Virus record (IMG/VR): IMGVR_UViG_3300033232_000045
Location: 1 to 64,000 of that record
DNA from: a virus
Length of the DNA: 64,000 nucleotides
Reading direction: 5' to 3' (one strand)
Part shown: one piece after another, positions 1 to 64,000 of the stretch
Layout: the number at the start of each line of letters is the position of its first letter
How positions within the stretch are numbered: the stretch's first letter is position 1
Notes under the pieces: generated by a model
Database searches by the model: none
Seen by the model: the letters and a program-made list of their open reading frames with translations, nothing else
What the model was told of the DNA's origin: nothing
Program-made: the position numbers and the translations under genes

Positions 1-117
1 CCCATAAAAATAACTTCGTTAAAAAGTCTGCTTTTTTTGTTGCGCTTTTTCCCTGACACTGTAGAATTCAGGTTGTCGAATCAATCGACAACAACCTAAC
101 TAAATGGAGTCTACAAA

Positions 118-777
118 ATGAATGCAATCGTAAATACCCTGAACGCTGCGAACGCTAAAAAAGACGCGCCCAAGAAAGAAGCAAAAACCGACTCTTTCGC
201 ACTTCCCAAGAATGCACCTAAGGGATTCAAAACCCTAATCGACGCGCTCACCCAGCGCGGTAAAACCGAAACCATGCGCGTGCGCTCGAAATTGAATGCC
301 CACGTTATCGCATACGCTCAAAACGTCGGGCTTGATATTAACGAATTCTCCAAGTGCATTTTGATTACCGACGAAAAAGCGCCCGGTTTCGTCGCGCAAA
401 AAGCGGTAGAACGTGCGCTGCTTCTGGTGCAGGGATGCGCAAGCGGTACGCTTTCAACCATTCCCCCTACGGTGATTCAAATCATTGCGGGCATTCAGCG
501 CGACGCGGGCAAAAGCGAGCCCAATTTGTACGCCCAGGGCTTGCTGTCCCGATTCATTGAACAAGAAGACCTAAGCGAACTGCTAACGCGCAAGGGCATT
601 AAACACAATGAGCGCGGGACCAAAGCGGTATCAACAGCAGCAGCCCAAGCATCTAGCATGAAAAGCGCATTGCGCGGTCTGGGCGTCGGGAATGGGGTTA
701 AGCACGCTAGACAATACGGAGATTTAGACGTGTCCCATGCCCTGATTCAAGATTTTAATAAACTGCTTGCGAAGTAA
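118..777 (+). CDS. hypothetical protein, 219 aa
   Basis: Track ORF; GGAG about 9 nt upstream of ATG (tggagtctacaaaATG); no family motif recognised. Confidence 0.6.
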   Translation: MNAIVNTLNAANAKKDAPKKEAKTDSFALPKNAPKGFKTLIDALTQRGKTETMRVRSKLNAHVIAYAQNVGLDINEFSKCILITDEKAPGFVAQKAVERALLLVQGCASGTLSTIPPTVIQIIAGIQRDAGKSEPNLYAQGLLSRFIEQEDLSELLTRKGIKHNERGTKAVSTAAAQASSMKSALRGLGVGNGVKHARQYGDLDVSHALIQDFNKLLAK

Positions 778-780
778 TTC

Positions 781-810
781 ACAACTGACTAACCCGCCCA
801 CTAGGGCGGG
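781..810 (+). promoter_or_regulatory. conserved 12-mer ACAACTGACTAA plus GC hairpin (first copy)
   Basis: acaactgactaa followed by CCCGCCC-acta-GGGCGGG. Confidence 0.55.
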
Positions 811-841
811 ATTCGAAACCCTACTATCTGGAGTCTACAAA

Positions 842-991
842 ATGAATGCTAACGCTAACCCCGAGCTGTTAAACCTCGATCATTACACTGTAGAAGAGCT
901 GACAATTGAAGACATCGAAATAACCGCGCCCGCTTATGACAGCGACGGTATGCGGTGCGGAGAGCTCGACTTGATCAGACTGGGAGAGTAA
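842..991 (+). CDS. small acidic hypothetical protein, 49 aa
   Basis: Internal ATG of ORF 767-991 chosen because 21 nt around it (tggagtctacaaaATGaatgc, 829-849) are identical to 105-125 at the start of gene 118-777. Confidence 0.5.
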   Translation: MNANANPELLNLDHYTVEELTIEDIEITAPAYDSDGMRCGELDLIRLGE

Positions 992-1116
992 CCACACGGG
1001 CGCGAGGGGAACGAAGTCTTAGAACCCTGCGCCCGGGGTCAGGGCCACGCCGCCAATATTTTCGCCAAAATGCAGACCCCCTTATAGTTCCAGGCCGGCC
1101 TGCCAAATATCAGACC

Positions 1117-1344
1117 TTATACTTCCGCAAACCGCCAGTGTTTTTGGTCAACAAAGCTGTGCTGCGTGTCGTCATCGACGAGGATCGCGAAGACCGGAAC
1201 CTCGCCGCCTTCGCCGTCAGGGAAGAAGTCGTCGACGATCAGCTCGCCTGCCACGATCGTCCCGTCCTCGCGCTCGATTTCCACCCGCTTGCCGATATCA
1301 GACCAGTCAGGCCAGCCCCCCGTATCCCAACCCGTCCAATCCAT
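1117..1344 (-). CDS. hypothetical protein, 75 aa, Trp/Asp-rich
   Basis: ORF 1117-1416 trimmed to ATG at 1344, which has AGGGG 5 nt upstream on the minus strand. Confidence 0.45.
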   Translation of the reverse strand: MDWTGWDTGGWPDWSDIGKRVEIEREDGTIVAGELIVDDFFPDGEGGEVPVFAILVDDDTQHSFVDQKHWRFAEV

Positions 1345-1507
1345 GACTTCCCCTATACGACGTGAAGCACGCCACCCCTGAAAACGACCCACAATCCCGT
1401 GCCGCTGGCGCAGCACAGGTTATTGACAGTCTCATACACACTTAACGGCTGAAAACCCAACAGAAAGACCATTGCCGCCTGGGCAAGAAAGATTGTGATA
1501 GCGAGGC

Positions 1508-1669
1508 TCACCAGCGCGCCCTCCATACCAGCACGGCGCATGCGACAAGGATCATGCCGATGACGAGCTGCAGCAGCGGAAGGTCACGGGGAACCCCCCA
1601 CACATTGAGCCCCGCCATCATCAGGATAGAGCCCGCGATGGTGGCGAGCACATCGCGTCCCACCCTCAT
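1508..1669 (-). CDS. small membrane protein, 53 aa, two predicted TM helices
   Basis: Own translation (MRVGRDVLATIAGSILMMAGLNVWGVPRDLPLLQLVIGMILVACAVLVWRARW); below track size cut-off; ATGA overlap with stop of gene 1666-1974. Confidence 0.4.
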   Translation of the reverse strand: MRVGRDVLATIAGSILMMAGLNVWGVPRDLPLLQLVIGMILVACAVLVWRARW

Positions 1670-1974
1670 TTGAGCTCTCCGCGCTGCTCGGCGCGCTGAC
1701 GCAGAATCTCCTGCAGCTCGTCGTCCGACAGCAGGTCGAGCGCCTTCTGGATGACTTTGGCGCCCTGCCGGCCGGCGACCTTCTTCTCGCGCGCCGCCCT
1801 GAACAGACCGGCATAGACATCACCGACATCAACGGCGTCGAAAATCGCGTCGAGCACTTCGCCCTGCGTGATCTTGTAGGTCTTGGCGACCGTATGTAGG
1901 GCGCTACGGGTGTCCGCGCGCGTCTCGATGGTGAAGCGCTCTCGCTCCGGGGTGTTCTGCTTACCAGCTTCCAT
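1666..1974 (-). CDS. hypothetical protein, 102 aa
   Basis: Track ORF in a co-directional minus-strand gene chain; overlaps neighbours by a few nt. Confidence 0.55.
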   Translation of the reverse strand: MEAGKQNTPERERFTIETRADTRSALHTVAKTYKITQGEVLDAIFDAVDVGDVYAGLFRAAREKKVAGRQGAKVIQKALDLLSDDELQEILRQRAEQRGELK

Positions 1975-2308
1975 AGCTTACATAGTCCTTTTCGTTGAAT
2001 TTGTCGATCTTCACGTCTGGCTTGTTCGAGTCGAGGAGGGCGGGGCGCTTCCCCTTGGTTTCTTCAATTTCATCCTTGAGATCGCTCACGGAGGGAACCG
2101 AAAGCCCCGTCATGTCCTCGACAGCGCCGTTGATCAGGGCGATTGCGCGAGTAAGGCGCTCGTCCTTGAGATCGCTCACGGCGGGAACCGAGACCCCCAT
2201 CATGTTGCAGATTGTTTTTGCGCCCAACTTCTTACTTTTGTACCCACTGAAAACTGCGTAATACATCGGGTGCTTCTTTAGTGCGTCTTCAAACTCGTCA
2301 ATTGTCAC
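1961..2308 (-). CDS. hypothetical protein, 115 aa, with internal 30-aa-period repeat
   Basis: Track ORF; repeated peptide G(V/L)SVP(A/S)VSDLKDE. Confidence 0.55.
   Translation of the reverse strand: MTIDEFEDALKKHPMYYAVFSGYKSKKLGAKTICNMMGVSVPAVSDLKDERLTRAIALINGAVEDMTGLSVPSVSDLKDEIEETKGKRPALLDSNKPDVKIDKFNEKDYVSYGSW
2073..2205. repeat. two copies of a 43-nt direct repeat, 90-nt period, inside gene 1961-2308
   Basis: 2073-2115 tccttgagatcgctcacggagggaaccgaaagccccgtcatgt versus 2163-2205 tccttgagatcgctcacggcgggaaccgagacccccatcatgt. Confidence 0.8.
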
Positions 2309-2323
2309 AAAATGTAAACCTGT

Positions 2324-2367
2324 AAAAAGAAAAACCTGTACCCATTATAGGTACAGGTTTTTCTTTT
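2324..2367. terminator. bidirectional intrinsic terminator hairpin
   Basis: Perfect 12-bp stem aaaacctgtacc / ggtacaggtttt with loop cattata; A-run upstream and T-run downstream. Confidence 0.7.
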
Positions 2368-2380
2368 GAACCCAGAAAAG

Positions 2381-2602
2381 TCAGAGTTTTGCGGTAAAGC
2401 CTGTACCGTGCTCGTTGTATTCAGGATCGTCACCCACTGCGTCTGCGAGCTCCTGTGCGCCGTACTGCGACTCAGGGTCGGAGAATTGAATCTGCTGCAG
2501 GAAGAACAGACCCAGCAGCGCCAGGGGATTTTCCGTTGCAAGGATTGTGAGGATGACGGCGAGGATGACGGCGACGTTGATGATGATGGCGTACTGTTTC
2601 AT
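2381..2602 (-). CDS. small membrane protein, 73 aa
   Basis: Track ORF; hydrophobic N-terminus IIINVAVILAVILTILA; GGAG RBS on minus strand. Confidence 0.55.
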   Translation of the reverse strand: MKQYAIIINVAVILAVILTILATENPLALLGLFFLQQIQFSDPESQYGAQELADAVGDDPEYNEHGTGFTAKL

Positions 2603-2700
2603 GAATGACTCCGATATGTAAGTAGTGACTTTACTATACCCGACTTGGATCAGCGCTCATATAAGAGAGGACCGGTCGGATAGGGGTCGCCCATCCGCGC

Positions 2701-4356
2701 TCATGCCGCGCCCCTCAGCAGCCCGAGGCCCGCGAAGTCGAAGTCTCTGCCGGCAGGCAGGATGTTCTCCCCGAAACCCTCGGTATTTTTAACGATGTTG
2801 AAACGGGCGACGGCGTGGTTCTTCGTGTGTTGGTTCCACTCGTCGTGGAAATCGACCACCAGGCAGACATTCGGGCCACCCTTCTTTGCCCGTAGTCCGC
2901 GACCGATGCGCTGCCGCATGGCGACCTCCGCCTTGCCGCCGCCCGCCAGGATCACCATGCCCACCGCCGGCACGTCGACGCCCACGTCGAGAATGGTTGA
3001 GCCGATCAGCGTGTCGATCTTGCCGTCCTTCAGCCACCCGAGATAGCGACGGCGCTCCTCCTGCGAGTGCTCGCCAAAGATGAACGCCGCCCTGACGCCG
3101 CGCTCCTTCAGCATCGTCTCAAGCAGCTTGCCGTGCGCCTTGTGCTGAACCAGTACCATAACGGGCATGCCCAGCTTGGCTGCGCGCTCCGCCTCGTACA
3201 CGACCGCACGGTTACGCCGCTCGTTCTCGCTGACGCCCGCCTTGTAGGCGACCTTCCAGGCGCTCGTACGGTACAGTTTGGCGGGACGGTCAAATTGCGT
3301 AACGAACTTGAAGTAGGGTTTTGCCAGGATGCCCCGGTCGATCAGCAGTTTCTCGCTGACTTTGATTGCGATCGGGCCAGAGCACGCCATCAAACGCATG
3401 TTCGACTCTTCGCTGTCCTTCATGAAGGGCGTGGCGGTGAGCGCGAGACGGTAGTAGGCGTTCCTGCAGTTGCGCATAATCTCGAAGTAGGAGTTGCCGG
3501 ACGCCTCATGCGCCTCTTCGAGGATGACGAGCTCGAACATTTCGAGCACCTTGATGGTCTCCTCGCGTCGGCGCTGCTGCGTCTCGACCCTAGGCTTCAC
3601 AAGTTCGACGATTTCCCTATTGGTCTTGCGCTTGAACGCAGGCAGCTTGCCTGTGCCGCCCATCTTGCGGGCGAGCGTTAGCGCCTTGTTGAATTTCGCC
3701 TCTTCCTCGCGCTCCTTAACCAGGAATGCCTCGACCTCGCTCTCGATCGTGGCCTCACGCAGGCGGGCGACCAAAGTCTGCACCATGCCGACATTGATGC
3801 CTCTGCGCGGGCTCCATTCTGAGTCACCCAGTACACCGACCGCCTTACCCAGGCCCTCGAAGCTGTCCTTCATCTGGTACATCAGGATGCCGCGCGTGGT
3901 CAGGAAGAGAGTGGGGCGACCGATGCGCACGGCGCACATTTTGGCGATGCGGGATTTGCCGCCACCGGTGGCGACCTGAGCGATGATCTGACCATATCTG
4001 ACCAGACGCCGCATGACTTCAGGCTGATAGTCGTAGCGCGGATCATCGCCGAACTCGTCGACGACCGGATTCTCGGGGCCGAGCGGGGCCGGCAGCGGCT
4101 TCCTGGCGCGCAGAACCTTGTAGCCCTTCTTAACCAAGTGCGCATGCACACGATCGGCGAAGCCTGCGGGGAAGGTGCCCCTGTTGAAGTCCAAAAATGA
4201 ACTGCGCCCGTCCCAGCGTCCACTTTGAAACGTGCTGGTGTGCTCCGCGCCGTCGACCTGATAGGAGAGGAGTGCCGAGACGAGGAGCTTCACCTCGCGG
4301 TCTGCATCGACCAGCTTGGCGATAACGGCATTGTTGGCGATCGTAACTGTGCTCAT
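2701..4356 (-). CDS. superfamily-2 DEAD/DEAH-box DNA/RNA helicase
   Basis: Walker A ATGGGKS, DEAH-like LEEAHE, motif VI QRIGRGLR. Confidence 0.85.
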   Translation of the reverse strand: MSTVTIANNAVIAKLVDADREVKLLVSALLSYQVDGAEHTSTFQSGRWDGRSSFLDFNRGTFPAGFADRVHAHLVKKGYKVLRARKPLPAPLGPENPVVDEFGDDPRYDYQPEVMRRLVRYGQIIAQVATGGGKSRIAKMCAVRIGRPTLFLTTRGILMYQMKDSFEGLGKAVGVLGDSEWSPRRGINVGMVQTLVARLREATIESEVEAFLVKEREEEAKFNKALTLARKMGGTGKLPAFKRKTNREIVELVKPRVETQQRRREETIKVLEMFELVILEEAHEASGNSYFEIMRNCRNAYYRLALTATPFMKDSEESNMRLMACSGPIAIKVSEKLLIDRGILAKPYFKFVTQFDRPAKLYRTSAWKVAYKAGVSENERRNRAVVYEAERAAKLGMPVMVLVQHKAHGKLLETMLKERGVRAAFIFGEHSQEERRRYLGWLKDGKIDTLIGSTILDVGVDVPAVGMVILAGGGKAEVAMRQRIGRGLRAKKGGPNVCLVVDFHDEWNQHTKNHAVARFNIVKNTEGFGENILPAGRDFDFAGLGLLRGAA

Positions 4357-5114
4357 GCGCTTGCCTCTCCTGCGAAATGCCTCCTTAGCCTCTTCCTGAG
4401 CGTGTCTGAGCTGACGCCATATTCGGCCGCAACACGAGTAAGCCCAGTCAGCCTGTTTGGGTTTGCAAAGTTTTTTGCCGCCCTCTCAACGTCTTCCACC
4501 GAGAGGGCATCACCATGCTTTTTTGTCGTCAGAATATTTTCTGACGACATTCCTAGCGCAATTCGCGTTCTGATCGTACCCGCTGGGACCCCAAGCCTTC
4601 TTGACCACTGAGCCACAGTCATTCTCTCGCCATCAAATTCGATGAAAACGCTATTCCTCTTATTGTTTTGCTGCGTCACCGCATCTGCCCACCTGCAATT
4701 TTCGGGAGAGTAGTCGCCGTCAACGTCAATACGGTCGAGACTTTTGCCGTCCTGCGCTTCACCCATGTCGCTCAGGAACGCCTCAAAGGAGCTAGCCCAC
4801 CTGTCGCATACCTTGATGCCACGCCCTCCATAGTTTCTGTAACTGGACAAACTTTCGTTTTTGCATCGCGCCCGCATAGACAGCCAGACCGCATAGGTCA
4901 GCGTCTGACTCATGCCGTGGGTTCTGTGCGTGTCTCCATTCCGCTCCCGGTGCAGGCACCCGCAAGACCGGGTATTTCCACTTTTAATGTTCCTAGTGGT
5001 TGCGCGAATCTCTTGTCCGCAATCGCACCTGCACAACCACAAACTTTTGCCAAGATACTCGACCGCAACAAGACGGCCGAATCGCTCGTTCGATAATTTT
5101 GACCTTGGGCTCAT
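4353..5114 (-). CDS. homing-endonuclease-like protein (Zn-ribbon, degenerate HNH-like motif, C-terminal HTHs); paralog of 60752-61345
   Basis: FGRL..C.CDCG..SCGC; YGGRGIKVCDRW; DRIDVDGDYSPENCRWA..Q.N; start moved to ATG 5114 (MSPRSKL); ATGA overlap with helicase start. Confidence 0.55.
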   Translation of the reverse strand: MSPRSKLSNERFGRLVAVEYLGKSLWLCRCDCGQEIRATTRNIKSGNTRSCGCLHRERNGDTHRTHGMSQTLTYAVWLSMRARCKNESLSSYRNYGGRGIKVCDRWASSFEAFLSDMGEAQDGKSLDRIDVDGDYSPENCRWADAVTQQNNKRNSVFIEFDGERMTVAQWSRRLGVPAGTIRTRIALGMSSENILTTKKHGDALSVEDVERAAKNFANPNRLTGLTRVAAEYGVSSDTLRKRLRRHFAGEASA

Positions 5115-5142
5115 TGACGTTTGCCTTATAGCAGGATAAAGT
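5114..5142 (+). promoter_or_regulatory. sigma70-like promoter TTGACG-N17-TAAAGT for the ParB/ABC/GNAT operon
   Basis: Hexamers at 5114-5119 and 5137-5142; same -10 and downstream context as the late promoter at 10056. Confidence 0.5.
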
Positions 5143-5155
5143 AAGCTGTGACTTA
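5138..5155 (+). promoter_or_regulatory. TAAGTCA-N4-TGAYTTA motif copy (degenerate left half)
   Basis: AAAGTAAGCTGTGACTTA, 25 nt upstream of gene 5180. Confidence 0.45.
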
Positions 5156-5179
5156 TATTATAGTAGATTAAACCAAACA

Positions 5180-5842
5180 ATGAAGAAGTTTGAAACAATT
5201 TATTTAAGCCCGCTCGCGCTAAGTGCGAACAAGTTCAATCCGAACGTGATGTCCGCAGAGAATGAGAACCGTCTGCGCGAGAGCATTCGCCGAAATGGAT
5301 TTTTCAAGCCCGCGCTTGTGCGGGAGCTGCCCAATGGAACGCTCGAAATCATAGGTGGAGAGCATAGGGTATCTGCAGCCATTGACCTTGGAATCACGGA
5401 GGTTCCGGTTGTCAATCTTGGCAGCATTAGCGACGAAAAGGCAAAAGAGCTTTGCGTCCTAGACAACGGTCGGTACGGTGACGACGATGCCCTGCGACTC
5501 GCGGAACTGCTGAGCGAGATGGGCTCCGTCGATGAAATTGCCTCCTTCATGCCTTACTCCGATGCTGATTTCGCTGCGATCTTCGCTTCGACCAGTATAG
5601 AGCTCGACAACCTCGACATCCCCGATAACGAGGAACTGCCTCCCATGCTGCCGACCGAGAAGCCGATCCAGACCCATCAGGTCATGCGCTTTAAAGTCCC
5701 GGTCGGCGATGTCGAGCACATCACCAGCGTCATCGAGCGCGTGATGCGGACACAAAAGTTCACCGATGAAGATTCCCTCTCCAACGCAGGCAATGCGCTG
5801 GTCCACGTATTCAAAAAAGGAGCAACCGAAGATGGCGTATAA
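5180..5842 (+). CDS. ParB/Srx N-terminal-domain (ParB-like nuclease domain) protein
   Basis: NPN..., EIIGGEHRVSAAIDLG, VLDNGRY motifs typical of the ParB N-terminal domain. Confidence 0.75.
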   Translation: MKKFETIYLSPLALSANKFNPNVMSAENENRLRESIRRNGFFKPALVRELPNGTLEIIGGEHRVSAAIDLGITEVPVVNLGSISDEKAKELCVLDNGRYGDDDALRLAELLSEMGSVDEIASFMPYSDADFAAIFASTSIELDNLDIPDNEELPPMLPTEKPIQTHQVMRFKVPVGDVEHITSVIERVMRTQKFTDEDSLSNAGNALVHVFKKGATEDGV

Positions 5843-5966
5843 GTGCGAAGAGTGCGAGTTCTGCGTGTTTCACGGCGTCGAGCCTGGCATTTGCGAGGAG
5901 TGCGAGAACGGCAGCGAGTACGAACCGGACTACGACGATGAAGACAGCATGAAGGCGGCAGCATGA
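5832..5966 (+). CDS. small zinc-ribbon-like protein, 44 aa
   Basis: ORF 5766-5966 trimmed to ATG 5832 with AAGGAG upstream; CEECEFC...CEECENG; acidic tail. Confidence 0.5.
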   Translation: MAYKCEECEFCVFHGVEPGICEECENGSEYEPDYDDEDSMKAAA

Positions 5967-6169
5967 GCAGCTTCATCGTCGCAGCACGCCACAAGGACGG
6001 CACCAAAAACCTCTATCAGGTGTCCGAAGCTGAGAACCACACCGAGGCATACGAACACGTTCGCGCATCCACAAGGGCGCGCGCAGTCCTCGTCTGCATC
6101 GAGGGCGGCAAGCCCCTCAAGGAAGCCCCCATCCCCGAAGATCAAGATAAGCAGGAGCAAACCGCGTGA
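5963..6169 (+). CDS. hypothetical protein, 68 aa
   Basis: Track ORF; ATGA-type overlap with both neighbours. Confidence 0.5.
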   Translation: MSSFIVAARHKDGTKNLYQVSEAENHTEAYEHVRASTRARAVLVCIEGGKPLKEAPIPEDQDKQEQTA

Positions 6170-6819
6170 GCGCCATGAACATTAAAATCTGGAACATCGA
6201 TGAGCTGATTCCGTACGAGCTCAACGCCAAGATTCACACCCCCGAGCAGGTCGCCCGTATCGCCAAGTCCATCAATGATTTCGGCTGGAACCAGCCGATC
6301 GTGGTGGATAAGTCAGGGGTGATTATCGCCGGTCACGGTCGGCGTCTCGCCGCAATCAAGTTGGGTATGGCAAAGGTGCCGGTCTGGGTGCGCGATGACC
6401 TCGACGATGATCAGGCGCGGGCGCTGCGCCTTGCTGACAACCGCGTTGCCGAGGGCGATATCGACACTGAAATATTTCGTCGCGAGCTGGAGACGCTGGA
6501 ATACGACCTGTCGGGAATCTTCGACGAGAAGGAGCTGGACTTTGGCACCCTCGACCTGGGCGAAATGGACACGGGCTCATTCATTGAGGATGTGGACGAG
6601 CAGGTCAGGCAGCAAAAGGCGGCAACCGAATCCCATATCCAGGAGACAGCGGTGCGCCAGGTTTCGCTGGCAAAAGCGATGGGCTTCAAGTCGATTTCCG
6701 GCGCCGACGAGATTCACGTCGCACAGTTCATGGCGGAAATCATGAACGACTTCGACCCCGACCCTGCGATCGCCTTTGTGAAGTTCGTCCAAGCATATAA
6801 CAATGGAGATGCAAAGTGA
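6166..6819 (+). CDS. ParB/Srx N-terminal-domain protein (second paralog)
   Basis: IIAGHGRRLAAIKLG and LRLADN motifs; no methylase or HTH domain follows. Confidence 0.75.
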   Translation: MSAMNIKIWNIDELIPYELNAKIHTPEQVARIAKSINDFGWNQPIVVDKSGVIIAGHGRRLAAIKLGMAKVPVWVRDDLDDDQARALRLADNRVAEGDIDTEIFRRELETLEYDLSGIFDEKELDFGTLDLGEMDTGSFIEDVDEQVRQQKAATESHIQETAVRQVSLAKAMGFKSISGADEIHVAQFMAEIMNDFDPDPAIAFVKFVQAYNNGDAK

Positions 6820-7589
6820 GCGATAAGTATCTGATTAACAAGAAGTTTACGACCCGTGTTGCGCGCTCGCCGCGCGTGCTTGAAATTGCTGAAGCCTTCG
6901 GTATCGGGCTCGAAGATAAGGAGTTTGTAATCTTTGACAACCTAGAGCTGGAAGTGCGTCAGGGCGACATCGTCTACATTACCGGCCAGTCCGGCTCGGG
7001 CAAGTCGCTACTGCTGAAGGAACTGGAGACCCAGATGCGCGAGCGCGGCAAGAACGTGGTCAACCTGGACCACATCCAGCTCGACGACTCGAAGCCTCTG
7101 ATTGACCAGATCGGGCACGACACTGGCGATGCCCTAAAGTACCTGTCGATTGCCGGCCTGAACGACGCCTTCCTGTTCGTGCGCCGACCCAATGAGCTGT
7201 CTGACGGGCAGCGTTATCGCTTTCGCCTGGCAAAGGCAATTGAGTCCGGCGCTGATGTTTGGGTGGTCGACGAGTTTATGGCGATTCTGGACCGCGTAGC
7301 GGCCCGCGTCATTGCCTTCTCGATCCAGAAGACCGCTCGCAATGCAGGCGCAACCGTGATCGTGGCAACCACGCACACCGACATGGTGCAAGACTTGCAT
7401 CCCGACCTCTACATCGAGAAGCATTACCGCGAAAAACTCAAGGTTGAAAGCTACGAAGACGCCGCGAAGCATGCCGGCGCCGACCACGTATCGGAAGAGG
7501 ACATTGAGGAGGCGGAGGTGGCGATGCATGCCGCAGGCGTCGCATTCACCCGAGCCGACCTCTACCGTTACCTGCTGGAGACCCTGTGA
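6816..7589 (+). CDS. ABC-type ATPase, soluble, no transmembrane partner
   Basis: Walker A GQSGSGKS, signature-like LSDGQRYR, Walker B VWVVDEF, H-loop ATTHT; GTGA overlap with upstream gene. Confidence 0.8.
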   Translation: MSDKYLINKKFTTRVARSPRVLEIAEAFGIGLEDKEFVIFDNLELEVRQGDIVYITGQSGSGKSLLLKELETQMRERGKNVVNLDHIQLDDSKPLIDQIGHDTGDALKYLSIAGLNDAFLFVRRPNELSDGQRYRFRLAKAIESGADVWVVDEFMAILDRVAARVIAFSIQKTARNAGATVIVATTHTDMVQDLHPDLYIEKHYREKLKVESYEDAAKHAGADHVSEEDIEEAEVAMHAAGVAFTRADLYRYLLETL

Positions 7590-7717
7590 TGGAGGCGCTG
7601 AGAGATTTTCTGAACATGGTCGTCCCGCTGCTTGCGATCGCCGCCGCCATCTTCCTGATGTGGCGCTCATTGAGCAACAAGGACGATGACGACTTCCCCG
7701 GGGGCACGCCCGCATGA
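7589..7717 (+). CDS. small single-TM peptide, 42 aa
   Basis: Own translation MEALRDFLNMVVPLLAIAAAIFLMWRSLSNKDDDDFPGGTPA; start overlaps upstream stop, stop overlaps next ATG. Confidence 0.4.
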   Translation: MEALRDFLNMVVPLLAIAAAIFLMWRSLSNKDDDDFPGGTPA

Positions 7718-7902
7718 CGCCCGAACAGTTCTGCTGCTGGTTGCAGGGGCTCTGCGAGCTCAATGTGCCCCGGGAACGGCCCACAGAGCGCCAGCGGGCG
7801 TCCATTAGGGAACATTTGCAGTTGACCTTCAAAAAGGTCACGGCGCCCATCTACGGCCCTAAAACTGCTGCCCCTGCGCAACACATTGACGTGGTGTGCT
7901 GA
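7714..7902 (+). CDS. hypothetical protein, 62 aa
   Basis: Track ORF, translationally coupled on both sides. Confidence 0.45.
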   Translation: MTPEQFCCWLQGLCELNVPRERPTERQRASIREHLQLTFKKVTAPIYGPKTAAPAQHIDVVC

Positions 7903-7904
7903 CC

Positions 7905-8819
7905 ATGAGCGAAATCATTCTGCTGGACAACCCTGACGCCCTTGTGAAGCGTCTGAAGCACGATAAGCCGCGACTCTCGCTGCTCGATCGCATCTACGTC
8001 GAAAAAGGCACACTCGATGACTGGAAAAAGCTGCATGAGCTTCACTACAAGGCTGAGAACCTGGGCATTGGCCCTCGCTATTGGCGCTGCGTACTCGATG
8101 GGGAAACTATTGGCGTTCTGGTCTTTACCGTGCCCAAGCCACTCGACTCGGGTCGTAACAAGGTGTTCCCGCGACTGAAGCCCAATCAGGGCGGGCGCGA
8201 CAATCGCCTGGTCAACCGCGCTCGCATGAACTGGCTCAACGCGAACATGATCCTATGCAGCCGCAACGTGCTCGACACCATGTACCGGGGCGCGGGCATC
8301 GCCTATCGCTTCCGAAACCTGACGTTCCGCATGTGCGGGCTGCGCTACATCGAGGCGCGCTCGTCCATGAGCCGGTTCAACCCGTTCTACCAGAAGGCCG
8401 GCATGAAGTTGATCGCCCCCAAGCCGTCGAACTGCCACCTGCAAGGGCTGGAGTTCTTTGGCCGTCACTTCCGCTCGCTACCCTCCGACAGCGTGGCAGT
8501 GATGAACGAACTGCAGGGAATGCCCGAGGCAATCCGCGAGAACGTAATTCGCGAAATGCGGGGCTTCTACTACCGCCACAGCTCGATGGAGAAGTCAGGT
8601 GACAAGCGCTTACTTGGCACGTCCAGAGTCGATTCTCTGCCCGTTACGACCCTATTACGTCAGGTATTGCAGCTCGTCTTCGGATCGACCATCTACGGAA
8701 TCTACGAAAACCCCGATCACGGGCGCCAGCTTCCGAGCCGACTGCCCCTTACCGCGTTCGACTGGCAGGCCACCAACGAGCCGCTGCGTCTTGACCTATT
8801 GCCAAAGGAGTACCAGTGA
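7905..8819 (+). CDS. GNAT-like acyltransferase-fold protein (putative)
   Basis: Acetyl-CoA-loop-like motif VLDTMYRGAGIAYRF followed by NPFYQKAGM; N-terminal LHELHY...GETIGVLVFTVP; a GTG at 7896 is an alternative start. Confidence 0.5.
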   Translation: MSEIILLDNPDALVKRLKHDKPRLSLLDRIYVEKGTLDDWKKLHELHYKAENLGIGPRYWRCVLDGETIGVLVFTVPKPLDSGRNKVFPRLKPNQGGRDNRLVNRARMNWLNANMILCSRNVLDTMYRGAGIAYRFRNLTFRMCGLRYIEARSSMSRFNPFYQKAGMKLIAPKPSNCHLQGLEFFGRHFRSLPSDSVAVMNELQGMPEAIRENVIREMRGFYYRHSSMEKSGDKRLLGTSRVDSLPVTTLLRQVLQLVFGSTIYGIYENPDHGRQLPSRLPLTAFDWQATNEPLRLDLLPKEYQ

Positions 8820-9139
8820 ATCTAACTGTGAAGCAAATTTCCATTCTGCGGGCGGTCGTCAACCGCAACGACGACGGGTCCCTTGTGGACCTGGATCAGC
8901 TCCTCGACCGCATCGACTATGAGACGACCAAGGCCAGCATCCAGTTTTCGATCCGCAGCATGGTGAAGGCGGGCGTGATCATGAAGGTCGCGGAGAGACG
9001 GCGGGGTCGGCAGCATGTCTGCTACGAACCAACCGGCCTCGGCGCCCGCATCCTGGGTCGAGACAAGCCCATGCAGGGAGTGGTTGAGGATGAGGGCTGG
9101 AACGAAATCCTCTCCGCAACGGGACACCTCGCCCTATAA
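8816..9139 (+). CDS. winged-helix (MarR-like) DNA-binding protein, 107 aa
   Basis: ISILRAV...SIQFSIRSMVKAGVIMKV...Y.PT helix-turn-helix plus wing pattern; last gene of the operon. Confidence 0.5.
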   Translation: MNLTVKQISILRAVVNRNDDGSLVDLDQLLDRIDYETTKASIQFSIRSMVKAGVIMKVAERRRGRQHVCYEPTGLGARILGRDKPMQGVVEDEGWNEILSATGHLAL

Positions 9140-9643
9140 GGCAGAAAAGAATTCGCTGTCTATACCGTGATGCTCAATATGCGCAGCCTTGAATGCATCG
9201 AATGCCTCTTCCGCGTCGTCGTAGAGCCCGATGAAGTGGCGCCTGCCCCTCACGTTGATGGTGGCGCAGTAGCGGTCGCCTCGCGGGTAGACGCCCCTGA
9301 AGCCGGTCTTGCTCGTCGTGCCGCGATTGTTGATGTTCGCAACACAGGGAACATCGCGAAGGTTCTCGATTCGGTTGTTGGTCTTGTTCCGGTCGATATG
9401 GTCGATCTGTCGCTTCGGCAATTCACCATCGTTGTGCAACGCCCACACAATGCGGTGGCAGCGATATTGCGTCCCATCGATGCCGACCATGAGATAGCCC
9501 TTCGGGTTTGTCGACCCCGCGATGCCTCCAGCTTTGACGTTGCCGCGATTGATTCGCCAGATCAGGTTCCCCGTCTTGGGGTCGTAGTCGAGCAGTTCGC
9601 GAATGCGCTCCAGGGTTGGATGCGTCTTGTATTGGGCGTGCAT
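9134..9643 (-). CDS. HNH endonuclease with AP2-type DNA-binding domain (free-standing homing endonuclease)
   Basis: CHRIVWALH...IDHIDRNKTNNRIENLR HNH motif; GFRGVYPRGDRYCATINVRGRRHFIGLYDDAEEA AP2-like domain. Confidence 0.8.
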   Translation of the reverse strand: MHAQYKTHPTLERIRELLDYDPKTGNLIWRINRGNVKAGGIAGSTNPKGYLMVGIDGTQYRCHRIVWALHNDGELPKRQIDHIDRNKTNNRIENLRDVPCVANINNRGTTSKTGFRGVYPRGDRYCATINVRGRRHFIGLYDDAEEAFDAFKAAHIEHHGIDSEFFSAL

Positions 9644-9692
9644 GATAAGTCCTTGCTGAGTAACATTGGTCTCATTATAGCGTCCCGCGCTG

Positions 9693-9741
9693 TAGGGTTT
9701 ACTGGCGATAGAGCTAGGGGATTTCTGGACGTTCTTATAAG
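9693..9741 (+). repeat. 49-bp direct repeat copy 1 (core GGTTTACTGGYGATAGAGCTAGGG)
   Basis: TAGGGTTTACTGGCGATAGAGCTAGGGGATTTCTGGACGTTCTTATAAG. Confidence 0.85.
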
Positions 9742-9749
9742 CGCCCCTA

Positions 9750-9798
9750 TAAGGTTTACTGGTGATAGAGCTAGGGGATTTTCGGGCATTCTTGTAAG
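9750..9798 (+). repeat. 49-bp direct repeat copy 2
   Basis: TAAGGTTTACTGGTGATAGAGCTAGGGGATTTTCGGGCATTCTTGTAAG; about 42/49 identical to copy 1. Confidence 0.85.
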
Positions 9799-9860
9799 AT
9801 AGAAGTATAAGTAAGTAGTTAATTAAAGAGTCTATATATATATGAGAAGCACCAAAAATA

Positions 9861-9884
9861 CCCTAGTTCTATCACTAGTAAAAC
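9861..9884 (-). repeat. inverted copy of the 24-bp repeat core
   Basis: Reverse complement GTTTTACTAGTGATAGAACTAGGG matches the core at 21/24; separated from the direct copies by an AT-rich tract (tatatatatatg). Confidence 0.75.
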
Positions 9885-10011
9885 ACCATTGATTTTATTG
9901 AATAATTTTACGAAACAGGATCGCGGAATGAAGATAGAGGCTGCGGAGAGCAACATCCACACCCCAGAGGCGGAGCGGAAGGGTGCGCCCTCGGTCGCCT
10001 CCGGCTCCCGT

Positions 10012-10030
10012 CACGGGAAAATTTCCCGTG
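10012..10030. promoter_or_regulatory. perfect 9+1+9 palindrome CACGGGAAA-A-TTTCCCGTG
   Basis: Read directly; lies 26 nt upstream of the late promoter -35. Confidence 0.5.
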
Positions 10031-10040
10031 CCCCGAAATA

Positions 10041-10058
10041 TAAGTAAGCGGTGACTTG
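10041..10058 (+). promoter_or_regulatory. TAAGTCA-N4-TGAYTTA motif copy overlapping the late promoter -35
   Basis: TAAGTAAGCGGTGACTTG. Confidence 0.5.
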
Positions 10059-10084
10059 ACAATGGAATTCGATATGGCTAAAGT
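10056..10084 (+). promoter_or_regulatory. sigma70-like late promoter TTGACA-N17-TAAAGT
   Basis: Consensus -35, 17-nt spacer, 4/6 -10; about 78 nt upstream of terS. Confidence 0.6.
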
Positions 10085-10119
10085 AGTGACTGTTGTTGCA
10101 AGACAATCTCCTCCCCAAA

Positions 10120-10149
10120 GGGCGCCACTCTCTCGCGCCCCTTTTTTTT
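10120..10149 (+). terminator. intrinsic terminator between the late promoter and terS
   Basis: GGGCGC-cactctctc-GCGCCC followed by C and T8; ends 12 nt before the terS ATG. Confidence 0.75.
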
Positions 10150-10161
10150 GGTCGCTGAATC

Positions 10162-10836
10162 ATGAGTGAACCGAAGAAGACATTTCCGAACCCGCGCAAG
10201 AGCTACCCCAAGACCATCCGATCGAGCAAGCGCATGACGCCGGCGCAATGGGCCGAGGCGGAAGCACTGTGGGAATCGGGTCAGGTCACGCTGGTTGACC
10301 TCGCCAAGAAGTTCGACAAGGCGGAAGAGACGTTCTCGCGCTACTTCAAGAAAAAAGGCATGAAGAAGGGCGCCAAGAAGGAAGAGCACGCCGAAAAGGT
10401 CAAGGAGAGGGTCGCTGACGCGATCGCTGACGACGCGACGGTGCTTGCCTCCCGCATTCGCGAGACGAAGGAGGAGCACTACCAGATGGCCCGCGCCATC
10501 GGCAAGCTCACCTGGCGTGAAGTGCTGAAGGCACAGACTGCCGGCTCGGTCGCCGGCTCGACGGCAGAGTTCAGGTCGCTCAGGGAGGCGATGACCGTTC
10601 TCAAGCTGGCGCGCGAAGAGCGCTGGGCGGTTCTGGGCCTCGACAACCCCGATACCGAGAACGACGCCAACTTGCCCGACCTCGTGATTCAGGAGCTCAC
10701 CGCTGGTCAGATTGAGGCGATGCAGGCAGATCAGGAGCAAGACCTTGCGTTGCAGTCGCTCAACCTCGAAGAGGACCCCATGTTGAATGAGGACGACGAC
10801 GGCGACGAAGACGACGTGGTGATGGAGGGGGAATGA
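10162..10836 (+). CDS. terS: terminase small subunit
   Basis: Position immediately upstream of and overlapping terL; N-terminal HTH-like VTLVDLAKKFDKAEETFSRYFKKKG; acidic C-terminus. Confidence 0.7.
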   Translation: MSEPKKTFPNPRKSYPKTIRSSKRMTPAQWAEAEALWESGQVTLVDLAKKFDKAEETFSRYFKKKGMKKGAKKEEHAEKVKERVADAIADDATVLASRIRETKEEHYQMARAIGKLTWREVLKAQTAGSVAGSTAEFRSLREAMTVLKLAREERWAVLGLDNPDTENDANLPDLVIQELTAGQIEAMQADQEQDLALQSLNLEEDPMLNEDDDGDEDDVVMEGE

Positions 10837-12110
10837 CCGCAATCAAACAGTCGACCCGTGACCTGTACCAAGCAAAGCACCGCATTCAGCTCCATCCGGG
10901 ACAGATGCGGGTGTTCAAGTCAAAGGCGCGCTTCAAGGTTGTCGTCTCTGGTCGCCGATGGGGCAAGACCACGTTGTCGAAGACCGTCATCATCAAGATG
11001 GCCCAGATCAAGAATCGTCGTATATGGTACGTCGCCCCGAGCTATCGGATGGCAAAGGGCATCATGTGGACCGACCTGATCGAGGCGATTCCGCGCAAGT
11101 GGATTCGCAAGATCAACGAAACCACGATGACGATTCGCCTGGTCAACGGGACGGTGATCGAGCTCAAAGGCGCCGACAAGCCCGACAGCTTGCGGGGCGT
11201 CGGTCTGCACTACATCGTGCTCGACGAGATGCAAGACATGGGCGAAGAGCTTTGGACGAAGGTGCTGCGCCCTACGCTCGCTTCTACGGGTGGTCACGCG
11301 CTGTTTCTGGGTACGCCCAAAGCGTACAACTACCTGCACAGCTTGTACCGGCTCGGGAAAGACCCTGAGAACATCAAGTCTGGCATGTGGGAATCCTGGC
11401 AGTACCCGACCATCACCAGCCCGTTCATCCCGAAGTCGGAGATTGAGGCTGCGCGCCGCGATATGGACGAGAAATCGTTCCGTCAGGAGTTCGAGGCATC
11501 ATTCGAGACGATGAGCGGGCGGGTCTACCATCCATTCGATCGCGCAATCCATGTCAACAAGTGCGAGTTCAATCCGAAGCTGCCTATTTGGATTGGGCAG
11601 GACTTCAACATCGACCCGATGTCTTCGATCGTCATGCAGCCGCAGCAAAACGGAGAGGTCTGGGTGGTCGACGAGGTTATTCTGCCTGGCTCAAACACGG
11701 AAGAGACCTGCGCTGAGCTTGAGCGGCGCTACTGGCGTCACATCGAGCAAATCACGATCTACCCCGACCCTGCCGGCGGTCAGCGTCAGCACGCTCGCGG
11801 CGAAACCGACCTCGACATTTTTCGCGAGAAGGGCTTCAAGCGTCTGAAGTATCGCAAAAAGCACCCCGCCGTCGCTGACCGGGTGAACTCGGTCAACCGT
11901 ATGCTGAAAGCGGCCGATGGGACTGTGCGCCTGCGCGTCAACGAGAAGTGCAAGCACACGATTAAGGCGCTGGAGCAAACGATCTACGAGCCTGGAAGTC
12001 GTGACGTGGACAAGCGGGCGGGCGTCGAGCATGCAGCAGACGGCCTGGGCTACTGCATCGAGCTGGAGTTCCCGATGCGCAAAATCAACATCATGGGCAT
12101 TTCACTATAG
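10833..12110 (+). CDS. terL: terminase large subunit
   Basis: Walker A SGRRWGKT, Walker B HYIVLDEMQD, C-terminal nuclease region (DPAGG...). Confidence 0.9.
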   Translation: MTAIKQSTRDLYQAKHRIQLHPGQMRVFKSKARFKVVVSGRRWGKTTLSKTVIIKMAQIKNRRIWYVAPSYRMAKGIMWTDLIEAIPRKWIRKINETTMTIRLVNGTVIELKGADKPDSLRGVGLHYIVLDEMQDMGEELWTKVLRPTLASTGGHALFLGTPKAYNYLHSLYRLGKDPENIKSGMWESWQYPTITSPFIPKSEIEAARRDMDEKSFRQEFEASFETMSGRVYHPFDRAIHVNKCEFNPKLPIWIGQDFNIDPMSSIVMQPQQNGEVWVVDEVILPGSNTEETCAELERRYWRHIEQITIYPDPAGGQRQHARGETDLDIFREKGFKRLKYRKKHPAVADRVNSVNRMLKAADGTVRLRVNEKCKHTIKALEQTIYEPGSRDVDKRAGVEHAADGLGYCIELEFPMRKINIMGISL

Positions 12111-12121
12111 GGCTTGACGAA

Positions 12122-12139
12122 TAAGTCAGTCCTGAGTTA
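12122..12139 (+). promoter_or_regulatory. TAAGTCA-N4-TGAYTTA motif copy
   Basis: TAAGTCAGTCCTGAGTTA between terL and portal; TTGACG lies just upstream (12114). Confidence 0.6.
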
Positions 12140-12167
12140 ATCTCTGGCGATTCTTACAGGAAGCTGC

Positions 12168-13736
12168 ATGGACAACGAACAGCAGAAACAGCTAAAGGCA
12201 TTGGTCGAGCGCCGTCATCCCGAGTATGACGCGCTGATCGGGCATTGGAACTTCCTGCAGGCGACCTACGAGGGTGGCCGTGCCTGGTTCAGCGAGCACA
12301 TTTTCAAGTACCTAAAAGAAGGCGACGGCGAGTTCGGCGACCGTATCACGCGCGCCTACCGCTTCAACCACACCCGCGAGGTAGTGGACCTCCTGAACAA
12401 GTACATTTTCAAAATGGACATCGTGAGCAGCGAAGACGCGCCCGAGTCCATCAGACGGTTCTGGGCGAACTCGACCAAAAACGGCATGCCGATTGATCAG
12501 TTCCGTCGCGAGCTTTCGCGCAAGTCTTCGATTGGCGGGCGTATCTGGGTAGTGGTCGACTCGACCAATGCTGGCGACGTGGTCACGAAGGCGGACGAAA
12601 AGCGCGTGGGTGCTCGCGCGTTCGCCTACGCCGTGATGCCGCAGCACGTCCTGGACTTCAGCTACGACGAGCATGGCGACCTCAACTGGATTTTGATTCA
12701 CGAGGTTGGGCGCGACGACGACGACCCCATCACATCGAGCGGCAAGACGGTCAATCGTTACCGCCTGTGGACGCGCACCGAATGGAAGCTCTTCAAGGAG
12801 GAGAAGCAGGGCCGCAAGACGGTTATCGTCGAGGACGGCGGCGACAGTCACGACCTAGGCGAAGTGCCGGTGGTACGCGTCGATAACCTGATTTCTGATG
12901 AGCCGTGGTCCTCTCCTGCGCTGATCGCCGATATTGCCTACCTGGATCGGGCGGTCGCGAACTACCTGTCGAACCTTGATGCCATCATTCAGGATCAAAC
13001 ATTCAGTCAACTTGCCATGCCGGCGCAGAACGTCATGCCAGGCGAGAGCGCCTACACCGCGCTGGTCGAGGCGGGTACGAAGCGCATTTTCATCTATGAC
13101 GGCGAGGGCAATGGCAAGCCATTCTACTTGTCGCCCGACCCAGCCCAGGCGCGTCTGATTCTCGAAGTGGTCAACAAAATCATTTCGGAGATTTACCACT
13201 CGGTCGGCATGGCCGGCGAGCGCACCAAGGAGGACAACTCAATGGGGATCGACAATAGCTCGGGCGTAGCGAAAGCCTATGACTTCGAGCGGGTCAACTC
13301 CCTACTGGTGTCAAAGGCTGACGCTCTGGAGCTCGCAGAGAACCGCATTTGTCGTCTGGTTGCGCTGTGGGCGGGCGACAAGGTTGAAGAGGGCGACTCA
13401 TGGGTGACGTACCCCGAAACCTTCGACGTGCGCGGGCTATATGACGAGTTCGACATCGCCACCAGGCTCTCATTGGTCGAGGCGCCCGACTCGATGCGCC
13501 GTGAGCAGATGAAGACGATTATCGAGAAATTGTTCCCGCGTCTGAGGGACGAGCTCAAAGACAAGATGCTTGGCGAGCTGGACAAGTGGCCCCCTGAGCA
13601 TGATCCGATGACGCTTGGGGCTCCGCCAGCCGGCAGCAAGCTACCAACCCCAAAAGGCGACAACAAGCAAGGGCAGAACAACAAGCGCGAGCCTGTTGAT
13701 GCTCGCACCAGTAGTTTCGAGTCTCAGAATGACTGA
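12168..13736 (+). CDS. portal protein
   Basis: 522 aa ORF directly after terL, AGGAAG RBS; size and position typical of a portal. Confidence 0.75.
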   Translation: MDNEQQKQLKALVERRHPEYDALIGHWNFLQATYEGGRAWFSEHIFKYLKEGDGEFGDRITRAYRFNHTREVVDLLNKYIFKMDIVSSEDAPESIRRFWANSTKNGMPIDQFRRELSRKSSIGGRIWVVVDSTNAGDVVTKADEKRVGARAFAYAVMPQHVLDFSYDEHGDLNWILIHEVGRDDDDPITSSGKTVNRYRLWTRTEWKLFKEEKQGRKTVIVEDGGDSHDLGEVPVVRVDNLISDEPWSSPALIADIAYLDRAVANYLSNLDAIIQDQTFSQLAMPAQNVMPGESAYTALVEAGTKRIFIYDGEGNGKPFYLSPDPAQARLILEVVNKIISEIYHSVGMAGERTKEDNSMGIDNSSGVAKAYDFERVNSLLVSKADALELAENRICRLVALWAGDKVEEGDSWVTYPETFDVRGLYDEFDIATRLSLVEAPDSMRREQMKTIIEKLFPRLRDELKDKMLGELDKWPPEHDPMTLGAPPAGSKLPTPKGDNKQGQNNKREPVDARTSSFESQND

Positions 13737-13814
13737 GGCTTGGGCAAGCGCCCATCAAGTGACTGACGGGCAATTTTCTAAATCAAGCCGAGAGAATGGC
13801 GACAAGAGGTAATC

Positions 13815-14672
13815 ATGAGTTTATTTTTGCGTAATTTGTTGAATGCACGAAAGTATCGCAACGAAGCTGGCGAAGGCGGCGACAGTGGCGGTGGCGCAGG
13901 TGATGGTCAGGGCGGTGCTGGCGACGGCCAGGGCGGTGCGGGCGGTCAAGGCGCAGGTGCAGGTGATGGTGGTCAAGGCGGCAAACCCGGCCCGACCGAT
14001 GCCGAGGCCAAACTTCTCAAAGAAGTGATGGACAAAAAGAATGCCTTGAAAAAGGCGTCCGAAGAGCTGGACCAAGTGAAGGGCAAGCTCAAGGATTTCG
14101 ACGGTATCGACCCGGCAGAAGTGAAGAAGCTCATTGCTGATCGCAAAGAGGCAGAGACCAGGCAGCTCGAAGCACAGGGCAACTGGGATCGCCTGAAGGA
14201 GCGCATGGCAGAAGAGCACGGCAACGAAACGAAGTCGTTGAAGGAAGCCTTGGTCGCCCGCGACCAGGAAATCCAAGAGCGCGACCGCGCGATCAACGAG
14301 TTGACGATCGGTGCCGCATTTGGCTCGTCCAAGTTCATCTCCGAGGATTTGACCCTGACCCCGAACAAAGCGCGAATGATTTATGGAGACCACTTTGACT
14401 TTGTCGATGGCAAGGTTGTCGGCTTCGACAAGCCCCGCAGTGCAGCGAACCGCACGCAGTATGTCGATGGCAAAGGCGACCCGGTTTCATTTGATGAAGC
14501 CATGAAGAAGATCATCGACGCCGACCCCGATAAAGACGAGCTGACCAAGTCTCGAATGAAGAAGGGCGCAGACTCCAGCACGCAAAAAGGCGAACCCCCG
14601 ACGAAGCCAAGCGCCGGCTTGAAGGGTATGAGCCGAATTGCTGCCGGACTGAAAAATGGCGTTGCAAAGTAA
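13815..14672 (+). CDS. scaffolding protein
   Basis: Between portal and capsid; Gly-rich tandem tract (GDGQGGAG x2...) followed by highly charged helical sequence. Confidence 0.65.
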   Translation: MSLFLRNLLNARKYRNEAGEGGDSGGGAGDGQGGAGDGQGGAGGQGAGAGDGGQGGKPGPTDAEAKLLKEVMDKKNALKKASEELDQVKGKLKDFDGIDPAEVKKLIADRKEAETRQLEAQGNWDRLKERMAEEHGNETKSLKEALVARDQEIQERDRAINELTIGAAFGSSKFISEDLTLTPNKARMIYGDHFDFVDGKVVGFDKPRSAANRTQYVDGKGDPVSFDEAMKKIIDADPDKDELTKSRMKKGADSSTQKGEPPTKPSAGLKGMSRIAAGLKNGVAK

Positions 14673-14682
14673 GTCCAATTTT

Positions 14683-14714
14683 GCTAAGATAACTCAGTAG
14701 TGATTTATCTTAGC
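14683..14714. promoter_or_regulatory. 32-bp near-perfect palindrome (13/14-bp arms, 4-nt spacer) enclosing a motif copy, upstream of the capsid gene
   Basis: GCTAAGATAACTCA-GTAG-TGATTTATCTTAGC; the motif copy TAACTCAGTAGTGATTTA is at 14690-14707. Confidence 0.7.
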
Positions 14715-14739
14715 GCCACTAAATCGAAAGGAAATAGAA

Positions 14740-15642
14740 ATGCCTGTGTTGCGAGTTGAAGCAGAAAAGCTCTCGAATAACGACCTGGAAGCTGGCGTTA
14801 TTGAGGAAATCATCGAAAAAGACGACCTGTTCGCCGTTCTGCCGTTCATGCAGATCAGCGGCAAGGCTTACGTGTACGACCGCGAGAACACCATTGGTGG
14901 CGCCGACTTCCTGGACGTGAACGAAGTCGTGCCGGAAGAGGCATCGACCTTCACCGAGGTCGTGTCCAAGCTGCGCGTGCTGGCTGGCGACGTTGACGTG
15001 GACAAGTTCCTGCAGGCAACCATGTCTGACACGAACGACCAGCGTGCCGTGCAGATCGCTCAAAAGGCGAAAGGCGTTGCCCGCAAGTTCCACCAGACCC
15101 TCGCTACTGGCGACTCCGTTACCAACCCGAAGGCGTTCGACGGCCTGAGCAAGCTGCTGGTTGCTGGTCAGACCATTCTGGCCGGCGCCAACGGCAACGC
15201 CCTGAGCCTGTCGATGCTGGACGAGCTGCTGGACGCTGTCCCGAACGGCGCTGACGCGCTGATCATGCGCCCCGGCACCATTCGCGCCTACCGTGCTCTC
15301 CTGCGCGCTTCCGGTGGTATTCAGCCCGCCGAAATCATGATGGAGAACTTCGGTCGCGTGATGCTGACCCACAACGGCGTGCCCATTCTGCGTAACGACT
15401 TCATTGCGGGCGACGTGGACCAGGGCACCGCTCTGGACACCACCTCGATCTACGCCGTACGTCTGAACGAGCTGGATGGTCTGCACGGCATCTACGGCGG
15501 CTCCAACGCCGGCATCGTGGTCGAGGATATCGGCACCGTTCAGAATAAGGATGCTTCGCGCATCCGTCTGAAGTGGTACACCGGCTTGGCGCTGAAGAGC
15601 ACCAAGTCCCTCGCGGCCATCACGGGCGTCACCAACGTCTAA
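14740..15642 (+). CDS. major capsid protein
   Basis: 300 aa ORF after scaffold, AAAGGAAA RBS, followed by a strong terminator. Confidence 0.75.
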   Translation: MPVLRVEAEKLSNNDLEAGVIEEIIEKDDLFAVLPFMQISGKAYVYDRENTIGGADFLDVNEVVPEEASTFTEVVSKLRVLAGDVDVDKFLQATMSDTNDQRAVQIAQKAKGVARKFHQTLATGDSVTNPKAFDGLSKLLVAGQTILAGANGNALSLSMLDELLDAVPNGADALIMRPGTIRAYRALLRASGGIQPAEIMMENFGRVMLTHNGVPILRNDFIAGDVDQGTALDTTSIYAVRLNELDGLHGIYGGSNAGIVVEDIGTVQNKDASRIRLKWYTGLALKSTKSLAAITGVTNV

Positions 15643-15671
15643 TTGATGATAAGTCACGGGTGACGTACAAT
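15643..15671 (+). promoter_or_regulatory. sigma70-like hexamers TTGATG-N17-TACAAT with a motif copy filling the spacer
   Basis: Motif TAAGTCACGGGTGACGTA at 15650-15667. Confidence 0.45.
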
Positions 15672-15697
15672 GGGCGGACTTAGGTTCGCCCATTTTT
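15670..15697 (+). terminator. intrinsic terminator after the capsid gene
   Basis: 10-bp stem atgggcggac / gttcgcccat (one G-T pair), loop ttag, then TTTTT. Confidence 0.75.
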
Positions 15698-15712
15698 ACT
15701 TGAGGAATAGGC

Positions 15713-16177
15713 ATGAAACTGAAGATTACTGAAAAAGGCTTTGAAAACCTGACAGGCCCGATTGCCGAGGTCATGTTTGCCGATGGCGTGTCCGTCGACG
15801 AGGTATCCGGCGAACAGGCGCAGCGGATTTCCGCCGCCATGCGCTGCGAGACGCTGGAGGGCGTGAATCCGAGCGCTTCCGCCGAAATGCTGCGCTCGCA
15901 CGCCAAGCGCGCCGATGTCGTCGCCGAAATGAAACGCGGAGAAGAGGATCAGACGCCCCATGCGATCGTCGAGGCTGCCAGCCCGATCGCGAAGTCAGAA
16001 GGGTCCGCAGATGCGTGGACGCGTGAGACGCTCGAAGCTGTCGCCGACAAGGGCGGCATCAAGGGTCTGCGCGCTATCGCCGAACCGCTGGGCGTCAAGG
16101 CGACCAGCATCAAGGAGCTGATCACCGAAGTTCTGGACGCGCAGGCGGCGAAGTTCGCCACTGAAAAGAGGGACTAA
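15713..16177 (+). CDS. hypothetical head-associated protein, 154 aa
   Basis: Track ORF with GAGGAA RBS; C-terminal HeH/Rho-N-like segment GIKGLRAIAEPLGVKATSIKELITEV. Confidence 0.55.
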   Translation: MKLKITEKGFENLTGPIAEVMFADGVSVDEVSGEQAQRISAAMRCETLEGVNPSASAEMLRSHAKRADVVAEMKRGEEDQTPHAIVEAASPIAKSEGSADAWTRETLEAVADKGGIKGLRAIAEPLGVKATSIKELITEVLDAQAAKFATEKRD

Positions 16178-16180
16178 CCC

Positions 16181-16921
16181 ATGAACCTCTATCTCCACGC
16201 GACAGACGTTAGCTTGTCCATTTCGCTGCAGGGTATCGCGGCGACCGCCGTCACCTATCGAGTGCTCGACGCTGCCGGCGTCGAACTGCTCGCGGAATCC
16301 GCGACGGGCTTCGTGGCGGGAGATACCGAGGTTGCGATCGCCGTGCCGGTCGCGCTCAACACGCTGCCGGCAGGCACCTACACTGACCTTCGCAAGGTTG
16401 AGCTCAAAGTTGTCGCTGCAGACGGCACACGCACCATTTCCGAGCTCTACGCCATCGAGACGCCAGACGTTTTGGTCGAGGGCGTGAACTCATACCAGAA
16501 TTACGAGACGGCAGAGCTGGGCGCCATGTTCACCCAGCCTCTCGAAGCATGGGGCATGAACGACAAGTTCGCCCGCATCTCCGCAATGATCGAGGCGCGT
16601 GACCGGATTGGGCGCCTGTCGTTCGTCGAGGTTGAAGCGTATGACGCATTTTCGATCAACGAACTGACCCCCGCCCAATTTCAGTCGCTCAGCGCCGCGC
16701 TGCGCACCGCACTACGCAAGGCGCAGATCGTCGAGGCGGACTTCGTTCTGGGCGGCAGCGCAATCGACCACAAGCGCGATCAGGGCCTGATGAGCGAGAC
16801 GATCGGCGAGTCCAGCAATATGTTCCGCCCTGGCAAGCCGCTTGAGCTGCCGGTGTCGAAGCGCACCGCCCGCATGCTCATGGGCCATATCACCTACGCC
16901 TTGAAGATCGGTCGCGCATGA
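16181..16921 (+). CDS. hypothetical virion protein (connector region), 246 aa
   Basis: Track ORF in head-tail joining region; overlaps the next gene (ATGA). Confidence 0.55.
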   Translation: MNLYLHATDVSLSISLQGIAATAVTYRVLDAAGVELLAESATGFVAGDTEVAIAVPVALNTLPAGTYTDLRKVELKVVAADGTRTISELYAIETPDVLVEGVNSYQNYETAELGAMFTQPLEAWGMNDKFARISAMIEARDRIGRLSFVEVEAYDAFSINELTPAQFQSLSAALRTALRKAQIVEADFVLGGSAIDHKRDQGLMSETIGESSNMFRPGKPLELPVSKRTARMLMGHITYALKIGRA

Positions 16922-17661
16922 TGATCACCGACCAGATCGACCGCACGGCAGACCGCTACGCCGCAGGCTACGGTCAGTTCTTGCGGGCGCTGACGGGCGT
17001 CATGTCGAAAGCCATGACCAGTCCGGACGCACTTGAGTCAAAAACCTACTCGACGCTGACAGTGGAGAGCTTCGAGGTGTCGGCGGAATTCATGGCGAGT
17101 CACCAGCTTACCCTCGACGGCGAGTCGGCGATGCTCGACGCGATCAATGGCGGGGGCGGGCTCGAAGAGGACGATGAGCGCACCCTGCGCGATCACTGCT
17201 GGATGCAATTGGCGGCAGCACAGGAGTCGCTAAACAGCGCGGTCACGCGGGACAGAACGGAGGCACGCACGGTATTCCGTCGATTCGCCTTTGACGCATC
17301 GCTGCGCGCCGCAACCCACGGGACGGTCGGGGGTCTGATCGGCGCAAGACTCAAGCACATGCCGATCAAGGCTTCATTCGTCAAGACTGACCGTATTGGA
17401 CGCGGCTGGGCTGCCGGCTTGCACGTTCGTACGCTGGTCCGCGCTGCGCTGCTCGGTGCCTATGTTGACGCCTACCTATTCACCCTGATGGCGAACGGGA
17501 CCTATAAGGCTCGCGTGGCGTACTCGGATGTGACGCATCAGGACCACGGGCTCGTCTTTTCGATTGACGGCAGTGACCCGTTCGTTCCTGCATTTGAGGA
17601 TATTCGGGCGCAAATCTTTCACCCCAATTCAACTGCCAGACTTGAGTCTGTCACGGAGTAG
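16918..17661 (+). CDS. hypothetical virion protein, 247 aa
   Basis: Track ORF, co-directional and coupled. Confidence 0.55.
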   Translation: MMITDQIDRTADRYAAGYGQFLRALTGVMSKAMTSPDALESKTYSTLTVESFEVSAEFMASHQLTLDGESAMLDAINGGGGLEEDDERTLRDHCWMQLAAAQESLNSAVTRDRTEARTVFRRFAFDASLRAATHGTVGGLIGARLKHMPIKASFVKTDRIGRGWAAGLHVRTLVRAALLGAYVDAYLFTLMANGTYKARVAYSDVTHQDHGLVFSIDGSDPFVPAFEDIRAQIFHPNSTARLESVTE

Positions 17662-17663
17662 TC

Positions 17664-18008
17664 ATGTTCCAGCCAAACGTACTTTGCGCCCTCACTCAAG
17701 CAACAGACCGGACGGACCTCTATGGAAACCCCATCATGGGGCGGGTGCGGCCCGCGAAATGCGGCATCGTGAAGCTACGCGTGGGCGACCAGAACGCTAC
17801 CGTACGCGCCGACAGCTCCGCTTCGCGTGGTGCAGCACAGGAGATTGTGGCGGACGCAGTGTTGCTGTTTCCGCATATCTACGGGGTCAAGGTCGATGAC
17901 GTAATCAACATCATTGGGTACACGCTCAAAGTGACGCAGGTATTCCCTCGCCACAACGTCAATGGGCAGATCGATCACTGTCAGGTTGAGGCGATGATAT
18001 GGGGATGA
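17664..18008 (+). CDS. head-tail joining / head-closure protein (putative)
   Basis: 114 aa ORF at the canonical position; assignment by synteny only. Confidence 0.45.
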   Translation: MFQPNVLCALTQATDRTDLYGNPIMGRVRPAKCGIVKLRVGDQNATVRADSSASRGAAQEIVADAVLLFPHIYGVKVDDVINIIGYTLKVTQVFPRHNVNGQIDHCQVEAMIWG

Positions 18009-18454
18009 AAATCTCCTTCGACGCCAGGGCAATCGTAGCCAAGCTGACGCAGATCGGTGAGCACGCCGAAAAGAGAGGGGCGGAAGCCCTGCGCAAGGGC
18101 GCGCACGAGATTCGGAACCGCGCACGCGCCTACGCCCCGCTGGAGCATGGCGGTCTTGAGCATGCGATTCAGGTGTATTCGGATCGCAGCGGCATCAACC
18201 GCCGGCGGGTCTACTACGTCTACATTGATCCTGACATGCCCGAGCTCGACGCTGGTGGAAAACCTACGAGTCGCAAGGTGGGCCGCTACATGATGATGAT
18301 GCACGAGGGCAGCTACAACCTCGGCAAGCGCTCGCTTGCGAAGGAGGCTTCGAGCGGAGTTTCCGTTGGGCCGAAATTCCTTGAGCGTGCTGCGGATGAG
18401 GTGATCGATAAGCTCAACCAGGCGGTCGCACAACATATAAGGGGTATTTTCTGA
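17999..18454 (+). CDS. HK97 gp10-like head-tail connector protein (putative)
   Basis: 151 aa; the N-terminal pattern ...AEALRKGAHEIRNRARAYAP...GGLE.AI resembles the gp10 family; synteny. Confidence 0.5.
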   Translation: MGMKISFDARAIVAKLTQIGEHAEKRGAEALRKGAHEIRNRARAYAPLEHGGLEHAIQVYSDRSGINRRRVYYVYIDPDMPELDAGGKPTSRKVGRYMMMMHEGSYNLGKRSLAKEASSGVSVGPKFLERAADEVIDKLNQAVAQHIRGIF

Positions 18455-18843
18455 TGTTCCTGAAGGCAATTGCGGAATACGCACAATCAGTGGGCGCCGG
18501 CACGATCGGACAAGACCTGTTCGCCTACAACATGCCGGAAACCCCCAATATCGGGATTCTGCTGCGCCAGCCACTTGTCGGCGCAGAGATTGATTACGAG
18601 CTGCCAGGCTACCGAAAGTCGAAATTTCAGGTCGTTGTTCGCTGCAAGGCGACCCAGATTGAGCAGGGCAGGGCGACGATTGACGACTTTGTGGCAAAAA
18701 TCACGTTGATGCAAGAAACCGCGCTTACGGGCTACACGATTAAGTTCATGCGCCCGCGTCACGACCCGATCGTGTATCCGATCAGCGAGGGCGCGAACCT
18801 GGAATTCAGCGTGAATTTTGACGTGGTTTATGTTATAGTCTAA
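18454..18843 (+). CDS. tail completion / terminator protein (putative)
   Basis: 129 aa ORF immediately upstream of the tail tube gene. Confidence 0.45.
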   Translation: MFLKAIAEYAQSVGAGTIGQDLFAYNMPETPNIGILLRQPLVGAEIDYELPGYRKSKFQVVVRCKATQIEQGRATIDDFVAKITLMQETALTGYTIKFMRPRHDPIVYPISEGANLEFSVNFDVVYVIV

Positions 18844-18858
18844 GTCACCCGTGACTTA
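18841..18858 (+). promoter_or_regulatory. TAAGTCA-N4-TGACTTA motif copy (perfect palindrome)
   Basis: TAAGTCACCCGTGACTTA; its TAA is the stop codon of gene 18454-18843. Confidence 0.7.
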
Positions 18859-18881
18859 TCTCTTGAATAGGAGCTTTTGAA

Positions 18882-19406
18882 ATGTCTGATACCCAAAACG
18901 TCAAACTTGGCGTCTGTAAGGTTACTTTTAACGGCGTCGACCTCGGTTACACCAAAGGCGGCGTCGAAGTGAGCGTAAGCACTGAAACTCACAAGGTCGA
19001 AATCGACCAGTTTGGCAAAACCGTCATCAACGAGCTGATCATGTCGCGCAACGTCCAGGTCAAAGTTCCGCTGGCGGAAACCACCCTGGAAAACCTCGTC
19101 GCGACCATGCCTGGCGCTACGCTCGTGACTGACGCGATCGACCCGACCTCGAAGCGCGTCGATGTGTCCACCGCCATCGGCACGAACCTGCTCGCGCTGG
19201 CGCAAACCCTGGTGCTGCATCCGATCGCGCTGGCAGATTCCGACAAGTCCGAGGACTTTACCGTTCATAAGGCGGCGACCGCAGGCGCACTTCAGTTCGC
19301 CTACAAACTGGAAGAAGAGCGCGTGTTCAACGTGGAGTTCAATGGCTACCCTGATGTGGCGAACGGAAGCAAACTGTTCTCCTACGGCGACCCCGACGCT
19401 GTGTGA
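18882..19406 (+). CDS. major tail tube protein
   Basis: 174 aa ORF with AGGAG RBS, directly upstream of the G/GT chaperone pair and tape measure. Confidence 0.7.
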   Translation: MSDTQNVKLGVCKVTFNGVDLGYTKGGVEVSVSTETHKVEIDQFGKTVINELIMSRNVQVKVPLAETTLENLVATMPGATLVTDAIDPTSKRVDVSTAIGTNLLALAQTLVLHPIALADSDKSEDFTVHKAATAGALQFAYKLEEERVFNVEFNGYPDVANGSKLFSYGDPDAV

Positions 19407-19429
19407 TTGAATAGCTCACCTTTTACTTA

Positions 19430-19463
19430 ACAACTGACTAAGTCCCGCCATCATGGCGGGACT
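19430..19463 (+). promoter_or_regulatory. conserved 12-mer ACAACTGACTAA plus GC hairpin (second copy)
   Basis: The 12-mer is identical to 781-792; hairpin AGTCCCGCC-atcat-GGCGGGACT has no U-tract. Confidence 0.55.
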
Positions 19464-19484
19464 GCTCACAGCAAGGAGTCAAGC

Positions 19485-19802
19485 ATGGCAAAAGTTTTAA
19501 ACCTGGATTCTCTGAGCGAAGAGACCCGCTCCATCACCCTTAACGGCGTGACCCATGAGGTCGTCGGCATGAGCGTCGACTCGTACATTAAGGTCCAGAA
19601 GGTTCTGGAGAACCTGAAAGAGGAAGATGACCTCCCCACCAAGATGAAGGCGAGCGTCGAAATGATTTCCGCCGCAGTGCCAACCCTCAAAGAGGACGTG
19701 CTGCGAGCAATGTCGATGGAAAAGCTGAACATGATCATCGAGTTCGTGAACGGCCCCACGCCCGAAGTTGAAGGCGAGGGAGAAGTAGAAAAAAAAGCGT
19801 AA
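19485..19802 (+). CDS. tail assembly chaperone (gpG-like)
   Basis: 105 aa ORF between tail tube and tape measure; ends just after an A8 slippery run. Confidence 0.75.
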   Translation: MAKVLNLDSLSEETRSITLNGVTHEVVGMSVDSYIKVQKVLENLKEEDDLPTKMKASVEMISAAVPTLKEDVLRAMSMEKLNMIIEFVNGPTPEVEGEGEVEKKA

Positions 19803-20125
19803 ACGGCGAACTGGAATCCATTGATTTTGGATTCCTCTTCTGTCGTGTCTCTCACTACTACTCGATGTCCTACTCGGAAGTCATGCGGCTTCCGATTAGG
19901 GCATTTTGGCTAATGAGCGGTTCAATCAACCGTCTGCTTGCCGAAAAAGACCTGCGCTCAATGTCGGTCGCCACCTCCACCCAGAGCGGCGAAAGCATTG
20001 CGAAAGCGCACGCCGATCTGGTGCTCGAACTTGGCGATGTCATCGTAGGAACGCCGGCGAATCCGATGGATGCGAGACGCGACGAAGATGCCGGAATCAA
20101 GCTGAGAGCTTTGTCGATGCTGTAA
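19485..20125 (+). CDS. tail assembly chaperone fusion (gpGT-like) made by a -1 frameshift at 19790-19796
   Basis: The -1 frame is open from the slippery site through ORF 19865-20125, which has no RBS of its own. Confidence 0.65.
19790..19796 (+). other. programmed -1 ribosomal frameshift slippery heptamer A_AAA_AAA
   Basis: gaa aaa aaa gcg taa in the zero frame; I verified codon by codon that the -1 frame has no stop up to 19865. Confidence 0.65.
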
Positions 20126-20137
20126 AAGGACTCCCGA

Positions 20138-23100
20138 ATGTCGCTGCGCGCCGGTACGATTCACATTGAGCTTGACCTGGACAATGGAAAGTTCAGACAG
20201 CGTGTCGTTGATACGACCGGCGCATTGCGCAGACTTGAGCGCGATCTTGGCACGACCGCGAAGGGCGTCAAGAATGTCGAGCACCACTTCGCCAGTTTGG
20301 GTTCGCGCTTCCGCAGGCTCGCAATCACAGTCGCATCGCTGAAGTATACCTTCGGCGACTTCAAGAATATTATCGCTGCGCCGGTCGGCGCCATCACAAA
20401 AGCGTCCGGCGAGATTGAGCGCATGACGATGCTCATGTCCGGACTCTCGAAAGAGACGGATGAGCTCAAGCGCAAGCAGGAGGGACTTGCTGGAACCAAG
20501 TTCATATTCGACCTTGCAAAGACTTCGCCGTTCGAAGTTAATGCCCTGTCTGACTCCTTCGTCAAATTCAAAGCTGCCGGTCTCGACCCGACCAACGGCT
20601 CGCTGAAGACGCTCGTTGACTCGGTGGCGCGCTTTGGCGGCTCCTCCGAACACCTGAAGCGCGCCTCCGTCGCCATTCAGCAGATGGGGGGCAAAGGCGT
20701 CGTATCGATGGAAGAGCTGCGCCAACAGCTCGGAGAAGCCGTCCCCTCAGCGATCAGGGCGATGGCGACGGGCACCGGCATGGCGATGGGCGATCTGGTC
20801 AAGCAAATCTCCAGAGGCTCGGTCGAGGCGACCGCAGCGCTTGAGCGCATGTTCGCCGTTCTGAAGTTCGAGAATGACGGCGCAGCCCTCAAGATGATGG
20901 AAACCTGGGTTGGTCAGGTCGAAAAGCTGAAGACCAACTGGACGCTGTTTTTGAACGAGGTGGGACAGAGTGGGGGCTTCTTCAGTGGTCTCACGGGGCA
21001 CCTCGAAAAGCTCAACGCGTTCCTGGAGAGCGACGTAGGGCGACAGTGGGCCTACGAAATCGGGAGGGGCATGAAAACCGCGCTGGACGCTGTGGTTGCG
21101 TTCGGCCAGATGGCGGTAAAGTATTGGGACTTGATAAAAGGCGCAACGGAAGCATTGATCGCCCTGTGGGCCGGCGGCAAGCTGATCGCCGGAATCAGCG
21201 CGGCAAAGAAAATCTACGGAACGTTCGTCACCACGTATCTCGCAGGCGCAAAAGCAATGTACGCCGAGGGGAAGAAAGGCGCAGCGGAATCAGTAGCAAC
21301 AACCATTGCCGGCAAGCGCGCTGAAATCCTGGCGCACGCAAAGGCGAACGCCCAGAAAATTGCCGATGACTCCCGCGCCGCAGCGGTTCAACTTAACGCG
21401 AACCGTGCGAAGTACGCGGCGCTATCGGCAGAGGCGGCGGCGTACAGGGCGAAAGAATTGGCAGCAGCGAAGACGGAGGTCGTTGCTGTAGCAAAGTACG
21501 GAGAATATGCCGGCAAAATTCATGCGCAGCGTCAGCGCGAGATGAGAATTGCCTATGGTGAGCGCGCGATGGCGGCTGAGAGGGCCGCAGCGCGAATCAA
21601 GGCGGCAGAGGCAGGCGTTCTAACCACATTGCACACTCACACCGCAAGGCTGCGCCAAAACACCCAAGTCGCCACCGCGCAACTTGGACTACTTGCACGA
21701 ACCGGGGTATCAGCCGGGTCGAAACTTGCCGGGGCAATGAACCTGGCTCGCGGCGCAGTTGGGTTGCTTGGTGGTCCGATTGGCATCATCACCACCCTGC
21801 TGTCTTTTGGCGCGACCGCATGGCTCATGTGGGGCAACAAGGCGGACGAGGCGACCGGGAAGGCAAAGGAGGGTCTCCAGGCGGTCAAGGATGGCTACGC
21901 CACGCTTGAGCATGCGCAGGCGATGGCGAAGCGCATTCTCGCTGTCGAAACGGAAATCGCCGAGAAGAAGAAGCTGATTTCCGAGGCGGGCAACAACTTC
22001 AACATGACGAACACCGTCACTGCGGCGGAGGCGAAGCTCGCCGAGCTGAAAAAGGAGCTTGCCGACCTTCGCAAGAACACCGGGGAGGCGTTCAAGCAGG
22101 GTACAGAGGCGTCCCTCGACAGGTCTGTCCAAAACATGCTGAGAAGGACTGACGCTGTCCTTGCCGAGTACAAGCGCTCCGTCGACAAGACATACCACGC
22201 AGAACTGGAAGCGCTCGAAGCGAAACACAAGGCGCAAAACACCAGCGAAGACAAGGCGGCGCAGGAGCGTTCCGCCTTGATGCGGGAGCACTCCAAAGCC
22301 TACCACGAGAAAGAGCTAGAGCAGCTCGTCGGGCAGCGCGAGTACCTTGAAAAGGCGATGAAAGACGCGGCGCCGGCAGCCGGTAGCGACAACTTCAAGG
22401 CGTTCGAGCGTCAACTTGACGCGCTTGACGCGCGCATTGCGCAGTCGAGGGAGAGCGCAAGACAGGCGAGCACGATTGGCACCCAAACCAAGCTGATCAG
22501 TATGTCCGGCGGAGAGGGTAAAGATGGTGTGGCGGGCCATCGCCCTATCCTTGGATTCATCGAGTCGATGACCGAGAAGATTGCCGGACTCAACGCCGAG
22601 CTAAACAAGAAAGGCGACGGCGATGCCGCCAAGCTCCTTGAAAGTCTGAAAGGCGACAAGTACACCTCGGGCAAGAATAAGGCGACCTCGGCAGAGCTTG
22701 AAGAGGCGGAGAGGAAGATTTTCGAGTACAAGGCGCTGAAGGATTCGCTCGTCGTCAATAAGGATGCCGACCGCATGCTGGAGCGCTCCAGCGAGCTACT
22801 TGACGCAATCAGCGTCAAGTCTGAGGGCGGCTCGGGCGCAATTGCCAATATGCGCACCGAGATTGAAAAGCTTCTCGAAACGACAAACGACGTTGACGCG
22901 GTGAATAAATTTATCGGCGCACTGAAGCGGCTCGACGAGTACGACAAGCTGCTGGCTCAGGATAATGCCGACAAGGGCCACAAGATCGCCCTCGACTACA
23001 AGGAGAAGGCTGCTGCCATCTACCGTTCGCTGTCAAATGACAAGCGGGCAATCATGATGGAAGAGGTCCAGCTTGAGTTCGAGAAGGCACAGGCAGAAAT

Positions 23101-23833
23101 CAGGCTCAGAAAGCTCGGCCCAGAGGCAGAAATGGAGGCGCTGAACGCGCTTCTTGACTGGAAGAAGGCGCGCCTTGAACAGGCGAACCGTGATCTGGAA
23201 ACGCCCATGCAGAAGATGCTGCGCGACTGGGAAGACGTGACTGGCGCAATGGAAAAGGCGACCGCGAACTGGCTCGACCGGGGCATCGACGGGCTTGCCG
23301 AATTCGCCAAGACGGGCAAGCTCAACTTCCGCGAGTTCACCGTCAGCATTCTCGAAGACCTACTGAAGATTCAGCTTCGCGCAATGGCAGTCAAGATGCT
23401 CGGCGGAACGGGTGGGGGCGGCGCGACCGGCGCGACCGGCGGCATCGGCGGCGCAATCGGCGGTTTTATCACCAGCCTGTTTGCGAATGGCGGAATCATG
23501 ACAAGCGCAGGCTCGATGCCGCTCAAAATGTACTCAAACGGGGGCATCGCTAACTCTCCGCAGCTTGCCGTATTCGGGGAGGGGCGAAAGCCCGAAGCGT
23601 ACGTTCCGCTGCCTGACGGGCGCACGATCCCTGTGACCATGAGCGGCGGCGGCGGCAGCAATGTCATCATCAACATCGCGATCGACAACGGGGGCGGTGA
23701 GAAGTCCGACGCTGGCGGCGACGGGGGCGAAGCGCGCGCATTCTGGAAGGGCGTCGGCGACAAGGTCAAGAGCGTCGTGCGGCAGGAATTGGTTGAGCAA
23801 CAACGCCCTGGCGGTGTACTATATCGCCGATAG
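20138..23833 (+). CDS. tape measure protein
   Basis: 1231 aa, long Ala/Lys/Glu-rich helical regions, Gly-rich C-terminal part, position after G/GT. Confidence 0.9.
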   Translation: MSLRAGTIHIELDLDNGKFRQRVVDTTGALRRLERDLGTTAKGVKNVEHHFASLGSRFRRLAITVASLKYTFGDFKNIIAAPVGAITKASGEIERMTMLMSGLSKETDELKRKQEGLAGTKFIFDLAKTSPFEVNALSDSFVKFKAAGLDPTNGSLKTLVDSVARFGGSSEHLKRASVAIQQMGGKGVVSMEELRQQLGEAVPSAIRAMATGTGMAMGDLVKQISRGSVEATAALERMFAVLKFENDGAALKMMETWVGQVEKLKTNWTLFLNEVGQSGGFFSGLTGHLEKLNAFLESDVGRQWAYEIGRGMKTALDAVVAFGQMAVKYWDLIKGATEALIALWAGGKLIAGISAAKKIYGTFVTTYLAGAKAMYAEGKKGAAESVATTIAGKRAEILAHAKANAQKIADDSRAAAVQLNANRAKYAALSAEAAAYRAKELAAAKTEVVAVAKYGEYAGKIHAQRQREMRIAYGERAMAAERAAARIKAAEAGVLTTLHTHTARLRQNTQVATAQLGLLARTGVSAGSKLAGAMNLARGAVGLLGGPIGIITTLLSFGATAWLMWGNKADEATGKAKEGLQAVKDGYATLEHAQAMAKRILAVETEIAEKKKLISEAGNNFNMTNTVTAAEAKLAELKKELADLRKNTGEAFKQGTEASLDRSVQNMLRRTDAVLAEYKRSVDKTYHAELEALEAKHKAQNTSEDKAAQERSALMREHSKAYHEKELEQLVGQREYLEKAMKDAAPAAGSDNFKAFERQLDALDARIAQSRESARQASTIGTQTKLISMSGGEGKDGVAGHRPILGFIESMTEKIAGLNAELNKKGDGDAAKLLESLKGDKYTSGKNKATSAELEEAERKIFEYKALKDSLVVNKDADRMLERSSELLDAISVKSEGGSGAIANMRTEIEKLLETTNDVDAVNKFIGALKRLDEYDKLLAQDNADKGHKIALDYKEKAAAIYRSLSNDKRAIMMEEVQLEFEKAQAEIRLRKLGPEAEMEALNALLDWKKARLEQANRDLETPMQKMLRDWEDVTGAMEKATANWLDRGIDGLAEFAKTGKLNFREFTVSILEDLLKIQLRAMAVKMLGGTGGGGATGATGGIGGAIGGFITSLFANGGIMTSAGSMPLKMYSNGGIANSPQLAVFGEGRKPEAYVPLPDGRTIPVTMSGGGGSNVIINIAIDNGGGEKSDAGGDGGEARAFWKGVGDKVKSVVRQELVEQQRPGGVLYRR

Positions 23834-23834
23834 A

Positions 23835-23852
23835 TAAGTCACAGGTGACGTA
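23835..23852 (+). promoter_or_regulatory. TAAGTCA-N4-TGAYTTA motif copy abutting the gpM start codon
   Basis: TAAGTCACAGGTGACGTA followed directly by ATG at 23853. Confidence 0.65.
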
Positions 23853-24191
23853 ATGGCACATCAGGAATTCACTTGGTATCCGGACTCCGGTTCATCGATG
23901 TCGATCGAGCCCCTCGTCGAGCAGACGAAGTTTGGCGACGGCTACGAGCTGCGCATCCCAAAGGGCATCAATTACATGCCCGAGTCGTGGGATTTGCGCT
24001 TCACCGGGGTCGAAGTCGAGTCAGGGGCGATTCTTGCGTTTCTGAAGGCGCACGGCGGAGCCCAGGCATTTGAGTGGGTGAACCCAAACGGCGACCTTGG
24101 CGTGTATGTTTGTCGCGAGTGGAAAGCTGTCAGACTGAAGGGCGGGGCGATGGAAATCTCCTGCAAATTCGAGCAAGTCTTCGAGGCGTAA
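23853..24191 (+). CDS. minor tail protein, lambda gpM-like
   Basis: 112 aa; FGDGYE...FL..HGG...F.W pattern; position after tape measure. Confidence 0.75.
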   Translation: MAHQEFTWYPDSGSSMSIEPLVEQTKFGDGYELRIPKGINYMPESWDLRFTGVEVESGAILAFLKAHGGAQAFEWVNPNGDLGVYVCREWKAVRLKGGAMEISCKFEQVFEA

Positions 24192-24193
24192 GA

Positions 24194-24211
24194 TAAGTCA
24201 CCCATGACTAT
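24194..24211 (+). promoter_or_regulatory. TAAGTCA-N4-TGAYTTA motif copy containing the gpL start codon
   Basis: TAAGTCACCCATGACTAT; the ATG at 24204 lies inside the motif. Confidence 0.65.
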
Positions 24212-24896
24212 TCAAGCTGAAATCCAGTCGCTTTCCCCGTCCGCAGTGGTTGAGCTGTTCACGCTCGACTCCACAAACCTGCCTGGTGGCACGCTGCTGC
24301 ACTTCCATGCTGGCACGAACGAGCTGCGCCAGCCCGTCATCTGGCAGGGCGTCGAATACTCGCCCCTGCCGATCGAGGCGGAGGGCTTTGACATTAGCAC
24401 ACAGGGTACGCTGCCGCGCCCGAAGATAAGGATTGCGAACATTGACGGACTCATGTCTGCCGCTGCACGCGAGTCAGACGACCTGATCGGTACGAAAGTG
24501 GTCCGCAAGCGAACCTTTGTCAAATACCTGGACGGGGCGAACTTCACCGGTGGCACCAATCCGGCGGCGAACCCCGACATGCACTTTCCCGACGATATCT
24601 GGTATGTCGACCAGAAGACGGCCGAGAACCGCTATGTCATTGAGTGGGAGCTGGCATCGGCGTTTGATCTTCAGGGGGTCACGTTGCCTGGGCGCCAGGT
24701 TGTCCAGAACTCATGCTGGTGGAGATATCGCGGGCCGGAATGCAACTACACGGGCGGCTACTTCGACAAGAACGACAGACAGACATCCGACCCCGCAAGT
24801 GACTTCTGCGCGAAGCGTCTCGCATCGTGTCGCGCCCGTCACGTCAATGTAATCGTGCCATTTGGTGGCTATCCCGGGTCGGTGCGCAATGGCTGA
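24204..24896 (+). CDS. minor tail protein, lambda gpL-like
   Basis: 230 aa; C-terminal Cys cluster C.WRYRG.EC.Y....C..RL..C typical of gpL. Confidence 0.8.
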   Translation: MTIQAEIQSLSPSAVVELFTLDSTNLPGGTLLHFHAGTNELRQPVIWQGVEYSPLPIEAEGFDISTQGTLPRPKIRIANIDGLMSAAARESDDLIGTKVVRKRTFVKYLDGANFTGGTNPAANPDMHFPDDIWYVDQKTAENRYVIEWELASAFDLQGVTLPGRQVVQNSCWWRYRGPECNYTGGYFDKNDRQTSDPASDFCAKRLASCRARHVNVIVPFGGYPGSVRNG

Positions 24897-25638
24897 GGTT
24901 GATTTTGGCGATCTGCTCGCGACCATGCGCAGCGCTGGTGAGCGCGCCTATCCGAACGAGGCGTGCGGGCTGGTTATCGCTGTCGGGAAAAAGTCGACTG
25001 CTGTCGAGTGCGCGAACATTTCGACCGAGCCGCGCTACAGATTCATGATCGACCCGAAGGATTACGCGAGGGCTGCCGACATGGGCGAGGTTATCGGTGT
25101 CTGGCACACGCACCCCGACCTGCCCCCGACTCCATCGCCAGCAGACAGGGTGGGATGCGAAAACTCAGGCGTGACGTGGTTCATCCTCGGGATTCACAAG
25201 GAGGGCGACAGGTTTGCCCATGCCGGTCCAAGCGTCACTGAGCCGACCGGTTTTGAAATGCCCTACGAGGGGCGTCCTTACGTCATGGGCGTGCTCGACT
25301 GCTACACAATTCTGCAGGACTTCTACAAGCGCGAATATGGGCTTGGGGTAACAGATTTCCCGCGCATCGAAGAAGACGGGCGCATGGGTTTTACCCGTTT
25401 CGTCGAGCGCTACGCGGACGAAGGCTTTGTCAGACTGATCGACAAAGGGCCCCAGCGCGGCGACGTGTTTCTGATCCAGTCCGGTCAGTGCGACGGCCCG
25501 AACCACATTGCCGTCTATCTGGGCGACGACATGATTCTTCACCACTGCCAAGACAGACTCTCCCGCAGGGATATCTATGGGGGCGGCTACTGGCATCGCC
25601 ACACAACCTACCACTTGAGGCACAAGACGCAATGTTGA
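24889..25638 (+). CDS. tail tip assembly protein, lambda gpK-like (JAB/MPN plus NlpC/P60)
   Basis: E.CG and HTHPDLPPTPSPAD JAMM motif; LDCYTIL and downstream His residues of NlpC/P60; start set at the ATG overlapping the gpL stop. Confidence 0.85.
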   Translation: MAEVDFGDLLATMRSAGERAYPNEACGLVIAVGKKSTAVECANISTEPRYRFMIDPKDYARAADMGEVIGVWHTHPDLPPTPSPADRVGCENSGVTWFILGIHKEGDRFAHAGPSVTEPTGFEMPYEGRPYVMGVLDCYTILQDFYKREYGLGVTDFPRIEEDGRMGFTRFVERYADEGFVRLIDKGPQRGDVFLIQSGQCDGPNHIAVYLGDDMILHHCQDRLSRRDIYGGGYWHRHTTYHLRHKTQC

Positions 25639-26231
25639 CCAAGGTCATCCTCGAAGGCGAAATGGGAAAGAAGTTCGGACGCGAATGGTCGTTCGATATT
25701 TCATCGCCCGCCGAAGCGCTGCGCATGGTTGACGCGAACAATCCAGGCGTATTCATCTGGATCAAGTCGAACTTGGCGAAATACGAGGCGTACCGTGTTG
25801 TCTGCAAGTACGAGGACGGCAGGGAGGAGAGTCTTGACAAGGACTCATACATTCTCCAGGGCAAGCCCGCCGAGATTCGCTTCGTCCCGCTCATCGAGGG
25901 CGCTGGTGGAAAGTGGGGCACCGCCATTCTTGGCGCCATTCTGATTGTTGTCGGATACGCGATCATTGCTTTCACCTCCGGGTTCGGCGGCGTAATTGGC
26001 TCGTACATGATTCAGGCGGGCGTGTCGATGATGATCGGCGGCATTATCCAGGCGCTCACGACGCAGCCAAAAAAGGGCGACGAGGCACAGCGCAAAGACA
26101 TGACATCCCACTTCTTCGACGGCCCGGTGAACACGACGGAGCAGGGCGTCCCTGTCCAGCTCATCTACGGTGAGGTGCTGGTGGGTTCCCATGCAATTTC
26201 TGCGGAAGTGACCGTAGATCAACTGATGTAA
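25632..26231 (+). CDS. tail assembly protein, lambda gpI-like
   Basis: ORF 25488-26231 trimmed to ATG 25632 (MLTKVILEG...); central Gly-rich hydrophobic segment; synteny. Confidence 0.75.
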   Translation: MLTKVILEGEMGKKFGREWSFDISSPAEALRMVDANNPGVFIWIKSNLAKYEAYRVVCKYEDGREESLDKDSYILQGKPAEIRFVPLIEGAGGKWGTAILGAILIVVGYAIIAFTSGFGGVIGSYMIQAGVSMMIGGIIQALTTQPKKGDEAQRKDMTSHFFDGPVNTTEQGVPVQLIYGEVLVGSHAISAEVTVDQLM

Positions 26232-26243
26232 GGCGGCAAGAAT

Positions 26244-29200
26244 ATGGCTGACGAAGACAAGAAGACCGTGGCAATGATCGGTGGTGCTGGCGGGGGCGGG
26301 TGCTTCAGGGCTGGCGCGCGAATCCTGCTTGAACACGGAAAGACCGCAGCGATCGAAACGCTTAAGGCGGGCGACGAGGTTCTGGCGTTCGATGAGGACG
26401 GCAAGATTCACCTCGCAAAGGTCACGAAGGTCCACTATCACGCGGACCCACAGCCAATTCTGAAGGTCAAGTTCTGGCGCGGGGAGACCCATATTACTCC
26501 GAACCATTGGGTGCTCAACCAGTACGCCTCGTTCGTCGAAATGGGAAGCCTGACCGAGCATGACGCTCTCGTTGACGGCATGGGACACCTTCGTCCTATC
26601 GTCGGTGCCGAGTTGATTGGCTACGAGCCCGTCTGGAACTTGACGGTCGAGCCGCATCACACCTTTATCTGTGATGGCGTCCGCGTGCATAACGGGGGCC
26701 ATCGTGAGCGCTACCCGGTCATTGCCGGGGCTGGCGGCGGTGGCGGTAGCAAAGGCGGCGGCGGGGCGGTTGAAGACCCCGACAGCCTGCAATCGCGTGC
26801 GATGGTTTCGCTGCTCGACCTTGTTGGAGAGGGCGAGATTGGCGGCTTGATGGCTGGCGGACAGTCAATCTTTCTAAACGACACCCCGCTGCAGAACGCG
26901 AACGGAACGTACAACTTCAATGGCGTGACCTGGGCGGCACGCAATGGCACGCAGAACCAGACGCCGATCGAGGGTCACTCCGATATCGAAACACCTGCGG
27001 TCGTCGGGACTCAGGTCAAGTACGATATGCCGAAGACGGTCACGATTACCAACCCCAACGTCGACAAGATTCGGGCGATCGTGACCTTTCCGTCGCTTGC
27101 GTCGACGAATACCAAGACCGGCGACATTCACGGAACGACCGTTCAATACAAGTTTCAAATCTCGGCGGACGGCGGACCATTTAACGATGTCATTGCCTCG
27201 ACCTCGCTCTTTCCCGCGACCGGGGCGCAAACGACTGAATACGGCGCAACCCAGACGCTCTACAATTCGTCGACGGACGAAAACTACACCGTAACCCCGG
27301 TGGTTGCCGTTGTGGGCGAAATCTACGACGCTGACGCACTCGGCATAGGCGTAACCATTACGGCAAGCTACAGTGACCCCAATGTCAACACTATTGGCGA
27401 CAACTGGGACTACTGGACTGGATCGGTAGAGCTTCAGCCGCAAGTGCATAACGGGGCGGCATGGGTCAATCACGGCGGAACAGTCAAGCTCAACTATCAG
27501 GATACGTGGAACAATTATCAAGCCACGAGCCCATCAGTCTTCCATTCCGTTGACGGATACAAAAAGATTCGCTTCGTCGTCGTCGGCGCGAGCAACCTTG
27601 CAGGCATTAAACTGACTGACTTCAAGAAGTCTTCCGTGACATCGACGATCACCGTCACGGGCAAGTCGCGCTCACGCTACCAGCGCAGCCACATGCTGAC
27701 GCTGCCCAAGCCCGCGACAGGCTGGAACCTGAGAATGGTCAGGCTGACGCCCGACTCTGAGGCCGCGACGCTCGCCAATGACACCTACTTTGACAGCTAC
27801 GTCGAGATTGTCGATAGCAAGCTGTCGTATCCGAACTCTGCACTGATCGGCGTCAGGATTGACTCGTCTCAGTTCAACCAGATTCCGCGACGCTCGTACT
27901 TGGTGAGCGGGCTCTACATTAAGGTTCCGTCCAACTATAACCCCGCGACCAGACTGTACAGCGGCGTGTGGGATGGCACCTTCAAGATCGCGGTGTCGAA
28001 CAATCCGGCGTGGGTGCTCTACGACATTCTGACCAACGGCAGATATGGACTGGGGCAGTTCATCACGTCCGCACAGGTCGATAAGGCGAAGCTCTACCAG
28101 ATCGGGCGCTATTGCGATGAGCTGGTGCCTGACGGGTTTGGGCGCTATGAGCCGCGCTTCACCCTGAACACCGCGATCCAGTCGATCCAGGAGGCATACA
28201 GGCTGATCGCAAACATCACTTCAGTCTTCCGTGGGATGGCGTTCTGGAACGGCGGGATGGTCGGATTCACCCAGGACGCCCCCTCAGGCGTGAGCATGGA
28301 GTACAACAATGCGAACGTCATCGACGGCATGTTCAACTACACGGGCTCGTCGCGAAAGGACAGGCATTCTGTCGTCCTGGTGACATGGAACGACCCAACG
28401 GAGAATTACAAGCGAAAGGTCGAGTACATCGAAGACCCGGGTCTCGTCGCGAAGTACGGCATTCGCAAGGCGGACACAGTCGCGTTCGGATGTACCAGTC
28501 GCGGTCAAGCGCACCGTCTCGGCAAGTGGATTCTCTACACCGAGCGTGACGAGTCCAATGTCATCAGCTTCAAGGTCGGGATTGACTCCGCGCTTGTCAT
28601 TCCTGGGGAGGTCATTCGCATCGCCGACCAGTACCGCTCCGGGAAGCGCATGGGCGGGCGCCTGCTCGCCGCCACAACGACCTCCGCGACGCTCGACGCC
28701 CCCGTAACGTTGTCCGGCAGCGGCGCGAGTCTGTCGGTCAGGCTGCCCGATGGGACCTTCGCGGACAGGGTGATCCTGGAGGCGCCTGGCACGCGCAACG
28801 TCGTGACGTGGGCCGACCCGCTGCCCGACCTTCCTGTGCCGAACGCCGTCTGGATAATTTCCGAGGTCTCGCTTGAGCCGATGATGGCGCGGGTGGTCGG
28901 GATCACGCAAGATGGCGAATCGAAAAACACGTTCGTCATCAGCGCGATTGAGCACAACCCGAACAAGTACGGCGCCATTGAACTTGGGCTGACCCTTGAA
29001 AGGCCGAACAACAGCCTTCTCAGCATCAGCTCGGTAGTGACGCCCGAAGACTTCAAGGTCACGGAATCCGCGTACCTCGCTGCACCCAGCACGCCCGGAT
29101 TCAAGATGCACGTTTCGTGGTTCGGAAGCGCATCGTCCTACGAGCTTCAATGGCGTCGGTCCGACAGTGCAACGTCCAACTGGGAGACCATCACGACGAA

Positions 29201-30686
29201 GTCGCTGTCTGTCGAGATTGACGGCATCAACCCAGGCACGCACGAGCTCAAGCTGGTCGCGCTCAACGCGATCGGAGGCGCCCGCTCTCAGCCGCTTGCC
29301 CTGTCCTTCAATGTTCTCGGACTGATTCCCGCACCTGAAAAGGTCGAGAACTTCGTGGTCGGCGTCAGAACGACCGACCTTCAGCTCCGCTGGTCGCCTG
29401 CAGAAGTGATCGGACCTGCGTTATACGAGGTTCGCGTAGGCCCATCTTGGGATGACGCGGAAGTCATCATGGCGGGGTTCAGCGGAAACACGATGATTCA
29501 CGACCAGAGTGAGGCGGGATCGTACCGCTATCATATTCGCTCGATCAACGGCGCGACCGGACAATACTCGAACGAGGTGACGACTGCCGTGTTCACCGTA
29601 GATGCGCCGGCGACCGTTTCTGGCTTCGACTGCGTTCAAAACGGAAGTCGCATCGAGTTTCGCTGGAATGCCAACCCTGAGCGCGGCATCGTCGGGTACG
29701 AGATTCGTGAAGGCACGACCTGGGCATCGTCCTCATTCGTGACGCAGGTCAACGCGACGACCTACTCGACCCCTGCCAACTCGGTCGAGGGCGCGCGCAC
29801 CTTTCTGATCAAGGCGATTGTCGCACCCGGAGTCTATTCGGATGTCGCCACGTTCTCGACAACCGAAGTGGCAAAGTCGTCTGACCGCAACGTTATCGTC
29901 ACGGTCGATGAATGGGCGACGGGCTGGCTCGGCTCCAAGTTTAACGTCTCGACCTTCGAGGATGACCTCGTTCTCGACCCCGGCAAGACCTATGGAGAGT
30001 ACACATGGGGCGTTTCGCTGCCGCAGACGTATCGCGCCCGCAACTCGGTACACTCGACGTTTGACGCCCTAATCGCAGACACGACAACTTGGGGCACCGC
30101 ATCTTATCGCTGGGTTGATCCGCAGTCTGGGCGCTCATGGATTATCACGGGCGACCTGGCAGCGGTCGATATTACCTACTACATTTCGAAGTTCGTCGGG
30201 CTCAACCCATCCTACATTGAGGGCTTCGGACTGAACGCCGAGACGGTCGGCGTAAACGGCACAGTCGCGACCCAGGCGACAGGGTTGACATACGATGCTG
30301 GTCGATTCCTGAAGGGCGCCTACATCAGCGACTTCACACGCCTGAACTGGAATATTACCGTCCCGGAGACCTTCAGCAAGACGTTCTGGGCGATCCCCAA
30401 GTCGATCGTCGGGAATCAAGTCTACCTCTCCGCAGAGACCGCCAGCGGGCTTCACCTCATGGTTGGTCACGACGCCGTGAATGGCTGGTTCTACCTGGAG
30501 GACAGCATGGGCCAGAAGATTACCGTTCCGTACACTATCGAGCCGGAAGATCGGGTGCTGGTCGGAATCGTGCAAACAGCAAGTGAGCGCAAGCTGCATA
30601 TCGGAAGGCTGAACGATGTTCCGGCAAGCGCTTCTGCCGCGCACCTCCCGCTCGGGCCGGTCACCAAAATCAAGCTGCATCAGTAA
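26244..30686 (+). CDS. central tail fibre / host specificity protein, lambda gpJ-like, with an inserted N-terminal Hint domain
   Basis: 1480 aa; after the insert the sequence SLQSRAMVSLLDLVGEGEIGG matches the gpJ N-terminal pattern; fibronectin-like repeats; synteny after gpI. Confidence 0.9.
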   Translation: MADEDKKTVAMIGGAGGGGCFRAGARILLEHGKTAAIETLKAGDEVLAFDEDGKIHLAKVTKVHYHADPQPILKVKFWRGETHITPNHWVLNQYASFVEMGSLTEHDALVDGMGHLRPIVGAELIGYEPVWNLTVEPHHTFICDGVRVHNGGHRERYPVIAGAGGGGGSKGGGGAVEDPDSLQSRAMVSLLDLVGEGEIGGLMAGGQSIFLNDTPLQNANGTYNFNGVTWAARNGTQNQTPIEGHSDIETPAVVGTQVKYDMPKTVTITNPNVDKIRAIVTFPSLASTNTKTGDIHGTTVQYKFQISADGGPFNDVIASTSLFPATGAQTTEYGATQTLYNSSTDENYTVTPVVAVVGEIYDADALGIGVTITASYSDPNVNTIGDNWDYWTGSVELQPQVHNGAAWVNHGGTVKLNYQDTWNNYQATSPSVFHSVDGYKKIRFVVVGASNLAGIKLTDFKKSSVTSTITVTGKSRSRYQRSHMLTLPKPATGWNLRMVRLTPDSEAATLANDTYFDSYVEIVDSKLSYPNSALIGVRIDSSQFNQIPRRSYLVSGLYIKVPSNYNPATRLYSGVWDGTFKIAVSNNPAWVLYDILTNGRYGLGQFITSAQVDKAKLYQIGRYCDELVPDGFGRYEPRFTLNTAIQSIQEAYRLIANITSVFRGMAFWNGGMVGFTQDAPSGVSMEYNNANVIDGMFNYTGSSRKDRHSVVLVTWNDPTENYKRKVEYIEDPGLVAKYGIRKADTVAFGCTSRGQAHRLGKWILYTERDESNVISFKVGIDSALVIPGEVIRIADQYRSGKRMGGRLLAATTTSATLDAPVTLSGSGASLSVRLPDGTFADRVILEAPGTRNVVTWADPLPDLPVPNAVWIISEVSLEPMMARVVGITQDGESKNTFVISAIEHNPNKYGAIELGLTLERPNNSLLSISSVVTPEDFKVTESAYLAAPSTPGFKMHVSWFGSASSYELQWRRSDSATSNWETITTKSLSVEIDGINPGTHELKLVALNAIGGARSQPLALSFNVLGLIPAPEKVENFVVGVRTTDLQLRWSPAEVIGPALYEVRVGPSWDDAEVIMAGFSGNTMIHDQSEAGSYRYHIRSINGATGQYSNEVTTAVFTVDAPATVSGFDCVQNGSRIEFRWNANPERGIVGYEIREGTTWASSSFVTQVNATTYSTPANSVEGARTFLIKAIVAPGVYSDVATFSTTEVAKSSDRNVIVTVDEWATGWLGSKFNVSTFEDDLVLDPGKTYGEYTWGVSLPQTYRARNSVHSTFDALIADTTTWGTASYRWVDPQSGRSWIITGDLAAVDITYYISKFVGLNPSYIEGFGLNAETVGVNGTVATQATGLTYDAGRFLKGAYISDFTRLNWNITVPETFSKTFWAIPKSIVGNQVYLSAETASGLHLMVGHDAVNGWFYLEDSMGQKITVPYTIEPEDRVLVGIVQTASERKLHIGRLNDVPASASAAHLPLGPVTKIKLHQ
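26301..26693 (+). other. Hint / bacterial intein-like domain (aa 20-150 of the gpJ-like protein)
   Basis: Starts with Cys (GGGG|CFRAGARILL), block B ITPNHWV, C-terminal VWNLTVEPHHTFICDGVRVHN; the +1 residue is Gly. Confidence 0.7.
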
Positions 30687-30701
30687 GTCAGCGTTGACTT
30701 A
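30684..30701 (+). promoter_or_regulatory. TAAGTCA-N4-TGACTTA motif copy (perfect palindrome)
   Basis: TAAGTCAGCGTTGACTTA; its TAA is the gpJ stop codon. Confidence 0.7.
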
Positions 30702-30722
30702 TAGGCGCAGCTACAAGATAAT
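30694..30722 (+). promoter_or_regulatory. sigma70-like promoter TTGACT-N17-GATAAT
   Basis: The -35 is the right half of the motif copy; upstream of gene 30760. Confidence 0.5.
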
Positions 30723-30759
30723 CCACAGGTCACCACCTACTTATCATTAAGGAGTAAAA

Positions 30760-31203
30760 ATGTTCGACGACAAGTTCCACCTGAAGGGCTCGATGGAAGC
30801 GGTACTGGTCAAGGAAGACGGCAGCGTTGAAGTCACCCGCAAGGACAACATCATCGTCAACGGCGGCTTCGACTTCATCTGTGCGGCAATCGGCAACGCG
30901 GACCGCCCCGCAGCGATGGGCTATATCGCTGTCGGCACTGGCGCCACCGCGCCCGCAGCGACCCAAGCCGCCCTCGTCACTCAGTCGGCCCGTATCGCCG
31001 CGACCTACGCGCATACTGCAGGCACGAAGACTTTCACCGTGAGCGCGACCTTCGCGGCCGGCACCGCGACCGCAGCCCTGACCGAAGCTGGCGTATTCAA
31101 CGATCCGGCCGCTGGCACCATGCTCGACCGCGTGACCTTCGCCGTCATCAACAAGGGCGCATCCGATACCCTGACCGTCACCTTCACCTTTACCCTGTCC
31201 TAA
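30760..31203 (+). CDS. hypothetical tail-fibre-region protein, 147 aa
   Basis: Strong RBS AAGGAG; Ala/Thr-rich beta-type sequence; no named family recognised. Confidence 0.6.
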   Translation: MFDDKFHLKGSMEAVLVKEDGSVEVTRKDNIIVNGGFDFICAAIGNADRPAAMGYIAVGTGATAPAATQAALVTQSARIAATYAHTAGTKTFTVSATFAAGTATAALTEAGVFNDPAAGTMLDRVTFAVINKGASDTLTVTFTFTLS

Positions 31204-31219
31204 TCAGGCTGAGCAGTGA

Positions 31220-34200
31220 GTGGCAACCACCGTAAGCGTCAGCAGTGTCCCGACGACGCCCACTTATCAGAAGTGGGCGGACCACGCGAGCACCGTCTGG
31301 GGCTCCAGCTACGGCACCAACAGGTGGCTAAGCACTACTGAGCCGACCGCATATTCTGCCGCGATCGCCGAAACGCTGACTGTTCGATTGGGCGCCATCA
31401 CTGACGCCTACGATTCACGATTATGGCGGGACGGCATCACCCCGGCCGGATACAGTCTCAACCAGAACCAGCCAGGCGAGAGCTTCTTCGCCACCAGGGC
31501 GGGGCCATTCGACTACCCCGAAGTCGTCAACGTCAGCAAGGTAATCGTTGCTGGCGACAATGACGCGGACGGCGGCTGGAACATGAACACCAACGTCGCA
31601 GTAGACCATACCGCAGGCGCGATCTTTGCCGTGTTCATGCGCAAGATGACAATCGAGGGGACGGGCTACTGGGGGCTGTATTCAAATGGCACGGCGCACG
31701 TCTATAAACTCGACGGAGTAGCAAACAATAACCCCTACTTCTGGGCGTCCGACCTGCCCAACACAAACGACTGGTTCCTGGTAGTCGGGTACGTGCATGG
31801 AAGTGCATACGCTGGCGGCAGCGCCGGGGTTACAGGCGTCTACAACCTGTCTGGAAGCAAGGTGGCAGGCGGGAACGAGTTCAAGTGGGTCGCGGGGACA
31901 ACCCTGGCGCGACACCGCTGCTACCACTACTACAACGTCAATAGTCCTGTCGGGGAAGAGGTGCAGTACAGTACCCGCCCCGTCATCATCCCGTGCTCGG
32001 TCGCTGAAGCGCCTGGGAAGATTGCCGCGATCCTGAACAATGCGGGGAGAACGCTGGACAATGTGACATCGTTCCAGAGGGCGCTTGCCGATTCCCTCTC
32101 TATTGTCGACGCTGGAGCGCACGGGGTCGGCAAAGCCCAGAGCGAATCAATCGACATCCTCGGCTCCAGCTATGACTGGCGCAGGTTTCCGACCACATGG
32201 GCCGGCGCCACGAGCTACGACTGGACAGGAACTGATGCCTCACGCTTCGGCTATGGCTTTCTGATCATCAGGGGGTTCATGGAGTCGATCGGCGTTTCGG
32301 AGCTTGAGGCAAACACGGTTAGCAAGAAGCTAGCAGACGCACTTGTCATTGCGGAATCACGGGTGTCCGGGTTCGCAAAGGGCATCGCGGAGCACATCAA
32401 CGCGACCCCTGCGACACTCAGCTTTGACGGCGTAGATGGCGCAATGACCGCCCTGAACAGCCCCTCGTTGCAGGTCATTGGCGATCTGACCATTGAAATG
32501 TGGCTGTATCCGACCGACATCGCGGTATCGCGCCAAAACCCTATCAACAAGGCGTTTGGCGGCGAATACACCGTCACGCAGGAGACGGGTGGGTCTCTCT
32601 CATTCTATTGGGGCACGGCCGGGGGAAACACCACACCATATCAAGGCTTTGGCTCGTCAAGGGTCACACAGGGAAAGTGGAACCACTGCGTTCTGCGTAG
32701 AAAGCTGGGTGACGACGGATTCTTAAAATGGACGATCAATGGTGTCTCAAACTCCGGGACTCCAGGATACGCAGAAGCGGTTGCGTCGCCGACCAACGTG
32801 ACGATCGGCACTGGCTACGCGGGCAAATACAGGGGCATGATCGACAATGTGCGCATCTACAATCGCGCCCTGACCGATCAGGAGGTTGTCGAGCATCGGC
32901 AGGGGCTCTTCCTGGGTGACGCCGGCCTGGTCGCATCCTGGGGCTTTGACGAAGATGGTGCGATCGCCTATGACGGCAGCGGAAATGGCAACCACGGGGC
33001 GCTGACGGGCTCGGTCACGCGCGCCGAGATTGCGGAGTACGCGAATAGCATGGTCGTGCCAAAATCTGAAGTATTCGCGGTCACGGACGCAGGCGCGAAG
33101 CAGTTCTCCGCGAATAAGGTGGAGGTACTTGCGGTTTCGGAGGCGTACTCGCGCATCGCAGATTTCAGCAGGGCGCTTGCGGAGTCGGTAGGCATTGCGG
33201 AAAGCAGCAGCAAGGGCACCTCGGTCGTCAGGTCAGAGTCCGTATCGGTGACAGAGGCAACCGGGAAGGACGCGTCCTCGGAGCACGCCAGTTCGCTCGC
33301 GATTTCAGAAGACGTGCTCAAGTCGCAACTGCTCGCGCTGGCTGACGCATTTAACATTCTGGGCTCCGGCTACGATTGGACCAACGCAGGGTTTGATTGG
33401 GCGTCTGCGGTAGACAAATCGTGGGTCGCCAACGGTGGGTTCTCGACTGGCACCACCAAGCGGCTGACGGACTCGGTTGCCGTTACGGAGTCGTACGGTC
33501 GCGCTGCATCCTTTGCCCGTCAGGTCGCGGAAGCGCTGGCGGTGGCAGATGGCACAGCCAAGAGCGCCAGCCTGACACTTGCAGAGTCGGTTTCGGTGCT
33601 GGAGGCGATCGTCAACGGGTTCGATATCTTCCGCGAATTAGCCGAATCGCTTGGAGTTACCGACTCAGCGGGCAAAGTCGCCGTGTTCGAGCGCATTGTC
33701 GCCGAGATATTCGCTATTGCGGAAATGCGCGCATCGTCATCTTCAATTGCGAAGGGCGAGTCGTTTGCGATTTCCGAATCCAACTCAAAGAGCGCCGGAA
33801 AGCCGATAGGCGAAGTGCTGGGGGTATCAGAGGCAAACTCAAAGGCTTCAGGCAAGAACGAATCCCAGACACTCGCTATCGCGGAGCAGTACGGGTCCGC
33901 AGCCCAGTTCGCCCGCGCATTCGCGGAGACGCTTGGGGTCGTCGAGTCATTCGTGAAAGTCGCAGAGTTCAATCGCGCACTTGCGGAAGCGCTATCGCTC
34001 GCCGAGTCAAGCGCGAAATACACGACGAAGCCTGTACTTGAGTCGATCGCGGTCGCGGAGGCAATTCAGAAGGCGTCATCGATCCTGAAGGCCGAGTCGT
34101 TCGCCCTGGCGGAGGCGTTCGGACGCAATGCGGTTTTCAGCAGGGCGATCGCCGAGGGGCTGTCCGTCGCCGAAGCGCTGAAGAAAACCACATCGGTATC

Positions 34201-34693
34201 GAAGGCGGAGGCGCTTTCCATCGGTGACGAGCTGCGCAGAAACTCCCAGGCGGTGATTTCCGACATCCTGATCAACTCGGGCGACATCACGCTTGAGCGG
34301 TTCACGACCATGCTTGCAGAAGCGCAAGCGCCAGGGTACGGCCCCTTCACCCAGTTCAGCGAAGGCGACCACGAATACCAGAGCGCAATCTTCAAGGCGG
34401 TCATTACGGCACAAAATGGCGCGTCAACACGTCTGACCGACCTGAGCGTCGGAATTGACGTGCCTGACGTGTTCGACAACGGAACGACGGCAGTGACCGA
34501 TCAAGGCGCCACGGTATTCTTCACAAGGCATTTTTACGAGAAGCCCGAAGTGAACGTGTCGCTCAAAGGCGGCACGATCTTCGCCATCCCGCGAGTGACA
34601 AGCATCGAGAAGGACAGATTTACGGTCGAGCTCATCGACGCGCTCGGAAACAAGGTTCCCGGCACGCTAACGTGGGCAGCACAAGGATATTGA
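31220..34693 (+). CDS. large tail fibre protein with LamG/concanavalin-like domain and a repeat array
   Basis: GTG start; LamG-type segment LTIEMWLYPTD...GKWNHCVL...IDNVRIYNRALTDQEVVEH; about 19 repeats of 18-20 aa with core AE.h.h.E. Confidence 0.8.
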   Translation: MATTVSVSSVPTTPTYQKWADHASTVWGSSYGTNRWLSTTEPTAYSAAIAETLTVRLGAITDAYDSRLWRDGITPAGYSLNQNQPGESFFATRAGPFDYPEVVNVSKVIVAGDNDADGGWNMNTNVAVDHTAGAIFAVFMRKMTIEGTGYWGLYSNGTAHVYKLDGVANNNPYFWASDLPNTNDWFLVVGYVHGSAYAGGSAGVTGVYNLSGSKVAGGNEFKWVAGTTLARHRCYHYYNVNSPVGEEVQYSTRPVIIPCSVAEAPGKIAAILNNAGRTLDNVTSFQRALADSLSIVDAGAHGVGKAQSESIDILGSSYDWRRFPTTWAGATSYDWTGTDASRFGYGFLIIRGFMESIGVSELEANTVSKKLADALVIAESRVSGFAKGIAEHINATPATLSFDGVDGAMTALNSPSLQVIGDLTIEMWLYPTDIAVSRQNPINKAFGGEYTVTQETGGSLSFYWGTAGGNTTPYQGFGSSRVTQGKWNHCVLRRKLGDDGFLKWTINGVSNSGTPGYAEAVASPTNVTIGTGYAGKYRGMIDNVRIYNRALTDQEVVEHRQGLFLGDAGLVASWGFDEDGAIAYDGSGNGNHGALTGSVTRAEIAEYANSMVVPKSEVFAVTDAGAKQFSANKVEVLAVSEAYSRIADFSRALAESVGIAESSSKGTSVVRSESVSVTEATGKDASSEHASSLAISEDVLKSQLLALADAFNILGSGYDWTNAGFDWASAVDKSWVANGGFSTGTTKRLTDSVAVTESYGRAASFARQVAEALAVADGTAKSASLTLAESVSVLEAIVNGFDIFRELAESLGVTDSAGKVAVFERIVAEIFAIAEMRASSSSIAKGESFAISESNSKSAGKPIGEVLGVSEANSKASGKNESQTLAIAEQYGSAAQFARAFAETLGVVESFVKVAEFNRALAEALSLAESSAKYTTKPVLESIAVAEAIQKASSILKAESFALAEAFGRNAVFSRAIAEGLSVAEALKKTTSVSKAEALSIGDELRRNSQAVISDILINSGDITLERFTTMLAEAQAPGYGPFTQFSEGDHEYQSAIFKAVITAQNGASTRLTDLSVGIDVPDVFDNGTTAVTDQGATVFFTRHFYEKPEVNVSLKGGTIFAIPRVTSIEKDRFTVELIDALGNKVPGTLTWAAQGY

Positions 34694-34700
34694 GGCAATC

Positions 34701-35225
34701 ATGGCGGATTTAGCGTTAAACATCGACGAGACACTTCACTCCGACGACGAGCTCCGGCGGTCATCCGACTGTGTCATTTCTGACGTTTCAATTGCCCAGA
34801 CGGACATCACGCAGGCGCAATTTGCAGAGCTTCTGAGGGCGGGCGCCCCCGTTGGGTACGAGCCATTTCGTCACTACATTGGTGGCGAGTATGAGTACAA
34901 GGATGCGGTCTACAAGGCGGTACTGAGAACGTCGAGCGGCAGTTCGCCACGCATGACTACGCTCGGGGTCGAGATTGACGTTCCCGATGTCTACGATCGC
35001 GGCTCTGCGAGCATCCCAGCGGCAAAAACAACCATCACCTGCGGCCGTGCCTTCTACGAGGTCAGCGAGGTGATCGCCTCGCTGAAGGGTGGGACGGTCA
35101 TCGCGATGCCCCGCGTCTCGAACATCCAAATCAACAGCCTGGTCGCCACGTTCGATGTCGAGCTGGTTAGTCCGTCTGGGGCTCTCGTGGCGGGCGAAGT
35201 AACGTGGGCAGCAAAGGGCTATTGA
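34701..35225 (+). CDS. fibre tip module paralog, 174 aa (homologous to the C-terminus of 31220-34693)
   Basis: Shared blocks: D(I/V)PDV(F/Y)D, SLKGGT(I/V)(F/I)A(I/M)PRV, (L/V)TWAA(Q/K)GY at the C-terminus. Confidence 0.65.
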   Translation: MADLALNIDETLHSDDELRRSSDCVISDVSIAQTDITQAQFAELLRAGAPVGYEPFRHYIGGEYEYKDAVYKAVLRTSSGSSPRMTTLGVEIDVPDVYDRGSASIPAAKTTITCGRAFYEVSEVIASLKGGTVIAMPRVSNIQINSLVATFDVELVSPSGALVAGEVTWAAKGY

Positions 35226-35250
35226 CCCAGGCGTGCCTAACCGTATAAGA

Positions 35251-35268
35251 TAAATCATTACTGACATA
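35251..35268 (+). promoter_or_regulatory. degenerate TAAGTCA-N4-TGAYTTA motif copy
   Basis: TAAATCATTACTGACATA, 10 nt upstream of gene 35278. Confidence 0.4.
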
Positions 35269-35277
35269 GCAGACGAC

Positions 35278-36492
35278 ATGCAATCCTTCACTGAAATCAC
35301 CGATCAGAACACGCTGCTTGAGTCCATCGGCATGCTGATGAACAACGACAAAACCGCCTTGTCATGCAGCTCTGGCACCGCGTTCCCGACCGCCAACCTC
35401 GAAGTTGGCATGTTCTGCTACCGGACGGACGAGTCGAAGTTGTACCAACTCAAGGACGCAACCCCCACCTGGAAGTTGATTTTCGACCTGTCGAAGACTG
35501 CAACAAATAAGGAATACGTCGATGCGGCGGTGAGCGGGGTCGACCTGTCAACCCGCGTTGCGAAGACGGGCGACACCATGACGGGCAACCTGACCGTGCC
35601 GGCGCTGAACTTGTCTGCCGACGCAAACAATAGATTCGAGCAGGGTAAGGCCGTGCTTCGCAGCGCCTCCCCAACTGTGTATTTCAGGGACACCGACCAT
35701 AGCAGCGCGATGTGGCACTGCAACTCCGGCAGAATGTATCTGTTAAGGGGCGCGGTAGACTCTGAAACCTGGACACAGGCGAATGGCAGTTGGCCGTTGG
35801 AAGTCAATCTGGACACCAACGAGGCGTTGTTTGGGGGCAAGGTACGAGTTCAGAGAAATCTCGGCACGACGTCGGACTATGCTCATAGTCAGCTTGAGCT
35901 TCGCTGCACGGATGGCGGCGATGTGTCGCTGGGATTCCATCGGTTAGGCTATACAGCATGCGCTCTAAGACACGAAAACAACGGACTCAGACTATCGGGG
36001 GTCGGCGAGTTCGCTACTGCGGATTTTATCGTGGATAACGTGATGGGAGTTTATAGTAGCGGCGTCGATGTTTTCAGAGTCAATTACACGAGAAACGGCG
36101 CGACACCATATTTCTATGTCAACACGGGAGGGGGGTACGGAACTTTTTCGGACGCCCGTTTGAAAAATTCTATCGAGCCGCTTTCGCCTGAGGCGGCAGT
36201 CACACTGATAAGGGGCGTGACGCCAGTTGAATTTAACTGGAACGAGGACGCGGGAGACGACAAGAGGGTAGGCGGGTTCCTAGCCCAGGACGTGTTAAGG
36301 CATGCCGTAACAGATGGGCAGAAAAACATTCTCACCCATTGGGAGACCTACGACGAGAGCGATCCAGAGTGCCCCAAGATGGGTCTATCCGACCATCGCA
36401 TGATTCCGTCTGTTGTTGCGGCGCTGCAACATGCGCTCGCTCGCATTGATGACCTCCAGACGCAGATTGACGCCTTGACCAAGACATCCTGA
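35278..36492 (+). CDS. tail fibre with C-terminal S74-type intramolecular chaperone (autoproteolytic) domain
   Basis: GDTMTGNL fibre motif; the C-terminal domain starts at SDARLKNSIEPL (Ser291, nt 36148) and ends with the helical ...ALARIDDLQTQIDALTK. Confidence 0.8.
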   Translation: MQSFTEITDQNTLLESIGMLMNNDKTALSCSSGTAFPTANLEVGMFCYRTDESKLYQLKDATPTWKLIFDLSKTATNKEYVDAAVSGVDLSTRVAKTGDTMTGNLTVPALNLSADANNRFEQGKAVLRSASPTVYFRDTDHSSAMWHCNSGRMYLLRGAVDSETWTQANGSWPLEVNLDTNEALFGGKVRVQRNLGTTSDYAHSQLELRCTDGGDVSLGFHRLGYTACALRHENNGLRLSGVGEFATADFIVDNVMGVYSSGVDVFRVNYTRNGATPYFYVNTGGGYGTFSDARLKNSIEPLSPEAAVTLIRGVTPVEFNWNEDAGDDKRVGGFLAQDVLRHAVTDGQKNILTHWETYDESDPECPKMGLSDHRMIPSVVAALQHALARIDDLQTQIDALTKTS

Positions 36493-36502
36493 CCGGCTAT
36501 GA

Positions 36503-36520
36503 TAAGTCATCACTGAATTA
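36503..36520 (+). promoter_or_regulatory. TAAGTCA-N4-TGAYTTA motif copy
   Basis: TAAGTCATCACTGAATTA upstream of gene 36531. Confidence 0.6.
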
Positions 36521-36530
36521 GGTATCGCAC

Positions 36531-37442
36531 ATGCAGTCTTACCTTGATATTCCAGAGAGCGAGTCGCTGACCAACTCTCGCCTGAAGCTGCTCAACAACA
36601 TCCTGACGACGATGTCGTGCAGTTCGGGCACAGTCTTCCCGACCACGAACCTTCAGGTCGGCATGATGTGTTTGCGCACGGACGAAATGAAGCTGTACCA
36701 GCTCAAGGATGCCACGCCGACCTGGAAGTTGATTTTCAACCTCAACAAGACGGCGACCGACAAGGAGTATGTCGACGCCTCGCTGTCGAACTACTCGTCG
36801 ACATTGACCGGCGCCGTCACTACCATTCTGTCGGCGAACCTAGCGACAAGTCGCGCACTTGTGTCCGATGGCAGCGGCAAGGTCGCCGCGTCCGCGATTA
36901 CGGCGGCAGAGCTCGGCAACCTTGCCGCTGTGACGGGCAACGTTCAGACCCAATTGAACTCGAAATTCCCCAACTCGGCGCTACCGGCGGGCACCAAGAT
37001 GCTGTTCGCGCAAACTGCCGCTCCGGTAGGCTGGACGAAGGATGTCGTCCACGACAACAAGGCGCTGCGCGTCGTCAGCGGCACGGCAGGCTCGGGTGGC
37101 TCCGCAGCGTTCACCTCGGTATTTGCCTCAAGGGCGGTCAGTGGCTCCATCGGGAGCACGACGGTTACCGGCTGGGCTAATGGGACAACGCTTTCCACCG
37201 CGCAGATTCCGAGCCATACCCACGCCCATGCGCTCGGATACTTAGATTGGGACGGGGGCTATACTGGGGCAGCTGGAGGGTCAAGAGAGTACCCCGACAT
37301 GACCGAAACATCCTCGGCAGTGGGCGGCGGCGGCGCCCACTCCCACAGTATCGGAACGAACGCCCACGGCCACACCTTCGCCGGCACCGCGATCGACATG
37401 GCGGTGCAGTACGTCGACATCATCATTGCAACTAAAAATTAA
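36531..37442 (+). CDS. tail fibre with phage tail-collar-type C-terminal domain
   Basis: N-terminal 86 aa paralogous to 35278-36492; C-terminal IPSHTHAH...GGGAHSHSIG..AHGHTF...QYVDIIIATK collar-domain pattern. Confidence 0.75.
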   Translation: MQSYLDIPESESLTNSRLKLLNNILTTMSCSSGTVFPTTNLQVGMMCLRTDEMKLYQLKDATPTWKLIFNLNKTATDKEYVDASLSNYSSTLTGAVTTILSANLATSRALVSDGSGKVAASAITAAELGNLAAVTGNVQTQLNSKFPNSALPAGTKMLFAQTAAPVGWTKDVVHDNKALRVVSGTAGSGGSAAFTSVFASRAVSGSIGSTTVTGWANGTTLSTAQIPSHTHAHALGYLDWDGGYTGAAGGSREYPDMTETSSAVGGGGAHSHSIGTNAHGHTFAGTAIDMAVQYVDIIIATKN

Positions 37443-37444
37443 CC

Positions 37445-37738
37445 ATGAAATTTGAAGCCAAATCTAACTGCCCGCTCGACGGATTTAAACCTTGCCGTCA
37501 GCTTGAATGCGCCTGGTTCCTGCAAGTTCGCGGGAAGAGCCCCAATACCGGCGAAGACATGGACGAGTGGGGGTGCTCGATCGCCTGGATGCCGATATTG
37601 ACGATTGAGAACAGCAACATGCAGCGTCAGACCGGAGCCGCAGTCGAGTCCTTCCGCAATGAAATGGTCAAGGCAAACCACAGCGCCTTGCGCCTCATTG
37701 AGGCGCGTGACGCATCGCAAATGAAGGAGGTTAGCTAA
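37445..37738 (+). CDS. hypothetical protein, 97 aa, Cys-containing
   Basis: Track ORF, tightly packed after the fibre gene. Confidence 0.5.
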   Translation: MKFEAKSNCPLDGFKPCRQLECAWFLQVRGKSPNTGEDMDEWGCSIAWMPILTIENSNMQRQTGAAVESFRNEMVKANHSALRLIEARDASQMKEVS

Positions 37739-38325
37739 TGCGAGTAACAATTATCCCCCAGGACTCCGTCATTGGAGTCGATGGCGTTTTCTATCAGGTT
37801 GACATGACAGGTGTTCGCGCAGGGGTCCACGCTGTGCAGTTCGACGGGGCGGCAGGCGAGATTGAGTTTTCGGACAAGACGAACATGAATGAGCCTATCG
37901 ATGACCTGACTGAATTTCAGGTCATCATCGACCGCTGGCAGGATGCGCACAACACCGCTACCGCGCCGTCGCCTCCGCCGACGCTTGCGAGGGCTAAGGC
38001 GCTAAAAATGGCGGAAATCGAACGCGCACGCGACACTGCCATATTCAGCGACGTGTCGGCTCACGGTCGTCTGTGGCAGGCAGATAGGCGCAGTCAGGAA
38101 ATACTCGGGCAAGCAATTACACTTGCCCAGGCGGGGCTTCCGCTCCCTGAAGCATGGAGGGACGCAAGCAACAGCAATATGGCGATCACCTCGCCTGCCG
38201 ATCTTTTGGGGATCGCAGGCGCTGTCGCGCAGCAGACTCATGCTGCCTATGTTAAGTCGTGGAACTTGAAGGCGCAGGTCGACGCAGCAACGACCCCGGC
38301 GCAAGTCGACGCGATCGTCTGGTGA
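37738..38325 (+). CDS. fibre-associated protein with DUF4376-like C-terminal half (putative)
   Basis: 195 aa; pattern ...W.AD..S...L.....LA.....LP..WR.A.N....I.....LL.I..A.......Y..SW..K..V seen in phage fibre-associated proteins; assigned from memory of the family. Confidence 0.45.
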   Translation: MRVTIIPQDSVIGVDGVFYQVDMTGVRAGVHAVQFDGAAGEIEFSDKTNMNEPIDDLTEFQVIIDRWQDAHNTATAPSPPPTLARAKALKMAEIERARDTAIFSDVSAHGRLWQADRRSQEILGQAITLAQAGLPLPEAWRDASNSNMAITSPADLLGIAGAVAQQTHAAYVKSWNLKAQVDAATTPAQVDAIVW

Positions 38326-38330
38326 GCGAA

Positions 38331-38612
38331 ATGAATGCGAAGTTCCTCGCCGCCGCCATTCGGCTTTATTTCCTGAATGTCCTGGTCGCCATCGACCAAT
38401 TGATCTCCACGATCGCCCTCGGCGACCCCGACGAGACAATTTCGTCGCGCCTGGGTAAGGCAGTGCGCGGAGACTTCGGGCGCTTTCAGGCGATCTTCTG
38501 GCTTCCACTGGCGAAGCTGGTTGATCTGATCTTCCTGCCGTTCGACGGCCCCAATCACTGTGCCCGCCACATTGAAGAGGATCGGGGCTACAACGCCATC
38601 CCCATGCCATGA
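38331..38612 (+). CDS. hypothetical membrane-associated protein, 93 aa
   Basis: ORF 38259-38612 trimmed to ATG 38331 (GGTGAG RBS); hydrophobic N-terminus. Confidence 0.45.
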   Translation: MNAKFLAAAIRLYFLNVLVAIDQLISTIALGDPDETISSRLGKAVRGDFGRFQAIFWLPLAKLVDLIFLPFDGPNHCARHIEEDRGYNAIPMP

Positions 38613-38932
38613 AACACAGACTTTACCCTGCGGTGATTGTCAAAGTTGTCGACGGCGACTCAGTCCACCTCGATGTCGATGTCGGCTTCAGGGGAGCATT
38701 CAAAGACCTGTTTAGGATGTATGGCATCAACGCGGAGGAGGGCAGGAGCAACCCGGCGGCGCTCTTCCTGCGCGAACTGTTGCCAATCGGACTCAGAGTT
38801 GTCGTCATGACATACAAGCCCGACAAGTACGGACGCTGGCTGTGCGACGTCTTCCTGCCCGATGGGCGCTGCGCAAACGACATCATGCTTGAAGAGGGGC
38901 ATGCGGTTCCCTACTTCGGCGGCAAGCGATAA
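38609..38932 (+). CDS. staphylococcal-nuclease (SNase/thermonuclease)-like protein
   Basis: VVDGDSVHLD...FRMYGINAEE...KYGRWLCDV....G...N..ML.EGHAV.Y pattern of the SNase fold. Confidence 0.6.
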   Translation: MKHRLYPAVIVKVVDGDSVHLDVDVGFRGAFKDLFRMYGINAEEGRSNPAALFLRELLPIGLRVVVMTYKPDKYGRWLCDVFLPDGRCANDIMLEEGHAVPYFGGKR

Positions 38933-38947
38933 GTCACCACTGACTTG
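38930..38947 (+). promoter_or_regulatory. TAAGTCA-N4-TGAYTTA motif copy
   Basis: TAAGTCACCACTGACTTG; its TAA is the stop of the nuclease gene. Confidence 0.65.
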
Positions 38948-38973
38948 CAAACAGGCAGGATTTTAGGCATAAT
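38945..38973 (+). promoter_or_regulatory. sigma70-like promoter TTGCAA-N17-CATAAT for the lysis cassette
   Basis: The -35 overlaps the motif right half; 40 nt upstream of gene 39013. Confidence 0.5.
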
Positions 38974-39012
38974 TTGCGAATCAACACTTCGTAAGCGAAC
39001 TCGGAGTTATCA

Positions 39013-39366
39013 ATGAGCGGGACACTTGTAAGCGGACTCGACATGGAAAGCCTGAAACTCATCACTGATTCTGTCGCCCGTACTGCTGCAAACGAAGTTG
39101 CGGATCAACTTGAAAAAAAGATGACCGAGCAGCATACCAAGCTGAAGAACGAAATCACCGATGAGTTTCGCCGTGACCTCAAGGGGTACTTCGGCAAGCT
39201 CGAAGCGGACGAGCACATTATTCAGCACCGTCGCATCGACAAGTTGCTGAACTTCCTCGACAAGACTGGCGAAAATCTCGTCGGCAGGGTCATCACGCAG
39301 CTTTTCCTGTGGGGCGCCGTTCTGCTGGTCATCGGCTACGCCGCATTTGGAAAGACACCGAGCTAA
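39013..39366 (+). CDS. C-tail-anchored membrane protein in the lysis cassette (holin/antiholin candidate)
   Basis: 117 aa; charged helical N-terminal part, single C-terminal TM LFLWGAVLLVIGYAAF. Confidence 0.45.
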   Translation: MSGTLVSGLDMESLKLITDSVARTAANEVADQLEKKMTEQHTKLKNEITDEFRRDLKGYFGKLEADEHIIQHRRIDKLLNFLDKTGENLVGRVITQLFLWGAVLLVIGYAAFGKTPS

Positions 39367-39368
39367 TC

Positions 39369-39782
39369 ATGATTACGCCAAAAGAGTTCTGGAAGGGCAG
39401 GGACACTGCCTACGCCAAAGACCTGACCCCCGAAATCAGATGGAACGCGGAGGTGACGCTTCACCGCGTCAACCTGCTGCTGGAAGAGTTTTATCGCGCA
39501 AACCCGACCTCCAACCAGGATCGAGGCTGCAACTCGGGCTGGCGCCCGCCTGCGCTCAACGCCAGCATCAAAGGTGCGGCAAAAATGTCGAACCACATGC
39601 TCGCCAGAGCATGCGATGTCAACGACGATGACGGCATGCTCGACAAGTGGTGCATGAGCAATGTCGGTCAGGACGCGCTGGAGCGCATCGGCTTGTGGAT
39701 GGAGCACCCGTCCGCGACCCCGCGCTGGTGTCACCTTCAGACCGTGCCGCCGCGCTCGGGTCGTCGCGTCTTCTACCCGTAG
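39369..39782 (+). CDS. endolysin, peptidase M15 (VanY / L-alanyl-D-glutamate peptidase-like)
   Basis: ORF 39309-39782 trimmed to ATG 39369; SGWRP, SNHMLARACD (S.H..G.A.D-type zinc motif), EH...H. Confidence 0.75.
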   Translation: MITPKEFWKGRDTAYAKDLTPEIRWNAEVTLHRVNLLLEEFYRANPTSNQDRGCNSGWRPPALNASIKGAAKMSNHMLARACDVNDDDGMLDKWCMSNVGQDALERIGLWMEHPSATPRWCHLQTVPPRSGRRVFYP

Positions 39783-39796
39783 TCACGGGTGATTTA
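39779..39796 (+). promoter_or_regulatory. motif copy (TAGTCA variant) spanning the endolysin stop and the holin start
   Basis: GTAGTCACGGGTGATTTA; its TAG is the stop codon (39780-39782) and the holin ATG starts at 39796. Confidence 0.55.
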
Positions 39797-40029
39797 TGCC
39801 GATGGTTGACTCGCTGACTCGTCTGCTCGGCGCCCTCAATAGCGCTGCACGACCCTATCTGACTGCGCTGATCGCCACCCTGTTCAACGGCATCTGCGCC
39901 TGGGCGGCAGTGACCAAGCAAATCTCGATCATGGAGTACATCACGGCGATCGGCCCAACCAACGCAATGATCATTGGCTTCTGGTTTGGCGAACGCGCCG
40001 CACTGAAGCATCCAGGAAAGGACACCTGA
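39796..40029 (+). CDS. holin (two TM helices)
   Basis: 77 aa; TM1 LTALIATLFNGICAWAAV, TM2 ITAIGPTNAMIIGFWF, charged C-terminus. Confidence 0.6.
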   Translation: MPMVDSLTRLLGALNSAARPYLTALIATLFNGICAWAAVTKQISIMEYITAIGPTNAMIIGFWFGERAALKHPGKDT

Positions 40030-40601
40030 TGTTCGGAATCATTCGCTCAACCCTGCTTGCGTTTGCAATCGGCTGCGTAATCGGCTTCAGCAGCGGCTTT
40101 TACGTCAAACACCAATTTGCACTGGCGAAACTCAATGGGGTCATCACGGAACAACGCAAGGAGGACGCACATGCTGTCGCAAACATGCGGGCAAAAGAGG
40201 CGACTCTACAGGCTCAACTCGATGAGACGCGAGCGCGAATTGAATCAATCCAGAAAGAGGTTAAGCCCAATGTTATATATCGCAAGCCTGCTGTCGCGAA
40301 GCCTGTCGCAACTGTCGTACCTAGCGCAACGAGTGCGCCCGACATTCCTGTGTGCCCCGATGTTGCTGATGGCGCTGATTATTTTCTTGATATTGATACT
40401 GTCAGGATGCTCGACACCGCCCGCGCCGGCCCTACTGGTCCCGCCTCCTGGCTCGATGCAGAAGGCGAAGCCGCTGCCGACATTAGCCTCACCGATTTCA
40501 TCTACAACGACCTCGAAGTAGTCGGTATGTATCACGACCTCGCCTTGCGGCATGACAGCCTGGTGGACTGGGTCGACGATCTGATCAATAAGCAGAAGTA
40601 A
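40029..40601 (+). CDS. i-spanin (Rz-like)
   Basis: N-terminal TM LLAFAIGCVIGFSSGF, coiled-coil periplasmic region, embedded lipoprotein ORF. Confidence 0.7.
   Translation: MFGIIRSTLLAFAIGCVIGFSSGFYVKHQFALAKLNGVITEQRKEDAHAVANMRAKEATLQAQLDETRARIESIQKEVKPNVIYRKPAVAKPVATVVPSATSAPDIPVCPDVADGADYFLDIDTVRMLDTARAGPTGPASWLDAEGEAAADISLTDFIYNDLEVVGMYHDLALRHDSLVDWVDDLINKQK
40360..40521 (+). CDS. o-spanin (Rz1-like lipoprotein) embedded in the +1 frame of the i-spanin gene
   Basis: MLLMALIIFLILILSGC lipobox followed by Pro-rich STPPAPALLVPPPG; 53 aa. Confidence 0.7.
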   Translation: MLLMALIIFLILILSGCSTPPAPALLVPPPGSMQKAKPLPTLASPISSTTTSK

Positions 40602-40650
40602 TCGCCGCGTGGGGGCCGGCGAAGCCTCCAGACGAACCAGTGAGCACACT

Positions 40651-41991
40651 ATGGAAGAAGTGCAGCAGAACGACTTTGGAGACTTTATCCGGGTCTACAA
40701 CGACACGGAGAACCACCCGTCGATTGCGGACGTTGCCGCAGCCCTGGAAATCAGCGTCAAGACGGTCCGAAACAAAGCGGGGATGATTCGATCTTTCGGG
40801 AAATTAAATCCCGAATACCCCAAGTTGATTCTGCGCTCTCCGGTGAACGAGAACCCCCTGTCGGAGGATGCCTCGAAGTTTATGGAGTCATGGGGGCCGG
40901 ACGATTGCATCACAGAGCTCCGCCGCATCGCAGAAATCGACCCCGACCACATTGTCAGCCGCAACTACTTTCGCACTCACTCCTCCATTTCAGAATCGAC
41001 CTGGAACCGCCACTTCGGCACATTCGAGGAGTTCAAGCGCCAGGCAGGCATCAAACTCTCCCGCCAGCAGCACGGGCATGAGCGGGCGATCGCCAGGCAT
41101 GCCTCGGTCGACCACTACCGGCGCCTCAACGTTGAGCGTCAGGACTACGGCGACAAGTACACCAAAGAGAACGGCAGCCGCTTCAAGACCATTATCGCCT
41201 GTTCGGACCTGCATGACGTTGAAATCGACCCATTCTTCCTGCGCGTTCTGATCGACACTGCGCGGCGCGTCAACCCTGACGTGTTCAGCTTCGTCGGCGA
41301 CGTGTTCGACCTGCCTGAATTCGGCAAGTACGGCGTCGACCCCCGCGAATGGGATGTCGTGGGCCGCATTAAGTTCGCCCACAAGGAGATTTTCAAAGCC
41401 ATCCGTGAAGCGCTGCCCGACACCCAGCTCGACTTTATCGAGGGCAACCATGAAGCCCGCCTGCTGCGCCAGCTCGCCGACGCAACCCCCGCGCTGCGCT
41501 CGGTCCTATCTGACCTGCACGGCTTCACCGTGAGCAAGCTACTGGGTCTGGACGAGTTTGAGATCAACTACATTGCCAAGGCAGACCTGGCGGCATGGAG
41601 TAAGCGCGACTTCGAAAAGGAGCAGGCGAACAACTACAAGGTGTATTGGGATACCGTGGTCTGCCACCACTTCCCGTACGCACGAAATATGGGTCTGCCT
41701 GGCGTCAACGGGCATCATCACTCGCATCAGGTGTGGCCGATGTTCAGTCCGATCTACGGCGCCTACGAGTGGCACCAGATGGGCTGCGGGCATCGCCGTT
41801 CGGCGAGCTACTGTGAGGGCGAGAAGTGGCACATGGGCTTCGCCATCATCCATATCGACACCCTGACGCACGCCACAACCTTCGACTACGTTCCCGTGAC
41901 GGATTTTGCCGTTTCTGGCGGCAAGTGGTATCACCGTCTTAAAGAGGAGCGCGAGGCGGAAGTGCCGAAGCGGCTGCTGATGGTCGCATAA
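40651..41991 (+). CDS. HTH-containing calcineurin-like metallophosphoesterase
   Basis: N-terminal HTH IADVAAALEISVKTVRNKAG; complete motifs SDLHD, VGDVFD, EGNHEA, CHH, GHHHSH. Confidence 0.75.
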   Translation: MEEVQQNDFGDFIRVYNDTENHPSIADVAAALEISVKTVRNKAGMIRSFGKLNPEYPKLILRSPVNENPLSEDASKFMESWGPDDCITELRRIAEIDPDHIVSRNYFRTHSSISESTWNRHFGTFEEFKRQAGIKLSRQQHGHERAIARHASVDHYRRLNVERQDYGDKYTKENGSRFKTIIACSDLHDVEIDPFFLRVLIDTARRVNPDVFSFVGDVFDLPEFGKYGVDPREWDVVGRIKFAHKEIFKAIREALPDTQLDFIEGNHEARLLRQLADATPALRSVLSDLHGFTVSKLLGLDEFEINYIAKADLAAWSKRDFEKEQANNYKVYWDTVVCHHFPYARNMGLPGVNGHHHSHQVWPMFSPIYGAYEWHQMGCGHRRSASYCEGEKWHMGFAIIHIDTLTHATTFDYVPVTDFAVSGGKWYHRLKEEREAEVPKRLLMVA

Positions 41992-42006
41992 AGTCGCCGT
42001 CTTATA

Positions 42007-42035
42007 TTGATAGTAAGTCATAACTGACTTAGACT
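42007..42035 (+). promoter_or_regulatory. sigma70-like hexamers TTGATA-N17-TAGACT with a perfect motif copy in the spacer
   Basis: Motif TAAGTCATAACTGACTTA at 42014-42031; upstream of phoH. Confidence 0.5.
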
Positions 42036-42065
42036 CTGGCTTTCAAGTGACGTGAAGGAAACAGC

Positions 42066-42860
42066 ATGGCAAGAACGGCGCGCAAATCCACCCAGAAGCA
42101 GCGCAGCACACGCAGACGGACGGATGACCACACGGCACTAATGGAGCGAGTTCAAGACGTTCAGCGGCCCGCCCCCCGCACTCCGCCGGCAGTTGAGCCG
42201 GCAAACGCAGCCCAAACGCGCTACGTCAATGCCATCAAATCAAGTCAGCTCACCTTTGCGCTCGGCCCCGCTGGCACCGGCAAGACCTGGGTCTGTACCG
42301 GCCTTGCCGCACAAGCGCTGCACAATGGAGACATCGAAAAGCTGATCATCACCCGTCCCGCTGTCGAGGCTGGCGAAAACCTCGGCTTTCTCCCTGGCGA
42401 GCTCGAAGAAAAGTTCGACCCCTACCTGCAGCCGTTCCGCGATTCCCTTTACCACTTTCTCGGCAAGAGCTTCACGGAGTACCTGATCAAGGCGGGCAAG
42501 ATTGAGGCGGCACCCCTGGCATACATGCGCGGGCGGACATTCAAAAACGCATGGGTCATTCTTGACGAAGCGCAGAACACCACGCCCAAACAGATGAAAA
42601 TGTTTCTGACCCGCCTGGGCTCCGACTGCAAAATGGTGGTCAACGGTGACACCGCACAGACCGACATCAACGGCAAGAGCGGGCTGCAGGATGCCGTCGA
42701 GCGCCTGTTCTACATCCCGAGCATTCGGGTGGTCAAGTTCAAGCGCGAGGACATCGTGCGTTCCGGTCTGGTTCAGGAAATTGTCGAATGTTATGAGGAG
42801 GGCGTGAGCCTTCCCGATGGCGGAAGGGAAGTTGTCTCCGCGATGTTCTCCAATCACTGA
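42066..42860 (+). CDS. phoH: PhoH-like ATPase
   Basis: Walker A GPAGTGKTW, ITRPAVEAGE.LGFLPG, ILDEAQN, GD..Q.D characteristic PhoH blocks. Confidence 0.9.
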   Translation: MARTARKSTQKQRSTRRRTDDHTALMERVQDVQRPAPRTPPAVEPANAAQTRYVNAIKSSQLTFALGPAGTGKTWVCTGLAAQALHNGDIEKLIITRPAVEAGENLGFLPGELEEKFDPYLQPFRDSLYHFLGKSFTEYLIKAGKIEAAPLAYMRGRTFKNAWVILDEAQNTTPKQMKMFLTRLGSDCKMVVNGDTAQTDINGKSGLQDAVERLFYIPSIRVVKFKREDIVRSGLVQEIVECYEEGVSLPDGGREVVSAMFSNH

Positions 42861-42871
42861 AAGGAATCAAA

Positions 42872-43096
42872 ATGGAAAATCAGCACCAGAAAATCAAGGG
42901 CTACCGCGACCTCAGTCAGGCGGAAGTTGATCTCATGAACGAAATCAAAAGCAAGGGTGCGGAACTCGGTGATCTGGTCGCGAAGCTTCGTGCCGCGCCT
43001 GGGCTCGACCAACGCTGGGTGGGTATCGGGGCGACCGACTTCCAGACGGGGCTGATGGCTCTTGTCCGTTCCGTCGCGCAACCGACTTCGTTCTAA
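42872..43096 (+). CDS. conserved-looking small protein, 74 aa, function unknown
   Basis: GGAATC RBS region; IKGYRDLSQAEVDLMNEIK...DQRW...T.FQTG.MALVR. Confidence 0.55.
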   Translation: MENQHQKIKGYRDLSQAEVDLMNEIKSKGAELGDLVAKLRAAPGLDQRWVGIGATDFQTGLMALVRSVAQPTSF

Positions 43097-43234
43097 ACCA
43101 AATAGCCTCTCCGCGTTCCGACGCGGGGTTGGTAAAGTAGAAATAGATGGGGGCGCACTAGGCCATTCCGGTGTGCTCTCATATAGATAACACTCTTGTA
43201 AGAAACACCTTTTTAATATTCTTTTAGGGCGGGC

Positions 43235-43978
43235 ATGGACAATCCTAGTGAAATCTTCGGGCTAGATCGCGGATTGGTCGACAACGAAGTCCTGGCAATC
43301 AGCAAGGTAGACCACAAGCTACTGAAGCTGGAGGCGGACCTGTACGAGACAAAGTGGTGGGACTATCGGCACCTGCACCCGGTTGCAGCAACCTATGCGT
43401 TCGCGCACGAGTTCAACAAGGCGTACCAGTTCATCGTCAAGCGCTGTCGCGACCTTGAACGCGGGCAGTATATGAAGGGCTTCAAAGGCGAGGACATTTT
43501 CGAGCCCAAGATCACCAAGCGGCGGAACAAGACGACAGGACAGACGGAGACGAAAGAGAGCGATGAGATCGTCGCCTTCTGGAAGGCGCGACAGTCGGCC
43601 GACCGGCTCGGTATTCGCTACGACTTCTACATCAGGAAGGCGATGATGTGGGCGGAGGACCGCAATTACCGCAACATCCCGCGCCCGATTCACCTTTACT
43701 CGGTCGGCCTTGTCGAACACCTGACGGCGTGTTGGATAGAGGAGCGCAAGGCCCGTCTGCAGTCGGCGGATGACGAGAGCTACCTGATCGAGAATTACTC
43801 GGCGCACCCCGACCAGGATGCCTATCAGGAATGGGCGCTGGAGCAGGTCGCACACCGGCAGCACAAGGATTTCGCGCTGCATCACTACCTACAGCGCGGG
43901 CAGATTCAGGCTCAACTTGCGGAGTCGCGCTTCGGGAACGACACGGTGAGAAGGGCCAAAGCAATCGAATTAGAATAA
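43235..43978 (+). CDS. hypothetical protein, 247 aa
   Basis: Track ORF after an AT-rich 138-nt gap. Confidence 0.6.
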   Translation: MDNPSEIFGLDRGLVDNEVLAISKVDHKLLKLEADLYETKWWDYRHLHPVAATYAFAHEFNKAYQFIVKRCRDLERGQYMKGFKGEDIFEPKITKRRNKTTGQTETKESDEIVAFWKARQSADRLGIRYDFYIRKAMMWAEDRNYRNIPRPIHLYSVGLVEHLTACWIEERKARLQSADDESYLIENYSAHPDQDAYQEWALEQVAHRQHKDFALHHYLQRGQIQAQLAESRFGNDTVRRAKAIELE

Positions 43979-43997
43979 ATTCGCGGTGACTGATTGT

Positions 43998-44015
43998 TAA
44001 GTCATTGCTGACTAT
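43998..44015 (+). promoter_or_regulatory. TAAGTCA-N4-TGAYTTA motif copy overlapping a perfect -10 TATAAT
   Basis: TAAGTCATTGCTGACTAT; TATAAT at 44013-44018. Confidence 0.6.
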
Positions 44016-44063
44016 AATGTCGCAATAGCAGTAAGTTTTCGATTTTTCCAAGAGGAGGTAGAC

Positions 44064-44510
44064 GTGAGCAGTTTTTCCAACCCAGACCAAGAGCGTGTAA
44101 ATCAGATTCGCGAGGCGTCCCGCATGGGTGAGCCGGAAGGAGGGGAGCGCCCTACCCTGAGCGTTCCGCGTCCGCGTCCAAAGACTGTGGTCAATAACGC
44201 CCGCAACAGCGACCGTAACAATGACCGCGACAACGCCCGTCGCCCTTCGGCGCCCCGCGCCAAACACACCCCGAAGGGGCATGACGCGAAGCTGAAGGCG
44301 TGGCAAGCGGAGAGCCGCGAGGTCGTTGTCGGGCTGATTTTCGGCGTCAGCGAGACGGTTGATACTCATACCGGGAGGATCGTCGATTCGGATCGCTACA
44401 CAATCACCCTGCGCTTCAGCACCGGCGCTGACGCGCTGATCTACAAGCATGCCATTGCATGCATCTACCCGCAGCCCGAGTGCTGTGCGCCAGCAGGTAT
44501 GACGCAATGA
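44064..44510 (+). CDS. Sm/Hfq-like protein with basic disordered N-terminal extension
   Basis: GTG start 6 nt after AGGAGG; C-terminal VVVGLIFG...GRIVDSDRYTITLRF...ALIYKHAIACIYP parallels Hfq Sm1/Sm2 (YKHAI). Confidence 0.6.
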   Translation: MSSFSNPDQERVNQIREASRMGEPEGGERPTLSVPRPRPKTVVNNARNSDRNNDRDNARRPSAPRAKHTPKGHDAKLKAWQAESREVVVGLIFGVSETVDTHTGRIVDSDRYTITLRFSTGADALIYKHAIACIYPQPECCAPAGMTQ

Positions 44511-45928
44511 GCGAGACAGTGGAGGCAGCGGTCACTGAAATGATCGCCACCTCATTCGGTGGAGAGCATGCCTCCCCCGCCGACCCCGCCGACCCCGCCG
44601 ACCCCATTGAGCCGGCGGAAGAGTCGCACTTTGATTTCGACGAGGAGTTCCAGACCAAAATCGCAGCGCTCGCGATCCGCGATCAACTGTTTGCGAAACG
44701 CACGGAAGGGCTGCTGCGTCCCGAATACTTCGAGAACATCGCGGAAGCGGCGCTGGTCAATATCTCGCTGCGCTATTTCGCGAAATACAAGAAGACGCCG
44801 GATCAAGTTACGTTTCTGAACCTGCTGAAAGAAGACATCAAGGCAAATATCGTTCGCAAGGACATGGTCGAGGAGGCGAAGAACGTCTTTAAGCGCATCT
44901 ATCAGGCGGACATTGCCGACCGCGACTACGTGATTGATCAGGTCGGCGAGTTCGCCCGCTACCAGGCGGTCGGTCAGGAAATTCTGAAGGCGGTAGATTC
45001 GCTTGGTAAGGGCAACTTTAGCGCCATCGAGAAGGGCTTGAAGGCTGCGCTACAGGTTGGCGCCAAGCAGGAGGAGGCGACCTACGACTACTTCGCCCGC
45101 ATCGTCGAGCGTACCCAGGACCGGCGCGACACTATCTCGGGCGTCAAGAAGCCGAACGGTATCACCACGGGCATCAAGGCGATCGATGACCGACTCATGC
45201 ACAAGGGCTGGGGCCGGCGCGAGCTCAGCTCCATCCTCGGTGGGGCGAAGGCGGGCAAGACGACCGGCCTGATCAACTTTGCAAAGGCCGCATCCCTTGC
45301 CGGCCACAACGCGCTGTACGCGACCCTCGAAGTCTCCGCGCCGATCATTTCGACGCGTCTTGACGCCTCGATATCCGGTCACATCATGGATGAGCTGGCG
45401 GCGAACCTCAATGACGTTGACGAGCGGGTCAAGGCGCTGCATGAGCGCGCCGGCAAGCTGAACATCGTCGAGTACCCCACCGGCACGCTGCGTCCCGCAG
45501 ACCTGCGTCGGCTGCTCGATATGCACCTGGCGGCAGGGACAAAGTACGACATTGTAGTGGTCGATTACGCCGACATCATGGCGCCCGACATGCGCTCACA
45601 GGATGGCATCGAGAACTCTAAGTCGATCTATGAAGGCTTGCGCGCCATCGCGCAGGAGTACGACCTTGCCATGCTGACCGCAACGCAGACCAACCGAGAG
45701 GGCTTCAAGTCCAGCGTGGCGAAGGCGGAGCACGTCGCGGAAGACTTCAACAAGGTGCGGATCGTTGACCTGATGATTTCGATCAACAAAACTGAAGAGG
45801 AGATGGAGCGCAATGAGGCACGCCTGTTCTTCGCCGCATCGCGGAACCAGCGCGGTGCATTCACCCTGCGCATCCAGCAGAACCTCGAATGTATGCGCTT
45901 CGTGACCAAGGTACTTGGAATCGAATAA
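44507..45928 (+). CDS. dnaB: DnaB-type replicative helicase
   Basis: Start at the ATG overlapping the upstream stop; Walker A GGAKAGKTT, Walker B VVVDYADIM, TATQTNREG. Confidence 0.85.
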   Translation: MSETVEAAVTEMIATSFGGEHASPADPADPADPIEPAEESHFDFDEEFQTKIAALAIRDQLFAKRTEGLLRPEYFENIAEAALVNISLRYFAKYKKTPDQVTFLNLLKEDIKANIVRKDMVEEAKNVFKRIYQADIADRDYVIDQVGEFARYQAVGQEILKAVDSLGKGNFSAIEKGLKAALQVGAKQEEATYDYFARIVERTQDRRDTISGVKKPNGITTGIKAIDDRLMHKGWGRRELSSILGGAKAGKTTGLINFAKAASLAGHNALYATLEVSAPIISTRLDASISGHIMDELAANLNDVDERVKALHERAGKLNIVEYPTGTLRPADLRRLLDMHLAAGTKYDIVVVDYADIMAPDMRSQDGIENSKSIYEGLRAIAQEYDLAMLTATQTNREGFKSSVAKAEHVAEDFNKVRIVDLMISINKTEEEMERNEARLFFAASRNQRGAFTLRIQQNLECMRFVTKVLGIE

Positions 45929-45930
45929 GA

Positions 45931-47061
45931 ATGGCACATGACGGCACTCTCAAAGAGATTCTGGATACGATCGATGTCGAGTCGTACTTGGACCGCGAGG
46001 CGATCGATTACCGCCACACGCGGGGCAGCTCTGGCGAGCAGCTGAACGTCAGGGAGTGCCCGGTGTGCGGCGGCAATGCCTGGAAGGTGTTTATCAACGC
46101 CGACACGGGGCTCGGCAACTGCTTTCATGGATCATGCGGCGAAAAGTTCAACAAGTACAAGTTCATTCGCGCTCACATCGGCAGCCCGACCAATGCGAAG
46201 ACTTTCGAGCATATCAAGCAGGTTGCGCGGGAGCAGGGATGGCGCGCACCACGCAAGCATTCCAGCGCGGTCAATCTGACGCCTGGAGCGCTTAAGCTGC
46301 CCGAGTCGATGCAATTTCCAATCAAGGGGCAGAATCTGTCCTACCTGGCGAACCGGGGCGTATCGGTTGGGGTGGCGCAATACTTTAACTTGCGCTACTC
46401 GCACACTGGCAGGTTCTGGTACAAGGCGGACGGCAAGAATCGCGCTCAGTCGTATGAGCGCAGGATACTCATTCCAATCTTCGACCTCGATGGCAAGCTG
46501 GTTTCATTTCAGGGGCGCGACATCACCGGCGCTGCCGAAAAGAAGTACCTGTTCCCGCCCGAGTATTCCTCGACCGGCAGGTATCTCTACAACGGTCACA
46601 ATGCGCTCGGCGCGAAGCGGGTAGTGGTGGGGGAGGGTGCGTTCGACGTGATCGCCACCAAGATCGCGCTCGACGAGGACATGACGCTGCGCGACGTGGT
46701 GCCAGTTGGAACCTTCGGCAAGCACCTGTCGTACGGCGACCCCAACGGTGGCGACCAGCTCGGCGCATTCATCCGACTGCGCGATGCGGGCCTGGAGGAA
46801 GTCACCTTCATGTGGGACGGCGAGGCCCAGGCGGCGAAAGATGCGATTGCGGCCGCGCTGCGCTTGCGTCAGATCGGCCTGAAGACGAGGCTTGCGCTGC
46901 TGCCGGCGGGTAAAGACCCGAACGAGGTGCCGACCATCGAGGTCAGGAAGGCGTACTGGTCGGCAAAGCCCATCATCAAGTCGGAAGTCACCAAGCTGCT
47001 GCTGGCGATCGAGACGGGCAAGCTATACCCGGCGAAGAGAGATTCCGATGTCGGTTCCTAA
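45931..47061 (+). CDS. DNA primase (zinc finger plus Toprim)
   Basis: CPVCGGNAWKVF...GNCFHGSCG zinc-binding; Toprim VVVGEGAFDV ... WDGEAQA. Confidence 0.8.
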   Translation: MAHDGTLKEILDTIDVESYLDREAIDYRHTRGSSGEQLNVRECPVCGGNAWKVFINADTGLGNCFHGSCGEKFNKYKFIRAHIGSPTNAKTFEHIKQVAREQGWRAPRKHSSAVNLTPGALKLPESMQFPIKGQNLSYLANRGVSVGVAQYFNLRYSHTGRFWYKADGKNRAQSYERRILIPIFDLDGKLVSFQGRDITGAAEKKYLFPPEYSSTGRYLYNGHNALGAKRVVVGEGAFDVIATKIALDEDMTLRDVVPVGTFGKHLSYGDPNGGDQLGAFIRLRDAGLEEVTFMWDGEAQAAKDAIAAALRLRQIGLKTRLALLPAGKDPNEVPTIEVRKAYWSAKPIIKSEVTKLLLAIETGKLYPAKRDSDVGS

Positions 47062-47551
47062 GGGTGAGCGCTACAGTGTCGCTATCAGTGGTAGACAAGC
47101 AGGGAAAACACACATTATGACGTACGGACTTGAATACATCGAGCTACGGGTCACAACAGACGGACGCAACGCCTTTTACAAGATGGCGCTGGTCACGAAG
47201 CCGTCCGGCCTGACTGTGCTCATCAAGCAGTGGGGAAAGGTCGGCGCGAAGGGCCAGGTCAAGGTCGAGAACGGCAGCTCCGCGCTGTCGCGCAATGAGC
47301 TCCGCGACATGGCCGAATCCAAGCGAAAGAGAGGCTATCACCGCGTCGATGCCAACGAAATGTTTGAAGTGGGAGATGCCAACCAAATCCACGATAAGCT
47401 GCTTACGTACGGGTTCAGCGCAAGCCCGTTCACAGCAAGCGAACGGGCTGACGCCTCGCCAATGGAAGAGCTGGACCACGATGCTCTTGCTGAATTTATG
47501 GACGGGCCAAGTGCAGAGCTCAAACGTCCTTCAGGCTGGGGCGACTGGTAA
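47048..47551 (+). CDS. WGR-domain protein
   Basis: YIELRV...NAFYKMALV...WGKVGAKGQ...KRKRGY WGR pattern; start uncertain (alternative ATG at 47117). Confidence 0.6.
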   Translation: MSVPKGERYSVAISGRQAGKTHIMTYGLEYIELRVTTDGRNAFYKMALVTKPSGLTVLIKQWGKVGAKGQVKVENGSSALSRNELRDMAESKRKRGYHRVDANEMFEVGDANQIHDKLLTYGFSASPFTASERADASPMEELDHDALAEFMDGPSAELKRPSGWGDW

Positions 47552-47566
47552 GTCATTCGTGAGTTG
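47549..47566 (+). promoter_or_regulatory. TAAGTCA-N4-TGAYTTA motif copy
   Basis: TAAGTCATTCGTGAGTTG; its TAA is the stop of the WGR gene. Confidence 0.6.
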
Positions 47567-47592
47567 CTGTTCCGACATCGCGTCGGTATCAT
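47564..47592 (+). promoter_or_regulatory. sigma70-like promoter TTGCTG-N17-TATCAT
   Basis: Abuts the motif copy; the spacer begins TTCCGA as in the promoter at 58134. Confidence 0.5.
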
Positions 47593-47618
47593 TCAGTTAT
47601 TGAGTCAAGGGGAGCACT

Positions 47619-48206
47619 ATGAACATTGACATTTCGCCCGAACTGCAGGAGGCGCGCAATCAGAAATTTCTAGTCACTGCGTCATGTGGCGGCGACAACG
47701 CCTTCTACCTGGGCCACTGCGGGGTCGTTGATCACCGTCCGCCCTACGCAATGTGCCTCAAACACATTGCGGATCGCAAGGAGGGGCGCCTGGACCCGCG
47801 CTGGGCAGCTTGCAGCGCTGCGGTCGGCAACAAGACCTGTGCCGCGCTCAAGCTGCGCAAGGAAGAGATCGCCGCAGATCAGGCGCTTTACTTCGTGCCG
47901 CGCTCCCGCGTTCAAGAGATGGCAGCCGAGCGCGACAGCGCGTCGAACGAGCGCTTCGCGCGCATAGCTGCAGGCGGCAAGCGCAGCGGGGGAAAGCCGC
48001 AGCGCAAGGCGGCAGAACCGAAACAGGAGTCGATCGGTGCGGCAATTGGGGAGGCCAACTGTTTTGCCGAAGCGATCACGCGGGCAGTTGCGGTCTCGAC
48101 GGCAATCGAGAAGCCTGTCGCCCCCAAGAAAGAGACTCCGGAAATCAAACCGCCCACGGGCGGCGGGCTGATGGCGCTCGCACGAGCAAGAAAAGCACAG
48201 CAGTAA
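47619..48206 (+). CDS. hypothetical protein, 195 aa, Cys-containing N-terminal domain and Lys/Ala-rich tail
   Basis: Track ORF with GGGGAG RBS. Confidence 0.6.
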   Translation: MNIDISPELQEARNQKFLVTASCGGDNAFYLGHCGVVDHRPPYAMCLKHIADRKEGRLDPRWAACSAAVGNKTCAALKLRKEEIAADQALYFVPRSRVQEMAAERDSASNERFARIAAGGKRSGGKPQRKAAEPKQESIGAAIGEANCFAEAITRAVAVSTAIEKPVAPKKETPEIKPPTGGGLMALARARKAQQ

Positions 48207-48233
48207 TCATTTTCAAACGAAGAGAGGAACACT

Positions 48234-49625
48234 ATGAATTCTGACCAAATTTTTGACCTGATCGAGCAAATCGCGGCGACTCCCAGTAAGAACGAGAAGA
48301 TCGTCATGCTTAAGGAAGGCTGTAAGTCCGACCACTTCAAGATGGTTCTCGCTGCGACCTATAATCCACTCGTGACTTACGGCATGGATAAAATGCCCGA
48401 GCGCCGCGATGACTTTGCCGGCGTCAAGCTGTTCGACGAGGATACCTACATCATCATCGACCATCTGGCGACCCGAGTGCTGACGGGTAACGGCGCCCGC
48501 GACACCGTCGCCGCCGAGCTCGGGATGCTGACCGAAAAGTCTGCCGAGCTGCTGAAGCGCATCCTGCGTAAAGACCTGCGCGCCGGCTTCTCCGAGTCGT
48601 CCTGCAACAAGGCGTACAAGGGGCTGGTTCCCGAATTCCCGTACATGCGCTGCAGCCTGCCAAAGGATGCAAAGCTGAAAGACTGGCCGTGGGAAACTGA
48701 TGGCGCCCTGTCGCAAGAGAAAGCTGACGGCATGTTTGCTAACCTCGATGTCGAGTCGACCGGCATCGTGCGCATCACCAGCCGTCAGGGCTCCGAATTC
48801 CCGCTGGGTCAGTTTGCCGATCTAGTGCAGGAGGCAAAGACCCGCCTGGTGCCCGACACGCAGACTCATGGTGAGTTGCTGGTGATGAAAGATGGCGAGA
48901 TTCTGCCCCGCGAAATCGGCAACGGCATTCTCAACAGTGTGCTCAGCGGCGGCGAATTCGGCCCTGGCGAAACCCCAATCTACAAGGTATGGGATTCGAT
49001 TCCGCTGTCTGCGGTGCAGCCGAAGGGGCGCTTCGAGACTCCGTACCGCACCCGACTGCGCGGCATGATCGTGGTGCTGCGTGATAACCCCGGTACGCTG
49101 ATCCAGATGATCGAAACCAAGCTGGTGAGGTCGCTTGCTGAAGCCTACCAGCATGCCGGCGAACTGATGAAGAAAGGCAAGGAGGGCACCATCGTTAAGC
49201 ACCCGCATGCCCACTGGCGCGATGGCACCAGTAAAGAGCAGGTCAAGCTCAAGCTGGAGTTCGAAGTGGACCTGCGCGTGGTCGCTATCGCTCCCGGCAA
49301 GGAGGGCACGAAGAATGAGGGCCGCGCCGGCGCCCTGACCTGCGAAACCGACTGCGGAAAGCTGCGGGTCGACGTGACGGTCAAGAACGAGGCGATGCGC
49401 GACCTTGTTGACGCGGACCCCGAAGACTGGATCGACCGCATCATCCCGGTCGTCGCCAACGAAATCATGACGCCGGGTGAGTCGAACGATCTGCACTCGC
49501 TGTTTCTGCCCCGCATGGCAGAGGCGAAGTACCGCCTCGACAAGGCCGACGCGGACACGCTCGACAAGGTGTTCGCAACGAAAGAGGCCGCGATTCTCGG
49601 TGCGGCCCTCAAAGCTGCAGCATAA
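48234..49625 (+). CDS. ATP-dependent DNA ligase
   Basis: Adenylation motif I EKADGM (KxDG), motif III HGELLV, motif IV EGTIVK, motif V VKLKLE. Confidence 0.85.
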   Translation: MNSDQIFDLIEQIAATPSKNEKIVMLKEGCKSDHFKMVLAATYNPLVTYGMDKMPERRDDFAGVKLFDEDTYIIIDHLATRVLTGNGARDTVAAELGMLTEKSAELLKRILRKDLRAGFSESSCNKAYKGLVPEFPYMRCSLPKDAKLKDWPWETDGALSQEKADGMFANLDVESTGIVRITSRQGSEFPLGQFADLVQEAKTRLVPDTQTHGELLVMKDGEILPREIGNGILNSVLSGGEFGPGETPIYKVWDSIPLSAVQPKGRFETPYRTRLRGMIVVLRDNPGTLIQMIETKLVRSLAEAYQHAGELMKKGKEGTIVKHPHAHWRDGTSKEQVKLKLEFEVDLRVVAIAPGKEGTKNEGRAGALTCETDCGKLRVDVTVKNEAMRDLVDADPEDWIDRIIPVVANEIMTPGESNDLHSLFLPRMAEAKYRLDKADADTLDKVFATKEAAILGAALKAAA

Positions 49626-49630
49626 GGAAG

Positions 49631-50278
49631 ATGAAGATGACGAAACCCCCAATTCTGGTCACGTTGACCGGCCCGTCGTGTGCGGGAAAGTCGCACCTGG
49701 AACGCCTGCTGAAGGAGCGCGGCTTTGTCTCGATCGTGTCTGTGACGACCCGCAAGCCTCGCGCCGGTGAAGTAAATGGGCAGCATTACCACTTTCTCAC
49801 TGATCACGAGTTCGCCGTGCTGGCGGGGGCGGGTGAGCTGGTCGAGAGCGTCGAGCTCAACTGCAACCGCTACGGCGTGACGAAGGAGGAAATACTGCGG
49901 GTGGCGGCGCTCGGTAAGCCGATCGTCGTCGTGGTCGAGCCGCATGGCGCCAAACAGTACCGACGCTTCACTGAAGAAGCCGGTTGGAACTTCGTGCCGA
50001 TCTTCATCAACAATCCGCCCGAGGTCATCGCGCGGCGCTTTCTCGAACGCTACACCTTTGACATCGAGGCGGGCAACTGCGGCGCGCTGGCGGGCCATCC
50101 TGCCCGTCTGGCAGCAATGATGACCGAAGAGCGTGGGTGGGTGAAAAACAGCTTCCTAGATGACTACGCCTTCGTGTTCGACCGATTCGATGACGAGTCA
50201 ACCTATCCGATCGTCAATTTCATCGTCAATCATGTTGAGCTGACGATGGCGCTCGCGGGCAACGAGGAGGCAGCATGA
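49631..50278 (+). CDS. guanylate-kinase-like nucleoside monophosphate kinase
   Basis: P-loop GPSCAGKS; TTRKPRAGEVNGQHYHF guanylate kinase signature; a second ATG at 49637 has better RBS spacing. Confidence 0.75.
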   Translation: MKMTKPPILVTLTGPSCAGKSHLERLLKERGFVSIVSVTTRKPRAGEVNGQHYHFLTDHEFAVLAGAGELVESVELNCNRYGVTKEEILRVAALGKPIVVVVEPHGAKQYRRFTEEAGWNFVPIFINNPPEVIARRFLERYTFDIEAGNCGALAGHPARLAAMMTEERGWVKNSFLDDYAFVFDRFDDESTYPIVNFIVNHVELTMALAGNEEAA

Positions 50279-50595
50279 CGACAGCATTCATTTTGAGCCT
50301 GGTGGTGCTGGCAGTAGTTGCGTTTTTGCAGAACATGGCGTTCACATGGGTCTCGCGCAGCCGCAACTCGGGCGACCCGAGCTACCACCGCTACGCCGCG
50401 CTGTCATCAAATGGCATCTGGTTCGTCACGACTCTGGTGATATGGAACCAGCTGTTCGGTGCGCTCACGCAGGGGGAGTGGTGGAAGATTGGCCTGACCG
50501 GGCTGGTTTACGTCGTGGCGACCACCGAAGGCTCCGTTCTGATGATGAAGTTTCTGCTCAAGACGGAGACGGGAAAGCGCAAGGTGGGCGCGTGA
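50275..50595 (+). CDS. membrane protein, 106 aa (about 3 TM helices)
   Basis: Track ORF; hydrophobic segments ILSLVVLAVVAFL, GIWFVTTLVIW, IGLTGLVYVVA. Confidence 0.55.
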   Translation: MTTAFILSLVVLAVVAFLQNMAFTWVSRSRNSGDPSYHRYAALSSNGIWFVTTLVIWNQLFGALTQGEWWKIGLTGLVYVVATTEGSVLMMKFLLKTETGKRKVGA

Positions 50596-50780
50596 GTCAG
50601 ACCAGCATGGACGAACTGAAGAAGACGATGCCCTGGCGGGAGGTAGTTCACCCCAATGGCGTTGTTCAGATGGTCGACGCACAAGGCCGGGAAGTGCCAA
50701 TCTTCGTCATGATGAGCTTTTTGACTACCGTCACGGCGCACATGGCACGCGAGCCCGCAGTCAAGACTAAACAGGCGTAA
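50592..50780 (+). CDS. hypothetical protein, about 60 aa
   Basis: ORF 50346-50780 trimmed to the GTG overlapping the upstream stop (alternative ATG at 50607). Confidence 0.4.
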   Translation: MSQTSMDELKKTMPWREVVHPNGVVQMVDAQGREVPIFVMMSFLTTVTAHMAREPAVKTKQA

Positions 50781-50814
50781 ATTCTTGGTGTATGCTTCCC
50801 CGAAAGGGGGAGCT

Positions 50815-51456
50815 ATGCCTGCACTACATCAAATCGGCAGCATTGAGACGCTGCTATCAAATTCTCCGCTGTCCACCTCGAAGCTGTGGTGGAGAGACAT
50901 CAATACCATCGCTGGACCCGAGCTGCACGCTTTTGTCGCCCGCATGGGCTACGAGGGCTACGGTCACGAGGCATGGAGCAACGTCGCAGTCGCGCAGGGA
51001 GAAGTACGCCGAGCGGCATGCAGGGGCGAAGTCGGTCCTGTCCCGATGCTGGAGTTCAGACTGCCAGGCGTCAGGATGACCACGGGTGAATTCCGTTCGC
51101 TACTCGCGCAGGTCTCCGTGCCGCGTCGCAAGGCGATTCTGTTCGCGCTCGAAACCGGGACGGACCTGAAAGACGTGCTGTCACTGCGCTGGCCCGCCGC
51201 GCTCAAGATAAACGTGACCGAACAGGCTCGATGGGTGCTGCTGGGCATGCCGCGCCACATCAGGAGCGACTTGGTGTTTTGGGAGTACAGCCGCAACGGC
51301 TCTCCGTTCCCGCTGGTCGGGCTTGCCGAGCAACTTGCCGGAATGACGCAGAACATGACGTGGAGCGGGCTCGTCGACTGCTACCGGCGGGCGATCCCCT
51401 ACGACTACGACGCCGAACTACGGGCGTTCAATGACGTGAGAATCCAGATAATTTAA
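50815..51456 (+). CDS. hypothetical protein, 213 aa
   Basis: ORF 50785-51456 trimmed to ATG 50815 with GGGGGAG RBS; weak integrase-like segment only (see rejected). Confidence 0.55.
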   Translation: MPALHQIGSIETLLSNSPLSTSKLWWRDINTIAGPELHAFVARMGYEGYGHEAWSNVAVAQGEVRRAACRGEVGPVPMLEFRLPGVRMTTGEFRSLLAQVSVPRRKAILFALETGTDLKDVLSLRWPAALKINVTEQARWVLLGMPRHIRSDLVFWEYSRNGSPFPLVGLAEQLAGMTQNMTWSGLVDCYRRAIPYDYDAELRAFNDVRIQII

Positions 51457-51473
51457 CATAATGCTTATTATGC

Positions 51474-51505
51474 GAAGTAAGCCTTTGATTTACAAGGGCT
51501 TCTTC
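51474..51505. terminator. hairpin between convergent genes (putative bidirectional terminator)
   Basis: gaagtaagcctttg-attta-caagggcttcttc, imperfect stem. Confidence 0.45.
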
Positions 51506-51753
51506 GTCATGCTCTGGAACATCATGGCGACCATGTCGTTGACCTCGCCGACGACATTCCCCCAAATCAGCAGCTCGTCCTCAAACTCGACTACGCTGCG
51601 ATGCGGCTCAAGACCCTTCTTTTCCTCTAAGGCAATCTCGAACTGATTGCGGTCGTCGCGGTATTTATTCCAGCGCCGGTCGGCCTCCTCATCGCTCAGG
51701 TTGAGAAAAATCTGATGAGTGTCGCCAACGGTGTAGATGATTGCCCGGTTCAT
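51490..51753 (-). CDS. hypothetical protein, 87 aa
   Basis: Track ORF, last gene of the minus-strand block. Confidence 0.5.
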   Translation of the reverse strand: MNRAIIYTVGDTHQIFLNLSDEEADRRWNKYRDDRNQFEIALEEKKGLEPHRSVVEFEDELLIWGNVVGEVNDMVAMMFQSMTKKPL

Positions 51754-52448
51754 GCCACCTCCTGCAAGGTCTGTTTCTTCAAGTATTCGCGTAGTCTGGA
51801 TACGGTGCCAGGCAGCAGCCTCAACTTAGAGGCGTCAATGCTCTTGACCAAGTCAGTATGTCCGTGCGCAACCCAATCGGTCATGCAGATGACCGCGTCC
51901 GATGTCCTGGTGAGACTTTTCAATGTGTGCGGGCTTTCGTCCTTCCAGAAGCGAAGGTCGAATGTAGAACCGAACTCCGATGCGATCTGATTCTGCTGTG
52001 CCGGTAGTAGACCTACGATTACGAGCTTGGGAGGGCGCTTTCTGGGCGTCGTAGAGGTCGCGGGTAAGGTTGGGGTAGCAACAGTCGCACTGGCACGCTG
52101 TAGGGCGATTCTGAGGGCTTCCGAGAACACTTCTGCGAACGCCGCTCCGATCGCTTCTGCGAGCTCTTCGATTTTGCTGTCTGGAGACGGTTTTGGCAGC
52201 GGCGGCGGAAGCTCTGCCGCCCTCTTCTCCCCATCCAGTCGTGCTGACAGGACTTCACGAGTCAACTTCGAGAGCTGCGCAACTGCGGAAGAATAGAGAA
52301 CTCGCCGGCGATGTGTCGGCAGAATGGACTGCGCATCGTGCAGCAGACTCTTCATGGTCAAGCCTGGGCGCTCTTGAACCATCTTTGCCGCTTGCTCCGC
52401 AACCGTGCGCTCCTCCTCCTTCGTCCAGAAAATCTTTGTCTTAGCCAT
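51750..52448 (-). CDS. hypothetical protein with DUF2325-like C-terminal domain (putative)
   Basis: 232 aa; C-terminal KLVIVGLLP...DAVICMTDWVAHGHTDLVK resembles the DUF2325 pattern (from memory). Confidence 0.5.
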   Translation of the reverse strand: MAKTKIFWTKEEERTVAEQAAKMVQERPGLTMKSLLHDAQSILPTHRRRVLYSSAVAQLSKLTREVLSARLDGEKRAAELPPPLPKPSPDSKIEELAEAIGAAFAEVFSEALRIALQRASATVATPTLPATSTTPRKRPPKLVIVGLLPAQQNQIASEFGSTFDLRFWKDESPHTLKSLTRTSDAVICMTDWVAHGHTDLVKSIDASKLRLLPGTVSRLREYLKKQTLQEVA

Positions 52449-52653
52449 TCTTCTTCGCCCCGAAACTATTCAAAAAACGTTGACGCCTGACATTCTGCTC
52501 GATGTCAGTACGCACGGCGCCTAGCCCTTCTTCGAGTAGGTACGACAGAACTTCCTCATTACTGGCATCGACGCCGAGCTCACTGAAGTTGCTCCTGACC
52601 TGCTCAATCTGGCTTTTGATTTCGTCCGGCACGGTACACATGATGAAAGCCAT
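52441..52653 (-). CDS. hypothetical protein, 70 aa
   Basis: ORF 52441-52830 trimmed to ATG 52653 (GGGGG RBS); the longer ORF would read through the iteron array. Confidence 0.5.
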   Translation of the reverse strand: MAFIMCTVPDEIKSQIEQVRSNFSELGVDASNEEVLSYLLEEGLGAVRTDIEQNVRRQRFLNSFGAKKNG

Positions 52654-52670
52654 ATTACCCCCTGAGAATG

Positions 52671-52868
52671 TGCCGCATCCATGCAGCACATACAAAACCT
52701 GAATCTTGTTTGATATATAGAATCTAGTTAGTGCCGCACCCATGCAGCATGAAACGCCCAATGTGCTGCACCCACGCGGCATATTGACCGCATCCATGCA
52801 GCACATTGCCGCTGGATATGCTGCACCCATGCAGCATGTGGATAATTATGTGCCGCACCCATGCAGCA
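52671..52868 (+). repeat. array of six 18-bp iterons TGCYGCA-YCCA-TGCAGCA, same orientation
   Basis: Copies start at 52671, 52732, 52764, 52786, 52819 and 52851 (spacings 61, 32, 22, 33, 32 bp); AT-rich tract 52690-52730 between copies 1 and 2. Confidence 0.85.
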
Positions 52869-52871
52869 CAT

Positions 52872-53564
52872 TTACTTCTTTTCCTGCGTGCCTTTGAGGT
52901 TCAACCCAGGAATCATCTTCTGCATCTTGGCGAGCGCGGCGTCCTTCGCGTTGAGCAGCCGGCGCTTCACTTCCTCTTCGTCATAAGCGCCATTCATCTG
53001 CACGTTTTCGGCTGCGACGATCTGCGTTTCGATCTGGGTGCCGTAGTTGATATTGACCTTGACCTCGATCTTCTCAATGTGGATGACCTGCTTGCCGTCC
53101 GTCCTGCCCTGCTCCGCGTACTGCCTGACCTGGCGCTGAACCTCTGCCACCGCCATCGGCACATAATCCCATCGCACCGCCTCTACCATTTCCCCCTCGC
53201 CATTCGTGATGGGAAAGCGCTCCTTGATCTTGTAAACGTTGTTGCGTCCGCGCTTGCCGATGATTTCGACGTAACCCATGTCCACCAGCGTCTTAACGGA
53301 ACGCACCACGGTATCGCGGCTTTTGCCGACAGTCTTGGCGATCGTCTCCATGCTCGGGAAGCTCTGCCCGGTGTTGAGCGAGGCGAATGACTTGATGCAG
53401 CACAGGACGAAGAACGGCGTCTCACCCATGTCCTTTGCATCGCCAGATGAGAACATGGCGTTGAACAGATGAACGAATGTAGTGTCGGCGCGGCGGTCAA
53501 GTAGCTCACCCTGCGCGGGCAGCATTGTTGGAGGCGTCTTCATACTTCCGCAGTCGGGCTGCAA
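52872..53564 (-). CDS. winged-helix DNA-binding protein, putative replication initiator
   Basis: wHTH METIAKTVGKSRDTVVRSVKTLVDMGYVEI; the iteron array starts 4 bp beyond its stop codon; start codon uncertain. Confidence 0.5.
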   Translation of the reverse strand: MQPDCGSMKTPPTMLPAQGELLDRRADTTFVHLFNAMFSSGDAKDMGETPFFVLCCIKSFASLNTGQSFPSMETIAKTVGKSRDTVVRSVKTLVDMGYVEIIGKRGRNNVYKIKERFPITNGEGEMVEAVRWDYVPMAVAEVQRQVRQYAEQGRTDGKQVIHIEKIEVKVNINYGTQIETQIVAAENVQMNGAYDEEEVKRRLLNAKDAALAKMQKMIPGLNLKGTQEKK

Positions 53565-53847
53565 TCTCCTTTTCTAAACCTTCGATGATGATCGAGTGCA
53601 TCGAGGCGTTAGGCTCATTTTCGCTCAAAAACTTGAGCTTTTGATAGAGCGACTCCTTGAGACGCAAGCTGTACTGGTACAGTACGCGGTCATTCGCGCT
53701 CGACCAGGGCCATGCGCCCTGCCCTGCCCCGCTTGGGGTCGGAAGATTTGCCTGCTCTACCCAATCTGCCGCACGGTGAAGACGATCCTTCGCCTCCTCG
53801 GTGGTGATTCCTGCGATCGCAGGACGTTTGCGCAATCCACTGCTCAT
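53506..53847 (-). CDS. ribbon-helix-helix protein, ParG-like partition/centromere-binding candidate
   Basis: 113 aa; C-terminal YSLRLKESLYQKLKFLSENEPNASMHSIIIEGLEKEI RHH pattern; directly downstream of parA. Confidence 0.5.
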   Translation of the reverse strand: MSSGLRKRPAIAGITTEEAKDRLHRAADWVEQANLPTPSGAGQGAWPWSSANDRVLYQYSLRLKESLYQKLKFLSENEPNASMHSIIIEGLEKEIAARLRKYEDASNNAARAG

Positions 53848-54491
53848 CCGAATATCTCCCGGTAAAGGTGCCTGATTTCGACGATCGCCTTCTCGGTGTC
53901 ACCCTCTTTTAGCTCGGTCACTGCCCGCCCATCGCGAGCCGCCTTCCTGAATGGAATGCGGTCGCAAATCACGGCTTTCGAAACCCTCATGCTCTCATAG
54001 GTGCCGATCGCATCAGCCGCCTCCTCCGCCTCGCGTACCTGCGGATTGGGGTTCGCCATGTTGATCACGACCAGCGGAGCGAGCCTGTCGTTGCCCCTGG
54101 CGCGCGCCTCGACCACCAGCCGATCCATCACATCGAACGTCCAGGTGTCGAACTGGCTGGGTTTGGTCGGGATGATCATGTGGTCGCAGAACAGCATGGC
54201 ATTCCGCATTTCGCTCGAATCCCTGCCGCCGGCGTCGACGATCACGGTGTCGAACTTGTTTGCCATCTGAACGATGTCGAAGCCCGCAGTCGGCCCGAGC
54301 TTGGAGACGCAAGTCAGGCTGGGCGAAACCCCCTCGTCCACCCGAACCTGCGCCCACAGGGTCGCGCTGCCCTGCTTGTCTGAATCGACCAACAGTACGT
54401 CCTTGCCCTTTGATGCGCGCATTGCTGCCAGGTTCACGGCGAGCGTTGTCTTACCCGTGCCGCCCTTCTCGGTGCCCACTAGGATGATCAT
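53844..54491 (-). CDS. parA: ParA-family partition ATPase
   Basis: Deviant Walker A GTEKGGTGKTT; start moved to ATG 54491 (GGGGA RBS) because the upstream ORF extension runs into the repeat field. Confidence 0.85.
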   Translation of the reverse strand: MIILVGTEKGGTGKTTLAVNLAAMRASKGKDVLLVDSDKQGSATLWAQVRVDEGVSPSLTCVSKLGPTAGFDIVQMANKFDTVIVDAGGRDSSEMRNAMLFCDHMIIPTKPSQFDTWTFDVMDRLVVEARARGNDRLAPLVVINMANPNPQVREAEEAADAIGTYESMRVSKAVICDRIPFRKAARDGRAVTELKEGDTEKAIVEIRHLYREIFG

Positions 54492-54636
54492 TTCATTTCC
54501 CCATATTGAATTGAATGGCATTGCACCACTCGATTTGATTCTATTCCATGTCGAGTCGAATTGCATCACTCAATTCAATTTGATGCCATTCGGTCCAATT
54601 CGACCCTACCCAATGCGATCCGATGTTGAATGACAC

Positions 54637-54717
54637 GGAATTGGGTGGGGTTGAATCGCACCATAGCATATCGAGTTGCATGATTCAAAGCCATGCAATT
54701 CAACCCCACCCAATTCC
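54637..54717. repeat. perfect 20-bp inverted repeat separated by 41 bp, upstream of parA
   Basis: GGAATTGGGTGGGGTTGAAT (54637-54656) and ATTCAACCCCACCCAATTCC (54698-54717). Confidence 0.85.
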
Positions 54718-54852
54718 ATCTCATCCAACATCGAATTGAGCCGCATGGCATCACATGGAGTTGCATGACATCGCATGAGATAGAGCCGCATGATGTGGCA
54801 TCGCATGATATGGAATGATATCAAGTTAAGTTGTTGTTTTGTAAGGGAGCGG

Positions 54853-54882
54853 CCAAAAGAAAGGGCGCCGATTGGCGCCCTT
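54853..54882 (-). terminator. intrinsic terminator of the repressor-like gene
   Basis: aagggcgcc-gatt-ggcgccctt with a T-run (minus strand) at 54853-54860. Confidence 0.7.
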
Positions 54883-54900
54883 GTTGGGGTTTGATTTCGA

Positions 54901-55425
54901 TCAGGAGTCGAGCTTGCGAACGATCGGCTTTCCATCCTTTTGCTTTTTGCGCATGTCGTCCCGCGCATGTACGAGGGAGTCACGCTCGATTTTCGACACG
55001 TCCGCCGCGATAGTCTTGAGAGCTTGTCGATGCTCGTCGAGCACGATCGTAGGATCGGTTTCGAGAGTCGCCTCGCGCCACAGCTTCAAAAGCTGGCGCT
55101 CATTCTCTGACACTGCTGCGCCCATGACAGACTCAAGTATATCGTGAAGCTCAGGCATGTACTCACTCAGTGCCAGCCTGGTCAGATGCACCGGATCGAC
55201 ATGAATTGCCTTCGCAAGCGCTGGCGCTTTGCCGATGGGGAGTTTTGTACCGCCACGCTTGATCATCACAAGAATGTTCGGTTTCTCGTAGCCTATCGCA
55301 TTGGCAACATCCTTCTGGGTAACGCCAGGCGGAAGATGCGCGAGTTGCGCGCCAATGTAATCAGCAACGGTAGTGACGGACTTGCGGGTTTTCTTTTCTT
55401 TAACGACCTTTGCAGCTTGTTCCAT
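54901..55425 (-). CDS. XRE-family HTH regulator (prophage repressor candidate)
   Basis: ORF trimmed to ATG 55425 with AGGAGG RBS; HTH VTQKDVANAIGYEKPNILVMIKRG. Confidence 0.7.
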   Translation of the reverse strand: MEQAAKVVKEKKTRKSVTTVADYIGAQLAHLPPGVTQKDVANAIGYEKPNILVMIKRGGTKLPIGKAPALAKAIHVDPVHLTRLALSEYMPELHDILESVMGAAVSENERQLLKLWREATLETDPTIVLDEHRQALKTIAADVSKIERDSLVHARDDMRKKQKDGKPIVRKLDS

Positions 55426-55484
55426 AAGACCTCCTGTACTTTTGAATGTACCTGCTCTCTCTCTGCTTCTCATGGTTACGCCGC

Positions 55485-55502
55485 TAAGTCACGACCACCA
55501 TA
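55485..55502 (+). promoter_or_regulatory. motif half-site copy in the divergent regulatory region
   Basis: TAAGTCACGACCACCATA (left half perfect, right half absent). Confidence 0.4.
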
Positions 55503-55520
55503 TTTACAGTATAGTATAAG

Positions 55521-55538
55521 AAAGTCACTGTTGACTAG
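55521..55538 (+). promoter_or_regulatory. TAAGTCA-N4-TGAYTTA motif copy in the divergent regulatory region
   Basis: AAAGTCACTGTTGACTAG. Confidence 0.55.
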
Positions 55539-55794
55539 CGCATGTTGGAACCTGTGACGAATCCGAAGGAATAGCTGCAGTGTGGAAAATTCGACGAAGG
55601 AGGCGAAAAGTTGAGATGTGGAACTTTCAACAATAGAGTTGAAAAGCGAACGCTAAGTGGCTGTATGCAAAAGAGAATTTATCGCTATAATGACGCACAA
55701 GACGACGCGATTGACCAAATGGGTGCGGAGCAGGCGCCCTGATCAATCGGCTGATTCAGCTTGATTTTAAGTTACGGGCGGAAGCGAGAGCTAA

Positions 55795-55980
55795 ATGATA
55801 AACAGCACCACCAAAGAAGTTGGATTTGAGGAATTTGTGGACATTCTGGCGCAGTCGAAGATAACAAGGTCGAGTGACCTCGGCAGCGCAATCATCCATG
55901 ACGTTGTCCACCCTAGTATGGGCGGATTGACGATGGTCAATACCATTTGTGGACAGTGCGCAATCGTTACGGCGTCATGA
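55795..55980 (+). CDS. hypothetical protein, 61 aa
   Basis: Track ORF followed by a strong terminator; weak RBS. Confidence 0.4.
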   Translation: MINSTTKEVGFEEFVDILAQSKITRSSDLGSAIIHDVVHPSMGGLTMVNTICGQCAIVTAS

Positions 55981-56007
55981 TGTAGTCACGGGGCATAAGC
56001 CACCAAG

Positions 56008-56037
56008 AAGCCCCGCCATTGCGCGGGGCTTTTTTAT
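56008..56037 (+). terminator. intrinsic terminator
   Basis: aagccccgc-cattgc-gcggggctt followed by TTTTTATT. Confidence 0.8.
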
Positions 56038-56152
56038 TCCTGTGCGCTGCCGAAAACCCACTGTCAGAATTCACCCTGTTGCAGTAAACAGCCCGACCCA
56101 GCGAAAAAGCCAAGCGGGGAGGGTGTCGAGTCCAACGCGACGACTATACTAT

Positions 56153-56170
56153 TGAGTCATCGGTAACTTA
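56153..56170 (+). promoter_or_regulatory. motif copy upstream of the CobT-like gene
   Basis: TGAGTCATCGGTAACTTA then TAGGGGAAGTAATG. Confidence 0.5.
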
Positions 56171-56181
56171 TAGGGGAAGTA

Positions 56182-58119
56182 ATGAACGAACGTGTCTACA
56201 TCCTGCGCGAAGCTGTCACACGCCTGACCAAGCTGCTTGCTGGCAAGAAGGTCGAGGTGACACAGCGTGGCACTCGCGCTTACGTTGAGTACACGCTGGC
56301 GGGCCAGCCCAAGCGCGTGAATTTGCCGTACATCCCCGACAACGCCAGCGAGGATTTGATCAACGCGATTCAGGGCTTTCTTGACCACGAGGTCGGGCAC
56401 ATCCTATTCAGCGACTTTGAGCTGCTGGCGAAGGGCATCGAGGAGGGCGTCGGGAACCTGCACAACGTCCTTGAGGACACGTTTATCGAGCGGCAGATGA
56501 TGAAGAAGTTTCGCGGCTCAGGCATGAACCTGACTTCCACCAGCGGCTTCTACCTGAACCACTTCGCCAAGCCGGAACTTGCGAAGGCGACTGCGGAGGG
56601 CGATGTCAAGAGAATGATCGGCATTCTCATGGTTCCGGCGATCCGCGCATGGTCGGGACAGGAGATTCACGCCGAGTTCATGCGTGACAAGCTGGGGATT
56701 CTGGAGCCGGTAGTCAAGCGTCTCGGATCGCTGATAGGTGACATTGCAAAATGCAACAGCACTGCCGACACCCTTGCGCTGGCGCACAAGATCAACAGGG
56801 CGCTCGAAGAGTCACCTGCCCCCGAATCACCCAGCAAGGAAGGCAAGGAAAAGCCCGAAAAGCCCGAGAAAAAGGATGAGATCGAGGAGCCCGATGAGAA
56901 GCCGGACGACGAGCAGAGCGAAGACAAAGGTGACGGGGAGAGCTCAGACGGCTCCGGCGCAAAAAATGAAGACGAAGACGAAGGTGAAGATAAGGATGAG
57001 GGCGAGGGCGACGAGGGCGACGAGGGCGAAGAGCCGCCTGGCGAGAGAGGGGCGGGCGCCGACGATAGTCCCGAGAACGCCTCCGAAGAGGAATCGGAGG
57101 AGTCCGGCGTCAGCCTGACAGGCATCGAAGGGATGCTCAGTGACGATTTCGACAGTGCTGTGGCGGAAGTCCTGTCTAAAGTTTCGGTGAAGGCAGCGGA
57201 GTCGTCTGACTACCTCGTTTACACGAAGGATTTCGATAAGATCGAGCCGCTGCCGACGAGGGGGTTCTCGGATTTTCTCCTGTCGCGTCTGGAGGACAAG
57301 ACGCTACACATGGCGGGGCCGCTGCAGAAAGACCTTGAGCGTGCCATCGCGGCGCGCTCAATGAAAGTATGGCAGGGTGGGCTGCGCAGGGGCAGAATCA
57401 ACGGGGCTAGCCTTGCCCGTCTTGCGACGGGCGACGATCGTATCTTCAGGCGACGCCAGGAGCACAGGGGCAAGGATGCGGCGGTCGAGCTGGTGGTGGA
57501 TTGCTCGGGCTCAATGGACGGGGTGCCGATCGAGCTTGCGACCCAGGCTGCGTACGCGCTGTCTACCGTGCTGGATCGCATGGGGATCGCCAACGAGGTG
57601 ATCGGGTTCACCACGCTTTCCATCTATGGACGCGGAGCAGCAGGGCCGAGCGACGAAGAGGTGCAGGAAGACCCGCTGAGCGCAACCGGCAAGCAGTATT
57701 CGCGGTTTGAGCCGATCTATATGCCGGTGATTAAGGGCTTCGACGAGCGCATGAATTCCACCGTCAAGCAGCGCTTTGCTGTCCTACCGGCGGCGGGGTG
57801 CTTCCGTAATAACATTGATGGCGAGTCGATTGAAATTGCCGCGATGCGTTTGATGCAGCGCCGAGAGAAGGGCAAGATAATGATCGTGCTGTCTGACGGG
57901 GAACCCGCAGCGTGTGGGGAGTCCGCCGAGCAGTACAGTCACCTCCTGCGAACGACGAAGAAAATCGAGGCAGCAGGCATCAACCTGATCGGGCTTGGCA
58001 TCGACAGCGCGGCGGTCACGCGGTTCTACAGTAAGAGCATCGTGATCCGCAAGATAGAGGAGCTGCCAGGTGAGGTGATGCGCCAGTTGAAAGGCATGCT
58101 GCTGGGCAGTATGCAATAA
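56182..58119 (+). CDS. cobT: CobT-like von Willebrand factor A protein with long acidic tract
   Basis: vWA MIDAS VVDCSGSM; about 100 aa Asp/Glu-rich insert; pairing with the downstream CobS-like AAA+ gene. Confidence 0.8.
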   Translation: MNERVYILREAVTRLTKLLAGKKVEVTQRGTRAYVEYTLAGQPKRVNLPYIPDNASEDLINAIQGFLDHEVGHILFSDFELLAKGIEEGVGNLHNVLEDTFIERQMMKKFRGSGMNLTSTSGFYLNHFAKPELAKATAEGDVKRMIGILMVPAIRAWSGQEIHAEFMRDKLGILEPVVKRLGSLIGDIAKCNSTADTLALAHKINRALEESPAPESPSKEGKEKPEKPEKKDEIEEPDEKPDDEQSEDKGDGESSDGSGAKNEDEDEGEDKDEGEGDEGDEGEEPPGERGAGADDSPENASEEESEESGVSLTGIEGMLSDDFDSAVAEVLSKVSVKAAESSDYLVYTKDFDKIEPLPTRGFSDFLLSRLEDKTLHMAGPLQKDLERAIAARSMKVWQGGLRRGRINGASLARLATGDDRIFRRRQEHRGKDAAVELVVDCSGSMDGVPIELATQAAYALSTVLDRMGIANEVIGFTTLSIYGRGAAGPSDEEVQEDPLSATGKQYSRFEPIYMPVIKGFDERMNSTVKQRFAVLPAAGCFRNNIDGESIEIAAMRLMQRREKGKIMIVLSDGEPAACGESAEQYSHLLRTTKKIEAAGINLIGLGIDSAAVTRFYSKSIVIRKIEELPGEVMRQLKGMLLGSMQ

Positions 58120-58134
58120 GTCAGCGGTGATTGT
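58117..58134 (+). promoter_or_regulatory. TAAGTCA-N4-TGAYTTA motif copy
   Basis: TAAGTCAGCGGTGATTGT; its TAA is the cobT-like stop. Confidence 0.6.
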
Positions 58135-58162
58135 TGCAGTTCCGAGACGCGAACTGTAAGAT
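58134..58162 (+). promoter_or_regulatory. sigma70-like promoter TTGCAG-N17-TAAGAT
   Basis: Abuts the motif copy; 32 nt upstream of the cobS-like ATG. Confidence 0.45.
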
Positions 58163-58193
58163 TACAAATATTGGGAAATCGAGAGGAGAGAAA

Positions 58194-59387
58194 ATGAGTG
58201 AAACGACTGCTGCTGTCGCGTCCAAAACCGAGTCTGATGACAAGATCGCCTGTGAAATTTGCGGAGCTCGGGTGCATAGCATTCAAATTCACCTGCGCGA
58301 TGGCGTACACGGCGAGACTACCATGCAGGACTACACGAACGCTTACCCGGGCGCCCCGGTGATGTCCGACCTGGCAAAGCGCAAGCTGGAGGAGGGGCGC
58401 TCCGCCAGGAGGATCGAGATGGCTACCGCTGCGGTGATTCCGATGCGCAGCACTGACGGCATCGAGAAGGTTGCAATGCACGAGCTGTTCGAGCTCGGCT
58501 CCACCAAGTCCACGCTGTCCGCTTCGGGCAAGCCCATCCCGATCAGCAAGATTCACGGTGGCGACCCCGACTTGGTTCCAGAAATCGACAATGGCTATGT
58601 TTACGACCTTGACTCGCTGAAAAACGTTCTACTCGGGCTGGAAGACAACATTCCGACCTACATTTGGGGCCACATGGGCACGGGCAAGTCCACCCTGGTC
58701 GAGCAGATCGCGGCTCGCACGGGTCGCCCGATGATGCGCATCCAGCACACAATCAACACCGAAGAGAGTCACATCGTCGGCCAGTGGACAGTGAAGGACG
58801 GCCACACGGTCTTCGAGCCAGGTCCGCTGGCGCTGGCGATGCGCAACGGTTGGCTCTACATGGCTGACGAATACGACTTCGCGCTGCCGAACGTCACCTC
58901 GGTCTATCAGGCGGTGCTGGAGGGTAAGTCATTGGTGATTAAGGAGGCAGACGCAGCGAACCGCGTAATTAAGCCTCACCCGCAGTTCCGCTTCGTCGCG
59001 ACGGGTAACACCAACGGCTCCGGTGACGAGACGGGCCTGTATCAGGGCACGAACATTCAGAACGCGGCGAACTATGACCGCTTCGGCGTCGTGATCCAGA
59101 TGACCTACATGCCCAAGCGCCAAGAGATGCAAATTCTGATCAACCAGTCGGGACTAATGAAGGAGGACGCTGAGCGTTTTGTCTCTTTCGCTTCTCTGGT
59201 GCGCGAGGCATTCGACGGGGGCAAGCTGTCCTCGACGATTTCGCCGCGTACCCTGATCACGGCTTCGCGCCTGGGTATCAAGAAGGGGTCGTGGGTGGCC
59301 GGACTGAACCTGTCGTTTGCCAATAAGTTGTCGAAGATCGACCGCGAGGTGGTGGACGGCCTGATGCAACGTGTTTTTGGGGAGTAA
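58194..59387 (+). CDS. cobS: CobS-like AAA+ (MoxR-type) ATPase
   Basis: ORF trimmed to ATG 58194 (GAGAGGAGAG RBS); N-terminal CEICGARVHSIQIHL; Walker A GHMGTGKST; Walker B LYMADEYD. Confidence 0.85.
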   Translation: MSETTAAVASKTESDDKIACEICGARVHSIQIHLRDGVHGETTMQDYTNAYPGAPVMSDLAKRKLEEGRSARRIEMATAAVIPMRSTDGIEKVAMHELFELGSTKSTLSASGKPIPISKIHGGDPDLVPEIDNGYVYDLDSLKNVLLGLEDNIPTYIWGHMGTGKSTLVEQIAARTGRPMMRIQHTINTEESHIVGQWTVKDGHTVFEPGPLALAMRNGWLYMADEYDFALPNVTSVYQAVLEGKSLVIKEADAANRVIKPHPQFRFVATGNTNGSGDETGLYQGTNIQNAANYDRFGVVIQMTYMPKRQEMQILINQSGLMKEDAERFVSFASLVREAFDGGKLSSTISPRTLITASRLGIKKGSWVAGLNLSFANKLSKIDREVVDGLMQRVFGE

Positions 59388-59402
59388 GTCATGGCTGAGT
59401 TC
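59385..59402 (+). promoter_or_regulatory. motif copy spanning the cobS-like stop and the sigma factor start
   Basis: TAAGTCATGGCTGAGTTC; its TAA is the stop codon, and the ATG at 59391 lies inside the motif. Confidence 0.5.
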
Positions 59403-60098
59403 GCTATCAATCAGGAGTTCAACGGGGTCGAGGACAAGACCAGTTACGAGTGCAACGTTAGGCTGATACACAGTCTGGCGTACAAGGCGCATCGCAAGCT
59501 GGAGGCAGCGGGTCACGTCGGCATGGACTACGACGACGTGTTTCAGGAGGCGTCCGAGTCGTACCTAAAGGCGGTCGCAGCGTTCGATCCGACGATGGGT
59601 TTCCGGTTTTCGACCTACTTCGTCACCGCCTTTTGGCGCAACTTTGCGAGAACGATGGAGGCGTTTCACAAGCGCAAGCCCATCGAGGCGATGTCCCTGA
59701 ACAGCATGATGACGGCAGGCGACGACGATGAATTTGGCGATGGAATTCTTAGCGCTGACACCGATGGCTACCGCCCCGACGAAGTGCTCTGGCAGAAGCA
59801 GGCGATCAGCTACGCGGTCAACCGTCTGGACGGACTGTCGAAGCGGGTTCTGGAGGCGATGGTGGGCCCGAGCGTCGAGCTCATGGGGCGGCTCGCCGAA
59901 GAGCGGGGCAGGACGAATATGGTCATGACGCAAACCAAAGACGGCATCAGGCCCATGTTCCAGAGCGTGCTGCGCATCGACTTCGTGGTCCGAGCCTTGA
60001 CCAGCGGCCACAACCTCACTGACAGGCAGATCAAGACTCTGACAAGAAAAGTCCGCCGGAACCTCAGCGGGGTCGCCTCCGAACTGGAGGCAATGTGA
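59391..60098 (+). CDS. sigma-70 family (group 4-like) RNA polymerase sigma factor
   Basis: Region 2 YDDVFQEASESYLKAVAAFDPTMGFRFSTYFVTAFWRNF; C-terminal region 4-like HTH. Confidence 0.75.
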   Translation: MAEFAINQEFNGVEDKTSYECNVRLIHSLAYKAHRKLEAAGHVGMDYDDVFQEASESYLKAVAAFDPTMGFRFSTYFVTAFWRNFARTMEAFHKRKPIEAMSLNSMMTAGDDDEFGDGILSADTDGYRPDEVLWQKQAISYAVNRLDGLSKRVLEAMVGPSVELMGRLAEERGRTNMVMTQTKDGIRPMFQSVLRIDFVVRALTSGHNLTDRQIKTLTRKVRRNLSGVASELEAM

Positions 60099-60724
60099 CC
60101 GCTGCGCCCATACCTTATTTGCGTGGCTGCTACGGGGCACTGTCGGTATTCCAGCATGGCTCGCCCACCTGTGGGCGGTGCGCAAACTTCGTTGCATGCG
60201 GTGAAGCGGTGCGGGAGACCCTGACCCTTGTCGGAGCTCAGGTGGATGCTTCTGACTTCGCTCTAGAGTACCGTAACGGGGCGATTAAAGCGGGGGAGAT
60301 GCCCGAGCCCCCGCCCGCCGAGCAGCAGTCTCCGCTGGTCGAACGCAAGACGCCGGCGCGCAAGGTGAAGTACGTTCTGTCGGAAGAGCAGCAGGTGATC
60401 TGCGAAGGTCTGCCTAAAAAGGCGGCGAGGGTGCTCGACACGCTGATTCGCAACGGGAAGTTGGAGGCAATGCAGGAGGCGCCGAAGAAGGGCATGAACC
60501 CGTTTCGGGACGCCGCGCCGAACTGGCTGGAGGTCGCGTACGACGCGCTATTAGCCGGGGGCTTTTCCAAGAAAGAATTGAAAGAATTGCTCATGACGAA
60601 ATTGCAGTGGGGCGAGACAACTGCCTTCCCGCACGTCACGAAGACGGTCGCCATTCTGACCTCAATCGGAGTGATCGAGGAGCGGGGCGGACGATTCGTC
60701 CTTACCGAACACAACGAGGAATGA
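60095..60724 (+). CDS. hypothetical protein, 209 aa (N-terminal Cys cluster, C-terminal wHTH-like)
   Basis: Track ORF, ATGA-coupled to the sigma factor gene. Confidence 0.55.
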   Translation: MTAAPIPYLRGCYGALSVFQHGSPTCGRCANFVACGEAVRETLTLVGAQVDASDFALEYRNGAIKAGEMPEPPPAEQQSPLVERKTPARKVKYVLSEEQQVICEGLPKKAARVLDTLIRNGKLEAMQEAPKKGMNPFRDAAPNWLEVAYDALLAGGFSKKELKELLMTKLQWGETTAFPHVTKTVAILTSIGVIEERGGRFVLTEHNEE

Positions 60725-60725
60725 T

Positions 60726-61368
60726 ATGAACCTGAAGCATCACATGAACTTATGCCAAGACCAACGATAGACCTTGAGGGCCACACGTTTGGGCGGCTGA
60801 CCGTCGTATCGCGCATTGGCACGGACGACAAGACTCGCGCTGCGGTATGGCGATGCGCGTGCTCGTGCGGTGGCGAAGTAAATGTTCGATCTGACGTGCT
60901 TAGGGCCGGAAAGTCACAGTCTTGCGGCTGTCTTGCGAAAGGGCTGTTATCCGCTCGGGCGAAAAAGCATGGAATGTCGAGGACTCCAACATGGAATTCG
61001 TGGCACAGCATGGTCAGGCGATGCACAGATGAGTCCTACCCTGCATACCAGACCTACGGCAAGGTGGGGGTCGAAGTTTGCGACAGATGGGTCGGATCGT
61101 TCGAGAACTTTCTCGACGATATGGGCGAGCGTCCAGATGGAATGACTATCGACAGAAGGGACAACGCAAAGGGATATTTCCCGGAAAACTGTAGATGGGC
61201 AACGGCAGAGCAGCAGTCGCGCAATCGAGGCGACTACAACGTCACCTTTGTTCACGCTGGAAGCGCAGTGAGTGCAAAAGAGCTTGCAAAGATTAAGGGC
61301 GTGTCGCTCGCCACTGCGTACCGAATTATAAAGAAAGGAATCTGATGAATTTACGACACCATATGAAT
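60726..61368 (+). mobile_element. free-standing homing-endonuclease cassette flanked by duplicated, recoded dnaE start codons
   Basis: 60726 ATGAACCTGAAGCATCACATGAAC (MNLKHHMN, then stop after 14 codons) versus 61345 ATGAATTTACGACACCATATGAAT (MNLRHHMN, true dnaE start). Confidence 0.55.
60752..61345 (+). CDS. homing-endonuclease-like protein; paralog of 4353-5114
   Basis: FGRLTVV..C.CSCG..SCGC; YGKVGVEVCDRW; DRRDNAKGYFPENCRWAT.EQQ.RN; C-terminal HTH SAKELAKIKGVSLATAYRIIKKG. Confidence 0.6.
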   Translation: MPRPTIDLEGHTFGRLTVVSRIGTDDKTRAAVWRCACSCGGEVNVRSDVLRAGKSQSCGCLAKGLLSARAKKHGMSRTPTWNSWHSMVRRCTDESYPAYQTYGKVGVEVCDRWVGSFENFLDDMGERPDGMTIDRRDNAKGYFPENCRWATAEQQSRNRGDYNVTFVHAGSAVSAKELAKIKGVSLATAYRIIKKGI

Positions 61369-64000
61369 GTGAGGTCCGACTTCTCACTCGGGGAGTCCAT
61401 GCTGCAGGTCAAGCAGCTCACCAAGCGGGCGAAGGAAGAGGACTACGAGTCCGTCGCCCTGGTGGACACCATGACGATTTCGAGCATGGTGGACTTCACG
61501 AATGCCGCCAAGAAGGAGGGGCTGCGCCCCATCGTCGGGGTGCGCATCCGTGTGGTCGCTGATCCCACCTATCGCAAGCCGCCGAAGAGCTCGGGTGAGG
61601 TCGAAAAGCCGAACCCGATGTACTACCTGAAGGCGTTCCCAATCAATGATAACGGCATCAGGAACATTATGGCGCTGCTGTCGAAGGCGAACAGCGAGGA
61701 ATACTTCTACTACCACGCCCGAGTGGGTCTGGAAGACGTGGTGCAGCTCGAAGACTGTGTGATAACTACCGGCGATATTCAGACGCTCTGGCATCTGGAG
61801 AACCGCGACGAAATCATGCTGCGCCTGCAGTGCGAGCTCACTGATCGCCTGTTTGTCGAGCTTGTACCTATCAACACGCCGCTGTTTGACAAGCTGAACG
61901 CGTTCGCCTGCAGGGCTGCGGAACAGTGGGGTTCGTCGCTGGTCGCGACCTACCCGTCCGCATATCTGGACGACGCCCACGCTGAAACGATGGAGGTGCT
62001 GGCTGCGATCACTAGTAACACGCAGATGGATGCCGGCTGGCGCTCAATTCAGTACGTTAGGGATTTCTCGATCAAGGCACCCAACGAGCTCGCAAGGCGG
62101 GCATTGGGGGCGGCGGGGCGCATGAGCCGGCGCTACGGGGAGAACTTCGGTAGGCACTGGAAGAGCGCGCTCGAAGGTGTTGAGAGCCTTGCTTCACTGT
62201 GCGAGTACGAATTCAAGAAGCAGGCGCCCTGTCTGCCGGTGATGGCTGAAAACGAGTTCGGTGAGCTGATGCGCCAGGTCAAGCAGGGCTGGGCACGTCG
62301 GTTCTCCGAGCCGGTGCTGGGCCACAAGCCTGAAGGGGCGGAGTTGGATCGCTACAAGGCGCGCCTGGTGTACGAGCTGGAAATTCTGAAGTCGATGGGC
62401 TTCAGCAATTACTTTTTGCTGGTGCAGGACTTGGTGATGTGGGCAAAGCAAAACGACATCATCGTCGGCCCCGGTCGAGGTTCGGTCGGGGGCAGCCTAG
62501 TCGCCTACCTGCTGGGCATTACGGACGTTGACCCGATTCGATTCAACCTGTTCTTCGAGCGCTTTATCAATCCCGAACGTCAGGACTTGCCCGACGCCGA
62601 CCTCGACTTCATGTCTACCAAGCGTCACCTCGTCGTGGAATACCTGCGCGAGAAGTACGGGGCGGACCGTGTCGCTGGTATCTCGAACTACGCCACCCTC
62701 GCGTCCGCCTCCGCACTGCGCGACTCAGGCCGGGTGTTCGGGCGGGAGCAGCATGAGTTGTCCTGCACTAAGCTGGTGCCGAAAGAGCACGGGCGCAGCT
62801 TCACGCTGGACGAAGCCGCCAACGCGGTGCCCGATATCGACAAATTCAAGGGCGAGAACCCCATGCTATGGGAGCACGCGACCCGTCTGGAGGGCGCCAT
62901 GCGCTCGTTCGGGCAACATGCAGCGGGCATCGTGGTGGCGGGCGAGCCCATCGTCAATCGTGCAGTGGTCGAATCCCGTACCGGCGGCGACGTGGTCAAC
63001 TGGGATAAGCGCTCGGTCGAGGACTGGGGGTTGATCAAGATGGATATTCTGGGTCTGTCCACGCTCGACACGCTGGAGCTGGCGAAGCAGATGATCTTCG
63101 AGCGTCACGAACAGGTGGTCGATTACATTCGTCTGCCGCTGGACGACAAGGCGATCATGGAAGAGTTCGGGCGCGGCAACACGACCGGAGTGTTCCAGTT
63201 CGATTCCCCTGGCATGAAGAAGCTGTTGAAGGACTTGGCGCTGGGCGGTCAACTGACGTTCGACGACATTACCGCCGCCACCGCGCTGTACCGTCCGGGT
63301 CCGCTCGACTCGGGCCTGCTCGACGACTTCGTGGCGATCAAGCAGGGGGTCAGGGACGTGTCTTACATCCACCCCGCCGTCGAAACCGCCCTGAAGGAAA
63401 CCTACGGGGTCATCGTGTACCAGGAACAGGTGATGCAGGTAGCACGCGACCTATGCGGGTTCACGCTGGCAGAAGCGGACAACCTGCGGAAAGCGATCGG
63501 TAAGAAGGACGCGGAGAAGATGGCATCGATGGGCGAGAAGTTCACCAATGGCGCCGTCAACCTGTCGGGCTTGCCCCTGCACCAGGCGACCGAATTGTGG
63601 GAAGCGATCATGAACTTCGCCGCCTACTCGTTCAACAAATCGCACTCGGTCGAGTATTCCATCATTTCGGTCTGGACGATGTGGGTGAAGGTCTACTTCC
63701 CGCAGGAGTTTTTTGCAGCGTCCATGACGACAGCGGCGTCGACCGGCAACAACAGCGAGGACAAATTGTACGGGCTGGTGCGGGATGCGCGGGAGAACGG
63801 CATCGAGGTCTATCCACCTGACATCAACCGCTCCAGTGGACGCTTCGAGGTGCGCGACGAGAAGACCGTGCTGGCGCCCTTCCAGGCGATCAAGGGGGTG
63901 TCCGACAACACGGTCAAGGTCATCCTGGATGCGCGCTCGAAGGCTGACGGCGAATGGTTCAAGACCAAAGAGGAGTTTTTGGCGCTGGTAAATAAGACAA
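61345..64000 (+). CDS. dnaE: DNA polymerase III alpha subunit (DnaE-type), 5' partial in the window
   Basis: Frame open from ATG 61345 to the window end (not in the track because there is no stop); PHP-domain N-terminus; GPGRGSVGGSLVAYLLGITDVDPIRFNLFFERFINPERQDLPDADLDF; YGVIVYQEQVMQ. Confidence 0.9.
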   Translation, partial: MNLRHHMNVRSDFSLGESMLQVKQLTKRAKEEDYESVALVDTMTISSMVDFTNAAKKEGLRPIVGVRIRVVADPTYRKPPKSSGEVEKPNPMYYLKAFPINDNGIRNIMALLSKANSEEYFYYHARVGLEDVVQLEDCVITTGDIQTLWHLENRDEIMLRLQCELTDRLFVELVPINTPLFDKLNAFACRAAEQWGSSLVATYPSAYLDDAHAETMEVLAAITSNTQMDAGWRSIQYVRDFSIKAPNELARRALGAAGRMSRRYGENFGRHWKSALEGVESLASLCEYEFKKQAPCLPVMAENEFGELMRQVKQGWARRFSEPVLGHKPEGAELDRYKARLVYELEILKSMGFSNYFLLVQDLVMWAKQNDIIVGPGRGSVGGSLVAYLLGITDVDPIRFNLFFERFINPERQDLPDADLDFMSTKRHLVVEYLREKYGADRVAGISNYATLASASALRDSGRVFGREQHELSCTKLVPKEHGRSFTLDEAANAVPDIDKFKGENPMLWEHATRLEGAMRSFGQHAAGIVVAGEPIVNRAVVESRTGGDVVNWDKRSVEDWGLIKMDILGLSTLDTLELAKQMIFERHEQVVDYIRLPLDDKAIMEEFGRGNTTGVFQFDSPGMKKLLKDLALGGQLTFDDITAATALYRPGPLDSGLLDDFVAIKQGVRDVSYIHPAVETALKETYGVIVYQEQVMQVARDLCGFTLAEADNLRKAIGKKDAEKMASMGEKFTNGAVNLSGLPLHQATELWEAIMNFAAYSFNKSHSVEYSIISVWTMWVKVYFPQEFFAASMTTAASTGNNSEDKLYGLVRDARENGIEVYPPDINRSSGRFEVRDEKTVLAPFQAIKGVSDNTVKVILDARSKADGEWFKTKEEFLALVNKT

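Follow-up and report, generated by a model that had tools for sequence, protein, structure and literature searches.

The window analyzed here, a 64,000-nt stretch of viral DNA (positions 1 to 64,000 of IMG/VR record IMGVR_UViG_3300033232_000045), carries a gene for a J-type tail tip protein whose glycine-rich N-terminus is interrupted by a small Hint domain of the kind found in self-processing proteins. The question raised by this locus is whether such a domain serves the tail, for example in its maturation, or is an insertion that removes itself from the protein.

The Tail Tip Protein J and Its Neighbors

The host gene (26244..30686, + strand) is a continuous ORF for a 1480 aa tail tip or central fibre protein with the Hint domain at its N-terminus; its start codon is ATG, with an AAGG motif ahead of it. 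In Pfam the J body matches FNIII-A_GpJ (1.9e-32), Phage-tail_3 (4.8e-28), and fn3; PF24801 (112 bits) and PF13550 (98 bits) each score over their cutoffs. The NCBIfam model lambda_TipJ matches with E = 6.8e-144 at a score under its 'exception'-type cutoff, as is expected for a distant relative, and in the PDB the protein matches lambda gpJ (8IYK) as well as the F2-pyocin J-like protein, at E values of about 1e-130. By homology the protein is assigned to the lambda gpJ type, its hub domains, FNIII-A, and Phage-tail_3 being homologous to those of lambda J. The upstream genes follow the lambda-type order of tape measure-(M)-L-K-I-J, with TMP (20138-23833), Phage_tail_L (gpL; 24204-24896), gpK featuring JAB and NlpC/P60 (24862-25638), and an adjoining gpI-like tail assembly protein gene (25488..26231, + strand); aa 49-245 of the last match phrog_32 in PHROGs, a 'tail assembly protein' (E 2e-50), and the gene probably begins further downstream than 25488.

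Position and Motifs of the Hint Domain

The mini-Hint domain resembles type A bacterial intein-like (BIL) domains and spans 131 aa from Cys20 to Asn150 (26301..26693, + strand), as supported by Pfam, a PDB profile search, AlphaFold2 (AF2) and Foldseek, and dN/dS. It is preceded by a 19-aa leader or 'N-extein', MADEDKKTVAMIGGAGGGG (26244..26300, + strand), which is read from the ORF, is predicted to be disordered (pLDDT <50 in the AF2 model), and ends in a Gly run that places Gly at -1. The N-terminal Hint junction is GGGG followed by Cys20, which opens FRAGARILLEHG; its TGC codon (26301..26303, + strand) encodes the putative block A nucleophile for the N-S acyl shift. Block B is TPNH (Thr85-His88, 26496..26507, + strand), within the ITPNHWV stretch from Ile84 onwards that is encoded by 26493-26513. 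Profile alignments place blocks F and G in VWNLTVEPHHTFICDGVRVHN (26631..26693, + strand), which begins VWNLTV, has Asn132 at block F, and ends VRVHN with the His149-Asn150 pair (Asn codon 26691-26693) directly before Gly151; the corresponding sequences are VYNFKV...LVHN in 2LWY and TYDLEV...VVHN in the Mtu RecA intein. Translation of the ORF places Cys20, ITPNHWV, and the His-Asn end where the earlier note had quoted them.

The post-Hint linker GGHRERYPVIAGAGGGGGSKGGGG (26694..26765, + strand) starts with Gly151 at +1 and is disordered in the AF2 model; after Gly151 it features the leader motif again (IAGAGGGG) and then the native Gly/Lys run of J. Gly runs flank both sides of the domain, IGGAGGGG before and IAGAGGGGGSKGGGG after. 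The leader looks like the native start of J proteins that have no Hint (M..I.GAGGGG), the sequence past the domain aligns with the first residues of such homologues, and from about residue 164 on it can be aligned with a solved J-like protein beginning at residue 7 of the latter; these alignments agree with the earlier description of an insertion in a Gly-rich gpJ-like N-terminus, after which normal sequence resumes.

Fold and Family Assignment

When the first 200 aa of J were scanned against Pfam, with whole-protein scores also compared, two models exceeded their cutoffs: Hint PF01079 (30.3 bits vs 29.7), whose match is limited to residues 17-70, and PT-HINT PF07591 (29.6 bits vs 27.7, residues 35-152), which drops to 25.3 and under its cutoff on the whole protein. 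The matches of Intein_splicing, Vint, and Hint_2 to the same fragment are sub-threshold (Hint_2 PF13403 scores 23.5 bits vs 28.4, residues 20-52 only), as is the score of the TIGRFAM intein model intein_Nterm; against PHROGs the region has just a weak match to a family of unknown function. A profile built from the family matches the Clostridium thermocellum BIL 2LWY best among PDB sequences, with the whole domain covered (E = 1e-11), followed by the RecA intein (E 7e-9). The AF2 model has pLDDT values of 92-98 over residues 21-150, and in Foldseek its top matches are BIL domains (E = 5e-11 to 2e-10, probability 1.00), the best being the Tetrahymena BUBL BIL2 6Y75 (E 5e-11); 2LWY superimposes with a TM of 0.87 and an rmsd of 1.6 Å at 28% identity, mini-inteins rank after the BIL domains (E 1e-9 to 1e-8), and Hedgehog structures are also matched.

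The Hint assignment is thus far beyond chance, and residues 20-150 belong to the HINT superfamily by fold, block A Cys, and block B TxxH, which bears out the earlier reading of a Hint or bacterial-intein-like mini-domain. Judged by its residue set of Cys1, TPNH, and C-terminal His-Asn, the domain appears catalytically intact. The features of type A BILs are also found, namely a C-terminal His-Asn as in block G and a +1 position without Cys/Ser/Thr; by sequence and predicted fold the domain is probably closest to this type, but by modest margins: the type A BIL 2LWY is the best PDB sequence match, and PT-HINT is the best full-length Pfam match. Type B BILs were rejected due to the intein-like block G (VRVHN) and the sub-cutoff Hint_2 score, and a Hedgehog Hog domain was rejected due to the retained terminal Asn and the disordered Gly linker and J body that directly follow the domain.

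Distribution and Conservation of the Hint-J Family

A Hint domain occupies the same J site in 70 or more protein clusters built at 50% identity, spanning several host phyla, and in 41 IMG/VR contigs; the latter are 41 of the best-matching 80 of 529 J loci. Both Hint-bearing and Hint-less homologues were found in the survey that the earlier note had suggested, L009 and L054 being examples. Among 1,773 J-bearing cultured-phage records no Hint was detected; tblastn of cultured phages with the Hint part alone returned one weak match, to an unrelated Vibrio phage P-loop protein (E 2e-3), and gave no isolate amenable to experiments. Candidate prophage hosts of Hint-J phages are Castellaniella (L085, on a 704-kb contig) and Oxalobacter (L084). 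No J, tail tip, or host-specificity protein with a Hint, intein, or BIL domain is reported in the literature searched, where the only inteins encountered were those of terminase, RNR, and helicase genes. Within the literature and databases searched, a Hint domain in a J-type protein is therefore undescribed, as the earlier note had supposed.

Across the family the domain is 128-133 aa long and contains no endonuclease insert, as had been proposed for the window, and leaders range from 7 to 33 aa with a median of 13. Members share 40-90% identity with each other and about 28% with 2LWY; three J clusters feature tandem double Hints. In related multi-Hint secreted proteins, only 'KGG' separates successive Hints; CPR giant proteins likewise feature this Hint with flanking Gly. 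Residue counts were drawn from 67 representatives with an intact Hint: Gly is at -1 in 65/67, and the +1 residue is G in 59, A in 4, K in 2, Q in 1, and Y in 1, with Cys/Ser/Thr in 0/67. In the IMG/VR loci and the window, +1 is A in 35, G in 3, S in 1, T in 1, and K in 1; three loci in all have Ser or Thr at +1 (Ser in L032, Thr in L004 and L087). Two further Hint loci are atypical: L006 has Pro at -1 and L033 is cut by the contig end. The block A Cys and the terminal [VIL]HN are each found in 41/41 IMG/VR loci and 67/67 representatives; block B is TPNH in 53/67 and another TxxH variant in 11/67, a simple TxxH pattern search being without match in 3/67. In an alignment of nine sequences (A3), TPNHWVLNQ and the block-F Asn (VWNLTV / VYNLTV) are invariant. 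The leader motif is repeated directly after the Hint in 44/46 IMG/VR alleles; due to this second copy, C-terminal cleavage alone would give a native-like N-terminus.

Purifying selection on the Hint is as strong as on the J body (median dN/dS 0.14 vs 0.155, 81 pairs), which indicates that the domain is translated and that its sequence matters. A Shine-Dalgarno (SD)-like motif with an internal start after the Hint was found in 0/46 loci, hence a Hint-less J can arise from these genes only post-translationally. An in-frame intein in an essential gene would be under purifying selection merely to stay excisable, so that the dN/dS value does not discriminate between explanations; the strong conservation, together with the survival of the domain in at least 70 clusters even though its flanking repeats should favor deletion, could equally mean a benefit to the phage.

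An Optional Cassette Between Direct Repeats

The similar Gly runs that had been noted on both sides of the domain correspond to a 17-nt imperfect direct repeat: the left copy GGTGCTGGCGGGGGCGG (26283..26299, + strand) encodes GAGGGG, and the right copy GGGGCTGGCGGCGGTGG (26727..26743, + strand) lies 444 nt past it with 82% identity. The same arrangement is seen between two close relatives, L009 with the Hint and L054 without it, whose flanks are 91.2% identical over 1410 nt and 90.3% over 648 nt; they differ by a 429-nt Hint cassette between 15-nt Gly-codon direct repeats, making L054 an empty site. The next-nearest relatives of L054 are all Hint-bearing, which suggests loss in L054, and Hint-less J N-termini align across the insertion site. 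That phages so closely related can either have or lack the Hint speaks against a requirement for it.

Pairwise identity and dS were compared to follow the histories of the two parts of the gene. L009 and L027 are 88% identical in the Hint and 51% in the J body, and the dS between L011 and L036 is 0.65 in the Hint and 2.4 in the J body; on this discordance the Hint and the J body appear to have different histories. Only this discordant divergence points to a 'selfish', endonuclease-free spread, and mosaic recombination of the J body could also give such a pattern. The tandem doublets are consistent with repeated insertion into Gly runs. A foreign composition of the cassette was rejected, its GC content being 0.58 vs 0.56-0.60 in the flanks.

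Proposed Mechanism

The Hint is considered probable, with fair room for doubt, to be an optional, recombination-mobile, self-excising type A BIL insertion in the Gly run of J, and not a necessary part of the tail. The chemistry proposed is modeled on that of known type A BILs, which according to reviews have a C-terminal His-Asn, no +1 nucleophile, and cleavage at both ends (PMC4031507; PMC7664689); in their splicing the freed α-amine attacks the thioester after Asn cyclization, with cleavage products dominating (PMC4031507; PMC7664689). After translation, Cys20 would attack the Gly19 carbonyl with the assistance of Thr85 and His88 of block B, converting the peptide bond between leader and Hint to a thioester. 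Asn150 would then cyclize to a succinimide with the help of His149, cutting the bond between Hint and J and freeing the α-amine of Gly151. This amine could attack the thioester, joining the 19-aa leader to J by a Gly-Gly bond in a nucleophile-free 'splicing'; alternatively, the thioester would be hydrolyzed and the leader lost. By either route the Hint would be out, and mature J would begin with ...VIAGAGGGGGSKGGGG-AVEDPDSL..., a flexible stretch rich in Gly that is comparable to the N-terminus of J proteins lacking a Hint. No pair of junction residues hinders direct aminolysis less than Gly at both -1 and +1. The earlier note expected no canonical splicing with Gly at +1, and Gly151 agrees with this, but type A BILs may still ligate their flanks by aminolysis (PMC4031507).

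At the DNA level, the Gly-codon direct repeats that bracket the cassette allow recombination to add or remove it precisely; the 444-nt unit would be gained or deleted through homologous recombination between co-infecting phages or between its own two repeats, with no part played by a homing endonuclease.

In lambda, the N-terminal region of J is an assembly interface with gpL and pairs with the surface-exposed Fe-S domain of gpL (PMC10721106). With this partner exposed, packing does not obviously forbid a retained Hint; the steric argument that a buried J N-terminus compels removal of the Hint is unsupported, as the lambda papers locate the Fe-S domain of gpL at the outer surface and give no position for J residue 1. 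The earlier idea that J lies within the tip complex is doubtful.

Comparison with Known Systems

Type A BIL domains were reportedly described by Amitai et al. 2003 and Dassa et al. 2004, with the Clostridium thermocellum 2LWY (Aranko et al. 2013) as an example. The Hint of J shares with 2LWY a fold of about 130 aa without an endonuclease, Cys1, TxxH, a His-Asn end, the lack of a +1 nucleophile, and Asn at the block-F position; like other type A BILs, it occurs sporadically, within a variable region of a protein exposed at the surface. It differs in its host, a phage virion tail tip protein rather than bacterial secreted, adhesin, or toxin proteins, in its place at the extreme N-terminus behind a 7-33-aa leader, in forming a tight subfamily of its own, in its two junction residues, which are nearly always Gly, and in its insertion site, a Gly run. 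PT-HINT (PF07591), the sole Pfam model spanning nearly the whole domain, likewise represents BIL-type releasing domains; in large secreted proteins these immediately precede a toxin module at the C-terminus, whereas a toxin is absent in J.

Class 1 mini-inteins (Ssp DnaB, Mtu RecA, Npu DnaE, gp41-1) are frequent in phage genes and have the same fold and the same blocks A, B, F, and G; they too are inserted in frame, with close relatives featuring 'empty-site' alleles. The domain in J differs from them in having no +1 Cys/Ser/Thr, Asn in place of the block-F Asp, which couples the splicing steps in class 1 inteins, and a location outside any conserved host motif. In the BUBL BILs of Tetrahymena (6Y75 / 6TMM) and the Hedgehog Hog domain, as in J, the domain follows Gly-Gly, which would place the thioester on a Gly carbonyl; their N-flank is a folded ubiquitin-like or signaling domain that is transferred to a target, whereas in J it is a short disordered leader, and unlike Hedgehog the J domain has no sterol-recognition region and keeps the terminal His-Asn. 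Tail fibres and spikes have another autoprocessing domain, the intramolecular chaperone Peptidase_S74, which is removed once its job is done; one is encoded at 35278-36492 in the same tail gene cluster as J. Peptidase_S74 differs from the Hint by an unrelated fold, a Ser-Lys dyad, a C-terminal position, and a demonstrated chaperone role.

Alternative Explanations

A domesticated pro-domain or maturation switch, in which timed or conditional self-cleavage (e.g., through a redox, metal, or assembly trigger) frees the J N-terminus for gpL/gpI docking, is considered unlikely while retaining real weight. It would account for selection on the Hint matching that on J itself, for persistence in at least 70 clusters and several host phyla where flanking repeats should ease loss, for the leader motif copy after the Hint in 44/46 IMG/VR alleles, and for the location at the gpL assembly interface (PMC10721106); the dN/dS value, however, fits any excisable in-frame intein in an essential gene, near-identical contigs exist both with and without the Hint, and most confirmed IMG/VR J relatives are said to be without it, with 41 carriers in the best 80 of 529 loci. 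The Hint is also missing from all 1,773 cultured-phage J records, and the loci inspected contain no accessory gene co-varying with it. The role in tail assembly or DNA ejection that the earlier note proposed is supported by nothing found here, and the existence of close relatives both carrying and lacking the Hint speaks for its dispensability; the domain may nonetheless act in tail assembly. An inactive Hint, kept in the virion as a chemically inert extra N-terminal domain of J, is improbable: plain-module recruitment of Hint domains occurs, yet the Cys and terminal His-Asn are kept in all intact members and TxxH in 64/67 by pattern while other positions vary, and retention of the exact catalytic set is not expected of an inert domain.

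A conjugation module akin to Hedgehog or Tetrahymena BUBL, in which an external nucleophile resolves the Gly-Gly-Cys thioester and the leader is moved to another molecule, e.g., to a Lys of a tail protein or an amine of the host envelope, is quite improbable. The top fold match is BUBL BIL2 6Y75, which likewise follows Gly-Gly, the -1 Gly would give an unhindered thioester, and the 'KGG'-only spacers of related multi-Hint secreted proteins suggest that the Hints, not any 'extein', are the point there; however, the transferable part would be a poorly conserved 7-33-aa leader that mimics the normal J N-terminus, the conserved His-Asn pair is not needed for a Hedgehog-type reaction, and Pfam and the AF2 model reveal no sterol-recognition or adaptor region after the Hint. 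Canonical class 1 mini-intein splicing through a branched intermediate on a +1 Cys/Ser/Thr is very improbable given Gly151 in the window and G/A/K/Q/Y at +1 in 67/67 representatives, the Asn that replaces the block-F Asp, the sub-threshold Intein_splicing and intein_Nterm models, and a site in a low-complexity leader with no conserved function; for it speak the Hint fold with Cys1, TxxH, and HN, the intein-less alleles, and the +1 Ser/Thr at three loci (L032, L004, L087). A gene-calling artefact, with the true J start after the Hint and the upstream part separate or untranslated, would fit the short fragments by which relatives are often represented in databases, and is hardly credible: it was rejected by the unbroken frame from an ATG with a preceding AAGG, the lack of an SD-like in-frame start after the Hint in 46/46 loci, the Hint-frame dN/dS of 0.14, which indicates translation, and a fused architecture common to 70 full-length cluster representatives.

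A more speculative extension, which we regard as doubtful, is that the Gly|Cys...His-Asn|Gly architecture is not a crippled intein and instead represents a Hint lineage specialized for side-chain-free, traceless Gly-Gly ligation or transfer; it would be used functionally by phages and multi-Hint secreted proteins, either in timed freeing or re-joining of the J N-terminus during tip assembly or as a thioester conjugation device at the tip.

Implications

To our knowledge, intein-like autoprocessing domains were previously found mainly in enzymes of replication and packaging, in the case of inteins, and in secreted or toxin proteins of bacteria, in the case of BILs; tail tip protein J adds a virion structural protein to these hosts. 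The family also defines a large, previously unannotated Hint subfamily in which Gly at both junctions is sterically ideal for nucleophile-free ligation, and if efficient splicing proves true, these domains would be attractive for traceless protein ligation. In annotation, metagenomic J proteins that start with a Hint should be taken as precursors. With its alleles cleanly occupied or empty, its Gly-codon repeats on either side, and its tandem doublets, the family provides a tractable system for studying the spread and persistence of endonuclease-free intein-like elements in phage populations.

Host Protein and Tail Gene Cluster

The J-type ORF of the window (26244..30686, + strand) encodes a 1480 aa protein, the body of which matches the FNIII-A_GpJ, Phage-tail_3 and fn3 domains, NCBIfam lambda_TipJ (E 7e-144) and, in the PDB, lambda gpJ (8IYK) and the F2-pyocin J-like protein (E about 1e-130); these matches identify it as a tail tip protein of the lambda J type. 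On the 5′ side of J come the genes for terminase, portal, major capsid and tape measure proteins, then gpL, gpK (JAB + NlpC/P60) and the gene of a gpI-like tail assembly protein, a set that by gene content is a lambda-like siphovirus morphogenesis module. The gpK ORF (24862-25638, +) and the gpI-like ORF (25488-26231, +) share ~150 nt, each read in its own frame; the latter matches its PHROG only from residue 49, so its true start is probably 3′ of 25488. About 150 aa of J, residues ~319-471 (window ~27198-27656), find no equivalent in either lambda gpJ or the F2-pyocin J-like protein: over this part the PDB alignment jumps from target residue 159 to 163; this is probably an extra inserted domain beside FNIII-A. 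The protein after J (31220-34693, +; 1157 aa), a probable side fibre or receptor-binding protein, has a Laminin_G_3/concanavalin-like lectin domain and long repetitive Ala/Glu/Ser-rich runs. Further 3′, residues 291-339 of a 404 aa protein (35278-36492, +) form a domain of the Peptidase_S74 ("chaperone of endosialidase") family, a second self-cleaving module in the tail gene cluster that is unrelated to the Hint domain.

Structure and Classification of the Hint Domain

The first 175 aa of J read MADEDKKTVAMIGGAGGGG / CFRAGARILLEHG...ITPNHWV...VWNLTVEPHHTFICDGVRVHN / GGHRERYPVIAGAGGGGGSKGGGG, followed by AVEDPDSLQS...; the codon of the Hint Cys occupies 26301-26303 and that of the terminal Asn 26691-26693, with TPNH encoded at 26496-26507 (all + strand, read from the ORF). 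The motifs from which an earlier note had proposed a bacterial intein-like (BIL) Hint domain inserted in a gpJ-like protein, with no canonical splicing expected, are all found where it placed them. At the DNA level the two Gly runs form an imperfect direct repeat of 17 nt (26283-26299 and 26727-26743, 444 nt apart), and in GC content the Hint does not differ from its flanks. Alignment of the post-Hint sequence with the solved pyocin J-like protein begins at residue 7 of the latter, which places the Hint effectively at the N-terminus of J.

In a Pfam search of J residues 1-200, two models pass: Hint (30.3 bits, cutoff 29.7) and PT-HINT, which spans residues 35-152 (29.6 bits, cutoff 27.7), with Hint_2, Intein_splicing, Vint, Hom_end_hint and the TIGR model intein_Nterm under threshold. 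As a single sequence the J Hint matches 2LWY, the BIL domain of C. thermocellum, over residues 20-149 (E 2.5e-5); for a nine-sequence family profile the values are E 1e-11 for 2LWY, 7e-9 for the Mtu RecA mini-intein and 1.5e-8 for Tetrahymena BUBL BIL2. The AlphaFold2 model, built with 33 homologues, has high confidence over residues 21-150 (block means 92-98) and shows residues 1-16 and 159-200 as disordered. Foldseek against the PDB places BIL2 (6Y75, E 4.6e-11) and 2LWY (E 1.8e-10, TM 0.87, rmsd 1.6 Å, 28% identity) at the top, ahead of Ssp DnaB, NrdJ-1, RecA, gp41-1 and Hedgehog.

The domain most resembles a type A BIL, though by modest margins in the sequence comparison, and would by analogy work like one. 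Block F holds Asn in both the J Hint and 2LWY, whereas class 1 inteins have Asp; the J Hint lacks both defining features of that class, the +1 nucleophile and the block-F Asp. Block G is present, unlike in type B BILs, and the sterol-recognition region of the Hedgehog Hog domain is absent. The features compared support assignment to type A, short of proof; Hint searches, fold and family comparison together uphold the earlier interpretation.

Distribution of the Hint-J Family

A search with J residues 1-250 returned about 40 metagenomic clusters combining Hint and J N-terminus, none informatively named, together with Hint-less J proteins starting M..IAGAGGGGGGKGGGG..TPTEA.DSL.S, whose N-terminus registers exactly with the post-Hint sequence of Hint-bearing J. 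The survey of J homologues envisaged in the earlier note finds the Hint at 41 IMG/VR loci (L001-L041) in the best 80 of 529 confirmed J relatives. All 1,773 J-bearing records of cultured phages align to the window J only from residue ~176, and the Hint alone as query found no J in that collection. The best BFVD match (40% identity), from an uncultured virus, is labelled "putative gp62" and unannotated, so members are already in public databases, unrecognised. Hint-J also occurs in genomes, including a 704-kb Castellaniella contig, a 130-kb Betaproteobacteria MAG contig, Oxalobacter and Desulfovibrionaceae. When 1.84 billion representative proteins were searched exhaustively with a profile, 149 clusters reached E <= 1e-30; 70 of the best 150 are Hint-bearing J proteins, the domain lying at residues ~5-150. 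Three of these 70 (P0051, P0070, P0128) have two tandem Hints, consistent with repeated insertion into Gly runs; their linker is only GGGGGKG (...VHN|GGGGGKG|CF...VHN|GGGGGKSGGGG...EAPESLRS). In one database protein (P0030) a gpI-like tail assembly protein runs in one frame into leader, Hint and J N-terminus, either a sequencing/frameshift artefact or a real I-Hint-J fusion.

Among 67 J-type representatives with intact Hint from these 70 clusters, the Hint is 128-133 aa long and the leader 7-33 aa (median 13); block B is TPNH in 53 and another TxxH in 11, the pattern being unmatched in 3. The -1 residue is Gly in 65, and the +1 residue is Gly (59), Ala (4), Lys (2), Gln (1) or Tyr (1), never Cys, Ser or Thr. 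For the IMG/VR loci plus the window the +1 counts are Ala 35, Gly 3, Lys 1, Ser 1 and Thr 1. Some alleles depart from the junction rule, with +1 Ser (L032), +1 Thr (L004, L087) or -1 Pro (L006); judged by residue, the Ser and Thr could permit canonical splicing.

Outside J, the same Hint subfamily forms arrays of 2-5 (up to 11) domains (P0052, P0090, L102, L107, L111, P0048, P0050) separated only by KGG(GG). The proteins that hold them (e.g. in Gemmataceae) are about 850-1100 aa long, have a signal peptide or transmembrane segment, and show no obvious "extein" for maturation. More distant Gly-flanked Hints (27-34% identity; L092-L101, L103, L104, L106, L108-L110, L112, L115, L116) lie mid-protein in 1700-2200 aa proteins of CPR bacteria, Omnitrophota and Gammaproteobacteria MAGs, with Q, D, E or K at +1; their flanks (...NLGSKGGSGGG|CF...YVHN|QKG..FPDTAYWNP..LPDNLTTW) look like a putative alpha-2-macroglobulin-type region.

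Probable Loss and Partly Separate Histories

Between the Hint-less locus L054 and the Hint-bearing L009, nucleotide identity is 91.2% across 1410 nt on the upstream side and 90.3% across 648 nt on the downstream side. No difference occurs in the first 57 aligned bases, which run from 5′ of the J start codon into the Gly run; the L009 cassette (429 nt) starts at the Cys codon between CGCAGGTGGTGGTGG / CGCAGGTGCTGGCGG. The next-nearest relatives of L054 (L012, L013, L015, L036; 75-78% nt identity) all carry the Hint, and the closest of the other Hint-less loci (L048, L049) reach 71%; the parsimonious reading is therefore that L054 lost the Hint by recombination between the flanking repeats. Divergence of Hint and J body is loosely coupled (Spearman 0.61), with strong outliers such as L009-L027 (Hint 88%, body 51%) and L018-L023 (67%, 81%), and synonymous divergence of the Hint can be several-fold below that of the body (L011-L036, 0.65 vs 2.4); the two histories thus appear partly separate. 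Median dN/dS is 0.14 for the Hint vs 0.155 for the body (81 pairs).

Proposed Self-Processing and Possible Use to the Phage

Type A BILs end in His-Asn without a +1 nucleophile; they form an N-terminal thioester, and Asn cyclisation cuts at the C-terminus, after which the freed alpha-amine can attack the thioester and ligate the flanks, although cleavage products dominate (PMC4031507, PMC7664689). All residues for these steps are present in the J Hint, and Gly at both junctions is, we infer, the least hindered arrangement for direct aminolysis; self-excision is proposed on these grounds. By analogy, a thioester would form at Gly19-Cys20 and a succinimide at Asn150, followed by Gly-Gly ligation or hydrolysis; with either outcome the Gly-rich N-terminus of J would resemble the native one. 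At 44 of 46 loci the native leader motif ([IVL]-x-G-[AS]-G-G) occurs a second time after the Hint, and cleavage alone would give a normal-looking N-terminus there; in alleles without this second copy, among them L002, L037 and numerous cluster representatives that end in HN|GGGGKG, splicing would restore the motif exactly. No start codon with an SD-like motif was found after the Hint at the 46 loci, so removal, if any, must be post-translational.

Compared with what the searched literature and databases contain, several features are new: the host protein and site (phage tail tip protein J, at its N-terminus), the Gly|...|Gly signature of the junctions, insertion in a Gly run with direct repeats, the tandem doublets and the family size.

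A role as a domesticated maturation switch ranks second and seems unlikely. In favour of a role, the Hint persists widely under strong purifying selection though the repeats should allow easy deletion, but any self-excising element kept in frame within an essential gene is under such selection anyway. Against a required role, close relatives lack the Hint, and it is missing from the majority of confirmed J relatives in IMG/VR and from every J of the cultured phages searched. In lambda, the J N-terminal region and the surface-exposed gpL Fe-S domain complete the HDII-insertion domain (PMC10721106), so packing does not clearly speak against a retained Hint. Readings of the Hint as a conjugation module, an inert domain, a canonical intein or an artefact trail behind. 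Ranked first, and on balance probable, is that the Hint is an optional self-excising element carried by the tail tip gene.

Follow-up and report, generated by a model that had tools for sequence, protein, structure and literature searches.

A phased array of dyad-symmetric repeats beside a wHTH gene as the probable replication origin of an SSU5-like phage-plasmid

An array of repeats lies immediately downstream of a wHTH gene in the virus contig IMGVR_UViG_3300033232_000045, and this raises the question of whether it is the replication origin of the element, with the wHTH protein as the initiator, or whether it has a role in partition or transcription. The window analysed is the first 64,000 nucleotides of this record (64 kb of the 98.7-kb contig). 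The portal encoded by the element is 53-60% identical to the portals of SSU5, Cyrano, and Klebsiella and Acinetobacter phage-plasmids, and a related portal is present in 965 PLSDB plasmids. SSU5-type phage-plasmids require a plasmid replicon, and the relatives of SSU5 are mostly IncFIB (PMC7969092). The element also encodes a DnaB-like helicase and a primase (at 44.5-47 kb) as well as a ligase, and one relative encodes a Pol III alpha subunit. The GC skew reflects the direction of the genes and gives no indication of where an origin lies.

The array spans 52668-52871 and consists of six copies, all in the same orientation, of a 24-bp dyad-symmetric unit with the core GCAYCCAYGC. The original prediction described an 18-bp pattern (TGCYGCAYCCATGCAGCA), and a pattern search of the plus strand places copies without mismatches at 52671, 52732, 52819 and 52851 and copies with two mismatches each at 52764 and 52786, the two that had been called variants; 0.31 matches are expected by chance in the 64-kb window, and none of 100 shuffles equals the observed count. 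Repeat finding extends the unit to 24 bp (ATGTGCCGCAYCCATGCAGCACAT; starts at 52668, 52729, 52761, 52783, 52816 and 52848) and returns the same inter-unit steps as had been proposed, 61, 32, 22, 33 and 32 bp in plus-strand order. The 10-bp core occurs exactly six times on the plus strand of the window and is confined to the array. The description of the units as pseudo-palindromes was also accurate, each reading as an imperfect inverted repeat of ATGTGCYGCA, a 4-bp centre and TGCRGCACAT, and the array does occupy the whole gap between the wHTH stop codon (52872-52874) and the ATG, at 52653, of the minus-strand gene that follows (Table 1). A CRISPR-like array is ruled out by spacers that are much too short and at conserved positions, and REP-type extragenic palindromes by the absence of the motif elsewhere in the window. 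Scans of the whole window against Rfam and for tRNAs gave no match, which leaves a structured RNA unsupported.

Table 1. Features of the repeat array and the adjacent genes, in window coordinates, with units numbered in gene sense.
Feature	Coordinates	Strand	Basis or remark
Unit 6	52668..52691	-	beyond AT-rich block; 15 nt upstream of the next gene's ATG
AT-rich block, putative DNA-unwinding element	52690..52730		25% GC; holds conserved CTAACWAGA...AACAAGA
Unit 5	52729..52752	-	directly adjoins AT-rich block
Unit 4	52761..52784	-	variant, 2 mismatches; 22 bp from unit 3, the 24-bp versions sharing 2 bp
Unit 3	52783..52806	-	variant, 2 mismatches in 18-bp core
Unit 2	52816..52839	-	pattern and repeat search
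Perfect DnaA box	52837..52845	-	TTATCCACA on minus, TGTGGATAA on plus; flanked by the cores of units 1 and 2
Unit 1	52848..52871	-	abuts wHTH stop codon; minus strand = ATGTGCTGCATGGGTGCGGCACAT; position conserved in L001 and L002
wHTH (HTH_36) gene, ~220 aa, proposed replication initiator	52872..53543	-	alternative starts 53525, 53564
Small 113-aa protein, ParG/RHH-like C-terminus, presumed ParA centromere-binding partner	53506..53847	-	synteny
ParA partition ATPase, small, 215 aa	53844..54491	-	PHROG_164 E=1.5e-42; Pfam AAA_31, CbiA
~60 pentamer repeats upstream of parA	54492..54830		better centromere/operator candidate than the array

An AT-rich segment had been predicted between the first and second copies (plus-strand order), and this is clearly present. 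The 52690-52730 block is in the lowest 0.16% of 40-mers by GC (window GC, 57.7%), and its nearest-neighbour stability of -43.2 kcal/mol (window, -59.0 +/- 4.0) makes it ~4 SD less stable than the window and places it among the weakest 0.1% of 40-mers. Its sequence is conserved in the relatives L001, L002, L003 and L010 and in part in L012, and L001-L003, L010 and L012 share the junction with unit 5 (...GCAC-TAAC(A/T)AGA). By composition, stability and conservation the block is a putative DNA-unwinding element of the kind adjacent to a generic iteron oriV. An IHF consensus (WATCAANNNNTTR) was sought by eye in the block and none was seen. Two further components of such an oriV are present: at least three phased repeat copies (six here, with the 32/33/22/32 steps conserved in relatives), and a host-factor site in the form of the DnaA box, which is the only perfect one in the 64-kb window and lies within the array. 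Its position is identical in L001 and L002 despite differing flanking spacer bases, and DnaA boxes are also found beside the arrays in L010, L012, L016, L141 and L193; L003 and L004 lack one. We note that the first description of this region did not mention a DnaA box within the array.

For the wHTH gene, the TTG start at 53564 given at the outset is less likely than an ATG at 53543 (as in relative P0002) or a start at 53525 (the database call, P0001). The protein has a Pfam match to HTH_36 (PF13730; 47.1 bits, cut-off 25, residues 51-99) that places it in this class, together with a DnaD_N match at 27.1 bits (cut-off 27). It matches PHROG families annotated as 'replication initiation O-like', as 'replication initiation protein' and as 'DnaD-like helicase loader' (E from 1.9e-8 to 1e-5), and also phrog_28562 (E 1.2e-19). 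It belongs to a family with at least 105 50%-identity cluster representatives at E<=1e-30. The AlphaFold model (mean pLDDT 55.7) is confident for the wHTH core and poor outside residues 30-110, and Foldseek searches with it return generic wHTH regulators and repressors (E>=2e-3), so the structure gives no family assignment. Profiles of the family against PDB sequences give similarly generic matches. HTH_36 proteins are an accepted class of plasmid Rep, with iteron-type oriVs nearby (PMC3832669, PMC6209633). None of the window ORFs scanned (64 kb of the 98.7-kb contig) is a rival initiator-like protein, and a second replicon elsewhere is possible because the window is 64 of the contig's 98.7 kb. 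We infer a Rep function for the wHTH protein from its domain class, its context and elimination.

Relatives of this gene from 86% to ~27% protein identity, where DNA past the gene can be read, have three to six palindromic units with a common CATGG(G/A)TG-type centre, an AT-rich tract alongside and usually DnaA boxes; the exception is the Acinetobacter relative L017, which has no clear array. The closest are five metagenomic relatives (86-59% identity), and in all four whose contigs pass the gene (L001-L004) there are four to six units after the stop codon. The spacing, read in gene sense, matches that of the window (32, 33, 22, 32), and the 22-bp step is kept in all four. Unit 6 is present in L001 and L010, and absent from L002 and L003. 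Comparison of the window with L001-L003 shows that 74% of columns in unit cores are invariant versus 35% in the spacers (Fisher p = 5e-6); the cores are probably under selection, more so than the spacers.

The more distant relatives have similar arrangements with different sequences. L010 and L011 (49% identity) have units, then an AT block starting ACTAAACAAGA and a further unit, with a DnaA box located at the stop codon. L012-L015 (36%) have ATCACCCATGAT-type units, an AT block starting CTAACAAGA and two DnaA boxes, in a gene context of KfrA, BrnTA and a relaxase, and L006 (31%) has GTCATCCATGAC units and a 17.5%-GC tract. The Polaromonas plasmid pA29BJ2 (~27-28% identity) has three CCCTTA-N4-TAAGGG units and an AT tract; of its three consensus DnaA boxes two are perfect, and no other rep gene is annotated in this complete 104-kb plasmid. 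A scan of IMG/VR DNA for two GCATGGGTGC cores identified three contigs with a family gene (L141, L153 and L193), in each of which three GCCGCATGGGTGCGG units at 32-33-bp steps follow 85-100 bp after the end of the family member (~35% identity), with an AT tract before them and DnaA or DnaA-like boxes interleaved. Two other IMG/VR pattern matches near generic HTH_36 genes (L174 and L180) were rejected, the motif being inside coding sequence and an array absent, and among the matches listed for genome contigs the two-core pattern gave unrelated chance occurrences only. Several direct searches were unproductive: blastn of 51500-55600 found nothing in phages and only short parA matches in plasmids, the window ORFs, taken with their long start codons, had no exact protein match, and nothing came from related-locus searches of viral and genome contigs with a single protein or a close alignment as query.

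The wHTH gene is proposed to be the last of an operon in which it follows parA and the small RHH-like gene, and we consider the possibility, raised as an alternative in the original prediction, that the array is a centromere. It could be a second parS for ParA and the small protein, or the site of a wHTH adaptor in a three-component partition system such as AspA-ParB-ParA of pNOB8 or the type III system with TubR. The small-protein gene is syntenic in L001-L004, L010, L016, L017 and L153, and in all of these relatives, as in L193 and the window itself, the wHTH gene shares an operon with parA and the small-protein gene. Centromeres too are typically phased arrays of short palindromes, and centromere-binding TubR as well as AspA are among the solved structures that the family profile weakly matches. 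Because the gene lies within a parA operon in most lineages, a partition-related role is possible. However, three lineages (L012-L015, L006 and L141) keep the gene and array while lacking ParA and the RHH-like protein, and a centromere needs neither DnaA boxes nor a low-stability AT tract, yet both are present in several independent lineages. Polaromonas pA29BJ2 would moreover be left with no annotated replication initiator.

The position of the array is also unlike that of a type Ib centromere, which is tied to the parA/RHH pair and typically upstream of parA; here the array is 3' of the third gene, and the canonical position is already taken, in the window and in the phage relatives, by the field of pentamer repeats. 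This field has a lag-5 autocorrelation of 0.46 (background 0.249+/-0.027), the maximum in the window, and a 5-bp periodicity is likewise seen upstream of parA in L001-L004 and L010; judged from its sequence it is the better centromere candidate than the array of 24-bp units. ParA matches NF041546 (ParA_partition) with 148 bits across the full model, and its start is most likely at 54491 rather than at 54569, giving the 215 aa found in all relatives. The 113-aa protein has no Pfam, PHROG or NCBIfam match, and the one match behind its RHH label is a weak one to a Mnt repressor profile (PDB, E = 0.11). A centromere function for the array thus seems improbable.

It seems similarly doubtful, and if anything slightly more so, that the array is a transcriptional operator or roadblock at which the wHTH protein or another regulator limits par-rep read-through into orf70 (52653-52441) and orf232, with no role in replication. 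Unit 6 is close to the orf70 start, as is a unit to the start of the following gene in L001 and L010, HTH_36 domains occur in transcription regulators too (PMC3832669), and the structural matches are to repressors. Nonetheless, L002 retains units 1-5, the DnaA box and the AT block although other genes, on the opposite strand, follow the array there; L003 has orf70 without the proximal unit; the plasmid-type relatives L016, L141 and L193 have unrelated downstream genes; and a promoter scan predicts no sigma-70-like site within the array. Five to six phased sites with DnaA boxes and a conserved AT tract also far exceed what an operator requires.

We conclude that the array is most likely the replication origin (oriV) of an SSU5-like phage-plasmid, located directly 3' of its own initiator gene. 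The prediction of an origin beside a Rep gene is supported comparatively, by the co-occurrence of the array, AT tract and DnaA boxes with the wHTH family from 86% to ~27% identity, in phage-plasmids, plasmid-like contigs and a complete 104-kb plasmid. The prediction of a classical iteron layout stands as to the repeats, the AT tract and the wHTH gene, but the units are dyad-symmetric rather than asymmetric direct repeats and the protein is of the HTH_36 class, not Rep_3. Dimers of the initiator would bind the dyad-symmetric units, whose arms, 10 bp apart centre to centre, would lie on one face of the helix, and the five units at 32/33/22/32 bp (~3, 3, 2 and 3 helical turns) would build a phased nucleoprotein complex, with host DnaA occupying the box between units 1 and 2. 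This complex would melt the neighbouring 40-bp AT-rich element, bracketed by units 5 and 6, and a replicative helicase would be loaded there; the element codes for a DnaB-like helicase and a primase of its own. Copy number and incompatibility would presumably be set by the repeats too, in the manner of iterons. Such an origin might be used in the plasmid state, in lytic growth or in both.

It is very unlikely that the array serves lytic replication only, driven by the phage DnaB and primase, with the plasmid state depending on another replicon in the remaining 35 kb: the replication genes of the element and its relative noted above, the general design of dyad-symmetric iterons by an AT tract as in lambda-type lytic origins (PMC7466680) and the coverage of 64 of 98.7 kb are compatible with it, but the module is the sole recognisable replicon of the non-phage plasmid pA29BJ2, is found in relaxase-bearing plasmid-like contigs, is operonic with a partition system, a plasmid-state function, and has DnaA boxes that suggest the cooperation with a host initiator typical of plasmid oriVs.

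As an origin, the array combines features of several known systems. The lambdoid origins (ori-lambda and those of Stx phages) have four to six ~19-bp imperfect inverted-repeat iterons, bound by initiator dimers, and an AT tract on one side that is unwound (PMC7466680). The six 24-bp imperfect inverted repeats described here, five of them on one side and abutting the 40-bp AT tract, are similar in design, and the wHTH region matches the PHROG 'replication initiation O-like' families (E ~1e-8). However, ori-lambda is inside the O gene and this array begins one base past the stop codon; the wHTH protein has no match to Pfam Phage_rep_O at E<=0.1; the array includes a DnaA box; and the gene belongs to a parA operon rather than a pR-driven O-P operon, with no P-like loader identified.

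Plasmid replicons provide the other parallels. The Rep_3 iteron replicons, such as those of pPS10, pSC101, F (RepE), R6K (pi), P1 (RepA/oriR) and the IncFIB replicons of the SSU5 group, have a rep gene, phased repeats, one or more DnaA boxes and an AT-rich DUE. This is the general layout of iteron plasmids (PMC3832669), and the locus described here shares it, along with the proposed role of a low-copy plasmid-prophage replicon coupled to a partition system. The wHTH protein nevertheless has no match to Rep_3 (PF01051) at E<=0.1, and its model has one confident wHTH, with a conserved C-terminal IHIEKIEVNINY region, instead of WH1-WH2. Its units are palindromic and those of Rep_3 plasmids are asymmetric direct repeats, which suggests that dimers, not monomers, are the origin-binding form. 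The small HTH_36-Rep plasmids (Paracoccus pAES7, pMARC3, pMOS2 and pAES1; pYEE7/8; E. coli pKL1) share PF13730 and have iteron-like and inverted repeats beside rep (PMC3832669, PMC6209633), but their oriVs have two to three direct repeats, located at or upstream of the rep start where stated (pAES7, pKL1), whereas this array is downstream and made of palindromic units centred on CATGGGTG, and a parA/small-protein pair usually lies upstream of the gene. These Reps are undetected by tblastn with the window protein, so any relationship is limited to the HTH domain.

The gene order invites comparison with a further group. In repABC replicons the partition ATPase, the centromere-binding protein and the initiator are in one transcription unit, with the origin at its 3' end. 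The order of genes and the position of the origin at the end of the unit are the same here, but the wHTH protein scores 13.9 bits against RepC/RP-C (PF03428; cut-off 24.4), the small 215-aa ParA is not a RepA (21.8 against TIGR03453, threshold 348), and the origin is outside the initiator gene.

As an origin, the array is a well-supported but ordinary kind of element that leaves the concepts of replication initiation unchanged. We nonetheless think it reasonably likely that the two represent an uncharacterised and widespread replicon family, in which a ~200-aa single-wHTH protein would act as a dimer on palindromic CA-TGGG-TG iterons with host DnaA, usually encoded in an operon resembling repABC (parA / small-protein / rep) whose rep gene is directly followed by the origin, and in which the module would have passed between true plasmids and phage-plasmids of the SSU5 type, replacing the usual IncFIB replicon in the latter. 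Many plasmids and phage-plasmids escape replicon typing because their initiators are unrecognised (PMC7969092). In the complete Polaromonas plasmid and an Acinetobacter phage-plasmid the module is annotated merely as a 'helix-turn-helix domain-containing protein', and it would add a class of replicon that can be typed and whose origin signature can be predicted. It would also exemplify the swapping of replication and partition modules in the SSU5 supercommunity, and the combination of lambda-like palindromic dimer-type iterons with plasmid-like DnaA boxes would make it a compact system for studying how hybrid origins open.

Finally, the arms of the units vary between lineages yet stay complementary (CCGCA/TGCGG, CCTTA/TAAGG, ATCA/TGAT and GTCA/TGAC) on either side of the conserved CA-TGGG-TG centre, and the dyad symmetry is thus itself maintained across lineages. 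The recognition-helix motif of the protein shifts in step with the arms, from S.DTV.R to S..QV.RCL and TDDTVRL.

The region downstream of the wHTH gene contains an array of six repeat units in the same orientation, and we consider it likely that this is a replication origin of a familiar general kind, served by an uncharacterised initiator family, in a phage-plasmid. This reading is based on phased units, an AT tract and DnaA boxes, in line with the standard features for oriV prediction (DnaA boxes and phased sites for an initiator, next to an AT tract that melts readily; PMC3832669), together with the HTH_36 and PHROG replication matches of the adjacent protein and the lack of another initiator-like protein among the window ORFs scanned. 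The original prediction of a replication origin beside a Rep gene is supported, as the array travels with the gene, an AT tract and, usually, DnaA boxes.

The 18-bp pattern described previously is found at six positions on the + strand (52671, 52732, 52764, 52786, 52819 and 52851), four copies being exact and the two reported variants each having two mismatches; 0.31 occurrences are expected by chance, and the observed count was reached in none of 100 shuffles. A repeat search lengthens the unit to 24 bp (ATGTGCCGCAYCCATGCAGCACAT) and returns the same start-to-start distances as first noted (61, 32, 22, 33 and 32 bp), and the 10 bp core GCAYCCAYGC occurs six times on the + strand of the 64 kb, always within an array unit. 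Every unit is an imperfect inverted repeat, in agreement with the pseudo-palindrome proposed, with 10-bp arms and an asymmetric centre of 4 bp (+ strand, CCCA; gene sense, TGGG). Numbered from the wHTH stop codon onward, the units are spaced 32/33/22/32 bp, or about 3, 3, 2 and 3 helical turns, so that all sites lie on the same face. The AT-rich block was also correctly identified: it is 25% GC compared with 57.7% for the window, is within the lowest 0.16% of window 40-mers, and has a stability ~4 SD below average. Between units 1 and 2 is a perfect DnaA box, the sole one in the 64 kb. The array does fill the intergenic gap, starting one base past the wHTH stop codon and ending 15 nt before the minus-strand ATG of orf70.

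Features of the putative replicon region and other genes of interest in the window
Feature	Coordinates	Strand	Remarks
ParB-N-terminal-domain genes	5180-5842, 6166-6819		adjacent pair
Structural genes	10833-37442
orf232	51750-52448	-	no family matches beyond weak DUF2325 and RHH_5
orf70	52441-52653	-	directly downstream of array; no family matches
AT-rich block	52690-52730
Perfect DnaA box	52837-52845
wHTH gene	53543-52872	-	followed by array, then orf70 and orf232
113-aa protein gene	53847-53506	-
parA	54491-53844	-
Repeat field, 340 bp	54492-54830		between regulator terminator and parA start
HTH_3 regulator	55473-54901	-	followed by terminator-like hairpin
CobT/CobS-like genes	56182-59387		after replicon

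Only five close relatives of the wHTH protein (86-59% identity) are present in a collection of 5.8 billion proteins. All four whose contigs run past the gene have 4-6 units after the stop codon and share the spacing rhythm of 32, 33, 22 and 32, with one additional 33-bp step in contig L003. Contig L002, where the downstream genes differ and lie on the opposite strand, has lost unit 6 alone and still has units 1-5, the DnaA box and the AT block. Both L001 and L002 have the DnaA box between units 1 and 2, despite changes in the surrounding bases. Among the window and L001-L003, 74% of columns are invariant in the unit cores versus 35% in the spacers (Fisher p = 5e-6), from which it follows that selection acts on the sequence of the units but only on the length of the spacers. 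Synteny of orf70 and orf232 extends to L001 and L003, and L002 has other genes in their place.

More distant lineages have related arrangements. The gene for P0007 (49% identity), in a 108-kb phage contig with synteny as in the window, is accompanied by AGTCCGCATGGGTGCGGAGTG units, an AT block starting ACTAAACAAGA and another unit ahead of the following gene; its stop codon is overlapped by a perfect DnaA box. The gene for P0008 (36% identity) is flanked, in plasmid-like contigs, by KfrA/BrnTA genes on one side and a NikA/relaxase pair on the other, without ParA; downstream are four units (two ATCACCCATGAT and two inverted ATCATGGGTGAT), an AT block likewise starting CTAACAAGA, and the DnaA boxes TTATACACA and TTATCCACA. 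Locus L006 (31% identity) has GTCATCCATGAC units and a 17.5%-GC tract. The complete 104 kb Polaromonas plasmid pA29BJ2 contains a ParA/small-protein/HTH module with an AT tract and three CCCTTA-N4-TAAGGG units 3' of the HTH gene, together with DnaA boxes TTATCCACA, TTATTCACA and TGTGGATAA; no other annotated replication initiator was found across the whole plasmid. A DNA-only scan of IMG/VR for pairs of GCATGGGTGC cores separated by 8-30 bp matched, among other contigs, L141, L153 and L193, each encoding a family member of ~35% identity. In all three, 85-100 bp separate the end of this gene from three downstream GCCGCATGGGTGCGG units spaced 32-33 bp apart, with an AT tract ahead of the units. 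DnaA boxes are interleaved with these units (perfect or consensus in L141 and L193, imperfect in L153); ParA is encoded upstream in L153 and L193, and was not found within 7 kb in L141. The Acinetobacter baumannii phage-plasmid pRBH2-3, which matches Acinetobacter phage vB_IME_Ab2712, has the same ParA/small-protein/HTH module, but since it has just two dissimilar GATAC-type palindromes after the gene and a perfect DnaA box ~1.2 kb downstream, its origin layout may differ.

The wHTH protein matches HTH_36 above threshold and DnaD_N at threshold, and its PHROG matches are to replication initiation O-like, replication initiation and DnaD-like helicase loader proteins. Proteins with HTH_36 are recognised as one Rep class in small plasmids (PMC3832669, PMC6209633), and this is the domain class to which the wHTH protein belongs; tblastn gives no link from it to characterised Paracoccus plasmid Reps. 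The unit arms differ by lineage (CCGCA/TGCGG, CCTTA/TAAGG, ATCA/TGAT, GTCA/TGAC) yet in those compared are always mutually complementary about a conserved CA-TGGG-TG centre, and the dyad symmetry itself is therefore maintained. The predicted recognition helix appears to shift in step with the arms (S-x-D-T-V-x-R with CCGCA, T-D-D-T-V-R-L with CCTTA, and S-x-x-Q-V-x-R-C-L with (A/G)TCA), a suggestive correspondence among three classes only. This covariation is consistent with each unit being bound by a symmetric wHTH dimer at half-sites separated by one helical turn. The family comprises 105 clusters at E<=1e-30 and 408 at E<=1e-10, and no NCBIfam model was found for it; a tblastn search of annotated collections, counting as close those relatives that align over about two-thirds or more of the protein, identifies no more than two plasmids and one phage, in which the relatives are annotated simply as 'helix-turn-helix domain-containing protein'. 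A C-terminal segment (IHIEKIEVNINYGTQI, residues ~148-165) is strongly conserved down to ~30% identity, lacks Pfam annotation and has low model confidence; it may form a surface for oligomerisation or for helicase recruitment.

By comparison of architecture, the array is closest to lambda-type origins, in which O dimers bind 4-6 imperfect-inverted-repeat iterons flanked by an AT tract (PMC7466680). It differs in lying outside the initiator gene and in having a DnaA box, and the wHTH protein has no Phage_rep_O match. Rep_3 plasmids share the iteron/DnaA/AT grammar, but the wHTH protein has no Rep_3 match and the window units are palindromic. The parA/small-protein/rep operon resembles repABC in order only, with RepC and RepA profile scores of the window proteins far under threshold.

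The window is a siphovirus-type genome encoding terminase, portal, tape-measure and J-like tail proteins, as well as a DnaB-like helicase, primase, ligase and CobT/CobS-like proteins. The portal shares 53-60% identity with the portals of SSU5, Cyrano, Klebsiella and Acinetobacter phage-plasmids and of Rhizobium phage RHEph10, and 965 PLSDB plasmids have a related portal. This places the element among the SSU5-like phage-plasmids; the structural module is akin to those of the same elements. The usual replicon type of this group is IncFIB (PMC7969092), so the dissimilar replicon here indicates that a module has been exchanged. There is a residual possibility that the origin serves lytic growth only, against which the family module sits in plasmid contexts and the partition genes share an operon with the wHTH gene.

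The alternative first offered, a centromere for the ParA/RHH pair, is weakened, as three lineages that lack ParA and the small protein still have the gene and array, and a separate field of ~60 consecutive pentamers (TxxCA and xxTGG blocks in both orientations) fills the region upstream of parA. This field has the strongest lag-5 autocorrelation in the window (0.46 vs a background of 0.249+/-0.027), and the 5-bp periodicity also occurs upstream of parA in L001-L004 and the 49% relative L010, and not in pA29BJ2 or pRBH2-3. It is likely a type-Ib centromere/operator; these are canonically positioned upstream of parA, and a 5-bp unit is unusually short. The C-terminus of the 113-aa protein bears a weak resemblance to the RHH repressor Mnt (E = 0.11). 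A transcriptional operator fails to explain the array, which is indifferent to its downstream genes (L002, pA29BJ2, L141) and has no promoter predicted within it; an operator, moreover, would have no need of the DnaA and AT features.

Two adjacent genes encoding ParB-N-terminal-domain ('ParB-like partition/nuclease') proteins adjoin ABC-ATPase-like genes upstream of the terminase, distant from the parA operon.
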